A stretch of 63,946 nucleotides of DNA, the filler included, from Bonamia ostreae (lineage: Eukaryota), in NCBI GenBank assembly GCA_040357525.1. It is 9 parts of 9 records of this genome, joined end to end, with 100 filler letters (N's around TTAATTAATTAA, not from the genome) between each part and the next. Parts side by side here need not be neighbours in the genome. Positions count along the whole stretch, not along the records: positions 14,388 to 21,460 come from JBDODL010000097.1; 8 more parts are not named here. The stretch is one strand, 5' to 3'. This document shows positions 1 to 63,946 of this stretch, piece after piece. The position numbers and the translations under genes were made by a program. The notes under the pieces were generated by a model. That model searched no databases and had not been told where the DNA came from. It worked only from the letters and a program-made list of their open reading frames with translations. Within the stretch, counting starts at the first letter, position 1. Every line of letters starts with the position of its first letter.

Positions 1-1
1 A

Positions 2-2311
2 TCAACAAAAAGAAACATTAAAATGGCGACAAGAACAATCTTTAAAATTAAATTTCTTTTCAAAATTTAAAATTCTCTTCAAAATTTTTCCTTTAAAATA
101 AAAATCTTTTTTTAAATCCACAAAATTATATAGAATTTCAATATATTGACTATTAAAAATCCGATAAAGTTCAGAATCAATTTTTATGGAAATTTCTTTT
201 AATTTTGGAAAGTTTGTTTCTTCGATTTTTGCTAAAACATAAAAAAATCGTTTAATAATTTTTTTGTGACATTTTTTCGAGATTTTCATAAATTCGATTG
301 ATTTAAATATCGCGTCCAAAGATTTCTTTTTAAAAAAATTTTTTTAGAAAAAAATTGGAAAATTTAAAAATTGAATTTTATAAAAACAACGAAAAGAGAA
401 TTTTTGATTAAACAGAATATCAAAGAATCGAACAAAAATAGAATAAATTTGGGCAAAAAATTTTCGCCGAATTTGATAAAATCGTTTTTTCTCAGATCAT
501 TTTCGATTTTTTGAATTTTTTCAGATTTTCTTAATATCGAAATGTAAAAGAACAGAGTTAAATTTAACATTTTTGATGAGAGTCGAAATTTTTGTTTTTT
601 GTAAAAGTAAACTGCTTGGTTATAAATTCTTTTTAGTTAACAATTTTTTTTTATAAATTCTTGGTTAAAATTAATTTTTAAAGAAAAAACAAAATTTAAG
701 TTTTTTTTCAAAAATCAATTTTTAGCGAAAAATAAAATTAAAAATGAAAATATCAAAAAATCAATTTTTGATATGTCAAAAAGCGAATTTCAACTTTATC
801 GCAAAATTGTGGACTGTAAAGGAATTAAGGTCGTTTTCATTTATCAAAACAAAAATTGCTTTTTCGGCGACATTTACAATTTTATTGTCAGTTTTGTTGC
901 TATTAATATCTTCAATTCTCAAAATTTTGATAAAATTTGAACAAATATTCAAATAATTTGAACATTTTGGTTGTTCAGACGAAAAATCTTTAAAATTTAG
1001 CAATTTTTCGAGATTCAAATAATCTTCGAGATTCAAATTATTGACAGATTTCGGGATATCATTACGAATTTTGTAAAAGTTTTGCAAAAAATATTGAAAA
1101 CAATTTTGCAGTTTTTCAAAATTTGCAAAATCTTTCGCCTCATTTTTCGTGCTAAATTTTAAAACAATATTGTTTGTAATTTTTGTTGTCAAAGAAGAAA
1201 ATATTTTTTCGATAAAATGGACAAAATCAGCGCTTTTGTCGTTTTGGCATAACTTTGAAAATAAAGAATAAAATTTTTCCAAAGTTGGGACGATTTGATT
1301 ATTTTTGGGATTTTTGGACAAAATTTCAGTTTTCTTCGCAGATAATAAAATTTTTATCAACAAAACGACAAAATTTTGTTCGTTTTTGTTAAAAATTAAA
1401 CAATTGTTTAGACATTTTATAAAATTTTGATCAATCTGAGTTTTCTTTTGGGAATCAAAAATGTTCGTCAAAATGTAAAAATCGGATAAAAAATCAAAAA
1501 TTTTCGATTTTGGCAAATTTTTTTCTGAGAAAATTTGGTAAATTTCAAAATCGTCTAAAAATTTTGAATAAATTTTAGCATTGTCTGAAAAGAGATCTTT
1601 TTCGCAGTCGAAAAACGATTTTACCAAAAATAAGTTTTCGTTCAAATCGTTAAAATTGGTATTTGTTTGGCTAAACAGCAAAATCAAAAAATTTTTAATT
1701 TTAGCCAAATTTGTCCAAATTTTAGAATTTTCAGAATTTTGTTCGTTTTTAATGCAAATGAACTTAAAACAAATTTTTCGCAATTGTTGTAATCTTTTTT
1801 GTCCCAAAATTTTGTTCTTTCTGTAATTTTGGAAATTTAAAATTTAGATTTTGTGATAAAATTTTGTTTTAGCAAAAAACTGTTTTAATTTGATAACGAA
1901 AGGATGCAACAAATTGACGATGAAATTGAATATTGGAGTTTTGGTTTTGTCGCCGTTTGATTTGAAAATCGAGTGAATCTTTAAACCAAAATTTTTTTTG
2001 AAAATTGATTTTTATGAAAATTTTGAAAAACGAAAAGAATTGAAATCGAAATGACAAAATCGCAAATTTTTTGGTTAATGTTTTCAAGCGGCGAAATGAC
2101 TACAATGTCTAATTTTTATTACAAAATTAGCATTTGAAACCCAAAATTTTAATCGACGAAGTTTTAACAAATCTTTTAAAGTTTTTCGAGATTCCGTTTA
2201 AAAATATTTTTGTTTTTGAAATAACTTCCGAATGCTAAATTTTAGTAAAATCAACTTTGTCGAGTTTGTAAGATTCAACAATATCGTCAAATTGGGATAT
2301 TATTTTATCCA
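2..2311 (-). CDS. Hypothetical multi-exon K/N/F/I-rich protein, 3' end beyond window start
   Basis: Series of minus-strand ORFs (776-1807, 364-570, 2-319) with coding-like composition; no recognisable motif; boundaries approximate. Confidence 0.4.
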
Positions 2312-2390
2312 TTAAAAGTTTTGAAGATATTTTTAGCAATTGCTAAAATACGAATTAATATAATTATTGCATAAAGTGAGCTAAAGATTT

Positions 2391-3718
2391 TTAGACAAGT
2401 GAGCTCAAAATTAATAAAATGTCTTTTTGTTTTTTGTTTAAAATGCTAAATAAAGCGGATAATTGGCGTAATATAATTTTTATGTCGTCCAAACTTTTTC
2501 TTCCCAATTTTAACGTGAAAACTTTGCAAAATTTTAACAGGTTAAATATTATTGTCCATTTTTCTTCGCTGCACAATTTTTCTCAATAAAAAATGATGAA
2601 AATACAACTTTTTATAAAAGAAAAAAATTTGACATTTGTTTAAATCAATAATTCGATGAATAAAAATGATTATTCCATTCATACATAATTGGATCATCTT
2701 CACAGTCTTGATTAAAAAAATCAATCAGCTCTTCTTTATTTTGCAAATTTAGCTTTTCTCCTTTCACATTTGAAATCGTTTCCAACAGTTTTAAGTAGAA
2801 TTCTTTTAATAACCTTACATTATCAGCATCATTTTTTCCAATACTTTCTTCATTATAAATTTCAACCGTTTGCGTTAAAAACAAGCGAATTTTCGAGTGT
2901 TTTGGCGTGTTCACAATAACTTTATCCAAAATTTTCTGTTTGTATTCCCAATTAAGAAATTCATCGACCAATAAAGAAATGTTCATTTGTGATTTTTTGT
3001 CAAAAGAATTGCTATTTTCACCTTTATCGCTTAAAATTTCTTTTGTGATTTTTTCAAACTGTTCGATATGTAATTCTTTGTGTTTGGTTTGAACAAGATA
3101 AGTTTCGAATTCCATAAATTTGTTTATGTCGTCTAAATATTTAATAATTTCTTCGTAAGACGCTTCGATAACGAATGATTTTATTTTCTCGACGATTTTA
3201 TTTATGCTGTTTGTGTCGCCATCCAAACACTTTGAAACAGTCAAATAATAATCTTTTGGGTCCCAATAATTGAGATCGATTAAGTTTTTCTCAATTGATA
3301 TCAGATAAACAGCCTTTAATATCATTCGCATAAAATTTAATGGTATGTTTTCTTCATCATAGTTAAATTTTGTAATCAATATGTTGTGTATTCTGTCAAT
3401 TTTTTCGTGGTCCTGTGTCAAGTCGGGATAAATGCTCTCAAAAGTTTTTTTAGTTGGCGGTTTCAAGGTTTTTTCTTCTTCTTCTTTTTTATTGAGAATA
3501 TCGGCTTGTTCATCTAAATCATTTTTCTTTGGTTTCTTAATTATTGTGTTTCTAATTTTTTCAATAAAATCCCAGCAACAAAATTCAGTAATTTCGGTAA
3601 CAAATTCAGGAATTTTTGAAATATTTTTATTTGATGGCTTCGATGTTTCTTTTTTGTTTTGGTAGAACATTACGAATTTTGCAACTTCAGGATTTGTGCA
3701 TGACTTATTTAATTTCAT
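2391..3718 (-). CDS. Hypothetical protein
   Basis: 357-aa ORF 2645-3718 starting at ATG; whether the downstream ORF 2391-2576 belongs to it is uncertain; no family recognised. Confidence 0.5.
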
Positions 3719-3829
3719 TTTTTAGTTTGTTCTGGTTATGGCAGAAAAGTTATCTCATGATCATAATTCAAAAATATAGAAAATTAATAAAAACTAATAT
3801 TGTCTTCGAAGGGATATAGTTTCAATTAT

Positions 3830-5597
3830 TTACAATTTTGACATTTGTTGTTATTTTGTAAATATCAATATTTATAACAGTTTGGAAATTTTGGAACTAA
3901 AAAATTTAAGTTTTTTGACGATATTAGCACACGAATTCATGTTTTCGAAATTTTTTATTTTAAAAATTGATTTTTGAGGCAAATAATTATTCAAATTTCG
4001 CTGTAAAAAGAAGATTTTTGCATTAAAAACGATAATTGGCTCACCATTTATTTTAATTTGGCGAATATTTATTAATTTTCCATTTACATTTTATGGACGA
4101 CTTTTTATCTTCGAAGATTTTGTATTAAAAAAATCGAATAAAAAAATTGAAGACAAAATTTTATTTTAAAATGTCTTTTTCATCGAAAATGGATGCGCAG
4201 TAGTCATGCTTTGTAGATCCGTTTTTCGAGTCGTAGCCGCAAACAACAAATTTTTTGTTCTGTCCATAAACCAAAAATTTTGGTGTTCGATGTAACAAAA
4301 ACACTTTTTTGTTTTCAGTCGACTTAAAATCGCTCTGTTTTTTTTTGAAAAATGTCAAAATTATAATGAAAACCAACATAATCGATGGTTTGCTGGACGA
4401 TGATAGGACTAAAGACAAATCAGAAATGGTTGTCATTGCTTTAATTGTCGATCTTTGAAAGTCAAAAATAAAACGGAAATGGATACAAAGTTTGTAAACA
4501 AGTCCAATTCTTTGTCGAAAAAACAGTTATTGAAGAATCTGTTGATCCAACTAATAAAAATTTTTCATCGTCTGTTATATTCAGAGAAGTGCATGTTGCT
4601 GCATCAGACTTGATAACATTTTATTACAAAAATCATTTTTATCGAAAAATTTATTTTTAATAGAAACGACAATATTTTTGAAAATGTCGATAATATGTTT
4701 AAAATTTTAATAAAATTGCTTTTGAGATTTTAATTATTACAATTTTTGTTGTTTTGTGTCGATTTGAAAAAATAATTGAAAAATTTTCACTCTCAAAATT
4801 CTGAAAATTGGGAACAATTTGATAAATTTAATTGAATTAATTTTTTATAAAAACGCAAATTTTTAATTTTTCTACAAAATTTAATTCAATTTTGTCATTT
4901 TGATTGCGAAACTCGGAGATTGTTATCACGTTATATGTGGAATAAACAAATTTGTTGTTATTTTCAACCCAATTTGTAAATTGAGCTCTGTGGCTTAGTT
5001 TTTGCCTAAATTTTAAAGTTTCCAATTTTGTGTCATAGAACTCTATTCCTTTAGGTTCCGGTCCTCCATCGTCATTCTTAATTTTTTCGCAAATCATTTT
5101 TTATGTTCGAAGAATTATAAAATTAGTCAAAAAAAGTTAAATTTGTAAACTTAAAAAACTGAAAAACAGACGCTGAAAATATTGTCTTTGAGATTAATGG
5201 ACAGTCCTGTGTACTTTGATTCCGTGGAAATAGTTTTAATGGGAGTTTTTGAAATAATGGCCCAAAAATTTATAACGCCGTCTGATCCGAAAGACACAAA
5301 ATGATTATTTGACAAATCGGTCCAAATTATATTTTCCACTGATTTTTTATGGCCATAAAATTCGATTTCTGTTCCAATCTTTTAAATTTTTTGTACAGAA
5401 ATTGAGTCGGAAAATTAAAATTTGGCGATTGAATTTAAACAGATTTAAACTTTAAATTTGTTATTGTAAATTTCATAAAAGCGGATAACGCCGTCATCAC
5501 ATCCAAATAAAATTTTGTTTTCCGCTTTATTTAATGAAATAGATTTTATTCTAGTGCTTGAATCCCAAATATGACTTTCAAGAAATGTTTCAGACAT
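3830..5597 (-). CDS. WD40-repeat protein (multi-exon)
   Basis: Exons encode ILFGCDDGVIRFY, GHK..FVSFGSDGVINFW and FLLVGST, typical WD blades; 3' end uncertain. Confidence 0.6.
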
Positions 5598-5856
5598 TTT
5601 TTTGATTATTTTAATATAATTGCAATTTTTGACTAAATTTTATGAAAAAATTTTACTTTTTTTAGCAATTTCTTATCAAAGCAAATTTTTAACAAAATTA
5701 ACTGTTTTTTCGTCATTTTTACTAAAATTTTAAGTTTGTTATTTATTTTCATCATTTGGTCATTTAATTTTACTAATTTATTTTCGCTACTTTCTATTAA
5801 AATTTCTATATTTTTCGTTATCCAAAATTTTTATTGCAAAATTGTCAAAATTTTTA

Positions 5857-6987
5857 CTAATTATTTTTGTTTTCGCCATCCCTTCCAACATCATTCTCAT
5901 TTTCTTCATTTTCTTCGTCATCCTCGTTATCTTCCATTTCAATCTCGTCATTCAAATCCACCATTTCACTCGCCTGTTCACACAGCAAATTTGCAGCTGC
6001 TTGCTCGTCCTTCTCACACGCAATGTACATCTGTATACAATCACTGCGGTTGAATCCTAAATTTTGAAGCTTAAATGATGAGCGTGAAAACTCTTTCTAA
6101 CGATAATCTGTCTTGTTCGGTTAACGAAATAGATAATCTCCCCGCGAAAGAGGGATTTTGGTTTGGCGGGTTTTGCTCTCCTTGTTGACTTGACAATCTT
6201 CGCAGATTTGTCATTAAGTTTAATATTTCGATGTTGCGACTGTTTAAATCTCGCCCTTGCAGATTTATCGGAACACCCTTTTACAATCAAAATAAAGTCA
6301 TTAATATCTACGAAAGCTTAACATAAATCGATTAGTGTTTATGATATAATCATTTTTGTTTGCAAAAGCCGGAAAGCTAAATGGCTGTTTTTAAACTTGA
6401 GAGAAAAGCGACTCTACTGCTGACATCAAGTTGTTTCCAGTGCTTCTTAAAGCGGCTGCAGCGCGTTCTCTCTCAAATCCTAAATTGACTAATTGCTCTA
6501 ACGGATTTTGAGCCGAAGAATTGGATTCTGTTTGAGGATTAATTGACCGGGTATTTATGTTTGCATTATTTGGCAATGAATTAGAATTCTGTGGAGGTGG
6601 ACTGGAATTATCGTATTGTTGCGGAGAATTTTGATTTAAAATGTTCTTCTGATCGCTTTCGTGTTTTGGTGGCGTTTGTGTTTGCTTTGTTTCAGGTTCT
6701 ATTTTTATTTGAAATTTTGTAAAACTGTTCGTTTTCGATTCGATTTTGCGTCCTCCTTTGTTTTTCGATACCATTACAATGATAAAGTCATTTTCTTTCG
6801 CCTTAAAGTCCTTCAAAAATATTTGGTCGTTTTTTAAAATGCTTCCTTTGTAAATTAATGTTTGCCGTGCTGTTCCCCCAATATCATGTTCTTTCTCGAG
6901 CGTTTTCTTGATATCCGCAACTTTGTCTGTTTCATTTATATCGATAACGAGTTTTTTGTTTTGCAATGTTTTGACCGATATTCTCAT
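5857..6987 (-). CDS. RAD23: RAD23-type ubiquitin receptor (UBL-UBA1-UBA2, acidic tail)
   Basis: N-terminal UBL (MRISVKTLQ..QTLIYKGSIL), UBA1 (LVNLGFERERAAAAL); after two introns UBA2 reads LQNLGFNRSDCIQMYIACEKDEQAAANLL. Confidence 0.85.
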
Positions 6988-7111
6988 TTGAACAATATAT
7001 ATTGATATTTAATAATGTTTTGAAAGCAATAATTAATATATTTTGAACTATCAATAAATTTTATCTTTTTTCTGTCAGAAAGGATTTAATAGCAACTACT
7101 TCCACTCAATC

Positions 7112-7211
7112 NNNNNNNNNNNNNNNNNNNNNNNNNNNNNNNNNNNNNNNNNNNNTTAATTAATTAANNNNNNNNNNNNNNNNNNNNNNNNNNNNNNNNN
7201 NNNNNNNNNNN
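7112..7211. other. Artificial contig linker N44-TTAATTAATTAA-N44 (also at 14288, 21461, 28634, 35769, 42878, 49971, 57025)
   Basis: Identical 100-nt block eight times; 12-mer has stops in all six frames; spacing falls from 7176 to 7054 nt, consistent with length-sorted contigs; genes are truncated at the linkers. Confidence 0.97.
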
Positions 7212-10200
7212 AAAATACCTCTTCCATATCAGCGGTAACGATTAGATCCTGTTCCAAAGCGGACAATCTCTCTTTCTCCAAATCTCTTTCTGCTCTATTC
7301 CTCAAATTCTGTTTGACTTCGTCTGCGACTTTTATCACGGTCTCTTCAATCGAAAATATTTGATCTTTCACTTTTCTTTTTTCGCTCTCCAATTTTTTCA
7401 TTTTGTTCTTGATCTTTTTTGTTCAATAAATTCATTTTATACTCAAAATTTTATTTTCAAAAACGTTCAAAATCTCTTTATTTTTTCTATTAATTTCATC
7501 TTCAAAGTGCTCCAATTTAAGTTTTAACGAATTTATTTTTCTCTCAGATATCTTTGTTTTATTTTCGATCTCTGAAATTTCGTCCTTCAAACTTTCCGAA
7601 ACCGATTTTTCGAAAGCAAGCTTTTCTTGCGCTCTGGAAATGTTTTCGATCAAGCTCATTCGTTTCTGAGCGGTCATTTCTAAGTGCGCATTTGTTTTTT
7701 CTTCAAATTGTTTAACGTCTTCAATTCCAGTTTTGAGACAGAAGACAGAAAAAACTGTTTTTCTGATCGAATTGACGTCGTCGTCGCATTTTGTGTACTT
7801 TTCTGTAATTTCTTTTTGTAGTTTTTTCGATTGTTCGATCTTTATTTTTGTTTGTTTTATTTCGTCTGCGATTTCGATTTTTAATGTCCGCTGTTTCTGG
7901 GCATTTTTTTCTACGAACGAAATTTGCCTTTCGGTCATTTCGATTTTTCTTTTCAAAACATTTGTCGATTTTTCATTGTTTGTACTTTCGATGGAGTTTT
8001 CTAAATCGATCAGTTTCTAAAAAATGTTTTAGAAACTTCTTTTAGTTGGGCGATTTTGACTTCCAAATCGATTCTGTCCGATTCGTCAAATCGTTTTGCT
8101 GAGCGGGTTCCATCGTTCGATTGACCTCCGCTCATGTTACCGTTTTTTGAAATGACCGCTCCGTTCTTTGTTACTGCTTTTATCCTTTTTTTTTGAAATT
8201 TGGTTAAAAAGAATAAATTTGAAATTTTTGTTATTTTATTATTATTGTTATTATTTCAAAGCACTTTTTATTGTTATTATTTCAAAGTACTTTTTATTGT
8301 TAATATTTCAAAGTACTTTTTATTGTTATTATTTCAAAGTACTTTTTATTGTTAATATTTCAAGGTACTTTTTATTGTTATTATTTCAAAGTAATTTTTC
8401 TAAAAAATTATTTTTCGGGTTACAAAAAGTTCTTTTCATTGTCAAAAACTTGTTCCTCGTCTCTCTTCTCCGATAACAAACTTCTCTCGCCCTGTCCAAC
8501 GTCTCCGCATAGACAGCGCTGCCACACAGAAACTCGGCCAAAACTTGGTGCTCCTTTCTGAACGAAACCAAATCCAAAACCAGTTTCACGTCCGATGCGA
8601 TCCGCCGGTTTTGTGTCTTTATCGCTTTCGCTTTCAGACCGTCCAACGGCAAAAAAGTCGCTGTCCCAAGACGTCTCCTCTTGAGCTCGCCAATGCAGTC
8701 CAAAGCTGTCCGTCGCGAGTCGACGACGATCGCGTCGAGGTTGTGCATTCCGAGCGCGGAGGAGACGGCGACGCGATATTTTTTGGCGATCGGTTTTATC
8801 AAATCGGCGACGAACCCTTTCACTTTCAGCGGAAAGGCGGTTTTCACGGCGTTGAAGTTGTCCACTCTTCTTCGGTCCCTCTCCGAAACGCGCATGTCGA
8901 CGTTGAGCTCGATCAATTTTTGCTCCGCGGCAATAATTTTCTCTCTCGTTTTTCTGATTTCATTACTTCAAATTTTAAAATTTATCGATTTCATTGCTTC
9001 GAATTTTAAAATTTTTCGACTAAAAAGAGTTTTAAAGCTATTTCGGATTTTTCAACTTTATTAAACGATTAAAACTTTTTTTGGCTTAAAATGGTTTTTG
9101 TTTCTGTTTCTTTGCTCAAATTTTCTTTCAACTCGAGGTCGGTTGTCTTTTTCGATTTTCTGAGTTCGTTCAAATTTTCAAGATTTTCTCGAATTCCCTT
9201 TTCGGTTTCTTCTTCTCTCTTTTTCAACAGATCGATTTTCTCTTTCAGCGATGCACAGGTTTCCTGTTTTTTAAAAAAAATTACCGTTTCTCGCGCCAAA
9301 TTTTCGTCCAATATATCCATTTCAGTAAGTCCGACTTTTGCTTTTATTTCGAATTGCAAATGGAGTCGATCATATTCGTTTCTTTGCTTTTCAGTCAGTT
9401 TGTCAGAGCGTTTTTTTTCTTTGTTCGTTCTTTCGAACGCATCCAAATCCGCTTTTGCGTTAAAAAGTTCAGTTTTGAAAAGAGTTTCTTTTTTGGCATT
9501 TTCGGATTTAAGGTTTTCGAGTCTTTTTAAAGATTTTTTGTCTTTGGCGAAGGCGTTTTCTGCGATCCCGAGATGTTCTGCCATTCTCGACTTCGCTTCG
9601 CTCTATTTCGTTTTGTTAAAAACGTCGTTTTGCAGTTGTTCCGCGAGTTTTGTGATGTCTTCTTTCATCGTTTCAGTTTGGCTTTCGATGTTTTTCTTTT
9701 CGTTTCTTTTTGAATCAAGAGAATTTTTGTGCTCCTCTTCATTTCTGCGCAGGATTCCAATAGGCTTTTCTTTGTTTTCTTCTTTGGCAATCCTCTCGCG
9801 ATCTTTTTCCAAATTCTGCTTTTGCACAAATAGCAAAAGTTTTTTTTGTCTGCGCAGTTTTTTCGCAATTTTGTTGTAACTTTCAGCCTCGGACTTTTGT
9901 TCCAGCAATTGCCTTTTTTCTTTTAAAATGGACTTTCTGCTGTCGAAGAGTTTTGCCAGTTCCGCTTCCGCTTCTTTCTTCAGTCTCAAAGCGGTTTCAT
10001 ATTCTTCCGACAAACTTTTCGAACCCGAAAGCTCGTCGAAAAAGTCCGCCAGCTCTTTGGGAGTTCTAGAGGCGATCGAAGCGATGTCGCCCTGGAAAAC
10101 AAGAAAACTCTTGTTGTGCTTCGGAATCCCTATTTGCTCCAACTGAATTGCTTGAAAAAACCTTTTCAAAGTAGTTCTTTTTGGAGACCGTTTTATTTTC

Positions 10201-10557
10201 GAATTCGAAAGACGAATTTCCGAGAGCGTTAACAGTTCTTTTGAACGAGACGATTCCACTTAAAATCAAATCTTTTTCTGCAGATTTTTCGAATATTATC
10301 TCCACAGACGCGCTTTTTTAAACTTGTCGTTAAAACAATTTGGCCGAGGTTCCGTCTGCGAGTTTGTGGATTTGGTCTTGCATTTTTTTTCCGCGCAGTT
10401 TCGCGGAGTTGACCCCCAACGCGAAACAGATCGCGTCCAACAAATTGGACTTGCCGCAGCCATTCGGGCCGATTATAGCTGCGAATTGTTTGATGGGAAT
10501 CGAGGTTTGGCCATTGTAGCTTTTCCAATTATTCAATATCAATGATTTTATTCCCAT
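7212..10557 (-). CDS. SMC1: Cohesin subunit SMC1, 3'-truncated at contig end
   Basis: NWKSY, Walker A GPNGCGKSN, FLVFQGD Q-loop, coiled coils, hinge (LDAIVVDS..CI..LK..RLGTATFLPLD); introns at 10313-10336 and 10143-10161 restore the frame. Confidence 0.93.
8240..8395. repeat. ~26-nt tandem repeat (TTTCAAAGTACTTTTTATTGTTATTA, ~6 copies) inside an SMC1 intron
   Basis: Directly visible periodicity. Confidence 0.85.
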
Positions 10558-11096
10558 TTGTCTCTATTTATTTACTAAACTTTTGAGCTTAATAAAAATC
10601 ACAAAATGCAAATCGGATTTTTTAATATATAATTTTGCATAATGTTTGTGTTTTTAGTTTTTAATTTTGCTGTCAGAAAAAAAAGCTCCATTATACGATT
10701 GGATTTATGTGAAGACTAAAAAATAAGAGCGACAATCGCTTTTTTTAGAAGAACATTTTAATTTCTTGGTATTTTTCACATATCAAAATATTTTTCAAAA
10801 AATAATCTGTTGTGGCATTAGAAAAAATCTCTCCCTCAATAATCTTAGAATTTTATTTTTAAGTAAAATGCGAAATATAGTTTTGCTTGAAAAACAGAAT
10901 GTTAAAAAAATTATCAAAAATTAGTTTTTGAAACGAGCGCAATATTATCAATAAAATTAGCAAAAAAATGCAAAATTAGCAATTTCCGGCAAATCGAACC
11001 TCGATTTTTCCATTTTTAACCCGTTTTGTAGTCATTTTTAGCATATTTTTTATTGCTCGTTATAATCATTTATTATCGCCAAATCAAATTGGAGTC

Positions 11097-12050
11097 ATGT
11101 CAGCATATTCCTCTCAAATAGTGATGGCCTTTATCGTCAGTTTTCTGGCGGGGCTCTTCACAATCCTCGGGGCCCTCGTCCTCTTCATTAAACCGATCAG
11201 AGTTTCGCCATTTATTCTTAGAAAAACAACATTGTTTTCGTCGTTTACGGGAATCTGTTCGCGGCTGGAGCGATGATCTTCGTTTCTCTCTGCGAGATTT
11301 TGCAGGTCAAGTCGGTGGGCGCCATGCTTGCCCACTTCTGCCCCGATTACTCCGAAGAATGCCATTCGAAGCACTACGGCAAAACGCTCGGGATCTGCTA
11401 CAGTCTGTTTTTCGCCGGCTGCGTCTTCTGTTTTGCGGTGAATTCACTCGCACACGCTCTTTTGAACAGAAGCGAAAACCTCTTCCTCCGATACGACCCC
11501 GACCGCAATCCCGAAACCGACGAGGACATCGAAAAACAGTTTTTCGTTCATTTTCAGAAAGAAAGAAATGAAGTCGTTTTGTCTGATGGGACTGTCCACT
11601 TGCGTCGCCCTAGCTCTGCACAACATTCCCGAGGGACTGGTCACTTTTGTAACCACTTACAACGATACCGGCGCAGGGATAACTCTGGCGATAGCCATCG
11701 CCGTGCATAACATCCCAGAAGGAATCGCGATCGCCGTGCCGGTTTTCTTCGCGACAAAGAGCATGAAGAAAGCTTTTCTGTTTGTTCTGATTGCCAGCAT
11801 CGCAGAGCCGATTGGGGGGATGATCGGTTTCGCTCTAATCCACACCGTTTTGAAATTCGAATTTTAGGGCATCGGCAGAATTTTTGAGGCTATTTCGTTT
11901 GGAATATGCGCCGGGATAATGGTTTGGGTTGTAATAAGCGATATGCTCCCGATAAGTTATCACTACGCGGCGTCGAAGACGGTTTCCGCGACTGTTTTTT
12001 GCGTGGGGGCACTAGTGATGGCTCTCTCGCTCATATTGCTGAATTTGTAA
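11097..12050 (+). CDS. ZIP-family (ZupT/GufA-like) zinc transporter
   Basis: ALHNIPEG and AIAVHNIPEG motifs, AEPIG, multiple TM helices; introns 11202-11221, 11539-11557, 11847-11867. Confidence 0.9.
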
Positions 12051-12205
12051 ATGTCGCTAATTTCTAAATACAATTTGTTTGCAAAAATGTCTTTTTTAAT
12101 CCAATTGCAAAAATGGTTTATTGATTTTTTATTGCAAAAAGGCAAATTTTTGCAATTTTTTAAAACCAGAAAAAATGAATTTTTGTTCATCAAAATAATT
12201 AAATG

Positions 12206-13198
12206 TCAAAAAATTTTTATTCTCGCAATTAATTTTCTTTGTTCTTTGGAACAGTTTTTTATGGAAAGCAAATCAATCCGCTCAACGATCTGCGTTCCGA
12301 AGTTTAGATCACTGGGAATTTTTTTTATTTGCTTTTTGGCGCTGCGTCTACATCTAAGTGCTGTTACATGAGGAGTTTCTATCGCGGAAATTTGCTCTTT
12401 TGCAATTTCTTCCTTTTATTTTTTTGACTTAAAACTCTTTTTAAAGATGGCATTTTAAAATTTTGTTATTTCAAATATGGAAAAATGCACTTTAAAAGCT
12501 TCACAAAGATTTTTTGAAAAAGAGATCAATTTATCTCTATTTTCTTTATTTTGGGTCGTTATATAAATAATTTTATTCCCAAATTCGCCCGTTCCTCGCA
12601 AATCAAACTTTAGTTTAGTCGGGAATTTAAAATTTTGGAACGATTTCTTGGCCGATTCTATTTGATCATTTGTTTCTAATCGCAGCAGACAAACTGTAAC
12701 ATGCAGTTCCTCTGTTTTCGAGGGCTTCAGTTTTTTGTTTTTGTCTACAAAGCCATTTTGAAAGTTTTCGATATTTTTCAGTGTTTCAGGATTGCTTATT
12801 GGGATTGAAACGTAATAATTAGGCTTCATTTTCTCTGAAGACTTTTTCAAAACCTTCTTTTCCAATATTCCGTCATTTTGGTTTCTGATTTTGCCACTTT
12901 CTTCGTTCATCATCAAATTTGTATTTCCAATTTTATTCGTTTCCGACAAATTTGATTTATCAACGAATGGTTTATTGAAGATTATTTCCGATTCTTTTGT
13001 TTCCGACAAATTTGATTTATCATCGAATGGTTTATTGAAGAACAATGGGATATTTTCTTTTTGTTCATATTTTTGTGATTTGTCGAATGGTTTATTTAAG
13101 TCTCCAGCTTTTAGTATTCGGAAAGTTTTATCGTTTATTTTAATGTCTTCAAATTCCATTTCGAGCAAATCGACTAGACGTTTTGAATATCTTTTCAT
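12206..13198 (-). CDS. AKAP7-like 2H phosphoesterase (2',5'-phosphodiesterase fold)
   Basis: PNYYVSIPI, first HxT (LHVTV), G.GEFG, second HxT (PHVTA) in the spliced last exon; N-terminus has three FNKPF-type repeats. Confidence 0.75.
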
Positions 13199-13395
13199 TG
13201 CTTTTCGAATGGAAATATTTATCGCAAAAAATTGTTAAAATGCCGTTTTGTTAATAATTATTTCCAATTTTAAATATTGCGAAATGCATTTAAATTATCA
13301 GTTTACTCAAAAAAGCTTAAAACTCGTTCAATATTCGTCCGAATCTGTTTTCCCGAATATGTAATTTTTGTTAATTAAAATAAAAATAATTAAAA

Positions 13396-14287
13396 ATGAC
13401 CGATAACGAAGCAACCCCAAACATAATCACAGACAAATCACCAAAATCCGAAAAAATTCACTTCCGGACTTTTATTTTTTACGGAATCGGAGCGCTTTGT
13501 TTCATCGCTAAAATCTAATTTAATGCAGCGAACGGATGGGCTGTTTCAGCCATCGGATTTTTCGTCCTGTTCTACACTACAAGCATCGTCGGGATGGAGC
13601 CCAGCGACTACACCGTCATTTCAATCGTCACGCAGGTCATCAACGCCGTCTCCGACCCGATAATCGGCGTCTGGTCGGATCGCGTAAAGACGAGATTTGG
13701 CCGTCGCCGCCCTTTTATTCTCGCTTCGAGTGTGTTGATGGGTCTGTTCTACGGACTCTTTTTCACCAAAATAGAGATATCGAATCGCTTTTGGCTGGTC
13801 GTGTACTACCAAGTAATGTTCGCCGGTTTCTATCTGGCGCAGACTTGTTTCAATGTCCCCCACATCGCTCTCGTGATGGAGCTGACGGAGCAAGAGCAAA
13901 CCAGAAACAAGTTTGTAGCTTTTTCCGCCTTCTTCTTTTCGATCGGGAATCTTCTCGGGCCCGTTACCCTTCTTGCCGCAGAAAAGAACTTGTTCTCCGA
14001 CAAAGCAATGGCGTACGCCGCGATGGGCGGCATCACCGCCGTTGTGATGGCTTTGTGCATTTTGACAGTCTTTTTCGGTTTGAAGGAGCGAGAAATGCCC
14101 AAAAGAGTCCGCTCCATCCGGCAAGTGCTCTCAGAAGCAATCTCTGTGATGAAGTACAAATCTTATCTCTATTTGACGATGGCTTATATCTCTGTTCAAA
14201 TAGCCATCCAAGCGTTGCAGTTCAATCTCCGTCTTTATATCGAGCATGTTGTCAAGTTTGAAACTTTTCGTTAATGACCAATTTTTC
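13396..14287 (+). CDS. MFS transporter, GPH/MFSD2 (melibiose permease-like) family, 3'-truncated
   Basis: DPIIGVWSDRVKTRFGRRRPF signature; FNVPHIALVMELT. Confidence 0.88.
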
Positions 14288-14387
14288 NNNNNNNNNNNNN
14301 NNNNNNNNNNNNNNNNNNNNNNNNNNNNNNNTTAATTAATTAANNNNNNNNNNNNNNNNNNNNNNNNNNNNNNNNNNNNNNNNNNNN

Positions 14388-17300
14388 ATCGCAAAAATCG
14401 GCGACAACAAAACTTTCGTCTCCAACTTTGGCGGCAAATTAGCGACATCGACTTTGAACCGCCGCAACATGAACAGCTTCAGCACTTTCTGCGACTGCCA
14501 CATCGTGTCTTCGTTCACCTTGTTTCCGATCAAATTGAAGCCGCGGTCGAAGGAATGAGCCGACTCGAACTGCTCCGGGTACAGAAAGTTCAGCAGCGAC
14601 CAAAGCTCTCGCAAGTTGTTCTGCAACGGAGTACCTGTCAGCAAAATCTTGAAGAACCCCGTTACTCCGCGCAGCGACTCGCTGATCTGCGCGGAGTCGT
14701 TTTTGACGCGGTGCGCCTCGTCCACGACGACGCATTGATAGTGAAAGCGGTTCACGACGACGTTCTCCGCGGCGCGCACCATTTCGAAAGTGGTGACGAG
14801 CACGTCGAACGTCCCGATGTCCAGTCGGTCGCGCAGCACCCGATTCAGTTCTCTCTCGGGTCCGTGGAAGCGCACTACTTCGAGCGTCGGCGCCCAACGC
14901 GCAAACTCGTTGCACCAGTTCGTCAGCACGTTCAGCGGACACACGACCAAAACGGGGCCGACCGCTTTGAGCGTTTTGAGATGCGCCACGAAAGCGATCG
15001 TCTGGAGCGTTTTGCCGAGCCCCATTTCGTCGCCGAGAATGCCGCAAAGTCCGTTTTCATATAAATTTATAAGCCAGTTTAAGCCTTCCATTTGGTATGA
15101 CCGTAACTTGCCGCGGATCTGTTTTGGCTGTCGTTTCAAAGGCTGTTTCGGGGGAGTCTTCGGTTTGGGGGATTTGTTCTTGCGGAGAAGCGCTTTTGCG
15201 GAGGACATGTAGCGCTTCGATACGAATTGTGAGAAGATGTTGGCGTGTTTGATGAAGAATTCTGCGCGTTTCGTGCTGTAGAATTGGATCTTTTCAGGTT
15301 GTTATAAAATTAATTTTTGGTGAATTAGTTTGAGATTTTTGATCTTTATAATGCGTTTTACGATAATTTGGTTAGTTTGAATCATAAAAATTCAAAATAT
15401 ATTTTGCTTTATAGCGAAAAAATGCCAAAAAATAAAATTGACAAGACAGATTTTGTCTTTAAATGGATTAAATTCAAAAACGACAAATCTTCGAAAACAT
15501 TAAAAAACTATAAAAAAATTACCAAAAACACAAAAAAAATGCCAAAAAAATAAAGAAGACTATTTTAGTAAACTAAAGTTTGTAAAATTATCTGAAACTT
15601 GATCTGAGACTTTCTTATTCATTTGCTCTCTCAACTTTTGCTCTTCTTGCGGTGACATGTTATTTTTGTCCTTTATTTCAAAAAATTCGTCCTCTTCTTT
15701 GCTTCTACGGGAAAACGGAGCAATCCGGAGTCGACTTTTTGACAAGCTTTTCCATTGAATCGATTTTTTGGTCGCAAAATAAACGCGTTTCTTGCCGCCA
15801 TTGCGTTTTTCCTTTTGCTTTAACCAGACAGCGAGTCTGCGCGACGAGACTAATTCCTCTAGAACCTCGTCTGCGAAGCAAGGCATTCTTCTCTTCCCCG
15901 ATTCGTAGAAAAACGCGCTTTTGCGTTTGTTCAGCAATTCCATTTGAGCTTTCAGAAGCCTCGTCGGAGTTTTCCTGAGAGAGCGTCGCGGCGGAATCGC
16001 CGCTTTTTTGGAATTTTCTGAATCGCTTTCATCGTCTTCGTTGTCTTCTTTGCTGAAACTTTCGTCTTTTGCGCCATTTCTATCGTCATTTTTTATTTTT
16101 TTATAGTCATTTTTTATTTTTTTGTCGACATTTTTGTCGTCATCTTTATCTTCTTCGTCTTTAATTTTATCTTTTTCGCCATCTTTAATTTTATCTTTTT
16201 CGCCATCTTTAATTTTATCTTCTTCGCCATCTTTAATTGTATCGTCATTGTCACAGTTTTTGATTTTATCTTTAGTTGCGTTTTCCTTTTTTACCGATTC
16301 GTAAAGCGCCCAATTTTTGAACTTCTCCGGCGTCATAGTTTCAATGCGCCTGAAAATGTCCTTTTTCTGAAGACTGAAATGCGGTTCTTGCGCCAAAATC
16401 TCGCCTTCGCACATTATTTAGCAAACCCATCACGAACCCCCGCAGAGCCTCCTTCCGCGCCCCGCTGCTCTCGGGGATGGGATCCGGGATCGGGCAGGAC
16501 GCCTCCACCTCCTCTTCGCTGTAGACGTTCGCGTTTTCTAAAATTGGCATCGAAACGGTGTTCCAGAACGAGTGAAGACGTCAGTCGGAAGGTGTTGCTG
16601 AACTCGTAGAACAGGGATCGCTCTGTCCCGAGCCGCAGTCCTTTGTTGAAGTTCTCTTGGAAGTTCTTGTAGAAAGACGTGTCGTAGTGCTCCTTTATCC
16701 ACGTTTTGATGTTTATCTTGTTCGTCTTGTTCTTTCTACCATTTTATTGAAAACGACTCGTTGAGCTCGCTTATCGCTTCCTTGATCATCTCGACCATCG
16801 CCCTCGGCTTCGGCAGCGCCGGGGGAGGCGGCAAGGAGCTCTCGAACCGGGCGCGCGGAGCCGCCCGGCGCTTCTTCCCGCGCCCTCTCCCGCCGAAAGC
16901 GAAGTGGCTGTACCCGAAATAGGGCCGCAGCAGTGGCCCGCGGGTCCTGCGGTCGAAGTTGGGAGCGGAAAACGGGTTCCGGGAAAGTCCCGGAAAGGGC
17001 GCTGGGCGGAACCGGTGCCGGAAAACGGGCTCTTCGAAATGGTGCTCCAAAGGCTCGAGCGCGCCGTTCGCGGCTTGGAAGGGCGCGAAACCGCGCTGGG
17101 CGGGCTGCGCGCGCATGGAGTTGTGGTTGAGCGCCCACGGATTGTGGCGCGCGGCGTTCTGGTTGAACATGCTGCCGGGGCGCGCGGGGTGGTTTTGGAA
17201 GTTGCGGCGCTGGCCGAAGAACAGCGCCCCGGCGCGCTGCTGCGCAGCCAATCTGCGCTTCTGCATTCGGAGGAAAAAGTCGGCGCGTTTATCGAGCGAG

Positions 17301-17788
17301 GAACTGCGCTGCAGTTGGTCTTCTTTGAGCAATCGGTGGCGCTTGAGCCTCTCGCGGGAAAACCATTTGGCGACGTGGTCGGGGCGCATCGCGAGCCGTT
17401 TCCCGATCAGCTCGCAGTCGGCCGAGTTGGGCGACTGGTTCAACTCGAAGTAGTTGTAAAGAGAGCGCAGTTGCTGCTGAGAGACGAGCGGCAAAAGGGA
17501 CTGGGGCGAAACTGGGCCGGTTTCCGATGGCGTCTCGGATGGGCGTTCCGCGCTTTGGCCCGCTTTTTCGGAGTTTGGGTCCGGGCGGTCTTCGACGATC
17601 TCGAAGGAGCGCTTTGAAACGCTCCTGTTTCTGAGGTTGTAGCCTTGTTCCTTTAATGCGAAAAAAGTCAGAAAGAGAAAAAGGGCTCCGCGGCAACTAA
17701 AGCCGTCGAGCAAAAGTGGCAAATTATCTATCAAAAATAAATTCAAAATTTTAATTTATGACAAAGCTTGAATTAGAATAATGACCAT
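14388..17788 (-). CDS. Homeodomain + H15 winged helix + ISWI-like SNF2 ATPase protein, 3'-truncated
   Basis: Homeodomain (QLRSLYNYF..VAKWFSRERLK); H15-like EMIKEAISELNESKNKTNKINIKTWIKEHY..TFRL; SNF2 motifs GILGDEMGLGKT, DEAH, LTGTPLQN; joined in frame by GT-AG introns; start codon tentative. Confidence 0.75.
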
Positions 17789-18208
17789 ATGTTGCCTGAG
17801 TCTTTTGGGTTTTAAGGTTTTGTGATATGTTGAATATTTAGGTTAATGGCGAGTAGTGAATTCTGTTGTGATTAAAAACCAGACCTTTTTAATATTATTA
17901 AAATGACTTATGTTTTTGCCACTTTTTTGTTTTGACTTTTGTCGAATCTTTAAATCGCTCTTCGTTGATAACACCCGGCGCAACCAGTTAAATATGAAAA
18001 AATATTAGCCTATTTTATTTCGTAAGGAAAGGAAAATTATTTGCAAATCATTTTGAGAAGGATAAATCGAATCAATATTTGCAAAGAAAATAAAAGATTT
18101 GCAAATATTCTGTGTTTCTTATTTCAAATATTTTAAATTTTCCAAAGTACGCTATCATTTAAATCAAATTTTACATTTTAATGGTCAAATTCCAAAAACA
18201 AAAAATGT

Positions 18209-19034
18209 TCAATAACATTTAATAAATTTTGAAGTTGTAAGATTTAATCCTTTTTCAAAATCTTTGATATATTCATTCCAATGAACCATTGTTCTTAAAA
18301 CACTTTTATTTTTCTCAACTTTCTCCAACCATCTTCTCAAAATATTTTTTGACGATAAGTCTCTTAAACTTAACCCTTTAAAATGACCTAAAGCCAAATC
18401 ATATCTGTGCATTACCGGAAAATAACAAATGTCAAACTTAAATTATTGATAAAACAAGTGACAATGTCTTACCCAAATAAAAAGGTCCACTCGATTTCGA
18501 AGTTAATTCGTTTTCAAATTCGTTGACAAAATTTGCAAGTTTTTGTTTTAAATCTGTTTTTTTGTCAGAATGTAGAATTTGGTCAAAAAAATTTACAACA
18601 AAATTAATTTTTGTCACTGCAAATCTCATTTCCGCATTAATGAAAGGATTTTTTGCCACCAAAAAAGATTTGTTTGTAGTATATTCTTCTAAAAATTCAA
18701 TAATTACAATCTAATAATTTTATACAAAAACAGAATTTTTTATAACGCTTTTGCCGATTTTTAAGATTGGAATAACGCCTTCTGGATTCACTTTTTTAAA
18801 CCACTCCGGAATAGTTGTTATTTTGCAAAATTTGAATGGTATTTCCTTTTCTTCTAATGCTATCAATGTTCTTATTTATTGTTTTTATATGTCGATGCAA
18901 ATATCATTGTTACATTTTTATATATTTTGGGTTCTCTTGCCAATATGTATTTAATTTATTACAAAAAGAGACTGTTGTGTGAAAGGGCATGTCGAATAAC
19001 CATAAATTTCAATGTGATTTTCTGATCTGTTCAT
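18209..19034 (-). CDS. Glutathione S-transferase, omega/DHAR-like
   Basis: CPF active-site motif, LIALEEKEIPF, PEWFKKVNPEGVIPIL, GPFYLGKTLS; multi-exon. Confidence 0.8.
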
Positions 19035-19335
19035 TAGGACAAGGCTTGATAATTTTTGATTTTATGATGTAAATATTTTTTTTATTTTTTTACAAATTTA
19101 TTTTTAATAACAACGCTATTTAAATAGTTATTCAAACGATGCTTTATAAATTAAAAAAGAAGTATAAACATGTACATGTCTCAATGATTGCTTAATTTTT
19201 TTAAAAACGTTCAAATCGAAAAAAATCTTTATTTAAAAAATATTCATGAGAATATTAATATAAAATGAAATAAAAAATCAGCGTCCATTATATAAAAAGA
19301 CCTTAAACTCGTAAAAATTAAAGAAAACAACTTTA

Positions 19336-19850
19336 ATGTTTAAAATCGCGAAAAACGAAAATAGAAAAAGAAATTTCAAAAATTTTAGCAGAAACAACAA
19401 TGCTCAAAAAAGTCAACCAATAATCCTCAACAGCAGACAAATCAACAATGCCGTAAAAGATCCATGGTCAAACGAACCACATCACGAAGATTCCTCTATT
19501 TGCCAGTTAAACCCTCTAAATCCAATCACTTCTTCAGAAACACTTAAAACGAGTTCTAATCTGGAACATTCCCCGGAAATTCAAAAAAAGAATTCTTTTA
19601 AAGCAGAAACTGAATTCATAAGAAACGCAGAAAAAATCACAAAAAAGTTAAAAGGAAAAAGCTTATACGAAACTATTTTGCATTTTAAACAAGATTTCAA
19701 TTTTTTGCATATTTTCAAAGTAACTACTTCTATCATTTTTCCTCCTTTTTTGCAAAACTTGTTGTGTAGATAAAAATTCTCCTTTACGCGTCTTTGATAT
19801 TCCAACTTCTCTTCTTAACTCGAGCAGTACATTTTTGCCTTCTCAAATAA
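19336..19850 (+). CDS. Hypothetical protein
   Basis: 145-aa ATG-initiated ORF, probable further exon; no motif recognised. Confidence 0.35.
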
Positions 19851-20059
19851 TTTTATCTGTAAAAAAAGCATTCTCAGTTACAACTCCATTTNNNNNNNNN
19901 NNNNNNNNNNNNNNNNNNNNNNNNNNNNNNNNNNNNNNNNNNNNNNNNNNNNNNNNNNNNNNNNNNNNNNNNNNNNNNNNNNNNNNNNNNNACAAAAATT
20001 TCAAAAATTCCTCATTTTCCAAAGCAAATTCACAAAAATACAAGTGAAAAAATTAAAAT

Positions 20060-20429
20060 TTATTGTTCAGAGTTTTTTGTGTCTAAAAGCAGCTGATCTA
20101 TCTCGACAGGACCAGATTTCTTCTGCAGAAACATTCCAGTTTTGTCCCGAGATCTATTTAGAGCATTTTCTTTCCTGCGACTTTGCTTCTGTAGTGATTT
20201 TTATAATAACGATAATTTTTCTTCTTTTGTAGAACTTGTCTCTCCATTGCCTTCTAAGCAAAATCCGTCTGTACTGCTTTGGATTCACTGCGACACTTTT
20301 TGCCGAAAGATCTTTTGTCCCTTCTGCGTTTTCGGGTTTGGTTTGTTCGAACAGAAAGTCTATCGGGTTGAACTCGTCGATTTTGACCTCTTTCTCGTCT
20401 TCTATCAGAATAGTGTTAAAGTCCGTCAT
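20060..20429 (-). CDS. NFYA: CCAAT-binding factor subunit NF-YA/HAP2-like
   Basis: VNPKQYRRILLRRQWR helix; after a 22-nt intron KQSRRKENALNRSRDKTGMF aligns with the HESRH..AM.R.RG.GGRF DNA-binding motif. Confidence 0.75.
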
Positions 20430-20486
20430 TCTTAACGAGCTTAAATTAAATAAGGATTTTCAATATACACATTTCTTTTTGTCAAA

Positions 20487-21460
20487 ATGGACTTTAAAAG
20501 ATGTTTTCTGGACGTTAGCATAAACGTTTTATTTGCCTTTTGTGCACCATTTTAAAAAATTCTTTGTCACATCCTCGTTGCATGTACATAACAAACAGCC
20601 ACATTGTTCATCTTTAAAGGGAGAAAATCTGGGCAGAATCGTGATCAAACTATTCGGAAACAAAGTCCCGCGTACTGCAAAAAACTTCTCCGACATCTGC
20701 GCCGGCGACAAAAAATCGGAGGAAACGGGAAACCGCCTAACCTACGAAAACTGCGCGGTGCACCGCGTCATCAAAAACTTTATCCTGCAATCGGGCGACT
20801 TTGAAAAGTAGAATTTGCTAAAACATAAAAGAGGCGACGGGACCGGCGGAGAAAGCGTCTACGGCCGAAACTTCAACGACGAACGAATGGACATTCCGTT
20901 CAACAAAGCGGGACTTGTAGCGATGGCCAACGCAGGCCCGAACACAAATGGTTCACAGTTTTTCATAACGTGTGCGCCTTGTCCCCATTTGAACGGAAAG
21001 CATGTCGTCTTTGGAAAAGTGGTTTCCGGAATGTCTGTTGTCCGAAAAATCGAGCGAGTCAAAGTCGATTCCAACAACTCTCCGCTCAAATCCGTCCGGA
21101 TCGCCAAAGCGGGTTTCGCGGAAAAGAATCCCGAACAGTCCGAGAAATCGAGTGGAAAGCCAAAAAAACAGACCGAAAGACCAAACAAACAGCTTAAAGA
21201 GACAGAACAGACGGAAAATCGAAAAGAAAAGTCAAAACCGCTTTTGAAGCCGATCACTTTTATCGGGAAAAGTGGCCGTATCCTCAAAGGACGCGGATTC
21301 ACATCACTTCGCCACGTTGGGAATTTTGGCGGAATTGGCTTTCACAGCGAGACGCCTTCCCCCGAGCGACGCAGGAAGGAGAAACTCAGACGGAAGGTTT
21401 ATAGACGGCGCGAAAAGCCTCGGTACAAAATCAGACGACGAAATATTTCAAAAAGCAACA
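20487..21460 (+). CDS. Cyclophilin-type PPIase with basic R/S-rich tail, 3'-truncated
   Basis: [62 protein letters not shown]; two introns. Confidence 0.92.
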
Positions 21461-21560
21461 NNNNNNNNNNNNNNNNNNNNNNNNNNNNNNNNNNNNNNNN
21501 NNNNTTAATTAATTAANNNNNNNNNNNNNNNNNNNNNNNNNNNNNNNNNNNNNNNNNNNN

Positions 21561-22759
21561 CCTTCTTGATTTGATCTACCCCTTCAAATGGTGCCATTTC
21601 TTTTCAAGTAATGTTACAAAAAAAACTGTTTTTTTGTAAATCACAAAAGTACGAAAAACTAAATTCGAGAAAAACACCCTTTTTTGTTGGAGTCCTAAAA
21701 GACGAGATCTACAACTTGGGCTTGGAAACGGGCATTAAGGACGCCATCGTGATCGATTTGGACACCGAAATTCGAATTGACGGTTACGAAGAAAAGTTGT
21801 TCTGTCCCATAGTTTTTTTATTACAAAACAGTTGTTTGAGAAAAAAGTTGCAGCGTGGTATCGCAAAGCACTGAGATGCTTCCCTTGCAAGAAAGGCAAC
21901 AAAGCGATTTTTGAAAATGTCTTGGAACTTTCGTTCGGCGAACGGGAGCCATTTTTTGAGATCGATATGTTTTATAATTCAAATTAGCGAAAACAAAGAA
22001 AAAAGCGAAAAATTTTTCGAAAACATCGACAAATCAACGATGAGAAAACGATTTTTGCGTTCAATGAACATAAATTCGGAAAATTTAGCAAACGGCAAAA
22101 TCAGATCGCAATTGCACCAAAAACTCAAAAAGTAATTTTCCCAAATGAAAAACTAGTTTTTATGCCGGTTTGTACGAAAACCAAAAAGTCGCCACAAACG
22201 AAATGCTCAAAGCAATGCCGAATTTCAATCTGGACAAGATCAGCGAACAAACGCAAGAAAATATTTTCGAGTTTGCATTTCTATTTAAAGTTTAAAAAAT
22301 GTAACGAGTGGTTTGGAAGAAAAAATTGAAAGCAAAATCGAAAAAATAAAAATGGTCGACTTCTTCGAAGACGCAAAATATTCGAGAGACGACTTGACGC
22401 ACGAGGCCAAAGACTTTTTGAAGTTGATTTATGGCGATTTTGGTGGCCCCGGAAAAAACGGTTTGAGCGAAAAAGAAATTGACGAATGGAGTGCTACCGA
22501 AGATATGAGTTTTGGGGAAGAGATGGACTCCTCGGTCGAAGGCGAAAACGTGATGAGTGAAATAAGCGGCGAGAGAAATGACAGAGAAGAAACCGAAGAT
22601 GAGTTCTTCACCACGAAAATGGACAAGGATTTGAAGGAAAGGATGGTTAGAGATTTGAAAGAACGCAACAAAAATGTTCAAGGATGTGAGAACAGGGCAG
22701 TGTTTTCAGATTACGATACTGGAATACTTATTGCTCGCAAAAGTGTCGAGGACAAGTAA
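21561..22759 (+). CDS. 5'-truncated multi-exon protein with acidic C-terminus, possibly Ecdysoneless/SGT1-like
   Basis: Consecutive plus-strand exons; acidic tract followed by MDKDL loosely resembles the Ecd C-terminus; family call weak. Confidence 0.35.
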
Positions 22760-23003
22760 AATATCATATTTTGTTTTTTCAAATGTTTGTGATTTTTTGA
22801 AACGCAAAAATTGGTTATTGATGGACAAAATAGCAAAATAGGACAAAAAGCAAAGCGTTGTTTAAAGCAGAAAGCAAAATGGAGAGTTTGATTAAATTAA
22901 TATTTTGTAATTTAATTATTCTTGATTCGAGGATGAATGAAATTAATGTCATAAAAAGACTTTTTGCGTAAAATATTAACATTAAAATCTCTCAAAAACT
23001 CCA

Positions 23004-23599
23004 ATGAATTGGGACGATTTCCAACACATTCCGATGCCAAATGAGGCGGAAATTCGGTTTGAAAGAATAGACAAAGTCGACACAATAAAAAAGTTGAAAA
23101 TGAAAAATCAGAGTAAAAAAAACAAGAGATTTGCTAATCAATCTTCCAGTGGCCAATATTCATCGAATTATGAAGCGGTTTCGTTATCAATATCTGATGA
23201 CAAGAATTTTTAAAAAATGTAAACAATAAAGTGCCGTTCCTATTGAAGCAAAAATATCAAAAGATACAAAGATTATGTTGCAAGGATACGCTTCAGAATT
23301 TATAAACTTTGTAACGTCAGAGTTTTTTAATTCGTTATAAATGATAACAATAAAATTGTCGTTTTAACAAAAATCGGAATAACAAAAATCGAGAATTGTA
23401 AATTAAAAAATAAAGCGCTGTCGCAAGAACAATTAGAGAGAAAAGACGAACGTTGACAGGAGAAGATATATTGTATTCGATGCGTTGTCTCATGTTTTCA
23501 GACTACATTGTCCCAATGGAAATTTATCGAAACAAAATCAAATATGTTGTTGACTTTCAAAAAAAGATTGATGCCGAAGCAGAAGACATGAGCGATTAA
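23004..23599 (+). CDS. NFYB: CCAAT-binding factor subunit NF-YB/HAP3 (histone fold)
   Basis: Spliced product LPVANIHRIMKRAVPIEAKISKD..SEFINFVTS..EKRRTLTGEDIL; three introns including 23093-23111 (19 nt). Confidence 0.88.
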
Positions 23600-23666
23600 A
23601 AAGCAAACTGTTAGCCATTTTTATTAATATCGTTTTAAAAATTTTCGTTTAAAAACTGTCAGTTAT

Positions 23667-26600
23667 TTATTCTTTTTTAATCATTGTTTGCCCGTTCTCT
23701 ATTTTTTCCAAATCCATTCTCATTTTCTTGTCGGTTCTTTCCATTTCTTTAATTTTTTCTATCAATATCAAAATAATGTTTTTGACCTTTACTTCTTTCA
23801 ACTCCAATTTTCTGTTTGTGAGATTTTCTAGAAGATAAAGCAAAAATTGCTTAAAACGAGGTTTGATTCTAAAACGAAAATTTTCTGGAATATTTGAAAG
23901 AAAATCGAGCATCAGATTATCCTTTACATTGACAATTTTGAATCTTTTTAACAGGAGCCAAGCCATTTCGAACAAATCCTTTTTCCGACTGCTTTCTTTT
24001 ACCTCGAGCATCGTCTCAACGATTGTATTGAAGAAATATCTGCTTTTTTCTTTAAAATCGACCGATTCGTCTTTTATGAATTCCTGCAAACAGTAAAACG
24101 CGTTATTTTTCTTCGCAAAATCACACTTTTCCAAACAAGTGTCGAGGAGCAGTTTGAGAATACGTTGCATCAAATTCGGGTTCAGGCTCTTAAACGAAAC
24201 TTTTATTAAAAAAATAGAACAGTTTATTTGGCCAAGGAAACCAAAAATTATAATTTTCTTTTCGAATAAGCAGTCTTTGTCAATGAGTGTCAACAGTACT
24301 TTATTCAGAAAAACTTTGACTTGTGTTTCGTTTCCTTTTTCGTGATTCAACGAGAAAAATTTTAACAGCAGTTCGTAGACGACGTGATCTATTAGCAAGA
24401 AGTTTTCTCTGATATAGAATTCATCGGTGGTGTCAGAATAAAAACTCTTTGCAATTCTTTGACACAATTTGGAATAAGTTCAATGCGCAAAAGTAATGAA
24501 ATGTTATAATTTTAAACGATATTTTAAATAATAATAAATTTTGAACGATATTTTAAACGATATTTTAAATAAAAAGATATTTCAAAAGTAATGAAATGTG
24601 AATAAAATCACAAATTAATAAAATAATGGAATAATTTTAAAGATATAACAAAAACTTGTTTTGAACAACAGTGTCATTAGCAATGAGCTTTCCAAAAAGT
24701 GCTACGATTTCGTCGTTCAATGCGACTCGGTCATCAGAATTTAGCAATAAACGAATTTTTGAAAGTTTGAATACAAATACTTTGTCGTTAGTCTCATCGA
24801 GAACATTTTTTAGTAGAAACTTGAAAGTGTTAGATAGTTTTTCTTTATCTTTGGAAAACGATATTTTTGCAGTAATTTTCAAGATGTCTTTTTGTTATTG
24901 CGCAAATGTAATTTTAGAAAAGATAAAAAGAAAGAGAACCGTAAATAGTATCGAAGAGGACAATATTGAAGATCCAAGATTTTTGAGATATTTTGCACAT
25001 TGTTTCCATTATTTGGAAGGAGTGTTTATAAAAATGATCGCCCATTAATTTTGCAACAACTTTTAATGATCTGAGTGCGTTTACAAGAGCTTTTTCGTTA
25101 TTCTCGCGATTGTAATATTTTTCGCAGAACCTTTCTATTACGTCGGCGCTAGAAACAACAAGACTTTCCATATGCAGTAGATTTTCTTCGATTGAAGTTA
25201 TCGCTTTAAAATTGTACAGAATTTTAGAATGCGACTAACGCTAAAATTTTACAAATTTCCGCCATTTTATTAACCAAATATTAAAAACTTTTTGTGGGAA
25301 AAACAATTTTATTGTCAGCCATTTTTTCAATAGTTTCACGCAAGAAATTAAAAAAAAATTCATACTCCGTTTCGTCTGGAAGGTTTCTAAATTCCAATGT
25401 TTTCAACAAAATTTCAAAGTTCAAGCTTCTATTAAATTTTTCTAAAAAACAGATTTTTCTTTTCTTTATTCGCAATCCAAGTTTTGGCTCTATCGATCAA
25501 AATACAAAATATTCTCTTGCTATCGAATTTATCCTTCAGATACGGATTCGCAACCAACACAGCCATTAACTTGTAACATTGTAGTTCGTCGCAATTCGGT
25601 TTGGCTAATTCGTCCATTTTTGACTCTTCGTGCGTGGCTTCAACAATCTTCTCGCAGTACTTAAAGAAAATGGTTTCCATGAACACGGCGCATCGTGTGG
25701 ATATCGTCAGAAAGGCGTTTTCGTCTCTTTTGCAAGTTTTCGGCTCTCCGAAAATGGCGAGATTAAATGAAAAGATATCTCTTATTATTTCTGTCGCCTT
25801 TTCCAAAGCGTTATCGTCTTCAATCAATCTTCCAAATTTTTCCACGAGATTGCCAAGGAAATCAGTTTGAGTGCCAATTTGCGCCGAGGCCAGATATTTC
25901 TAAAAATTTATAAACAAAACAAAGCCCAACTGTAACAGAGCTCGCGAAAGCGGTGTCTTATTATAACTTTCAAAAATTAAATGTTTGCACACTTTCGAGA
26001 AGATCTTCTTTTGATAAAATGCAATTTTTTAATTGACGCGATTTTTTTTAATTGACGCGATATTGTTCAAAATATCGTCAAATCATATCGTGTTTAAGAA
26101 CTAAAAAACAATGACGAAGTCCTGTTTTTTGAATTCGACAATCAGTTTTTGGAAAGCAGTGAGAATTTCGATGGAAATAAGAGCGATTTGGAAATTGAGT
26201 TGGCTGCTTTCGGTGGAATTTGCATAATCGAAAATATCCATTTCTTCGAGTGAAAAAAGAAACGATGCGCTCCGATGTTTAATAAATTCAGGAGGTCTGT
26301 GCTTAATGTGACGTCCTGGTGAAGTTTTGGAATATAGCTGAGCACCTTCAAAATCACAAAAACCACCACCGGTTGCTCGAAAGTGTACATACTCGACAAA
26401 GACTACAGAAGACGTTATTGTTCAAACTTGTATGAGGTTTTGAGAGGAATAACCAGATTTGATGCAGAAGGTGTAGGTTAAATCGAGTCCGACGAATTTC
26501 GTTTGTGTGCAATCTCTGAAGACCTCGTTCATAAGGATTTTCAGAGAAATCGACAGGATCTTCAGCATATTGGATTCCGTGGCGACATCGATTTTCTGCG

Positions 26601-27706
26601 AGTTCAAAATCCAGCTAAGAAGTTTTGCTAGGCTTTTTTCGATCAAATTGTCGTTCGTCTTTAAAATTAAAGCGGAAACGTTTTTCTTAACGGATCTTTT
26701 CGAAATCAAGAAAAGATTTTCAAAAAGTTCTTCTTGATACTTTTCGAAATAAGGTAGGCGAGAGTCGATAAAATGCCTTATGCCTTCCAAGGCGTACGTG
26801 ATAGGAACTTCGCCGCTTTTAGACATTTCGTCGAGTTTTTTGATTCGTCGTAACAGAGTGATGAATTGGAATTCCATCAGTCTCTAAATTTTTGCATTTA
26901 AACTATTCGGTTCCAGTCGTTGGGTTCTTTTGTGTTTTTGGAGAGGATTTTCTCTGTCATTGAAATTAGACAAGGCATAAGATCGATCGCGTTCTTAAAA
27001 TATGTAGCGGAGAACAAAAAGTTCATATGTATTGCAGATATTACGTCAAAATTATCTTCGAACTCTTCTTCAAACATTGACAATAATTGTTTTAGAAGCC
27101 CCAAAACGCTCTTTTTTAAAATTTTGGTTAAAATTATAAAAATTTTATTCTTAAAAGAAGATTTTTGTAGCGAGTTATTTTACATTGCGGCAAATTTTTT
27201 TAACAAAAAGAAGATTTTTGTGGCAGATTTTATAAAAGAAGATGTGTTAGATTTTTTGGACAATTTTAAGATTTTGGGAAATCTAAAATTCAACCTTCAC
27301 AAACTCATGTTTCTTGCTCAAAGTAGCCTTCACAATGAACTCAAACAACTCAGACCACCCCGATTCAAAGTACTCAAGAGATTTTATCCTCAAAATTATA
27401 GATTGTATGCGCAGCAACACCTTTGGAGATTCTTCGTTTTCGTAAAGCGCCAAAACATGAGCTTTCAGCTCGCTTTTTTCAACAAAATTAATTTTTTTGT
27501 AATGCTCTTTTATACTGTTCTCAATCAGAAGTGCGGTAAATAGTCTATTCCTTTCTAAAATAAGAAATGCAAACCGGATCCATTTTTCAGAATATCGACT
27601 AATTGGACAAACTGACTATTTTCGACGGAGCTGATTTCGGAAAATTTTTTGTTTTTGGGTTTTAGCGTTTCAAGAAATTGGTTGATTTCGGGTCGTTCCA
27701 TGGTCA
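23667..27706 (-). CDS. Large multi-exon helical-repeat (HEAT/ARM-like) hypothetical protein
   Basis: Chain of ~9 minus-strand ORFs with Leu-rich amphipathic helices; family not recognised. Confidence 0.5.
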
Positions 27707-27845
27707 TTATTGTTTATGTGTTAAATAATAAATTTGAGATAAACCTTTTAAAATGAATAAGATAATTTTCGCGTGGTTTGACTCGATCTTCACTTACAAT
27801 AAACGATTTTTATAATATTTGTTAATTGAAAAATTGGCTGTAAAT

Positions 27846-28432
27846 TTATTCGTTATCTTTGCCCATCACAATATCGTGGTAATCTTCTTTGCGAATATAA
27901 GTATTTTCGCCTTGGATGACTTCCCCGTTTTTTTCGTGCACTTTTTTATCATCTTCGGTCATCGGCAGAAAGTTTTCCATTCGACCAGCGGGTTTGACGA
28001 CGGTCACAAGATCGAATGCTTTTGATTTGCTTCGCTTCTTCCCCAGTTTGAACAGAACTACGTCGCCTGGGACGCATTCGTTTTCTTTTTGTAAGTGATA
28101 AAAACTTTCGTCGTGCACATGATATTTGCGGCGCTTTTTGATCGGCATTTTGGTAAATTTTTGTTTGACGTAATGGTTGACGAGCACTGCTATCGTTTTC
28201 GGCCGTGTGTTGTTTAGCACAAGTCCCATCCAATGGTTCGAACTGACCTGTATGTACTTGTTCTTTAGTTCTTGAGTTCAAAGGTTAAACCTTTTAAGCG
28301 GTCCAAATCGAACTGTTTCTCCTTTTGAACTCGAATGTGGTTTTTGCCTTTAACTCTATTGACATAGATGTTGTATTTTATTCCGTTTTTTGCGCCCACA
28401 CTTGATAAAACAAGTTTTTTAAAGCTGCTCAT
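27846..28432 (-). CDS. MRPS17: Mitochondrial ribosomal protein uS17m
   Basis: GLV....PKTIAV..KRRKYHVHDE..CVPGDVV..SKSKAF, bacterial-type S17; N-terminal presequence-like exon. Confidence 0.8.
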
Positions 28433-28738
28433 TTCTGTTTGTTGTTCAATATATGCAGGTTTTTTATTATAAAAGTTTGGGTTAACGACAAATTTCCAAA
28501 AATGAGTGTCGTTTAACTAGCAAAAGATGAAATTGTAAAAATATTAAAAACAGATTTTTAAATCTAAAAAATTACAAAAATTGCGTTGAAATCTAAAAAA
28601 TATTGAAAATAGTTCTAAAAATCTAAAAAATTGNNNNNNNNNNNNNNNNNNNNNNNNNNNNNNNNNNNNNNNNNNNNTTAATTAATTAANNNNNNNNNNN
28701 NNNNNNNNNNNNNNNNNNNNNNNNNNNNNNNNNACGAT

Positions 28739-29523
28739 TTATTGATTTTGTGGTATGAGAGGATTGGTATCGATGTCTCGAGCGGATCGCCTGTTTCGGG
28801 GGATAATAACTTTTCGCTGCATCGGCTGCTTCACCTCAATTTCCCCTTCATCTTCGACCAGTTCCATCGGCTTCTTCACCTTAACAACATCGGGCAGTTC
28901 ACCGCGCTCGCCTCCACTTGGCAACTGAATGCGCAACTTGATGCCAAGAACGCCTTGGCGCATGTTGACATGGCGAATCGACTCGACCACGAAATCCTCT
29001 TTGGCGGAACCACTTTTGACCATGTACCCGCTCTTGAACTTGACAGTTTTCCCGCGAGCCCCGCGGAGCTTCCCGCTGATGTCTATTTCTACTCCGTTGG
29101 CTTCGTTCATCATGATGAACTTCATCACGCTCAAAGCGGCGCGGCGCGCCTTGACTCCTTCTGCCAATTTGTATTTTAAGGACTCGGCTTGAGCAGGCGC
29201 GCAGAGACCTCGGTTGGCCACGCGGTCGACGTAAAGTTCGAAGTCTTTGTTGTCGAGATTGAAGCGCTGTTTAAGCAACGAAGAAATCTCGTTGAAGAGA
29301 CGGCCGTTTTCACCAAGCACATTCTGCGTCCGCGTGGCGTAAATGACGATTTCTTTTTTGGAGGCTTTGTTGCGGATTCGGACTCCGGCGAAGCCTTCGT
29401 CGATGAGCTTATCAGAAAGAATTTCTTTTAATTCGCTTTCGAAGAGACCTTGAGCGACGATCTTGGAATATTTGAATTAACCTTTCTCTTTATGTTTATG
29501 CTTTTGGTGGATTTGGAGGCCAT
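28739..29523 (-). CDS. RPS3: 40S ribosomal protein S3
   Basis: RGLCAPAQAESLKYKL, ISGKLRGARGK, RQGVLGIK; 20-nt intron 29462-29481. Confidence 0.95.
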
Positions 29524-30799
29524 TAGGTTTTGGTTCGGCGAAATTTAGCTTTTAAGATTATTTTATATTGTTTTTGTTAGTGTGGAATTTATGATTTTGC
29601 TTATTTAGGAAGTTTTGGTTGTTGTGGATGGGGTTGTTGTTGTGACGAGTGTTTAAACGACGCTCGATATTAGCCGTCTTTAATTAATTCGGATAATGGC
29701 GCTCAAATGGCGACGTGAAAAATTGAATTTACATTTTCATAAGTTCGTCAAAACTTTTCTCGTCGATTTTTTCTTGTTTGATTATTTTGTTACGACTTTC
29801 GTTGTTCTTTCTTTTAAATCTTTTAACTGGTCTTTTCAGTTCGTAGAAGCTCTTATTCATTGTTTTTCTTTTGGCTGATTCCAATTCTCTTTTTTGTTGT
29901 TTTTCACCTTTTTTTAAATCGGTTTAGCGATAAAACTCCAAATCCGCTTTGCTCTCTCTTTGGCGGAATCGGTCAAAGTCCCTTTTTGTTCGATGTTCTT
30001 ATTCGCGTTGTTAAGCCCCGAAGCGGTTTCAACGATTCTTGCAACTTCGTCATTCGTCTTTCGAAATTATTTTTACAAACTTTTTTGTCCTTTTTATCTT
30101 TTCGCTTGTTGTAAAGCTTATAAGCTTCTAAAAGAGCTTTAAAATATGTCGATAAAACAGAATTCTTCATTTGTGTAGTCTTCAACTCGTTTTGTAATAG
30201 TTCTTGTTCTTGTTCTCGTTTTGTCCCACATTTATTAATTTTTAACTGTTTAAATATATTTGTTTAGTTTTTAAAGCTTTTTTGAGCTTATTTTATTATT
30301 ATTTAAAAGAGCGATAAAAACTTTCTCATAAAAAGATGTTTTTAAAGCGATTTGAATTAAGTTTTGTGATATTAAAATCTAATCTACATAAAATAAGTTA
30401 TCCCGAAAAGACCAAATTTGAATTAACAAAAACGAACCAAAAATAAATTTTTTAAATTGATTATTTGAACAAACAAGAAAAGATTTATTTGAAAAATAAT
30501 CGATTCTGCGAGTTTTTTCTCTTCTTTAAATACACTTTCTCGTTTTGTCTCTATAATTTCCAACGTGCTTTGCTGATACTTCGTGATAACTTAACCGCCA
30601 ATCTTTCTTTCCATAAAATTTTGCCAAAATTTAATTGTTTTGACAAATATTCGAAAACGAAGCAGTCGAATCGTCGTCATTTTTAATTTGCAAAACAATT
30701 TAAAAAATGGCCAAAAGTTATTTACAGAACAATCGCTTATTATTAAAGCGCCGTTTTACAGAACAAACAATTTAAAAACGCCATATAAATTTTAAGCTC

Positions 30800-31707
30800 A
30801 TGGACAAAACGGACTTATTTTTTTATTTTGTCAAAATATGGCGTACGAAACTGCATATTAAAATCAGCAGAGAAAGAAGAAACGAAGAAGAAACGCCATT
30901 CGCCAAAATGGCGGAATCGCTTGTTTTTTTAATACAAAACGACTTTTTATCAACAAAAAAGGAAAAATCGATTCGAAAATACAAAAATTTTTTGAAAGAA
31001 AACGAGTTGGAATACTGTGACGACTTACGTCACTTCGAAAACAGAGAAAATAAATTGACACACGAAAACCGACTCGCGATCGAAAGGGACACTTTCAAGT
31101 TCACGAAAAAAGTTTCGGATGAAATAAAACAACTGAAAAACCACACGGACTGCGTTAGGGCGCACAGCCAAAAACAACATTTCCAATTAATCATTTTCCA
31201 TTTGATCGATCGTCTCAAACAAATAAACGATTTGATGTCGGAAATGCAAAAGAAAAGAGAAAAAAATTTTTTAAACAAAAAATGGGGACTCGAAAGCTTC
31301 AAAAATATTTTTGGGAAAATCGAAAATTTTGAAAATGGAGAGAAAATTGGAGTTTTCGGTCGTTTCGAAAATGAGCGAAAAGTCGAAAAAATGGCGAAAT
31401 TTGGTAAAGAAAAATCAGTTGAACTCGCTGAAATAAAGTTTAGTTTTAAAGAATTAGTCAATCGCGAACAAAAATGGCGAACATATCGAAAATGCTGAAT
31501 ATGTTCGCTTCGGAGATCGAAAACCAGCGAAACAAAATAGACACGTTAAACAACAGCGCGGAAGGATCACTTTGGAATTACGAAAGCGCGAACAAATCGA
31601 TGAGATCGACTTTTTTGAGAAGAAGCGGTTCGAACAAATTCCACAAAATGATCATTTTCATTTTGGCCGGAATTTGTTTGCTTTTTCTGGATTGGTTTTC
31701 GCCGTGA
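30800..31707 (+). CDS. STX18: Syntaxin-18/Ufe1-like Qa-SNARE
   Basis: MDKTDLF N-peptide, SNARE helix with central Q, C-terminal TM ending LLFLDW. Confidence 0.75.
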
Positions 31708-31934
31708 GCAATAAATTTTTTTGTGACAGTTTGATTTTTAATTGATAAAATTCAAAACGACAAATCTCAAAATTTTGTGAAAATTTTTTTTATAATGAAA
31801 ATTTTCCGCATTCAGAAATTTTTTAAAGAACAAATTTGTCTTTTAACGAAAAATTGACATTTTTTGCAATTTACAGCGAATAACAAACTGAAAATAATCT
31901 TTAATTTTATTTTCGTACAAAAATAGTAAGTTGT

Positions 31935-32249
31935 TTAATCTTCAAACTTTTCGTAAATCTTTCTGCAATAAGGACAAGTCGGCTTGTTTGTAATCGCCCA
32001 TCTAAGAATGCATTCACGATGGAAAATATGTCCACAGGCAAGCATGTAAGGAGGACGTTTGGAACTATAATCGTTTAGACAAACAGAACAAGATTCTTCT
32101 AAATGAGAAATCAAATTGACCAATTTGTAATATTTCGCGTTTTTCATTCTGGACAAAATTCCTTTGTACAAAAACACAAGAAACGTCACAAGAATCAAAG
32201 CCACGATAAGTGATCCGATAATTACTCCAATTGTTTCATCTGTATTCAT
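31935..32249 (-). CDS. Small transmembrane RING-H2 E3 ligase
   Basis: N-terminal TM; CSVC..CGHIFHRECI..W..CPYC. Confidence 0.88.
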   Translation of the reverse strand: MNTDETIGVIIGSLIVALILVTFLVFLYKGILSRMKNAKYYKLVNLISHLEESCSVCLNDYSSKRPPYMLACGHIFHRECILRWAITNKPTCPYCRKIYEKFED

Positions 32250-32399
32250 TTTATTTTCGAAATTACTTTGTTGTTTTAGTGAAAAAATTATATTTTTTTG
32301 TTTTAGTTAAATTTGCTGAAACGATTATTTTGGTTTTGTATATTTTGCTGTTTGCTTTTGTTACTGAAATATTAAACAAATTATAAAATTGTTTGCAAA

Positions 32400-35300
32400 A
32401 ATCTTCCAATACAATTTACAACGTCCTCTAAACACTGAAAATCGTAAAAGAGAGAATAGCGGCCGACAACAATGAAAAAAATGAAATCACTCCAAAGCAG
32501 CCAATTGTAACAAAGGGATGCCATTCCCAAACACATTTCGGAATCTGCGCCCAATCGCCATTTTCATCACAAACCGGGTCTTTGCCATATTTTCTGTGAT
32601 GCTCTTTGCATTCAATCTCACAGAAATCTCCAGTAACTGAGTTTGCGCATTTGTTTCGTCTAATAGAGTTCCCAATTTTTGGATTCGCACGACATTTCGC
32701 TAATTTCGATTAAATTGCAACAATGATATTTTCGATTAAATTGTAAAAACGATCAAATATTGCAACAGTAAAAAAATTTAAAAACTGTCTGGACATAAAT
32801 TGTATCGCGGGAAATTTAGTTTTAACATCGAAATGTCGAATTGTATATTTTCACATTTTGGCACGTTGATCCATTTTCCAGTCGAGTTTTCAGTGACAAC
32901 ACATTTTGGGAAGATTTTCGGGTGCTCTTCTATAAATTCATTTTTGCATTTGATCCTGCAAACGGTGTTCACAAAAGTTCCAACGCAGATTTCTGGATTT
33001 TCCAGATTTTTGCTTTCTTCGAAAGACATTCTGCCACATGTTACTAAATTTTTTCGATTTTTCATTTTTAAAAAATTTTCCAAAATGAAAAATGAAAAAT
33101 GGCGAAAAATTATGAAAACTTTCGATACATTGAGGTACGTTTGTCCAAATCGGCCGAACGTTCCCATCTTCATTTAATAAATCACATTTCGCATACTCAA
33201 AATGGACCTTCTTGAAAGTTTTCTTGCACGCGATTCTGCAAATCGACCCGATTTCGGCTGCTCTGCAATTTGTGTCCTCAACGGCATTCTCAATCGGCTC
33301 CAAATCCTCGCAAGACACTTTTTTTGTCAAAAAAAAACATTTTTCACATTTCGGATAGTTTATCCAATGCGCACTCGATCCGTGTTGGTCAAGGACACAG
33401 GTGAAATCTGGTTCTTCCGAGGGAACTAACACATGCCCGGCATCACAACGAACATTGCAGACATCGTTTAACTCTACTTCCTCGCACCGCGAAGCATTTG
33501 AGTGCGGTACAAACGGCTTTGGACAATTTACTGCGAAAAATGACAAAAAAAACTTTTTTCGCACGTCGGAATATTTATCCAATGCGTTTTGTAAATGTAA
33601 TCACCATTGTCACCGCTATCTTTGGAACTTTTGTGATCTTCGTCATTGAGAGTGCACAAGGCACCCGGATTTTCTGAAATGTGGTACCCCGCATCACATT
33701 CGAAGTTTCTGCAAACGTATTCGACTCGGGTATTGTAAGATTCGTGTTTTTGCAGATGCTCAATATCGAAATGATTGGGCCACTTTAGTTTGTAGCACAG
33801 AGCGACTTGGTCCCAATAAGGTTCGATTTGCCCTTCTTTAATGGAACAAATTGCTCGGCCTCCGACCTTTTCAAAATTCGGCAAGCACTTTATTTCGCAT
33901 TCTGACCAAACGGGAGTGTTTGCACACTGGTCGACATCTTTGTTTCGGACAGAGGGGGGATTTTTGCAGCGCTCTTAAAAATCGATTTAAAAACTTATGA
34001 CGCAATAGACGACATTTGACCATTCCATTCTGTTGCTTTGTTCGTTGAAGGAACATTTCATTTCGTTTGTATCTTTGTCTGGTTCGAAACCAAGTTTGCA
34101 TGAAACAGGTACAATATCGCCGTGCACAAAATGTTCCAAATTTTCTTCCAAAACTGAATTTTCTATATTTATAGTTTCGCAGTTTTCTTTTTTTTTAACA
34201 CAAAATATTTTATCGGAAAATATTTTTTTAATTCGAGAAATTAAAATATAATCGCAAAAATAATGTTTTTATAAATGACAATTTTTTATTTTGTCGAAAT
34301 TTATTATAGTAAAAACTCTTTACACAAGTCACTTTCTTATTCCAAACAGCTTCCTTCAACGTTGAGTTGAACACACATTTAATCTCATTGTCTTCATCAC
34401 TCAATCGATAAATTTTGTCGCACTCAACTCTAAAAACACTTCCGATTTCAAAATCGAGCACTTCAGAAGCATTTTCACTGTTATCTATATACAATTCCGG
34501 GCACTTTTCTATAAAAAATAACAATAAAACTTTTTTGGCAAAAAGGCACAAAATTCCAAAACGGTTTGTTCTCAAAAAAATCGAATTTGCATTCAATTGG
34601 TATTTCTGGATTATAAAATTTTCCGTCGTTGTTTTCATAAACCAAATCATATTGTTCATCGCATTCTATAAAATGTTTCGAACCAATTGGATCGCTGCTT
34701 TCAATGATACCAACTGTTTCTACACTATTTTCTATTCGCAAATCGCTTAAATCACATTGCACTTTTTTAAAACAAGTAAAAATTTGTTAAAAACAATGTA
34801 ACAAATGGCAAAATTAATTTTGTCAAACTTTTTTCACAAACAAACAAATCTTCCCAAATTGCTTCTTTGGTAATTTCGTCGAAACCGCATTTTAATTTGT
34901 GCAATTTCTTTGAAGAGGGTTTCAATTCGTATTGAGAATGGCAGATAATTTCAATCTCATTCCCGATTTCCAAAGAAACGTTGGAGATATTTGAATTTTC
35001 TATTAAAATTTCGGGACACTTTTTGATGGAACAAACGGGAATATTTGTCCATTCTGCGATATGGTAGTTTTCGTTGTATAAACACTTGATGGTAGAAGGA
35101 GAATGGACTAGTTTGAACTGGTCTTTGCAAACGATTTTGAATGTGTTGCCAATTTCTAAATTTTCATTTATCTCTTCAATGATTGAGTTTGGTATTTTCA
35201 AAACGGAACATTTTTCTTTTGAAAATTTAAATTAAAACAAAAAATGCAAATTTTGCAATTAAAAATTTGAAAAAATAGCGAAAACTTTTGTTACACGAAA

Positions 35301-35768
35301 AAATATTATTCCAAATCGCCAAATCATTCTCTTCATCATAAATACACTCCAAAATAGCATTTTCGCCCATTAATTCATAACTTTTTTCGCACACCACTTC
35401 TTCTTTAAACCCGATTGAAGCTTCGTCGATATCTATAGTTGATTTTTCTATGGACACTTTTCCACATTTTTCTTTAAAGTTGTAGATTTAAAAACTGAGC
35501 ACGCATTTCGGCACTTTTTCCCAAAATGGTTTGTTGTCAACATTGTTTATTGAACATTCCAAAAAAGCATTTTCCGAATTTTCGTATTCGTATTTTGGTA
35601 AACAGTTTACTCTGAAGTTTTCATGTACTTCAATGTTCTGTATATCAATCGCAAAAGAGTTTTCGACTGTTACAAGAGGACATTTTTCTTTAATTATTTT
35701 TATCAATATTTTTAAAATAGAATATTTTTGACTAAAATTTTCCCAAAATTTCAAAATTTTTGAACTTT
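32400..35768 (-). CDS. Multi-sushi (CCP/SCR) domain membrane protein, 5'-truncated
   Basis: About 13 repeats of C-P..I.NS..G..C..Y....C....W...P.C, then a hydrophobic C-terminus; 3' end approximate. Confidence 0.8.
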
Positions 35769-35868
35769 NNNNNNNNNNNNNNNNNNNNNNNNNNNNNNNN
35801 NNNNNNNNNNNNTTAATTAATTAANNNNNNNNNNNNNNNNNNNNNNNNNNNNNNNNNNNNNNNNNNNN

Positions 35869-37373
35869 TAATATTCATTAATCTCCGTTATAAAGTCACT
35901 AAAATTCTTTTCACTGTTTTCGCGCAAATTTGAAAGTGTTGTCAAATATTGAAAAATCCTTTATTTTATCGTCACAAAACGTTATCCTCTTTTTAATTCT
36001 TTCACTCCTTTTAATTGTCGTACACAAAATCTCAATGTTGTCTTCAACGAATTCGGAATTGGCCAAATCTTTTCCATCGGTCGCAAAAACAATTTTCCCT
36101 CCCGTTCTATAATACAACTCTCCCATTTCGGTGGCTTCCGTCTACCATTTTAATTTTACATTTTACATTTTGGGAAAACTACAAATTTTAAACAATATCA
36201 ACGACAAAGAATCGTTCACTGTTATCAAAAAATTTCGTCACAGCTTTTTTCTGACTAGCGCTCAAACCAAAATCCAAAAAAATATACTCGGCCATTTTAT
36301 AAGTTTGGCCAACTGACCATCTCATTATGCTCGAAACCGACTGCAAATCCAACGCCGGATCAATGAACAATATCAAACTTATCGAACAAACGTCGTCCGG
36401 AAAATAAAAATCCCCCATTTTCACCAAATATCTTTCGTTTTCGTAGCTATTCCGTTGTCGCGTTTTTCCTATTCTGCTGAACGGAGAACTATTTTATCAA
36501 TGTCCAAACTATTTGATTCTGCGCGGATTTATGTCAGAAGTTCGAACGTCGGCTACTACAATGAACGGCAATATGTAGTAACAATGGTGTCTTCTCTTCA
36601 GACAAGCGCCGCTGATAACCTTGCTGTCGATCACGCCCATGTCCAATTCGAGCAATCTTATCATGTCGTCAAAGGCCCTTTCGTCTATTCCCACTGCGAA
36701 CGCTCCTTCGATCGGCTTTCTAGCGGTGAAGTAGCCATCGTGTTTCTTTACTGGAGACATTGCGGAGATAAATAAACTGTGAGACATTTTCAAGAAAGTA
36801 GAGCCGAACTGCACAACAGACCAATCTTCGGGGATTTTTTTCATCGACCGGTCGAATTGGCTTAAAAAGTCTTTGTGGAAAATTGCGTCGTCTTCGAGCC
36901 ACAGAATTCGGCGATAGCCTCTTCCTTTGGCGATTCTTAATGTTCTGAGCATCGTCCTCGCCAGTCCAAGAGAAGCGGGACTGCTATATTGACTGAACGC
37001 CCATTTTAAGTTGTCGTATAAATTTGAGTAATGTTTTGTATTTCCGTTTATCGCTTTTTTATTACCGTTGAACTTTTTCTGTGAAAATATTTTTGTTGTT
37101 GGGCGATTTTAAGTGTGAATATGTACATGCTTAGTGTTGTTGCAATGAATTGTTATCGTTATAATGACCTTCGATTCGTTCAAACGTAATGTTAAGTCGT
37201 TCCAAGGATTTTTGGATCATGAACATTCGATCTTGTCGCAAACTCAAATTTATTACGAATACTCTGTCAAAGACATCGTTTACTCTTAAAATTTCGCTTT
37301 TGTCACTAGTTTCAGAATTTGTGAAAATCTTTGAAAAGACAAAAATAGCAAAATATCTGCAAAATGCTACCAT
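35869..37373 (-). CDS. Glycosyltransferase family 25-like type II membrane protein
   Basis: N-terminal TM, VFVINL..RQDR, FERIEG, ILWLEDDAIF, P.DW; assignment of the downstream exons (35911-36427) to this gene is uncertain. Confidence 0.75.
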
Positions 37374-37566
37374 TTAAAAGATTTTTACTTTTACTATTTT
37401 ATCCAAAATGAAAGACTAAATGTTAAATTTTTAGGTCAATTTTAGGAAAAATGCCTTAAAATGTACAATTTTTGTCATACATTTTCATTATCATTAAATC
37501 AATATATTTATAAATCTTAAATTAACAAATATTATTCAAATCATTTTGTCATCAGAAAATTAATTA

Positions 37567-40500
37567 ATGACGGAGATGTTATTTCTTATTTATTTGCTTT
37601 TTGGAACGGTCATATTAGAAAATTGCACTCTTTGGAACGTTGATAATTTTGTCTTCGAAAATTACGATAAGAACTTGAAAAACTATGGCTTTAAATCTGG
37701 GATCTATAAAGACGGCGAGGATCGTAGAGGGAAAATGGTTGTTTCATGTAAAAAAGGGTCAGAGTTTGTATCGATCGGAAAAAAATTTTTGAACGAGTAC
37801 TTTATTGGCGAATTTGTAAACAATGGATTTAAAATAGTAGAGCAAAAACACGTTAATGTTAAAGAAATATGTTGTAGAGGTTTTTTCCATTAGAACTGCC
37901 AAATTAATGTTTTGCAAAAAAATTAAAACTTTTTTGACATTGTTTTATTAAAAGAAGTTTCAGAAAAACATACTTGTTCTTTGGAATATAACGGTTATGC
38001 AAATATTGGGATTCCAGCACCAAAATTTCTGAATCATGGCAAATGCCAAACATTTAAAGATTCAAGAAACTCAACGAATGAAAAGTATTTTTGCTGCATC
38101 GAAAATGTCTTAAGAGAATCGATTTGCGAAAAGAGCAAAGTTTTTGTTAAAACTCTCAAAAACGAATCCAGAATTGAAAGCGATCTAATGAGAATTGGCG
38201 ATATTTGCAAAACAACCAAAATCACTGAATATTGGGACGACATTTTAAAAATTGAAGTCAATTTTATAAAGATTGAACGCTTTAATGTGTGCCCATATTC
38301 TAATAATGACCAATTTTATTTGAATACACTTCATAGAAACAATAACGTTTATAGTGTGCTCAGTTCTGACATGTTATTGGTAAATATAAAAATCGGTCGT
38401 TTTCCTTCAAATCTTTTTTACTTGAAGAATGATGATATCTGTAAATTTAAATGTAGTTTACTGCAATGCGAAAAAGACAATAAAACAATCGAACTCAATA
38501 AAATAAGTAATCAAAATATTAATTGTTCAAAAAAATCGGGAAAACTCAGCGAAAACTTTGCGTGTCAAAATAAAAGTTGTATGATAAACGAGTATTTATT
38601 TAACTACCAGGAAGTCGAAACAGGAAAAATGTCACTATTGAATTGCAAAAGAAATTTTATTGGTGTTCGCGCTAAATCCAAATGGTCCTTTTTCCCCAAA
38701 ATTAATGTAACTTGTAACAATGACCTCATTAAAATGGTATCTGAACTTGGAGAAACAATTGTTGATGAAATCGATTGCTTCGACTTATCTGACTACGAAA
38801 GATGCCCAAGTGACAGAATTAATAAGGATCTTCCCGATTTTGTTAGTTGTAAAACAACAAAAAAATTCAAACGTATTTATAGTTTGTGTAGTCATCTTTC
38901 GCCCGTGTTGTATTTTCGAAAATGCAGAGATGTTCTTGAATACGGCTGCAACATGCACGAAGATAATTTTAATGAATTTTATTGTCAAAATGACCAAAAA
39001 ATTAAAATATCTTGCGGTTATAAAAAAACTATTTCGAAGGAAAGCTACCACAAAAAATTATGTGACAGCAAATGTGACATGTCTAAAGAATTTTCTGATT
39101 CACTTCAAATTGATGAAAAAATTGGTTGTAAAGATGGTGAATTGGTTAAAGGTATCTCTGGACGATATTATTTTGGGATTGAGTTGATTTGTCAAAATAC
39201 AAAATGGAATATACATGTCGACAACAAGAAAGTAGACATTTTGGCTGATGAACATTGCTCAAAATTTAAACTCAAATCGTGCAACAGCTTTCGATTTTTT
39301 GACAAAAGTTTCCGTTACGAGATTTACTGTGGGAACGAAACTCTATATGTTGAATGTTATGTTACCAAAACATTCGGTTATGGTCCATTGGAAAAACTTT
39401 TAGATAAAATTTGCAAGTTGAGCTTGAACTTTTGTACCATTAATCATCATTATCATAACAACACGGTTTCAAAACAATACCTGATTTTCAAGAAATCGAC
39501 AAAAATACAAAAATACAGAGAAGACGTATTTATCGCTTCGAATAACAAATTGGTTGATGAATTGGAATTAACATGCAACTCGTTAGTTTCAAATTTAAAT
39601 GTAAAGTACACAGGTTTTTGAATTTTTTAAACAAAGTCGTGAAAAATGGATGCAAAACCAATCTGTTGCGATCATTTTCATCGATATCATTGGAACCGAT
39701 TTCTCAAATAATACAAAACCGAGAGACGATAGAAGTACAATGTCGTAACAACAACCAGAAAATTAACCTCGAATGCCATACTGGAACTTTTGTTTTACCA
39801 CACGGAACAAATATAACCAAAAACAGCGATATAGCCAAATTGTGTGAAAGCATGTGCCTTTTTAAAACTTCTGAACAACTTAACATCGATTTTATAGAAA
39901 GTGGTTCTACAGAAACTGTCCGTTGCTTGGACAAGAAATTTGTAAAGATTGAGGAAAAATATTTTGATTCTGTCGCCCTTTTGTGTCACGAAAGAAGTTT
40001 AATCAACAAATTTATGCATACATATTTGCCAACAATTGGTTGTGAAAGAGTTGATGTTGCGACGTGCAGACATTTCAGTAAAGACAGCATTTCAGACTAT
40101 CATTACAATTGCAGTAACGACAATGGAAAAATTATCAAGCTAAACTTTTTTTGCGAAGACAAATTGTACGAAAAAATAAGAAACGTTGAGTGGAAACGAA
40201 AGGTGCTCGTCGCTTGCAGGAGTTTCCATTATTATAAAGAATTTAAAAAGGCTGCAACATTCTAAACGGGAAATTTGTGCTAAAAGGACGCGCTGGCAGC
40301 ACCAAGAAATATGTCAAAGAAGGTACACATGATGTTGAATGCAAAAACAGTATGAAAGATTGGCTCGCAAAAGAAGAATTTTTGTACCCGAACCTTACAA
40401 TAAAATGTTCTAACAGCCATTTGGCCCATCACAATTTTTTCTGCGAACGTTTTTAAAACAACCTTTGATAATGAAAAGGTGTTGATACCGGTTGTAACAT

Positions 40501-40834
40501 CTCAAAAGTAATCTCGGGTGGGCAGATCATATCATCCGGTCCGAAAGACGGCACGATTCTGAGAAACAGGATTGGAATCTTTGTCGTTTGCCCAAACAAA
40601 AGAAAACTGCACATTCTGTGCAAAAGATCAAAAATATTTTACAAACTGGCGGAAAGAATTCAAATTTACAAGTCTTATGAAGAAAAAACCAAAATATGTG
40701 ATTTCAATTCTGGCGATAAGCGCCCAGACAACGTAAAAATCCCTTCTTTATATCTCGTTTTGCCTATCTACAGTTGTTTGCTCCTTTTAGTCATTGCTAC
40801 ATCTGCCTTCGCTTGTTACAAAAACAGAGATTAA
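37567..40834 (+). CDS. Large cysteine-rich secreted/type I membrane protein
   Basis: Signal-peptide-like start, ~1000 aa with regularly spaced Cys over several exons, C-terminal TM (LYLVLPIYSCLLLLVIATSAFAC) and short tail. Confidence 0.7.
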
Positions 40835-40971
40835 ATGATCTTTGTATTTGTGCAATTTTTACGTTATTTATAAAAAACTAGTCGTAACAGAAAATTTATT
40901 GTTTTCCAAACGAAAAAATTTTGCAAAACCAAATTTACTAAAAATATTGTCATGCTAAAAATGCGCACAGA

Positions 40972-42818
40972 TCATTTACTAAAGCTTTGCAGCGCTTTGT
41001 CGAGAGCCTCAACGACAGAAACGACTTGTTCCTGGTTGATGCAAAGCGGTGGAGTAAATCTGATGATATCGCCATGCGTAGGCTTGGCCAGAACGCCGTT
41101 CGCTGCCAATTCAAGACAGATGCTTTTCGCGTCAACGCCATTCGACCCGTCGATTTCTACGGCTATCATCAGCCCTTTCCCTCTCACTTCTCTAAAAAAA
41201 GGCACTCCCAAACTCTTCAATTCCTCTTTCAGCAATAAACCCATTTTCCTCGAATTCTCGACCAGATTTTCTTCCGCCAATACTTCCAGTGCCGTTGTCG
41301 CGATCGAAGCCGCGAGGGGATTGCCCCCGTAAGTCGAGCCGTGCTGGCCTCTTCCAATGACTAACATTACGTCGTCGTTGGCTAAGACAGCGCTCACTGG
41401 GTACACTCCCCCCGAGAGCGCTTTTCCGAGGACAAGGACGTCGGGTTTGACGTCCTCGTGCTCGCAACATAACATTTTTCCGGTTCGGCCGAGTCCCGTT
41501 TGCACCTCATCTGCGATGAAGAGCACATTGTGTTTTTTGCATAGATCGCGCACGCCTTTCAAATATCCCTTCGAGGGAACTTTTACGCCTTCGGAACATG
41601 ATAAAAATAATGATAAATTTTAAAAATAGACAAAATGGCAAATTTTGCAAAGACGAAAAGCTTTCGAAATTTAGACGGAAAATTTATTCGAAAAGCTAAT
41701 TCATTCTAATTTTAACCAGCTTCGCCTTGAATGGGCTCGACCATAAAACCAGCGCAATTTGGGTTTCTTAACTTTTCCTCGAGAGCAGTCAGATCGTCGT
41801 ATGGAACAATATCGAAGTTGGGCATGAAGGGGCCAAAGCCTTTGTAGCTTTCAGGGTCGGTAGAGGAGGAAACTGCGGCCAAAGTTCTTCCCCAGAAGTT
41901 TCCTTCTGCGAAAACGACGCGCGCTTCGTTTTCGGGGATTCCTTTTTTCTCGTATCCCCAACGACGACTTGAATTTGAGATTGTTGTTACCATAATTTTA
42001 CTGCTGTTTCACAGCCTTCAACACCCGTGTTCATCGGGAGAACTTTGTCGTAGCCAAACATATTCGTAATAACTTTTTCGAAGACTGATAATTGGTCTTT
42101 TTGTTGATTTATCAATTATTTTTGTTTTAAATTTTTTTAATCGATTTATCAATTATTTTTGTTTTAAATTTTTTTAATCGATTTTAAGAGATTTATCGAT
42201 TTTTTGTTTTAAAATTTTGTTTTATCGATTTTAAGAGATTTATCGATTTTTTATTTTAACATTTTTTTTATCGATTTTAAGAGATTTATCGATTTTTTGT
42301 TTTAAAATTTTTTTTATCGATTTTAAGAGATTTATCGATTTTTTGTTTTAAAATTTTTTAATCGATTTTAAGAGATTAATAGATTTTTTTGTTTTAAAAG
42401 ATAAAATTTGCCAATTAATTTTTTATTTACAAATATGTAAATTTAATGAAACCGTTAAAAAAAGCTCTAGATGTCAACGTCAACTCTGTAGCTTGAGAAA
42501 TGAGCGATCCAATTATTTTTGGATGACAATGTCCCTGAAAATCGAATTTTAAATCAAACAAAAAGTAAGATTTGATCAAATATTTAAAACTTGGTTGACA
42601 GCTGAATAAGAAGCGAGGCAATCAATATATTTCTTCCCGTCGACATCCCAGACATGCACGCCACTGCCTCGTTTAATCACAACAGGAATTGGCGCATAAT
42701 TATGTGCGCCGTATTTGTTTTCTGTTTCAATGACGATGTTCGCCTTTTTCGAAATTTTGAATGTCGGTGCGCCTTTGTGAAACATTCTTAGATTGTTTTT
42801 AGCCAATTTACCAATCAT
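40972..42818 (-). CDS. OAT: Ornithine aminotransferase, mitochondrial
   Basis: [61 protein letters not shown]. Confidence 0.95.
42105..42400. repeat. Intronic minisatellite (~48-nt unit containing ATCGATTTTAAGAGATTTATCGAT, ~5 copies, preceded by a shorter duplicated unit)
   Basis: Directly visible periodicity within an OAT intron. Confidence 0.85.
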
Positions 42819-43762
42819 TCAATATATTTTTAGGGTTAGATAAATTTAGAATTATCGTAAATTAACACTTTTTTGAGNNNNNNNNNNNNNNNNNNNNNNN
42901 NNNNNNNNNNNNNNNNNNNNNTTAATTAATTAANNNNNNNNNNNNNNNNNNNNNNNNNNNNNNNNNNNNNNNNNNNNCAACCTTATCTCTTTTACTTTTC
43001 AATACTTAAATTTTATGACTAAATATTTTCCGAATAGACTAATTAGACTAAAAATCTTATAAAATCTTTATTGACAAAAAATGTAAATTTTTTACAAATT
43101 TAATGTTACAGTTATTTGATTTTTATCGGATGTATAAATGAAGGAGAATGGTCGGATACATGCAGAAAATAGCCAGCTGTGTTGTCCATCAAATTAATTT
43201 CGACCATCTCAAAGTAAAATCCTTCGCCAAAGCGTCCTCCAAGAGGTTTGATGATTTCGACGTCATATAAGAATATTTTTAAATAACGTTTCACAAATGA
43301 TTTGTAAATTATTCCTTCTAATATCGATTGACCCGTTTTTTCTTCTTTTCTATTTTCAAAACTTTATTATTTTGACAATTTTTTTTAACTGTTTTTTTTT
43401 TTTAATTTTGTCCTTTTTTTTTAATTTGTACTGTTTTCCCATTTATTTGAATTCAAATTTTTTAGCTGTTTTTTAATTTTCTCCTATTTTAACTTTTTTC
43501 TTTATTTTTAACCACTTTTATTTTTGACGGTTTTGATAAAAGTTTTTGACAATTTTCCTTTTTAAATTCGAGATACTTATGACAATGTTTAGCAAATTGA
43601 ATAAAAGAAGTCAATATTTATTAGTATACATTTGTCAAATTGACGTTTTATTTAAATTTTCGACCACCTAATTTACCACTTTTAAATTTTTAAACATTAA
43701 ATTTTAAGTGGTTTCAAGATTTTTAATCGCAGTATTTTTATTAAGAACATTTTCCCTTTTTA

Positions 43763-46200
43763 CTACAACATTGACCAATTAAAATACCCCGAGACACCCA
43801 TCGCCAAAGAATCCAGTCTTCCGTCGTCGCCAAAAAAATCCGATTTCTTGAAATCGACCATTTCGTTTTGTCTGCAATCAATCAGAGGCGACAAAATCTG
43901 ATCATGAATTTGAATCCCAACGTTCAGCAATCTATCCGCTACTAGACGCACTTTCTGCTCAAAATTGTTGCAGCGCTCTAACTCTTTGTGTTCGATCACA
44001 GCTATTTTCCAGCCAATTTCTTTCAGCAGACGTCCCCGCAAAGCCGATTCTCCGCTCATTTCCAGCGAACTCTTAAGAAAATTGTGCGGCCCCAAAAAAT
44101 TCACTGCCACTCGCTGCGACTCCGGTTGTAGCATATTACTGACGACGAACCCTTCGTTCAAAATAAAGTTGCTCGAATAGTCCAATTGGAGAAAATTCAA
44201 AATGTTGTTGACTTCGACACTGTTTTCGCTGCTTACAATTTCGTTTTCTTTGTTATTTGCAAATTTACAATTCGCAATTTATCAAAAGTTTTCAATAATT
44301 AAATTTGTTCGTTCGAAAAAATCGCATTCGAAAAACTTAAAAATTCTCGTGAAACCAACGTCAGAATTGCTTTTCTCAACGAAACGCGTCTCGAAAAAAC
44401 TGGTCGCTCTAATTTAAGCGTCAAATCTACTTGGTACCATTGCGCTTTGTAAGCCGCCCCCAAATCTTCCAATTCCGACGGCTCTGCGGTATTCATGTAA
44501 TCTATCGCGCGTTCGACGAGCGGTTCGGGGAAGAAGCCGGCGACCGCAAACGCCCAGAGCAAATTTGAAAAGTAGCGAGCGTTGAAGTATTCCGTTTTGA
44601 TAATACAAACAGCGGAAACTTCTTCGAACAAAACGTCGTTGTAACGTGAAGCAGGTACTAGTTGCGCCAAGGACCACGCCAAATTTGACAAATTTTGAGT
44701 ATTAAATTCTTCAAGTCTTTTTAACGATTCGTCTATAATTTTTTCTAGTAATTCTGTCTCGCCAACTTTAAAAAAGTTTTTAGTCCAAAAATTCAAAAAG
44801 AAAAAAAATTTAGTCAAAATGTGTACAAAGGAAAAATTAAAAAAAGAAAATCCGAGAAAGTAAAAACAAAAAAAATTTTTAGTCCAAAAATTTAAAAAAA
44901 ATAATTTTAGAACTTTAAAATTAAAAAAAAAATTAAAACTTTTTAAGGCACCAAAACTCCAAATCAAATTTGAAATGTTTTGAGGAGCGAATTCTTTTAT
45001 GGTTTTCACAGCTTGAGATGCGATATTTTTAAATAACAATTCTTCACAATCTTTTAAATAACAATGTTCAAGATAAAACAATTCATTTTTGCGAAAGCCC
45101 AGGCTAAATTGGATAAATTTTGCGGTGAGAATTTTTGAATTTCGATAATAGCTTTTAGCGCGACTTTTCCGAATAAAATCTTTTTTTGTTTAAATGACCA
45201 TTTTAGAGAATCACAGATTTAATTGCAACGCAACAAAAACTCTATCACTTAAATTCATTGTTGCAAAACTCCAAACGAGAATAGCGAGATGTTGTGGTTC
45301 AAAATCATTAAGTTTTTTTCTAGACTAAAACTTGGATGTTGCAAACCTCGGAGGATATCTTTTTGTAAAATTCAACATCTTTGTACTGCATTATAGACAA
45401 CCCCCAAGTCGAGTTTGCAAGTTGTCGACCCTTTTAAATTGGACATGTTTAATCGCAGCTTTAATGTTTTTAGGAGTTTTTGTCTGATATAAAGTTAAAC
45501 AGATTAAGGGACGCTTAATTGATTGGTTATGCAAATAGCTGATTATTTTAAATTTTACAATAGGAACAAAACAGTCGAAAACATATAATCGTTAATATCA
45601 AATGACTTAATAATTTGTCAAAAATGACAAGTTAAATTTTGCAACGAAAAAAGAGACGGACTTTATCGACATATAATCGTTAATGTCAAATGGCTTAAAA
45701 ACACTAAATGTCCCACATTTGTCAAAAATGATAGAAATGAGAGGTTTAAGTTTTGGTAATATTTTAGCAATTTTTTGTGGTTTTCGGTGGCAAATTTTTG
45801 CGATTCGATGAATTGCGGTCGTAATGTTGACATTGTTTAACTTTTGCTGATTTTCTTCGACAATATTAACGACGTTTTCTTTTGTTTATGAGAATGGTTA
45901 TATTTGACAAATATTATGAACCGGGAGAAACGGCGGACAATATTTTTGTGTTTATTTTTACTGCGACGCTCATGTTTTTGGAACTGTACGGGGAATTGAT
46001 ATCCATTAACGCTATTAGGGAAGTGTTAAAATTGGTTTTAGGTAGAATCGCCTTTTTTTAAATTAGCAATGTGAAACTTGCGTTTCGCAAATTATCAAAA
46101 GTTTAGCAAATTAATAAAAATGGTAATTTGATACAATCCCATTTCGATTTAAGATTTTGAATATAGTTTTTTGTACTAATACAAATCCCATTTTTGGCAT
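43763..46200 (-). CDS. Helical-repeat (OPR/FAST-like) + RAP domain organellar RNA-binding protein
   Basis: Repeats F.PQNLSNLAWAFA, FAPQNISNLIWSFG, FNTQNLSNLAWSLA, FNARYFSNLLWAFA; C-terminal GPHNF..LRGRLLKEIGWKIAVI; start approximate. Confidence 0.8.
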
Positions 46201-46543
46201 TTTATTAATTATTTTTAGAAGGTTTGATTTTTCTTCTGTTAACATTACGTAATTTAAATGCAAACAAATTTTGTCAACCATTTTTATATTCTATTTAAAA
46301 ATGTAAAACTGCCATTTTAAAGTGCTCTGTATCACTGAATTTAGCGGGTTTAAGAAACAATCCAAATCGTAATAAACAACTTGCAAAATTTCATAAATCT
46401 ATTTTGCAAAGTTTGAACAAAAGTTTTTTATCGTTTTATAAATAGTATAAAAATTACAAAAGTTTAAATTATTTGACCAAAATTGATTTTTTATCGTTTG
46501 AACAAAAGTTTTAATAATTTGAATAAAACAAAAATTACAAAAT

Positions 46544-47135
46544 TTAAATTTCCTCCTTTGATGATTTCTTTAACACCTCATCAATTTTCTTTTTATTTTG
46601 GGCAAAAAGTTGATTTAGGGAATTTTTGGTTCTAACAAATAAATCTTTTTGTAAAAGGTTCATTTGCTTCTTTAAGATCCTATTTTGATGATTTTGTATT
46701 TCCTTAAAATTGCTTCTTATTGTTTTTACTTCTTTTGCCAAATTTTTGTTTCCCGTTTTATCTAACTTTGGAATTTTAATTTCAAATGATGTTTCCGATT
46801 TTTCAATCGGATTCAAGTTGTAGCCGGTGGATAAAATTTTTGACCGAATATGTTTTTTTAGCTTTAATTTTTATTTTGATCAAATTAGCAACGATTATGT
46901 TTTAGAACAGTTTTCCTAATAACATACAATTAATATTGAAGATTGACGAATTAAAAACTTTAATATCAACAACATCAATGTTCAAATAATTAATTCCTTT
47001 AGTCGAAACAATTGCAATATCGGATAAAGCCAGTTTGTTATTTTTATCAATATCAATTTTAAGATTCCCGAGCATTGTTTTAACGTAATTTGATTGAGAA
47101 AAGAAAACATCTTTTTTCATTTCAAATTTTTTCAT
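46544..47135 (-). CDS. Hypothetical protein (fragmentary exons)
   Basis: Two short minus-strand ORFs with coding-like composition. Confidence 0.3.
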
Positions 47136-47843
47136 AAAATTTTCGATTTTAATTTTAGAATCTTCTAAAAATTTAGTTGTGTCTATAATTTCTACTTTTT
47201 CCTCTATTTAAAATTTCAATTATTTAAGTTAACTTGCTTTTTTGTGTTTTAAGCGAAAAAATTGTTTGTCAAATTTAAAATTTTTTAAGTTAGTTTGCAA
47301 AAATTTGCAAAACATTTTTTGTTGCTTTAAATTATAGTTCATTTTTATATAATTAAACTATTTATTTAGTATTTTAATTTTAGACCTTTATAATTTGCAT
47401 TTAGGCGATTATTATATCGAGTCAATGCGTTTTAATACTTTTTTAATATCTAAGAATGCGCTAGAATATATTATTTTTTAAATATTTATTTCCTGTAAAG
47501 CGTTTTTAAAATATTTATTTTTAAAATTGTTTTGACAATTTAATCGATTTTCTGTGAAGCCGTTTTAACAATTTGGTAATCATTTATTTTGTTCACAAAC
47601 TTTTTTTTGCATTGTTCTATTCATTATGGTAAATACCGCTTTTTTAATTATTAATATGAAAATAATAGAAAAAATAAAGATATCGCGGGAAAAAACTTAT
47701 TTTACATTACTCTTAAATTTTATAATTTTTCTTAGCTACTAAACTCGTTGATCATTATTTGGTGAAAAAATTGTGATTTAAAATTATATTGGTCAATATT
47801 GTAAAAATCGTAAGATGGTTTATTCAATATAAGCGGATTCGTT

Positions 47844-49435
47844 TTATATTCCCGACAATATTCTTTTCTCATTTTTACTATTAACATATTCGGAAATTTT
47901 TTCAGACAGACTTCTCCACACATTCCCAATGCCAAGGCCACCATTATCATATTTCAAATCAGATCGTTTATATTCTGAATTAGCAAAGCTATAAATAAAT
48001 GCTTCACATTCTATCTTGAATTTCTTTGATTTTAATTATAGTTTAGTAAGCCATTTTTATTTTTGGACCAAAAAATATCAAATTACTATTTCATTTTTAC
48101 ATTTTTTAAATCGGTAAATATTGCGTTTAGAGTTAAAAGAAAACTTTATATGTGTCGTAGTCCATTTGTAGATAGTTAGAGTTTTTAAGAAATAGTGAAT
48201 CTTTCATTTTCTCAACACTTAATTCATATTTCTGTTTATTATTTGATATCCATTCTCGAATCATTCTCACGATAACGTATCGATAAGTTTTAAACTTTTC
48301 GATCGAGAAAGTATGATACTTATTATCAGCACCTTTTTTTTGATAATGAATTGTGTATCCTTCAATATTTTCTGCAAATCGCAATTTATCCTCTTTTATT
48401 TAAAAATTCGGTTAAAAATTACTTTTGCCATTCAAACTCCTTAAAATATTGATGTCGACCGTGTTAAACTCTGCGCTTTTGTAAAAATTAATTGCTTCGG
48501 ATACTTCTTCGCAAATATCTACTTTATTGTTTACGGATCCGACATTCTCGATGAGTCCAAACATGGCCAACCTCGCATTTTCGCCCATAGGCAGCGGGAT
48601 CATGTGCTTTCCGTCTTCAAATTCCCCGCAAGCCGTGTAGCCGCTGATCAATTTGCTTTTCAATATTTCTTTCGACTTTTCAGTAGCACTTTAATTTTAA
48701 AAAATGATATGTTTTATCAAATTTTTGCAAATAAAACAAATAATTCAAACCTGTTCCAATAGTCATAAAAGCTTTTAAAAACAGATTTGCATAATTCATT
48801 AGTATCATTATCGAACTGCTCAAATCCGTCGTTCAATTTACCGACACGGTGCACAGTTTTCGTTCCTCCAAAAATATAATCTTCCCCGTTATATTTGAAC
48901 ATCGTGAAAACAACAGATTTTCCATTTGCTTTTGTTGTCAGAACAACTCTATCTGCATCTGTCGTTTCCTGTACAATTAATTCAAGTTGGCTCAATAAAG
49001 AGACATTAAAATAAAAACTTGATTGATTGAAGAAGTATCAACACCTGTGTCTTCGTCGATTCTACTTCCGCCATATTTTCGATATCCTTGAAGAATGAAT
49101 CGAGATGTTTCATTTTTATTCTCATCTGTGATGTCCAAAATAGAATAGCAACGGGGCACCATCCATACCAAGTTGGGATATTTGTTGAATGTGTCATCAT
49201 CCGTCAGTGAAATAAGTGTTCTTCCTTTTTCATCATTACGTAAGATTTTGCAGACCGAAAAAGTGTACATTTTTCCTTTAATAGTTCCATCCTTTGAAAA
49301 TTCGTATGGACCACTCTCACTTAGATGTATTACAGGATTCATTTCGTTTTTCCTATTGATAAAGTCAACGGGAATTAATTTCTTGTCTACTTGGAGGATT
49401 TTTGCGATTTTATCAACCTTCTCTTCACAAGACAT
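47844..49435 (-). CDS. ATP-dependent RNA ligase-like nucleotidyltransferase (Trl1-LIG/T4 Rnl1-like)
   Basis: PRCY..LQGYRKY, motif I TKANG, Ia GTK, III CGEF, IIIa MFG, IV EGY, V EKFK followed by Y...R..RE; last exon ends GLGIGNVWRS..ILSGI-stop. Confidence 0.65.
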
Positions 49436-50182
49436 TATTATTATTTTTCTATTTAAAACGAGAAACAAGTTGAGATTAGAGTTATTTTTTTTACCCAAAC
49501 AACTAATTTTTTTCTATTCAACAAATTATTAAGTCTCACAGTATCATTTACAAGCGAAGGGCTGATAAAAATGTTGAAAAAAGTAAATTGGAATTAATAT
49601 TCCTTATCTCAACCAACCAACCCTTCTGGATCCAGCCAATGAACGCCATATTTTGAAATATTTATAGAAACTATACCGTAAAAAATTGATTTAACATGAC
49701 CATAAGGCGGTTGCAAATTTAATTTGTTCAAAATAAAGAAAATGTTGATCATTTTTAATACGAACTTAGCAAAAATAAACCGCCAATGAAAGGCACAAAA
49801 ACCTGCCTATCCTACTTTATTTACAAGAAAAGAAGTAGCTTTGTCATGATTTCTTTTTAAACAAATATTTTTAATCGAATGAAAGATTTAATGTCAATTT
49901 CTTTTTAAAACGGGCAAACGATTTTTAAAACGGGCAAGCTATTTTTTAAAACGATTTTAAACAGTTTTTTNNNNNNNNNNNNNNNNNNNNNNNNNNNNNN
50001 NNNNNNNNNNNNNNTTAATTAATTAANNNNNNNNNNNNNNNNNNNNNNNNNNNNNNNNNNNNNNNNNNNNTTTTGCTCGTTAGAACACAAAATTGATCGA
50101 AAGTTGAAAATGTATAGCCATTTTCTCAAAACATTAATAATATTATAACGAAAAATTTTAAAAAACTTCTTAAACACAATTA

Positions 50183-51799
50183 ATGCCATATTACGAAGAT
50201 AGTTATTATAGCGAATCCAGCCAATTCGACATAGAAAAAGAGAATATCGGCCATTACACTATCGGCGGTTACCATGAAGTCAATATCGGAGACACATATA
50301 ACGACATTTATCGAATCGAAAAGAAGCTCGGTTGGGGACATTTTTCTACTGTTTGGCTGGCTTCTAATCTGTCTTCATTTTCATATTTACAATTTTTGCC
50401 AATCAACCAAATAAAATTATCCATTGAAGACGTAAAACTTTCGAGGAAGAAAACAAATTAGTGGCGATCAAAATCTGCAAAAGCAGCGAAAACATTTCAA
50501 TTTCTGCTTCGATAGAACTTGAAATTCTCGAGAAAATTAGATCGAAAGACCCCGATCGACAACAAAACATTGTCACAGTTTTGGATTGTTTCAGACTTAA
50601 AGGGCCAAATGGAACACGTTATTTTAATGATTTTAGATGTCTGCATTGTTTTTGAAGTTCTCGGGGACAATTTGCTTACTCAAATTATGAAAAACGATCA
50701 AGAATTTACGAAATTAAACAAAAACAGTTTTTTGTTAAATCGACATTTTCAAATTCAAAAAACTTGAAAATTTAAAATTACTTTAAAAAGTCAAATTTGA
50801 TCACGAAAATTGCTATTTAACAAAACGAAATCAAATTAAAAAATGCGCAAAAGATATTCTTGAAGCTCTAAAATTTCTCCACGAAAAATGTGAGCTTATT
50901 CACACAGATATAAAACCAGAAAACATCGCATTTTGTTTGTCGAGTTCCGAGAAAAGGCTTTTAATAGAAAACTGTCAAAACAATAAAAATGGTCATAATT
51001 TAGCAAAAAACAAATCAGTAAAAAAGCCTTTAAAATCTAAATACAAACTTCCTTCTAAAACCGTCGAAGAAGAAATAAAAGAAATGACAGATGATTTGCA
51101 AAAAAAATTTAAAATTCTTAACAAAAGTAATTTTGGGAAAATAGACAAATTGGCAGAAAGCGAGTCAAATAAGAAAAATTGGAAGTTGGTTGATTTTGGG
51201 ACGGCGCTAAAATTTGATGAAAAAATTGAGGCTGTCATTACTACAAGACAATATAGAGCTCCCGAAGTGATTATGGTTTACCAATTTATAATTTGCTTTT
51301 TCAATTTTTTATGGTCGATTTTTCATTTTTTGTGATAAAAAAATAAAGGGCCAAAATTATGATTGCTCTGTTGATATCTGGGCAGTTGGTTGCATTCTTT
51401 TTGAAATGGCAACAGGAGATCAATTATTCAAATTTAAAAGTAGTCGATTTAAAGATGAAGGTCTTTAAATAACTTGAAACAACAAAAAATAAACATTAAA
51501 TTTTGTTTTCTAAACAATAATAAAAAGACCACTTAGCGATGATCAAAGAAACTTTTGGAAAGTTGCCAGCTAGAAAAGGAACAAACTTGAAAAAGTGTTT
51601 TAACAATAAAGGACATTTCAGAAATATCAAAAAACTTGATATTTGGCTGATCGAAGACGTTTTGTGCGAAAAATATCGATTTCCTAGAAAAGAAGCGAAC
51701 GCCTTTGGCGCGTTTTTGCGAAAACTTTTGGAACCAAATCCAGAGTTAAGAGTAACTGCCGCAAAAGCGTTAGAGCTTCCTTGGTTAAAACAAATTTGA
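50183..51799 (+). CDS. SRPK: SR-protein kinase (SRPK family)
   Basis: GGYHEV..KKLGWGHFSTVWLA, IHTDIKPENI, spacer insert, DFG, TRQYRAPEV. Confidence 0.92.
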
Positions 51800-51926
51800 T
51801 TTTTCAAATTCAAATTTTATTTTTGCGATTTTTGACCAATTTAAGGAAATCTGACAAATTGGGATTATAAAAATGCTCTTGAAAAGGGCACAAAAAATTT
51901 TGGTAAATAGAACACTGAAAAATCTT

Positions 51927-54490
51927 TTAAATATGAGATGTCTTAAAGTTAATTTTGCAGCTTTCTATGAACTTCGTCATCAGCTTTTCTGCTTCTTCGG
52001 TGCTAATTTTATCTTTTCCGAAACGACCGTTATTCAGAGAATGCTGGAGGGCCACTACAGTTTTCTGAATAGTTCGCCCACTAAATCCTTCAGACTTTGC
52101 TGCAAGTCTTTTGCACATTTCCGTTATTTCTTTTTCGCCTCCTTTCAACGTTTTCAGAAGAGTAAATTTGTTTTTCACATTTGGCGATAATCCTTTCTGT
52201 TTTAGTTATTCGATCAAATTATTTTAGCGGTTTCAAATTTTTTATTAAATTTAGCCAAAAGCACTTTAATGTTGTGCAGAAAAATCTGAGTTCGTTCTTT
52301 TAACGCGGGGAATGGAAAATGGATAGATTCGTCTATCCGGTCTAAAATAGCGTCGTCTAAAACAGCCGGCAAGTTGGTTGCAAGAACCAACATAAACTTA
52401 TTCGAAGGAGTACCTGTCCTGTACAAAAACGCCGACAGAACATTTCGCATGTTCTCGCTCATTTTCGATGAAGTGTCCCTGCCCTTCCTCAATATCGAAT
52501 CGGCTTCATCTATGAACAGCAGCGTTCCTCTTTGTTATTTTAATTTGGTTTCAGACTTTTAGAGGATCGGGATTGGAACCCATGCACACACGAATGTGTA
52601 AATTCAGTCTGAACGACTGAACCGCTGTGCAATTTTAATTTTTAAAATTTTCTTTATTAAATAACCAAATTCTGACATTCGAAAATATTTGCGTTGTCAG
52701 CGCAATGTAATAAAAGCAAAAGAATATTAAACAAAATTAAATTTTTCACTTGACATTTTCATTTTGGTTTTGTTGGTTTTTGTTATTATTTTTTTGTGAA
52801 AGTCATTGTTTTTATATATTTTACGTTTCTGTTAAATTGTTTGATCATGTGACATTGATGAAAACTAACCGTTTCGATCTTTCCGCCCAATCGAAAATTT
52901 TGTGCAACTCGGTGACAGCGCTTTTTCCGAGTTGCGAGAAATCGCCGCCAGTCAGAATGGCGTAGTGCATTCCGGAGTTGATGGCGAGACTTTTCGAGAA
53001 AAGCGTTTTGCCCGTCCCGGGCTCGCCGTAGAGCAAGATGTTTTGGAAGGGCGCGTTGTTTCTGTTGGTGTTTAAGGTCACTCTGGACAGCCATTCTAAG
53101 CGATCTCGGACGTCTTTGTTGAGAAAGATTCCGTTGAAAATCGTTTTTGTTTCGTTAAAGTTGCCGCGTGTTGTGAAGAAACCGAATTTTTGGGCGTTTG
53201 TGTAGAACCATTTTCGGCCGTTTTTGAAGTTGAACCTGCGGAAAGGCTCTCTGATGTTTCGGCGGGAAGTTTCCCGCACTAGACTCGGCTTGCCGATCCG
53301 CGTTTCCAAGTATCGCTTGAGCAGGTTTAAGCCATATTTGCTTGCGAAGAAGGAAGAAAAAATGGCGGAAGTCCCCAAAATTAGCGAATTGAGTTTTCGC
53401 GGTTCCGACAGATTTTCGAAGAGTCTGTCTGTGTAAAGAGATAAGAGTTGGTATTTTTTTGTGATGACTTCGAGCATTTCTTCTCTTTTAAGCCGACTTT
53501 TTTCGATTAGTTGGGATTTGTACAAATCCGCGTTTTCTCTTTCTCTTTTCGCTTTTTCCTGTGATCGGGATTTTTCCCGTGCACAAGCTAAGTCGATTTC
53601 GTGCAACGCCCGTTTTTTGAACAATGATTCTTCTTGTTGTATTCTCTGAATAGATCGTTGCATTAAAAAATGACAATATTTTTGGATTTTAAAATGGCGA
53701 TATTTTTGAGTTTAAAATAACAATATTTTTGGATTTTAAAATGGCGATATTTTTGGATTTTAAAATGGCGATATTTTTGGAGTTTAAAATAACAATATTT
53801 TTGGATTTTAAAATGGCGATATTTTTTGATGTTTAAAATGACGATAAATATGTCAATGCAGATAATATTAAATATGGACAAGAGGTTTTCAAAACCAATC
53901 GATCAGTTTTCCTTTGCATTTCCTGCTGCTCTTTAAAGTGATTTCTCTGTTGTGCCATCCATTGTTCATTAGCACTTTGTTTCTGTTTTAACAATTTGGC
54001 CACCCTCTCCTCTTCCAATTCCGATTTCTTTTCGGCGAGTTCCTTCTCCAATTCGGCTTTGTGCGCGTTGCTTTTTCTGACTTCTCTTTGGTAATTTGCC
54101 TTCTCTTTCAATTCGTCTCTTTTCTTGCGAAGTTGGTGATCGAGAATTCTGTTCTGCATCTTCATCTGATTAGTCTTCTCTTGTTCAAACAAAAGTCTGA
54201 GTACTTTTTTTGAGTTGGGAGAGGATTCTATTTTCTTAAGGGCGTCCACCCCTCTTTCGAGAAAAGCCGGGTCGAATCCAGTCAATTTGGTCGTGTCGAC
54301 ATTTTTGGGGTCAAAATGAGTAAAATCGACGTCCGGTTTTTTCTCTTTGTCTGCCGATACAGACCCATTTTTGAAAAAAGATAACATTTTCTAAACGGAA
54401 TAAGATTATAGTCGGAATGCTAAAAGTTTGGCTAAACAATCTGTCAACTTTTATTCTACAAAATTTTATTAAACCAAATTGATCGCTCAT
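51927..54490 (-). CDS. ATAD3: ATAD3-family mitochondrial AAA+ ATPase
   Basis: FDPAFLERG, coiled coil, GKPSLVRETSR, Walker A GEPGTGKT, LFIDEAD, FLYRTG; start approximate. Confidence 0.92.
52550..52633 (-). pseudogene. Degenerate type II tRNA-like element in ATAD3 intron (52530-52869)
   Basis: Minus strand TTGCACAGCGGTTCAGTC (A-box/D-arm-like), CAGACTGAA, perfect ACACA-TTCG-TGTGT hairpin, GGGTTCCAATCCC (B-box/T-arm-like); acceptor and anticodon stems do not close. Confidence 0.5.
53672..53845. repeat. 24-nt tandem repeat (ATATTTTTGGATTTTAAAATGGCG, ~7 copies) in an ATAD3 intron
   Basis: Directly visible; gives the KYRHFKIQ periodicity in the spurious ORF 53663-53881. Confidence 0.88.
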
Positions 54491-54569
54491 GTCACATATT
54501 AATTTTTTATATTTTTGCATTTTTTCAACAAACCGATATCAATAACTCTGAACACTTTAATATTAGAAA

Positions 54570-55195
54570 ATGAGCGCAGATCTCAATAAACTCGCAGAAA
54601 GCGAAAGACTCGATTACTACTTGCTTGGGAACATCGAAGAAGCCAGTTCTTGTCCCAAAAATCTCAACAAGGACGAATGGATTGCAATAAACAGTTATTT
54701 TTGAGATTTGTAGTCGCCTTCTTTTACAACGAAATAAGTGTTCTCTACGCCTCGATCGCCAAACATTGCAACGAAAATAATGAACAATGCGCAAATTCCA
54801 AGTTTTTTTTTTCAGTTTTATGCAAAAAATTTTTGCTTCAATCCAGAAACAAGACGAACGTGTACACAAAAAAACATATCCGAAACAAACTAAACCAAAT
54901 ATCAAACCTTTTCTCAGACCACGCTTTCTTCCCCGTAGACAGATCCGTCCCTCTGCGCGAAGACATCTGTGACATTCTCTCGCAAATTTCACAGGGAATC
55001 CTTAAAATCTTCGAACACATTTACATTGCACATCATCACGAATTCTCTTCTCTCCCGATGCTCAACGCGTTCTTCTTGCATTTTACAGAATTCAATTTCC
55101 AGAACAATGTCCTCGGAGATGTCGACCTTGGTCTGTTGCGCCCTCTTTATCACAAACTTCTCGAATGTAGAGGAAATATTCTTTTGGTCGAGTAA
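54570..55195 (+). CDS. MOB kinase activator-like protein (divergent)
   Basis: CPKNLNKDEWIAIN, intron, IAFFYNEISVLY..C; FFP..P; ILKIFEHIYIAH; LNAFFLHF. Confidence 0.8.
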
Positions 55196-55845
55196 ATTTT
55201 GTTCGATTTCAAAATTATCGATTTCGAAGTTGATTTATTCGAAATATCGATGTCGTTTTTGAATGCAATTTGATTTTATATCCGTCCATTTTGTAATGTT
55301 TCCTCTCTGTTTTTCTCTTCGCCAAACAACACTTTACAGTTATCGGGCCGTCCAGAACGGACTTGTCATTGTCTCGTCTTTGTAACAAAGGAAAAACTGT
55401 TATCGACATTTATCGCTGAAAATCCTTTCATAACAAAGGAAAAATAAACTTAAAATTCATTGTCAGATTTTTCTTCAGAGAAGTTCTTAAGTTACCAAAA
55501 TTTAAAATATTGATATTAAAGTTATTTAAGCGTTATCTAAATCCAATTTAAAATATTATGGCCACAAAAAAAAGAAAATAACGATTATTTTAATTTGATC
55601 TAAATGTGACAATGAAAATTTGAATTTTCTCAGTTTTTAAAAATTGTAAAACATTGAAACACCCGACAATCTAATCGGATGTTACAAAATCGCATTCAAT
55701 TAAAATTTTAACATTCCGCCTTAAACATTTTTTTATTTTTGACAAATTGTAAAACTTCGATTTTTTTCCAAATTAATTTTAAATTTTATGTTGTTAACAA
55801 ATTGCAACAGTCAAAACCTTATGAAATATTTACATCACAATAGAT

Positions 55846-56180
55846 ATGACCGGATGCGCCGCGGCCGCCATTATTCTGAGAATTCGGATATGGAACAACC
55901 AGAATTCGAAGATCGACGCATCCCGATGATTGGCCGTCGCCAGCCAGACGAGCCGGTCCCAATGCCAGGAGATCGGTACTATGGTCCTATATCAATGGTC
56001 CCAATGGGGATGGGCCCGATGCCGGTGAGGCAGAACATGATGAATGTGCCGATGACGATGCCGATGTACGAAACAGGGCCAAATATGATGGGAGGACCGA
56101 ACATGAATGGGATGAATGGGCCGATGTATCAAGGAATGCCATTTTATAACAGTGATTTGAATAGGTACGGACAGTATTGA
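55846..56180 (+). CDS. Short Pro/Met/Gly-rich low-complexity protein exon
   Basis: GC-richer open frame with PM/GP repeats; start uncertain. Confidence 0.5.
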
Positions 56181-56540
56181 ATAGTAAATTTAGTTTAAAA
56201 TTTAAAATTTGCCAAAATTTTTGGGCAGAAAATTTCTTATCGTAAATCTAAAAATATAATCTTTGTTCGAGCAAACTTTAAAAAACGCAAAAATTTAGTC
56301 GAGCAAACTTTACAATTTCAAAAAAGCAAAAATAGACTTAATCGAAAATAAATGCAGCAAAAATTATAAAATTAACAAAATATTTGCTTAAAATTCCGTT
56401 GTTTACAGAAACTGAACGATTTGTAATTAAAAAGAGACCATTAAACATTTTTCATTCGAATGCAAAAATACAAAAATTGAATTAAGAAAAATTGATTTAA
56501 CGAATTCAAAAAAAGTGAAATCTTTTAATTAGCAAGATTG

Positions 56541-56731
56541 TTAATTCCTCGGCGGTTTCATTCCTTTTTTAATTTTTTCTTCATAATTTTTTGCATCTTT
56601 GATAACCCCCAAATGCATTCTCTTCAATGAAATTTTGATAAAACTTTTTGTTCTTTTTTCTGTTTGCCGACAACAAAAACAACAGAACCTATCAAAAAAG
56701 CTATCGAAGCGCAAAGCCGGACATATTTCAT
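56541..56731 (-). CDS. PET117: PET117-like cytochrome c oxidase assembly microprotein (55 aa)
   Basis: Removing intron 56622-56644 gives MKYVRLCASIAFLIGSVVFVVGKQKKEQKRMHLGVIKDAKNYEEKIKKGMKPPRN: TM followed by Q..E...MH.GV.KD. Confidence 0.65.
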
Positions 56732-56783
56732 GCCAATATATTAAGAACTAAATTTTGAATACGAAATATATCAAGCAAATAAA

Positions 56784-57024
56784 ATGATTGCTTTATTACT
56801 AATTTCGGTCGCTGCTATTTTTCTGATTTCTTTTTATTTGCGAAAATATTTCGGTTTGACGATAATCGGAGTTTCGGGTTCTATAGCAACCGGAAAGTCA
56901 ATGGCTTGTAGCCATCTTCTAAAATATGGATCATATGTGATTGACTTTGACAGAATATCGAATAAACTAGTTCGCGTGGGCAATCCAGCTTGGACCGAAA
57001 TTAGACAGGTTCGAATTTTCAAAA
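56784..57024 (+). CDS. Dephospho-CoA kinase, 3'-truncated
   Basis: IIGVSGSIATGKS P-loop, VID.D, V..G.PAW.EI; N-terminal TM. Confidence 0.8.
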
Positions 57025-57124
57025 NNNNNNNNNNNNNNNNNNNNNNNNNNNNNNNNNNNNNNNNNNNNTTAATTAATTAANNNNNNNNNNNNNNNNNNNN
57101 NNNNNNNNNNNNNNNNNNNNNNNN

Positions 57125-57732
57125 CTCCCGGCCTTCGACCCTTTCTTACTTGTGCCACCCACTTTTTCGTACAGAAAATCGATAGTTTGAGTAAGAAACT
57201 TATCAATGTTTTCTCCAGTTTTAGCACTTGTTTCGATAAAGTGCATTTTGTTTGTTTTTGCTTTATTTCTTCCTTCTTCAGTTTCAACTTCTCTCGATTT
57301 GACATCAACTTTATTGCCGATCAGCCAAAGTTCTGGTCTTTTGTCAGTTCCTTTCTTGATTTCTTCTATCCACATTTCGACACTTTCGAACGAGTCTCTT
57401 GCTTTATTGGAGTTTAGACATTGGCCAATTTTTTGCATTTTCAAATTAGCCATTTTGAAAAAACATGTCACATCGTAAACGATAGCAATAATGTTTGATC
57501 CTCTGATGTAACTGCTCACCAGCGATTTAAAGCGCTCTTGGCCAGCTGTGTCCCAGATTTGTAGCAGAAAAGTGTAATCTTCTTTCTGCACTTTTTTAAT
57601 TTGGAAGTCGATTCCCATTGTTGTCTGAACATTATCGACGAATTGGCCAGTTGAAACACGTCTTATAACAGACGTTTTTCCTGCGCCACTTTCGCCTAAA
57701 AATATAATTTTGTACTTTTCTTTCTGGCCCAT
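57125..57732 (-). CDS. Rab GTPase (Rab6-like), 3'-truncated
   Basis: GESGAGKTS, GIDF, WDTAGQERF, SYIR, GNKVD, ETSAKTG; 63-nt in-frame intron. Confidence 0.9.
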
Positions 57733-58046
57733 TAAATATGATTGATTCCTAATTCGACAGAAATTGTATTTTATAATCGTTTACTAAAAAAGTAAGCCTT
57801 ACTTCAAGCTTTAAAATTATTTAGTTTCGATTTTAATGGTTTGTATGTTATGTGTGATTTTTTTTGTAAATTAAATGACTGCAGTTTCCACATTAAATTC
57901 AAATTAAAAAATGATTCCATTTTTTTAAAAATACCAAATCGTTTAAAAATGGTAAAGTTGAGCGTTATTATTAAAATGTTAAATGTAAATTAAAATGCTC
58001 GAAAAAAGAACCGATGTGATCCACAAAAAATTTTATTAAGAATAAA

Positions 58047-58388
58047 ATGAACAGAAGCCAAAATCACTCTGAAACAATTAGAAACACGTTTGAAACAACT
58101 CTTGTGGACACCGACTCTGAAATAAGTTACACTGACAGCGAAAACAATAATGAAACTCTGATCGAAATGAGAGAAAGACGAAACGGCCGTTTGGCGAAAC
58201 AGCGCAAAAGAGTATCAACACATCGTTCAAACAACACCTATTTTGCAGGAAAGAGCGAAAAAGAGATTTTGAGAAAAAAATTTGTCAATTTTTTTTACAA
58301 AAAATTGCCGCAAAGTTCAGAAAGCGAAGAATATTCCGACGAAGAAATTGAGGAAAATGCTTTGTTTAACCGATTTAGATCTTATTAA
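58047..58388 (+). CDS. Small charged hypothetical protein
   Basis: 113-aa ATG-initiated single ORF. Confidence 0.5.
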   Translation: MNRSQNHSETIRNTFETTLVDTDSEISYTDSENNNETLIEMRERRNGRLAKQRKRVSTHRSNNTYFAGKSEKEILRKKFVNFFYKKLPQSSESEEYSDEEIEENALFNRFRSY

Positions 58389-58509
58389 TTTAATAAAATT
58401 GATTTTTGTAAATTTGCTTATCGCTAAATCAAAGACAGAATTTAATATAACATGAAAAAGTTTTTCCTTCTCTCTAAAAATTCCTTTATCTCGTCTTCAA
58501 ATCTTTTAA

Positions 58510-59815
58510 TTACAGAATAAACATGGCTGCATCCGTTTCAATGTCCTCTTCAAAAAAATTGATCTGTTTTAAATCTTCAATCGAGTCAATATCGATTCTA
58601 TATTTTGGTTTGATTTTCATGCAAGCGTTAACCAACGAGGCAAAATCTTTTAATCCTTCTTCTTCTGTGGAAAAAACAAAATCCTTATCTCTTTTAGCTA
58701 TTAAATCCAACGAATTGCCTCTATAAAAATTTCCTTCTCTGTCTATTGGAACCAATGACGTATTTGATGTTTCTCCAAACATACAATATAACATAAAGTT
58801 GGCCAAATTGTACCAATCTGTTTTCTTGTAGATCTTACCATTGGCTTGTTCTGGTGCTTTAATAAACAAATTTTTGCTTAAATCTACAAATTGATCAGAT
58901 CGATTTACATATTCTGAAGATTACTTTAAACCTGTGTAAATAAGTGTTCCGAATGGTTTGAAGTGTTGTGGGTATTTATAACCAATTAAAACGCTATTAT
59001 CAAAATCAACAAGTTTGAGTTTTCCATTTTTGTCAAACATGATATTTTCTAACTTAAGGTCGGCGTAAATAACACCGTGTTTGTGTAAAAATACAAGTAC
59101 TTTTGTTACAGTCTCTGACACAACACCTTTGTTAACAAGTCAAGTTTTTTATTAAAAATCAAACGGGTTGCTTTTAAATCGAGACGTCCTGACTCAATTG
59201 ATTCCAAATAATTGCTTTTTGTAAAACGGCATTTAAACAAATTAGCAAATTTTAAAACTTCAAAAAGCTATTTACGCCATTTTAATAACAAAATCTGAAA
59301 CACTGTTTAAATTTTACAGAGAAAGTCTGAAATAAAAACAATAAATCGCATGGTAAATATTCTTCAATAATAAAAAAATATTTCTCTGTTTGAAAGACGT
59401 GCTCACAATTCACAATGTTTTCATGGAAAGGCAAACGACTTAAAATATTCATTTCATTTATCGCAAAAATGTCACCGAAGCCATTTTTTACTAAACATTT
59501 TATCGCGGAACTTTTTCCTGTGCCCGAATCAACAACTTTAAAATTTCCAAATTTATAAAAGAGATATCAAAATTTATATTCACCTTCGAAAACAACTCCT
59601 CTGTTGCAATTGGCAATAAATTTTTTTATAACAAAGTCTGTAATTAACTTTTGGCAGTGATGTTTATGTCTTGCAAAGCTACATAAAGCGTTTTTCTTTT
59701 GTTGTCGTACAACAGAAATTAGATTTCTGTGCCAATCCTTGTACACTCTGACTCTCAAAGAATAGATATCATCTTCCATGTCCAAATTTTCACATGGCGG
59801 AAAATAAATTGACAT
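58510..59815 (-). CDS. Divergent Ser/Thr protein kinase
   Basis: [41 protein letters not shown]; multi-exon; start uncertain. Confidence 0.8.
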
Positions 59816-60583
59816 TTGAATGTACGCTTTTTTTAGTTTTTTTAAAATTGGTTTTGCGGAAAAATTAAAAATTGGAATTAAAAAACAAAAAAATGAATTT
59901 TTTTTATATTGAATTCAATTTCAAATATTGTTAACAGCAATTTTCGGAGACATCAAAATATTTATTAGCAAAGCCAAAAATAAAGGTGCATTTAGAAATT
60001 GTACCATCGCAGAAGAGTCTCAAAAAACTTAAAGGAGTTTATACTTCAATATTGATAGATTTTTGAAGAAATTTAATTTTTTATTTTGCGAATAAAGTTC
60101 AATGCAAAAATGTCTTTTCATTTCGAAATTTGGAATCTCAATGCAAAAACAAGCCAAAATATAAAAAATGTGGAATGGAGAAAAAATTGTTTGTTACAAT
60201 TGCAAAGAACTCGTAATTAATTATCAAAAATGTAAATAATGACAAACAAAAACAAATTTTCAGATTTAAAATTTTCTTCCGATTTTATTAAAATTTACAA
60301 NNNNNNNNNNNNNNNNNNNNNNNNNNNNNNNNNNNNNNNNNNNNNNNNNNNNNNNNNNNNNNNNNNNNNNNNNNNNNNNNNNNNNNNNNNNNNNNNNNNN
60401 TTAAAATTTACAAAAACAAATTTTCAGATTTAAAATTTTCTTCCGATTTTATTAAAATTTTTTACTCGCAATAGTAAAATTTACAAATTTCACAATGCAA
60501 AAATCCATTTGTTATTTGAGCTTTGAATTTTAAAAACTGTCTATTCCGATTTAAATTTTCCACAAATTTACTCTTTCAAACCA

Positions 60584-61310
60584 CTACACAATTTTGTACT
60601 CTATTTTGCCTCCATCATGCAACTAAAAATGATAAAGTTAACTCTGTACATTAGATTTTTGTCGCTCGGCAACATCAGAACGCGCTTGAGATTGTTGCCA
60701 ATCATCAATTGAGTGCGCATATCTGAACCTGTTTTAGTCCAAACAGACAATCTCAACTCGTCTTCACGACTCGAAATAACAGCGCCGCAAATGTCGTTGT
60801 CGTGGTCGAGCACATTTCCCACCATTCCCATCGTCTAAATATTACAAGATTTACTAGAAATAGCCATATTTCGTCACAGGCGTCTCGTTCAGAACCTCTA
60901 AAAGAGAGCATCCATCTCCCGCCGATTTTGTTCGCATCGTCTTCCCAGGTCGGTTTTATCCCGTCCTTGAACAGATAAAACGACGCAGATGGCTCCATCA
61001 TGCTAATTGGTCTCAAATTGTCGAAAATCTCCCAAAATTCTTCCACCGTTTTGAAGGAGCAAACGTCTTCAAGACTGCGCATCCAATCGTTTTCGCTGAC
61101 ATTCCGAGTTTTTTTGATGCCGGCGGAGTACCATAGAACCCAACTGTCGTTTAAGTCATGTTGTTTGTTTTCGTTTTCTCTTATTTGGGAATTTTCTTTT
61201 ATTGGTTTTTGGCTGTTTTCGATTTTAGGTCGAACTTCGTCTATTTTCAACTTTTCCGTGAATTCTTTTTCAATGCTATTGGTGTTTTTATCAACTTTGG
61301 ATTCAGCCAT
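60584..61310 (-). CDS. EIF4E: Translation initiation factor eIF4E
   Basis: H.L...W.LWY, F.TVEEFW, FKDGIKPTWED, GGRW, ICGAV, LSVWT; 20-nt introns 60835-60854 and 60623-60642. Confidence 0.93.
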
Positions 61311-61521
61311 TTTTAAGCTTTTAATGTTAAAATACGGGTATTCGAAAATTAAATATATTGGATTTATTTTATTTAATTTTAAATGGCGGAAAATATCATC
61401 AGATCTGTTTGAAATAATAATTTTTGTGATAATAAGAATCAGATTTTGTAATAATTGTTTTTTGTGTGAGCAAAGCAACTTTATAAAATATTGATAAAAT
61501 AACTTGACTAAATATTTTCAA

Positions 61522-62163
61522 AATGTCGAAAGAACTTAAAAGGGTTTTAAAATCACATTTAGCTAATTTTTATGGCTAATGGCGAATATCTGTTTGAACA
61601 ACATTGTTACTGCAAAAACATTGTTTTCAAGAAACCAAAAGTTAATTTCATTATTTTAAGACCGTCTTAGCCACTAGAAAATCAAACAGATCTTTCAAAA
61701 GACAGGTAGTCGAAGACTTGAGCGACGAAGAGTTTAATTTCAAAATTTTAAGTCAATTGTTCGAAGAAAAAAGCAGCGGCTACTACTCAAAACACGGATT
61801 ATGTTCAATTTTCAAGTTTTCAGATCAAGGCGATGACATGGACGACGAGGAACGAGAACGAAAACGAAAGTTGATAAGGAAAAGAAAACGGGAACAGCTC
61901 AAAGTCCCAATTTAACAATCCTTATAAAAAAAAGATGGAAGCTATCTCCAATTTGCTTGAAAACAGCCAATTGCAAATCAAAAGAAGAGAGCGCGAGAAA
62001 AAATTAGCAGAAAAACGGTCGAAAGAAGCGCTTATTACAAAAGATGTTTTTTAATTTGAAACTAGAAAATGGTTGGGAAAACTGTTCGTTACGTCAACAA
62101 AACTGTTTTAGTGAATGGGATTAAAACCATATCGAGATCCCTTTCTTATCCGATCAATAAATG
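61522..62163 (+). CDS. Small multi-exon protein, possibly INO80B/Ies2 (PAPA-1 domain)-like
   Basis: Spliced pieces RERKRKLIRKRKREQLK..MEAISNLL..TVRYV..SLSYP resemble the PAPA-1 pattern. Confidence 0.4.
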
Positions 62164-62306
62164 ACATTTTTCAATATGTCTTAATTATATTCGCTCTCCC
62201 ATTTATTTGTTTGATATAAAGCTTAACAAATTAGCCCATTTCAAATCAAAATCTGGCTAAAACAAATTATATATTTACTAAATCTAAAAATCACTAGAAT
62301 TATAAA

Positions 62307-63925
62307 ATGGTTCACGGAGCAGACAATTCAAATTTGAACCAAATGTTGGCGAACGATTTAATAAGAAAAGAACGACAAATCTACGACGGGAAGCGCATAA
62401 GAAAGCCTGTGATCCGAAAAGCGGTCGATTTTTATGCAACGACGATAAAGAATTTAGAGGTTCAAGACAGTTAAATTGGATACACTCAATTTTTGTAAAT
62501 TTAAAATTATAGACGAGACTGTACAAAAAACGAATGTACGAGCGCGAAGCGCTATTTCCATTGCCCGACTATGCCAGAGATGTTCAAATTTTGCATTTTG
62601 CTTATCTGCGTAGATGCTGCCTTCAAGCGAATTCTTGGATAATCTGGGAAACGCCTTCTGCACAAAATACATTTCGACTTCCGTCAACAAAACGAGGTGC
62701 CCGGTAAATGCAGTCTGCGTTTTAATTGAATATTTACAGTGGACTCCAGAAGGGAGAAGGTTAATAACCGGGACTCACACCGGAGAGTTCACACTGTGGA
62801 ATGGACTCCTCTTTAATTTCGAGACCATCCTTCAAGCGCATGACGATCCTATTCGCTGCATGGTTTGGTCGCACAACGAAGAATGGATGGTCACTGGCGA
62901 CGACATGGGCATTTTAAAGTTTTAAGCCATTATTTCACAATACCGGATTTTATCGCAATTATTAAATAAACATTATCCGTATATTTATACAATTGCTTTT
63001 GAAGCTTTACAACTCTTTGGCGTTCCATAATGTTTATAGATACTGGCAAGGAAACATGAACAACGTGAAAGCGTTCAGAGCCCACGAAGGCCATTCCGTC
63101 CGGAAAACAGCCTTCAGTCCCTCAGACAAAAAATTCGCCACCGCTTCCGACGACGGCTTCGTCAAACTGTGGGACTTCGAACGTTCCTTATGCGAAAGGC
63201 GCCTCGAGGGCCATGGCTGGGACGTGAAAGCTCTCGACTGGCACCCCTCCCAAGCTCTCCTCGCTTCCGGGGGAAAGGACCAGCGCCTCAGAATCTGGGA
63301 CCCGCGCACCGGCACAGCCGTCGCCACCAGAACTGCCCACAAGCACACGATCACTTGTCTGCAATTCAACCAAAACGGCAACTGGCTGCTCACCGGCTCT
63401 CGCGACCAGTTGCTGCGGCTTTGGGATATCCGCAAACTGAAGGAACTCGCTGTTTTCCGGGGCCACTCCAAAGAGGTCACTTGCTTGCAATGGCACCCTT
63501 TGCACGAGTCGCTGTTCACCTCAGGCGGGTTCGGCGGGACGGTGCTGCACTGGATCGTGGGCGAGCCGGACGAACCGGCCGTGCAGATCATAGGGGCCCA
63601 CGACAACTCGGTCTGGGACGTTGCCTGGCACCCGCTCGGGAATGTCCTGTGCACGGGCAGCAGCGACCACACCACCCGATTTTGGGGCAGAAACAGACCG
63701 GGGGACAAGATGGAAGACAGGTACAACGCCTATTTGCTGCCGGAGGAAAAGCGCGGCAAAGCCTTTACGGATTTGGAGGGGGCGGCTCTGCTCAACCCGA
63801 ACAAGTTTGGGCAGAGGCTATCCGCGATAAGTGACCAATGGAGGGAAATGCAGGAGAGCGTCAAAAACCCACTGCGCGAAGAGTCCGAGGTCATTCCGCT
63901 GCTCGGCGGAGGAGAAAATTTTTAA
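62307..63925 (+). CDS. WDR33: Polyadenylation factor WDR33/Pfs2
   Basis: [51 protein letters not shown]....[17 protein letters not shown]; four GT-AG introns. Confidence 0.95.
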
Positions 63926-63946
63926 AGCATTTTTGAAATCATTTTT

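Follow-up and report, generated by a model that had tools for sequence, protein, structure and literature searches.

Do the apparently separate open reading frames on the minus strand between 17788 and 14388 of a stretch of Bonamia ostreae DNA belong to one gene, and what kind of protein would such a gene encode? The window, that is the whole stretch analysed, comprises 63,946 nucleotides (filler included) from the assembly GCA_040357525.1. The first-pass annotation had joined these frames into a single gene fusing a homeodomain, a linker-histone globular domain and an ISWI-like remodeler ATPase. Remodeler specificity is normally ascribed to separate accessory subunits or to the HAND-SANT-SLIDE linker-DNA sensor. 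Our analysis points with good confidence to one minus-strand gene, from about 17788 to beyond 14388, coding for a lineage-restricted ISWI-like Snf2 remodeler which carries chromatin-engaging modules in the motor polypeptide itself. The order of its parts is a homeodomain fold, a linker, a winged-helix candidate of the linker-histone (H15) type, a middle module, a pre-ATPase helix and Snf2 lobe 1, followed in an orthologue by lobe 2, a stretch resembling the NegC of ISWI and an NSD-type PHD finger.

The homeodomain was located at 17342..17482 on the minus strand by the Pfam profile PF00046 (32.8 bits, E 6.3e-8). Its matches in the window reach 31.2-32.8 bits, above the GA of 22.9, and the orthologue P0001, a single open reading frame of 1640 amino acids on a 4967-nt contig from another species, gives 27.3 bits. 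The Trp48-Phe49 pair and a near-invariant Asn51 are hallmarks of the homeodomain recognition helix. When residues are mapped on the assumption of an ungapped match as given by Pfam, the Trp and Phe are retained in both species, and the Asn51 position holds Arg in the degenerate helix of the window (WFSRER) and Glu in P0001 (WFEEEK), where positions 50-52 are Glu-Glu-Glu. Because Asn51 is missing in both species, sequence-specific DNA targeting by this homeodomain is doubtful. The proposal that the remodeler brings its own DNA-recognition module is thus retained for the homeodomain fold, with recognition by it questionable. The homeodomain is followed by a disordered linker of about 180 amino acids, rich in R, P and F (R16, A12, P11 and F10 %). 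These parts share one exon (16755..17650) with helix 1 of the H15-like domain.

The H15 candidate, at 16579..16798, is divided by a 19-nt intron, and for this reason the Linker_histone profile matches the window only in two colinear pieces, both partial and sub-threshold, covering profile positions 4-17 (11.8 bits) and 24-61 (12.2 bits). The same profile (PF00538) recognizes the isolated 92-amino acid domain of P0001 with 27.6 bits (E 3.5e-6), above the GA of 22.4; in full-length P0001 the score is 22.2 bits, just under this value, and in P0123 it is 14.5 bits. A PDB profile search with the H15 region placed yeast histone H1 domains on top (E 0.019), and a second one returned weak matches on the H15 part only (histone H1, E 0.49). 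The succession of helix 1, helix 2, helix 3 and FRL wing fits the linker-histone globular domain, with no variation in helix 3 or in the FRLT wing motif among the three sequences compared. An AlphaFold2 model of the 92-amino acid piece, from a four-row alignment, was unusable (mean pLDDT 45.0); in it, and in a longer model of equally low confidence, helices appear where expected and the beta-hairpin wing is not predicted. An H15-type module in the protein is therefore suggested by profile support at threshold: the H1/H5-like winged helix of the first-pass annotation stands on the orthologue, while the window pieces, scored separately, stay below GA.

The strongest alternative accepts the fusion as real but gives its N-terminal modules another task. 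They could be regulatory or protein-binding, for instance in autoinhibition of the motor, or the winged helix could bind CpG DNA in the manner of SAMD1 and KAT6 instead of the nucleosome dyad. The replacement of Asn51 and the three glutamates of P0001 would suit such a role, as would the acidic and Pro-rich stretch (...SEEEVEASCPIPDP...) which directly follows the H15 candidate in place of the Lys-rich tail of linker histones. The ESM Atlas neighbours, which we treat as a lead only, are SAMD1_WH and Linker_histone clusters reaching at most 0.87; SAMD1_WH (0.87, 170 shared features) comes ahead of Histone H1 (0.77). Against this, Pfam assigns the isolated P0001 domain to Linker_histone and gives no SAMD1_WH match even at E<=10, and the invariance of helix 3 and the wing is what would be expected of a surface in contact with DNA. 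We regard this alternative as possible, though unlikely, and keep a chromatin-engaging role as the preferred reading of the N-terminal modules.

Between the H15 candidate and the motor lies a middle module which is conserved in P0001 and in P0121, a protein from a third source. A second winged helix had been proposed here. Three window pieces gave no Pfam match at E<=1, Pfam assigned the module of P0001 to no family, the PDB profile search found nothing in the module, and the ESM Atlas returned no usable match for residues 380-560 of P0001. The AlphaFold2 model of P0001 residues ~262-624, from a six-row alignment, was unusable as well (mean pLDDT 45.2). None of these sources lends support to the candidate second winged helix. 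The module is interrupted by a species-specific D/K insert, missing from P0001 and encoded by a 24-nt tandem repeat of 3.6 copies at 16158..16243 (TRF score 158, 96% matches). One contig of sequencing run X1 lacks 3 nt at 16179, within this repeat.

The helix KRAEFFIKHANIFSQF, at 15224..15271, is found upstream of the ATPase and is conserved in P0001 as RRAKFFVEHEAIVAPF; no ATG precedes it in its exon. The ppHSA/AutoN region is the N-terminal regulatory region of ISWI, and NegC is the stretch after lobe 2. The suggested likeness of the pre-ATPase helix to the ISWI N-terminus is not significant on its own, the comparison with the SNF2h helix scoring -1.5 bits, and no AutoN-like basic patch was seen.

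Lobe 1 of the SNF2-related ATPase is encoded at 14405..15097 (PF00176, profile positions 1-239 of 290, 234 bits, E 2.5e-69). Ranked by bit score against solved structures only, lobe 1 of the window is closest to SMARCA5/ISWI (220-226 bits), followed by ISW1 (205), Snf2 (199) and DDM1 (189), and the whole motor of P0001 is closest to SMARCA5 (520 bits), followed by ISW1 (478), Snf2/Sth1/BRG1 (393-420), DDM1/HELLS (~390) and Chd1 (~377). An LSH/DDM1 identity of the motor was rejected on these scores, ~390 bits against 520 for ISWI. In a motor tree built by a quick method from 27 rows and 698 columns, without a Snf2, CHD or Lsh outgroup, the 11 ISWIs with HAND/SLIDE domains form a clade (SH-aLRT 100) which leaves the window and P0001 outside, among non-canonical ISWI-like proteins, with weak support (SH-aLRT 83-91).

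Since the window lacks lobe 2, and a tblastn search of it with P0001 gave no match beyond 14405, what can be said of the C-terminus rests on the orthologue, 55-69% identical. The alignment of P0001 with SMARCA5 continues for about 90 amino acids past lobe 2, to residue 722 of the chain, over a stretch which in ISWI is called NegC. The C-terminus of P0001 carries a PHD-1st_NSD match (30.0 bits, Pfam GA 27), and no match to PF09110, PF09111 or PF00249 (Myb) was obtained in P0001 at E<=0.1, that is none to HAND-SANT-SLIDE. As judged from sequence comparison, the motor is ISWI-like and is not a canonical ISWI. The ISWI-like ATPase of the earlier reading is upheld by its first rank among solved structures, but it falls outside the HAND/SLIDE clade and its orthologue is devoid of HAND-SANT-SLIDE.

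Whether these modules belong to one polypeptide depends on the splicing of the locus. All four proposed introns (16736-16754, 16538-16556, 16405-16426 and 15290-15598) have GT..AG ends on the minus strand, and the five exons, once joined, read through 999 codons without meeting a stop, whereas the two alternative frames contain 39 and 29 of them. The introns measure 19, 19, 22 and 309 nt. Further evidence comes from 31 contigs of run X1 placed on the window (none from run X2). This run is labelled 'RNA? (a guess)'; since exactly these GT-AG segments are missing from its contigs, we treated it as derived from RNA, and neither the ends of transcripts nor the proportions of isoforms can be read from such contigs. 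One of them, of 1147 nt (16192-17398), is missing 19 nt at 16736, 19 nt at 16538 and 22 nt at 16404, the last gap being equivalent to intron 16405-16426 since both of its ends carry a repeated G. The three short introns (the first reads GTTTTC...GGTAG) are thereby confirmed as originally placed. They separate the exon of the homeodomain, which is open and overlapped by this contig, from those encoding the remainder of the H15-like domain (16557..16735), the acidic/Pro stretch with the conserved ...KEALRGF.MG (16427..16537) and the middle module with its D/K-rich insert (15599..16404); the two exons at 16557..16735 and 16427..16537 are backed by the X1 contig, the open frame and the alignment with P0001.

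The fourth intron, at 15290..15598, lies between the middle-module exon and the exon carrying the pre-ATPase helix and lobe 1 (14388..15289), which is cut by the contig end with its frame open to the N run. An X1 contig of 547 nt, with flanks of 331 and 216 nt, joins 15599 to 15289 with CT..AC ends on the plus strand, and the junction is in frame (...VSDQ|IQFY...). The acceptor at 15290 had been correctly predicted, with a length of about 320 nt that is now corrected to 309 nt. Another X1 contig extends 1185 nt past 14408. Upstream, X1 cover is absent over 17465-17826 and parts of 17827-19274, which carries no weight either way, and the candidate start codon at 17786..17788, the sole minus-strand ATG in 17651-17830, falls outside it. 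This start works only with a GT..AG intron directly after the ATG, and a candidate first intron of 135 nt (17651..17785, GT at 17785 and AG at 17652-17651) would bring the next exon into frame and give M-EQGYNLRN, where P0001 begins MMRNYNLRN.

The locus could instead hold two genes, a homeodomain-H15 protein ending at the stop 15560-15562 and a separate Snf2 ATPase, with the junction contig as a minor read-through or chimera. The gene model of the assembly itself, P0122, splits the locus in this way and terminates at a stop within the 309-nt intron. This intron is far longer than the others of the gene and looks intergenic, being as AT-rich as intergenic DNA and containing short tandem repeats at 15502-15550; contig depth inside it reaches 317 in the bin 15293-15473, and an in-frame Met is available at ~15208. 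However, P0122 is a model and not a transcript, and at least some of the depth within the intron is due to contigs whose loose ends at 15461-15498 are unrelated. The contig across the junction keeps the frame, has canonical GT-AG ends and shows a word depth (2335) of the same order as that of the flanking contigs (2205 and 1320). The open reading frame of P0001 runs unbroken across the junction: its alignment with the spliced window protein (389/702 identities, 55%) is colinear across all four junctions and has no gap at the 309-nt intron. The sequence of P0121 passes into an intron at this very codon. Met15208 was rejected as the start of the ATPase, as the spliced contig continues through it and the 27 residues upstream of it (IQFYSTKRAEFFIKH...) are conserved in P0001, with no ATG within their exon. 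Two genes are thus a very improbable explanation, and the claim that the separate frames form one gene is sustained by the spliced contig and the single-frame orthologue. Because P0122 ends inside the 309-nt intron, the single gene may also yield a shorter protein that lacks the ATPase.

An assembly or scaffolding artefact joining unrelated pieces, which the make-up of the window as a chain of roughly 7-kb contigs with N44-TTAATTAATTAA-N44 linkers might bring to mind, is hardly credible, since the part of the gene at 14388-17788 lies wholly within the contig 14388-21460 without any N, is tiled by independent X1 contigs, and has its parts in the same order in the orthologue from another species.

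The architecture is rare. The homeodomain profile PF00046 was found in 1 of the 120 SNF2 relatives listed, namely the orthologue P0001, and PF00538 in none of these 120; among 1.84 billion representative proteins, the N-terminal modules have three detectable relatives only. At the level of titles and abstract openings no paper on a homeodomain/H15-Snf2 fusion was found, which is not proof of its being unpublished, and the words homeobox, homeodomain and ISWI are missing from the main text of 10.1101/2021.11.30.470311. In the sequences seen so far, the arrangement appears confined to Bonamia ostreae and a few close relatives. The architecture is real, conserved, restricted to this lineage and new for an enzyme of known kind, and the function proposed for it below is a prediction.

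In the proposed mechanism, the ISWI-like motor would translocate nucleosomal DNA in the ISWI manner. The remodeler would do so without HAND-SANT-SLIDE, which serves both as linker-DNA sensor and as docking site of DDT-type partner subunits. Its own H15 winged helix would engage the nucleosome, at the dyad or on linker DNA, and the C-terminal PHD finger would contact the H3 tail. For the homeodomain, non-specific contacts with DNA or with protein are more likely than a part in sequence-specific targeting. A self-targeting remodeler, as first suggested, is what we infer from this combination. A more specific proposal is tentative, and we lean against it: H15 and the PHD finger would replace HAND-SANT-SLIDE and the DDT-type partners, and a one-polypeptide remodeler would dock at the linker-histone site (dyad, linker DNA), where it could compete with or replace H1 while spacing nucleosomes.

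The interest of the locus lies in a motor which has lost HAND-SANT-SLIDE and whose own chain bears a homeodomain fold and a linker-histone-type domain, joined in the orthologue by a PHD reader. Should H15 bind the linker-histone site, the protein would offer a natural experiment in the sharing of the nucleosome between ISWI-type motors and H1, and biochemistry would gain a compact system made of a single protein. Under the tentative proposal above, the fusion, taken as a 'Rosetta stone', would also predict homeodomain or winged-helix proteins as partners of the ISWI-like motors without HAND-SANT-SLIDE in other protists. In this lineage, fusions of this kind will escape gene finders which disallow introns of 19-22 nt, or a single long intron in the midst of tiny ones. 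The narrow distribution and the threshold-level H15 match set the limits of the case.

Among known systems, ISWI (SMARCA5/SNF2h, Drosophila ISWI and yeast Isw1) provides the best solved relatives of lobe 1 of the window and of the whole P0001 motor. The SNF2-rel_dom profile gives 234-266 bits in the window and P0001 as opposed to 317-355 in canonical ISWIs, and the gene differs from these by the addition of N-terminal homeodomain and H15 modules and, in the orthologue, by the absence of HAND-SANT-SLIDE. Closer in this last respect are the protist ISWI-like ATPases with a C-terminal PHD (for example P0005 from MMETSP, P0006, P0021, P0045 and P0007 from Bigelowiella), which share a motor without HAND/SLIDE; an NSD-type PHD finger downstream of the motor is common to P0001, P0005 and P0006. 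Unlike the gene described here, none of these protist proteins has a Homeodomain or Linker_histone match. A named protein combining Snf2 and PHD is the trypanosome SNF2PH (PMC6893287). Compared with the H1/H5 globular domain (PF00538) and the SAMD1 winged helix, the H15 candidate shows a threshold profile match and the same motif order, with which the Atlas neighbours agree. It differs from linker histones in being embedded in an enzyme and in having no Lys-rich C-terminal tail, and its winged-helix fold is putative. PMC4901127 describes the plant DDT-class homeodomain proteins RINGLET 1/2 as ISWI accessory subunits, in which a homeodomain and a winged helix-turn-helix (HARE-HTH) cooperate with an ISWI motor, and reports that the DDT domain binds the SLIDE domain of ISWI. 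DDT, WHIM and HARE-HTH gave no Pfam match in P0001 at E<=0.1 nor in the window pieces at E<=1, and the likeness to RINGLET is one of organisation and not of shared ancestry: module kinds comparable to those of RINGLET 1/2 are found here in cis, on a motor which has lost SLIDE.

In the window species, a single gene probably encodes an ISWI-like remodeler that lacks HAND-SANT-SLIDE and carries built-in chromatin-engaging modules. The window does not follow one chromosome: it artificially strings together ~7-kb contigs, with linkers N44-TTAATTAATTAA-N44 at 7112-7211, 14288-14387, 21461-21560 and 28634-28733, then every ~7.1 kb, and contigs on either side of a linker are not genomic neighbours. 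The fusion gene lies entirely within one contig (14388-21460, minus strand) and is truncated by the contig end at 14388.

At the level of sequence, fusion of the parts in one gene is settled by P0001, an orthologue from another organism with an ORF of 1640 aa that occupies a whole 4967-nt contig. This protein was the best match (69% identical) of the ATPase fragment searched against longer proteins (8000 scored, 5834 matches at E<=1e-30), and among the best 120 of the 5834 it alone had a precomputed Homeodomain entry and none had a Linker_histone entry. When the spliced window protein was aligned to P0001 by BLASTP, 389/702 positions were identical (55%) and the match was colinear across all four splice junctions; three of these were free of gaps, and a single residue was gapped near the second. 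The homeodomain fell in a separate segment with 26/80 identities. One gene across all modules, as the first-pass annotation had proposed, is thus borne out by the single, colinear ORF of P0001. A third source supplied P0121, an ORF of 343 aa on a contig of 11.4 kb; it leaves the conserved sequence at the exact codon where the window's 309-nt intron begins. From a relative comes P0123 (73 aa), an H15 exon whose end coincides with the start of the window's second intron. On the 7073-nt contig the assembly has its own gene model, P0122, which opens at the Met immediately preceding the 22-nt intron and ends within the 309-nt intron, so the existing annotation divides the locus.

The four minus-strand introns (16736-16754, 19 nt; 16538-16556, 19 nt; 16405-16426, 22 nt; 15290-15598, 309 nt) have the GT..AG ends expected from the initial proposal, and the donor begins with GTTT in all four. 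Joined, the exons form 999 codons with no stop, against 39 and 29 stops in the other two frames. The position of the long intron held, its length being 309 rather than ~320 nt, and its junction falls between whole codons (...VSDQ/IQFY...). G+C is 50-60% in coding stretches versus ~25% in spacers.

Sequencing run X1, which contains 69% of the sampled words of the searched stretch, placed 31 contigs there, and run X2 none. X1 is labelled only 'RNA? (a guess)' and was treated as RNA-derived because GT-AG segments are precisely absent from its contigs, which give neither transcript ends nor isoform proportions. A 1147-nt contig (16192-17398) lacks exactly the three mini-introns, and in a 547-nt contig 15599 is followed directly by 15289, between flanks of 216 and 331 nt; both uphold the joining of the separate ORFs. 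Several X1 contigs match ~36 nt at 15461-15498, inside the 309-nt intron, their remainder being unrelated loose ends, which suggests a short repeated element present elsewhere in transcripts too.

At the 5' end, X1 contigs do not cover 17465-17826, and the sole ATG in 17651-17830 is at 17788. This candidate start would fit only with a 135-nt GT..AG intron directly after it, giving M-EQGYNLRN versus MMRNYNLRN in P0001. The homeodomain proposed there earlier is confirmed by profile scores above the Pfam gathering score of 22.9: 31.2 and 32.8 bits for the window sequence, 27.3 bits for P0001. Asn51 is near-invariant in homeodomains; at that position the recognition helix has Arg in the window (WFSRER) and Glu in P0001 (WFEEEK).

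The H15 domain is a candidate at threshold level. Against a Linker_histone gathering score of 22.4, P0001 reached 27.6 bits (E 3.5e-6) as 92 isolated residues versus 22.2 bits as the full protein. In the window, two colinear matches (profile positions 4-17, 11.8 bits; 24-61, 12.2 bits) are only partial because a 19-nt intron divides the domain. Searched against the PDB, a three-sequence H15 profile put histone H1 domains of yeast at the top, though weakly (E 0.019), and Atlas neighbours were SAMD1_WH and Linker_histone clusters, with scores <=0.87 that serve as a lead only. Mean pLDDT was 45 in both AlphaFold runs, too low to bear on the fold. The following middle module is conserved (GEIL..ETMTP..WALY, then RSLRKTPTR..ATKK.IQWKSL), and neither it nor the second winged helix proposed within it had matches in Pfam, the PDB profile search or the ESM Atlas. 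The D/K repeat (24-nt unit, 3.6 copies, 16158-16243) is an insert specific to the window species.

Among solved structures, window lobe 1 scored 220-226 bits with SMARCA5/ISWI, 205 with ISW1, 199 with Snf2 and 189 with DDM1. The ISWI lead was larger for the whole motor of P0001 (SMARCA5 520, ISW1 478, Snf2/Sth1/BRG1 393-420, DDM1/HELLS ~390, Chd1 ~377 bits), whose alignment to ISWI extends past lobe 2 into ISWI's following stretch. Pfam found no HAND, SANT or SLIDE in P0001, and an NSD-type PHD finger at 1253-1293 (30.0 bits, cut-off 27). In a 27-row motor tree, built without an outgroup from other subfamilies, the 11 HAND/SLIDE ISWIs formed a clade (support 100) with the window and P0001 outside it, among protist ISWI-like proteins with PHD, chromo, HMG or no accessory domains, where support was weak. 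The ATPase is therefore ISWI-like by score, as first suggested, and falls outside the HAND/SLIDE clade. Three ISWI-like motors without HAND/SLIDE, P0010 (zf-CW + chromo), P0011 (HTH_3) and P0060 (chromo + HMG box + PHD), point to a putative modular, little-described remodeler group in microbial eukaryotes.

Other genes were observed nearby. A cyclophilin gene lies in two pieces at 20527-21330 (+), matching Pro_isomerase profile positions 8-57 and 67-158 in two frames; a candidate 24-nt GT..AG mini-intron at 20808-20831 would give ...GDFEK/GDGTGG.... At 18209-18875 (-), GST-like ORF pieces (GST_N_2, 34.7 bits) are crossed by low-depth contigs skipping 62, 88 and 283 nt, whose GT..AG or TG..AG ends on the + strand disagree with a minus-strand gene. 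The neighbouring contig carries an MFS_2 sugar-transporter fragment truncated by the contig end (13522-14274, +, 119.5 bits) and an AKAP7-type 2H phosphoesterase domain (12458-13234, -, 60.2 bits) preceded by an AT-rich repeat of NKPF.DKSNLSETK type.

The N-terminal 640 residues of P0001 matched only themselves among proteins of 902-2870 aa and only P0121 and P0122 among those of 30-901 aa. A full HMMER pass with residues ~262-624 over 1.84 billion representatives gave four matches at E<=1e-3. Three (P0121, P0122, P0123) are true relatives, in keeping with the rarity of the architecture; the fourth, a repeat protein, was read as chance. No description of a homeodomain/H15-Snf2 fusion was found in the titles and abstracts of the literature searched or in passages of 10.1101/2021.11.30.470311. 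The fusion is real and conserved within a narrow lineage; the remodeler architecture appears to be new, the kind of enzyme already known.

In the proposed mechanism, the H15 helix would occupy DNA at the dyad or in the linker and the PHD finger would recognise the H3 tail; of the homeodomain, no more than non-specific contact is expected. Passages of PMC4901127 describe a class of plant ISWI partners that combines a homeodomain, a winged helix (HARE-HTH) and a DDT domain, the last docking onto SLIDE. Pfam found no homology to DDT, WHIM or HARE-HTH in P0001. This class is the nearest functional parallel to the fusion remodeler, in which comparable modules stand in cis and SLIDE is gone.
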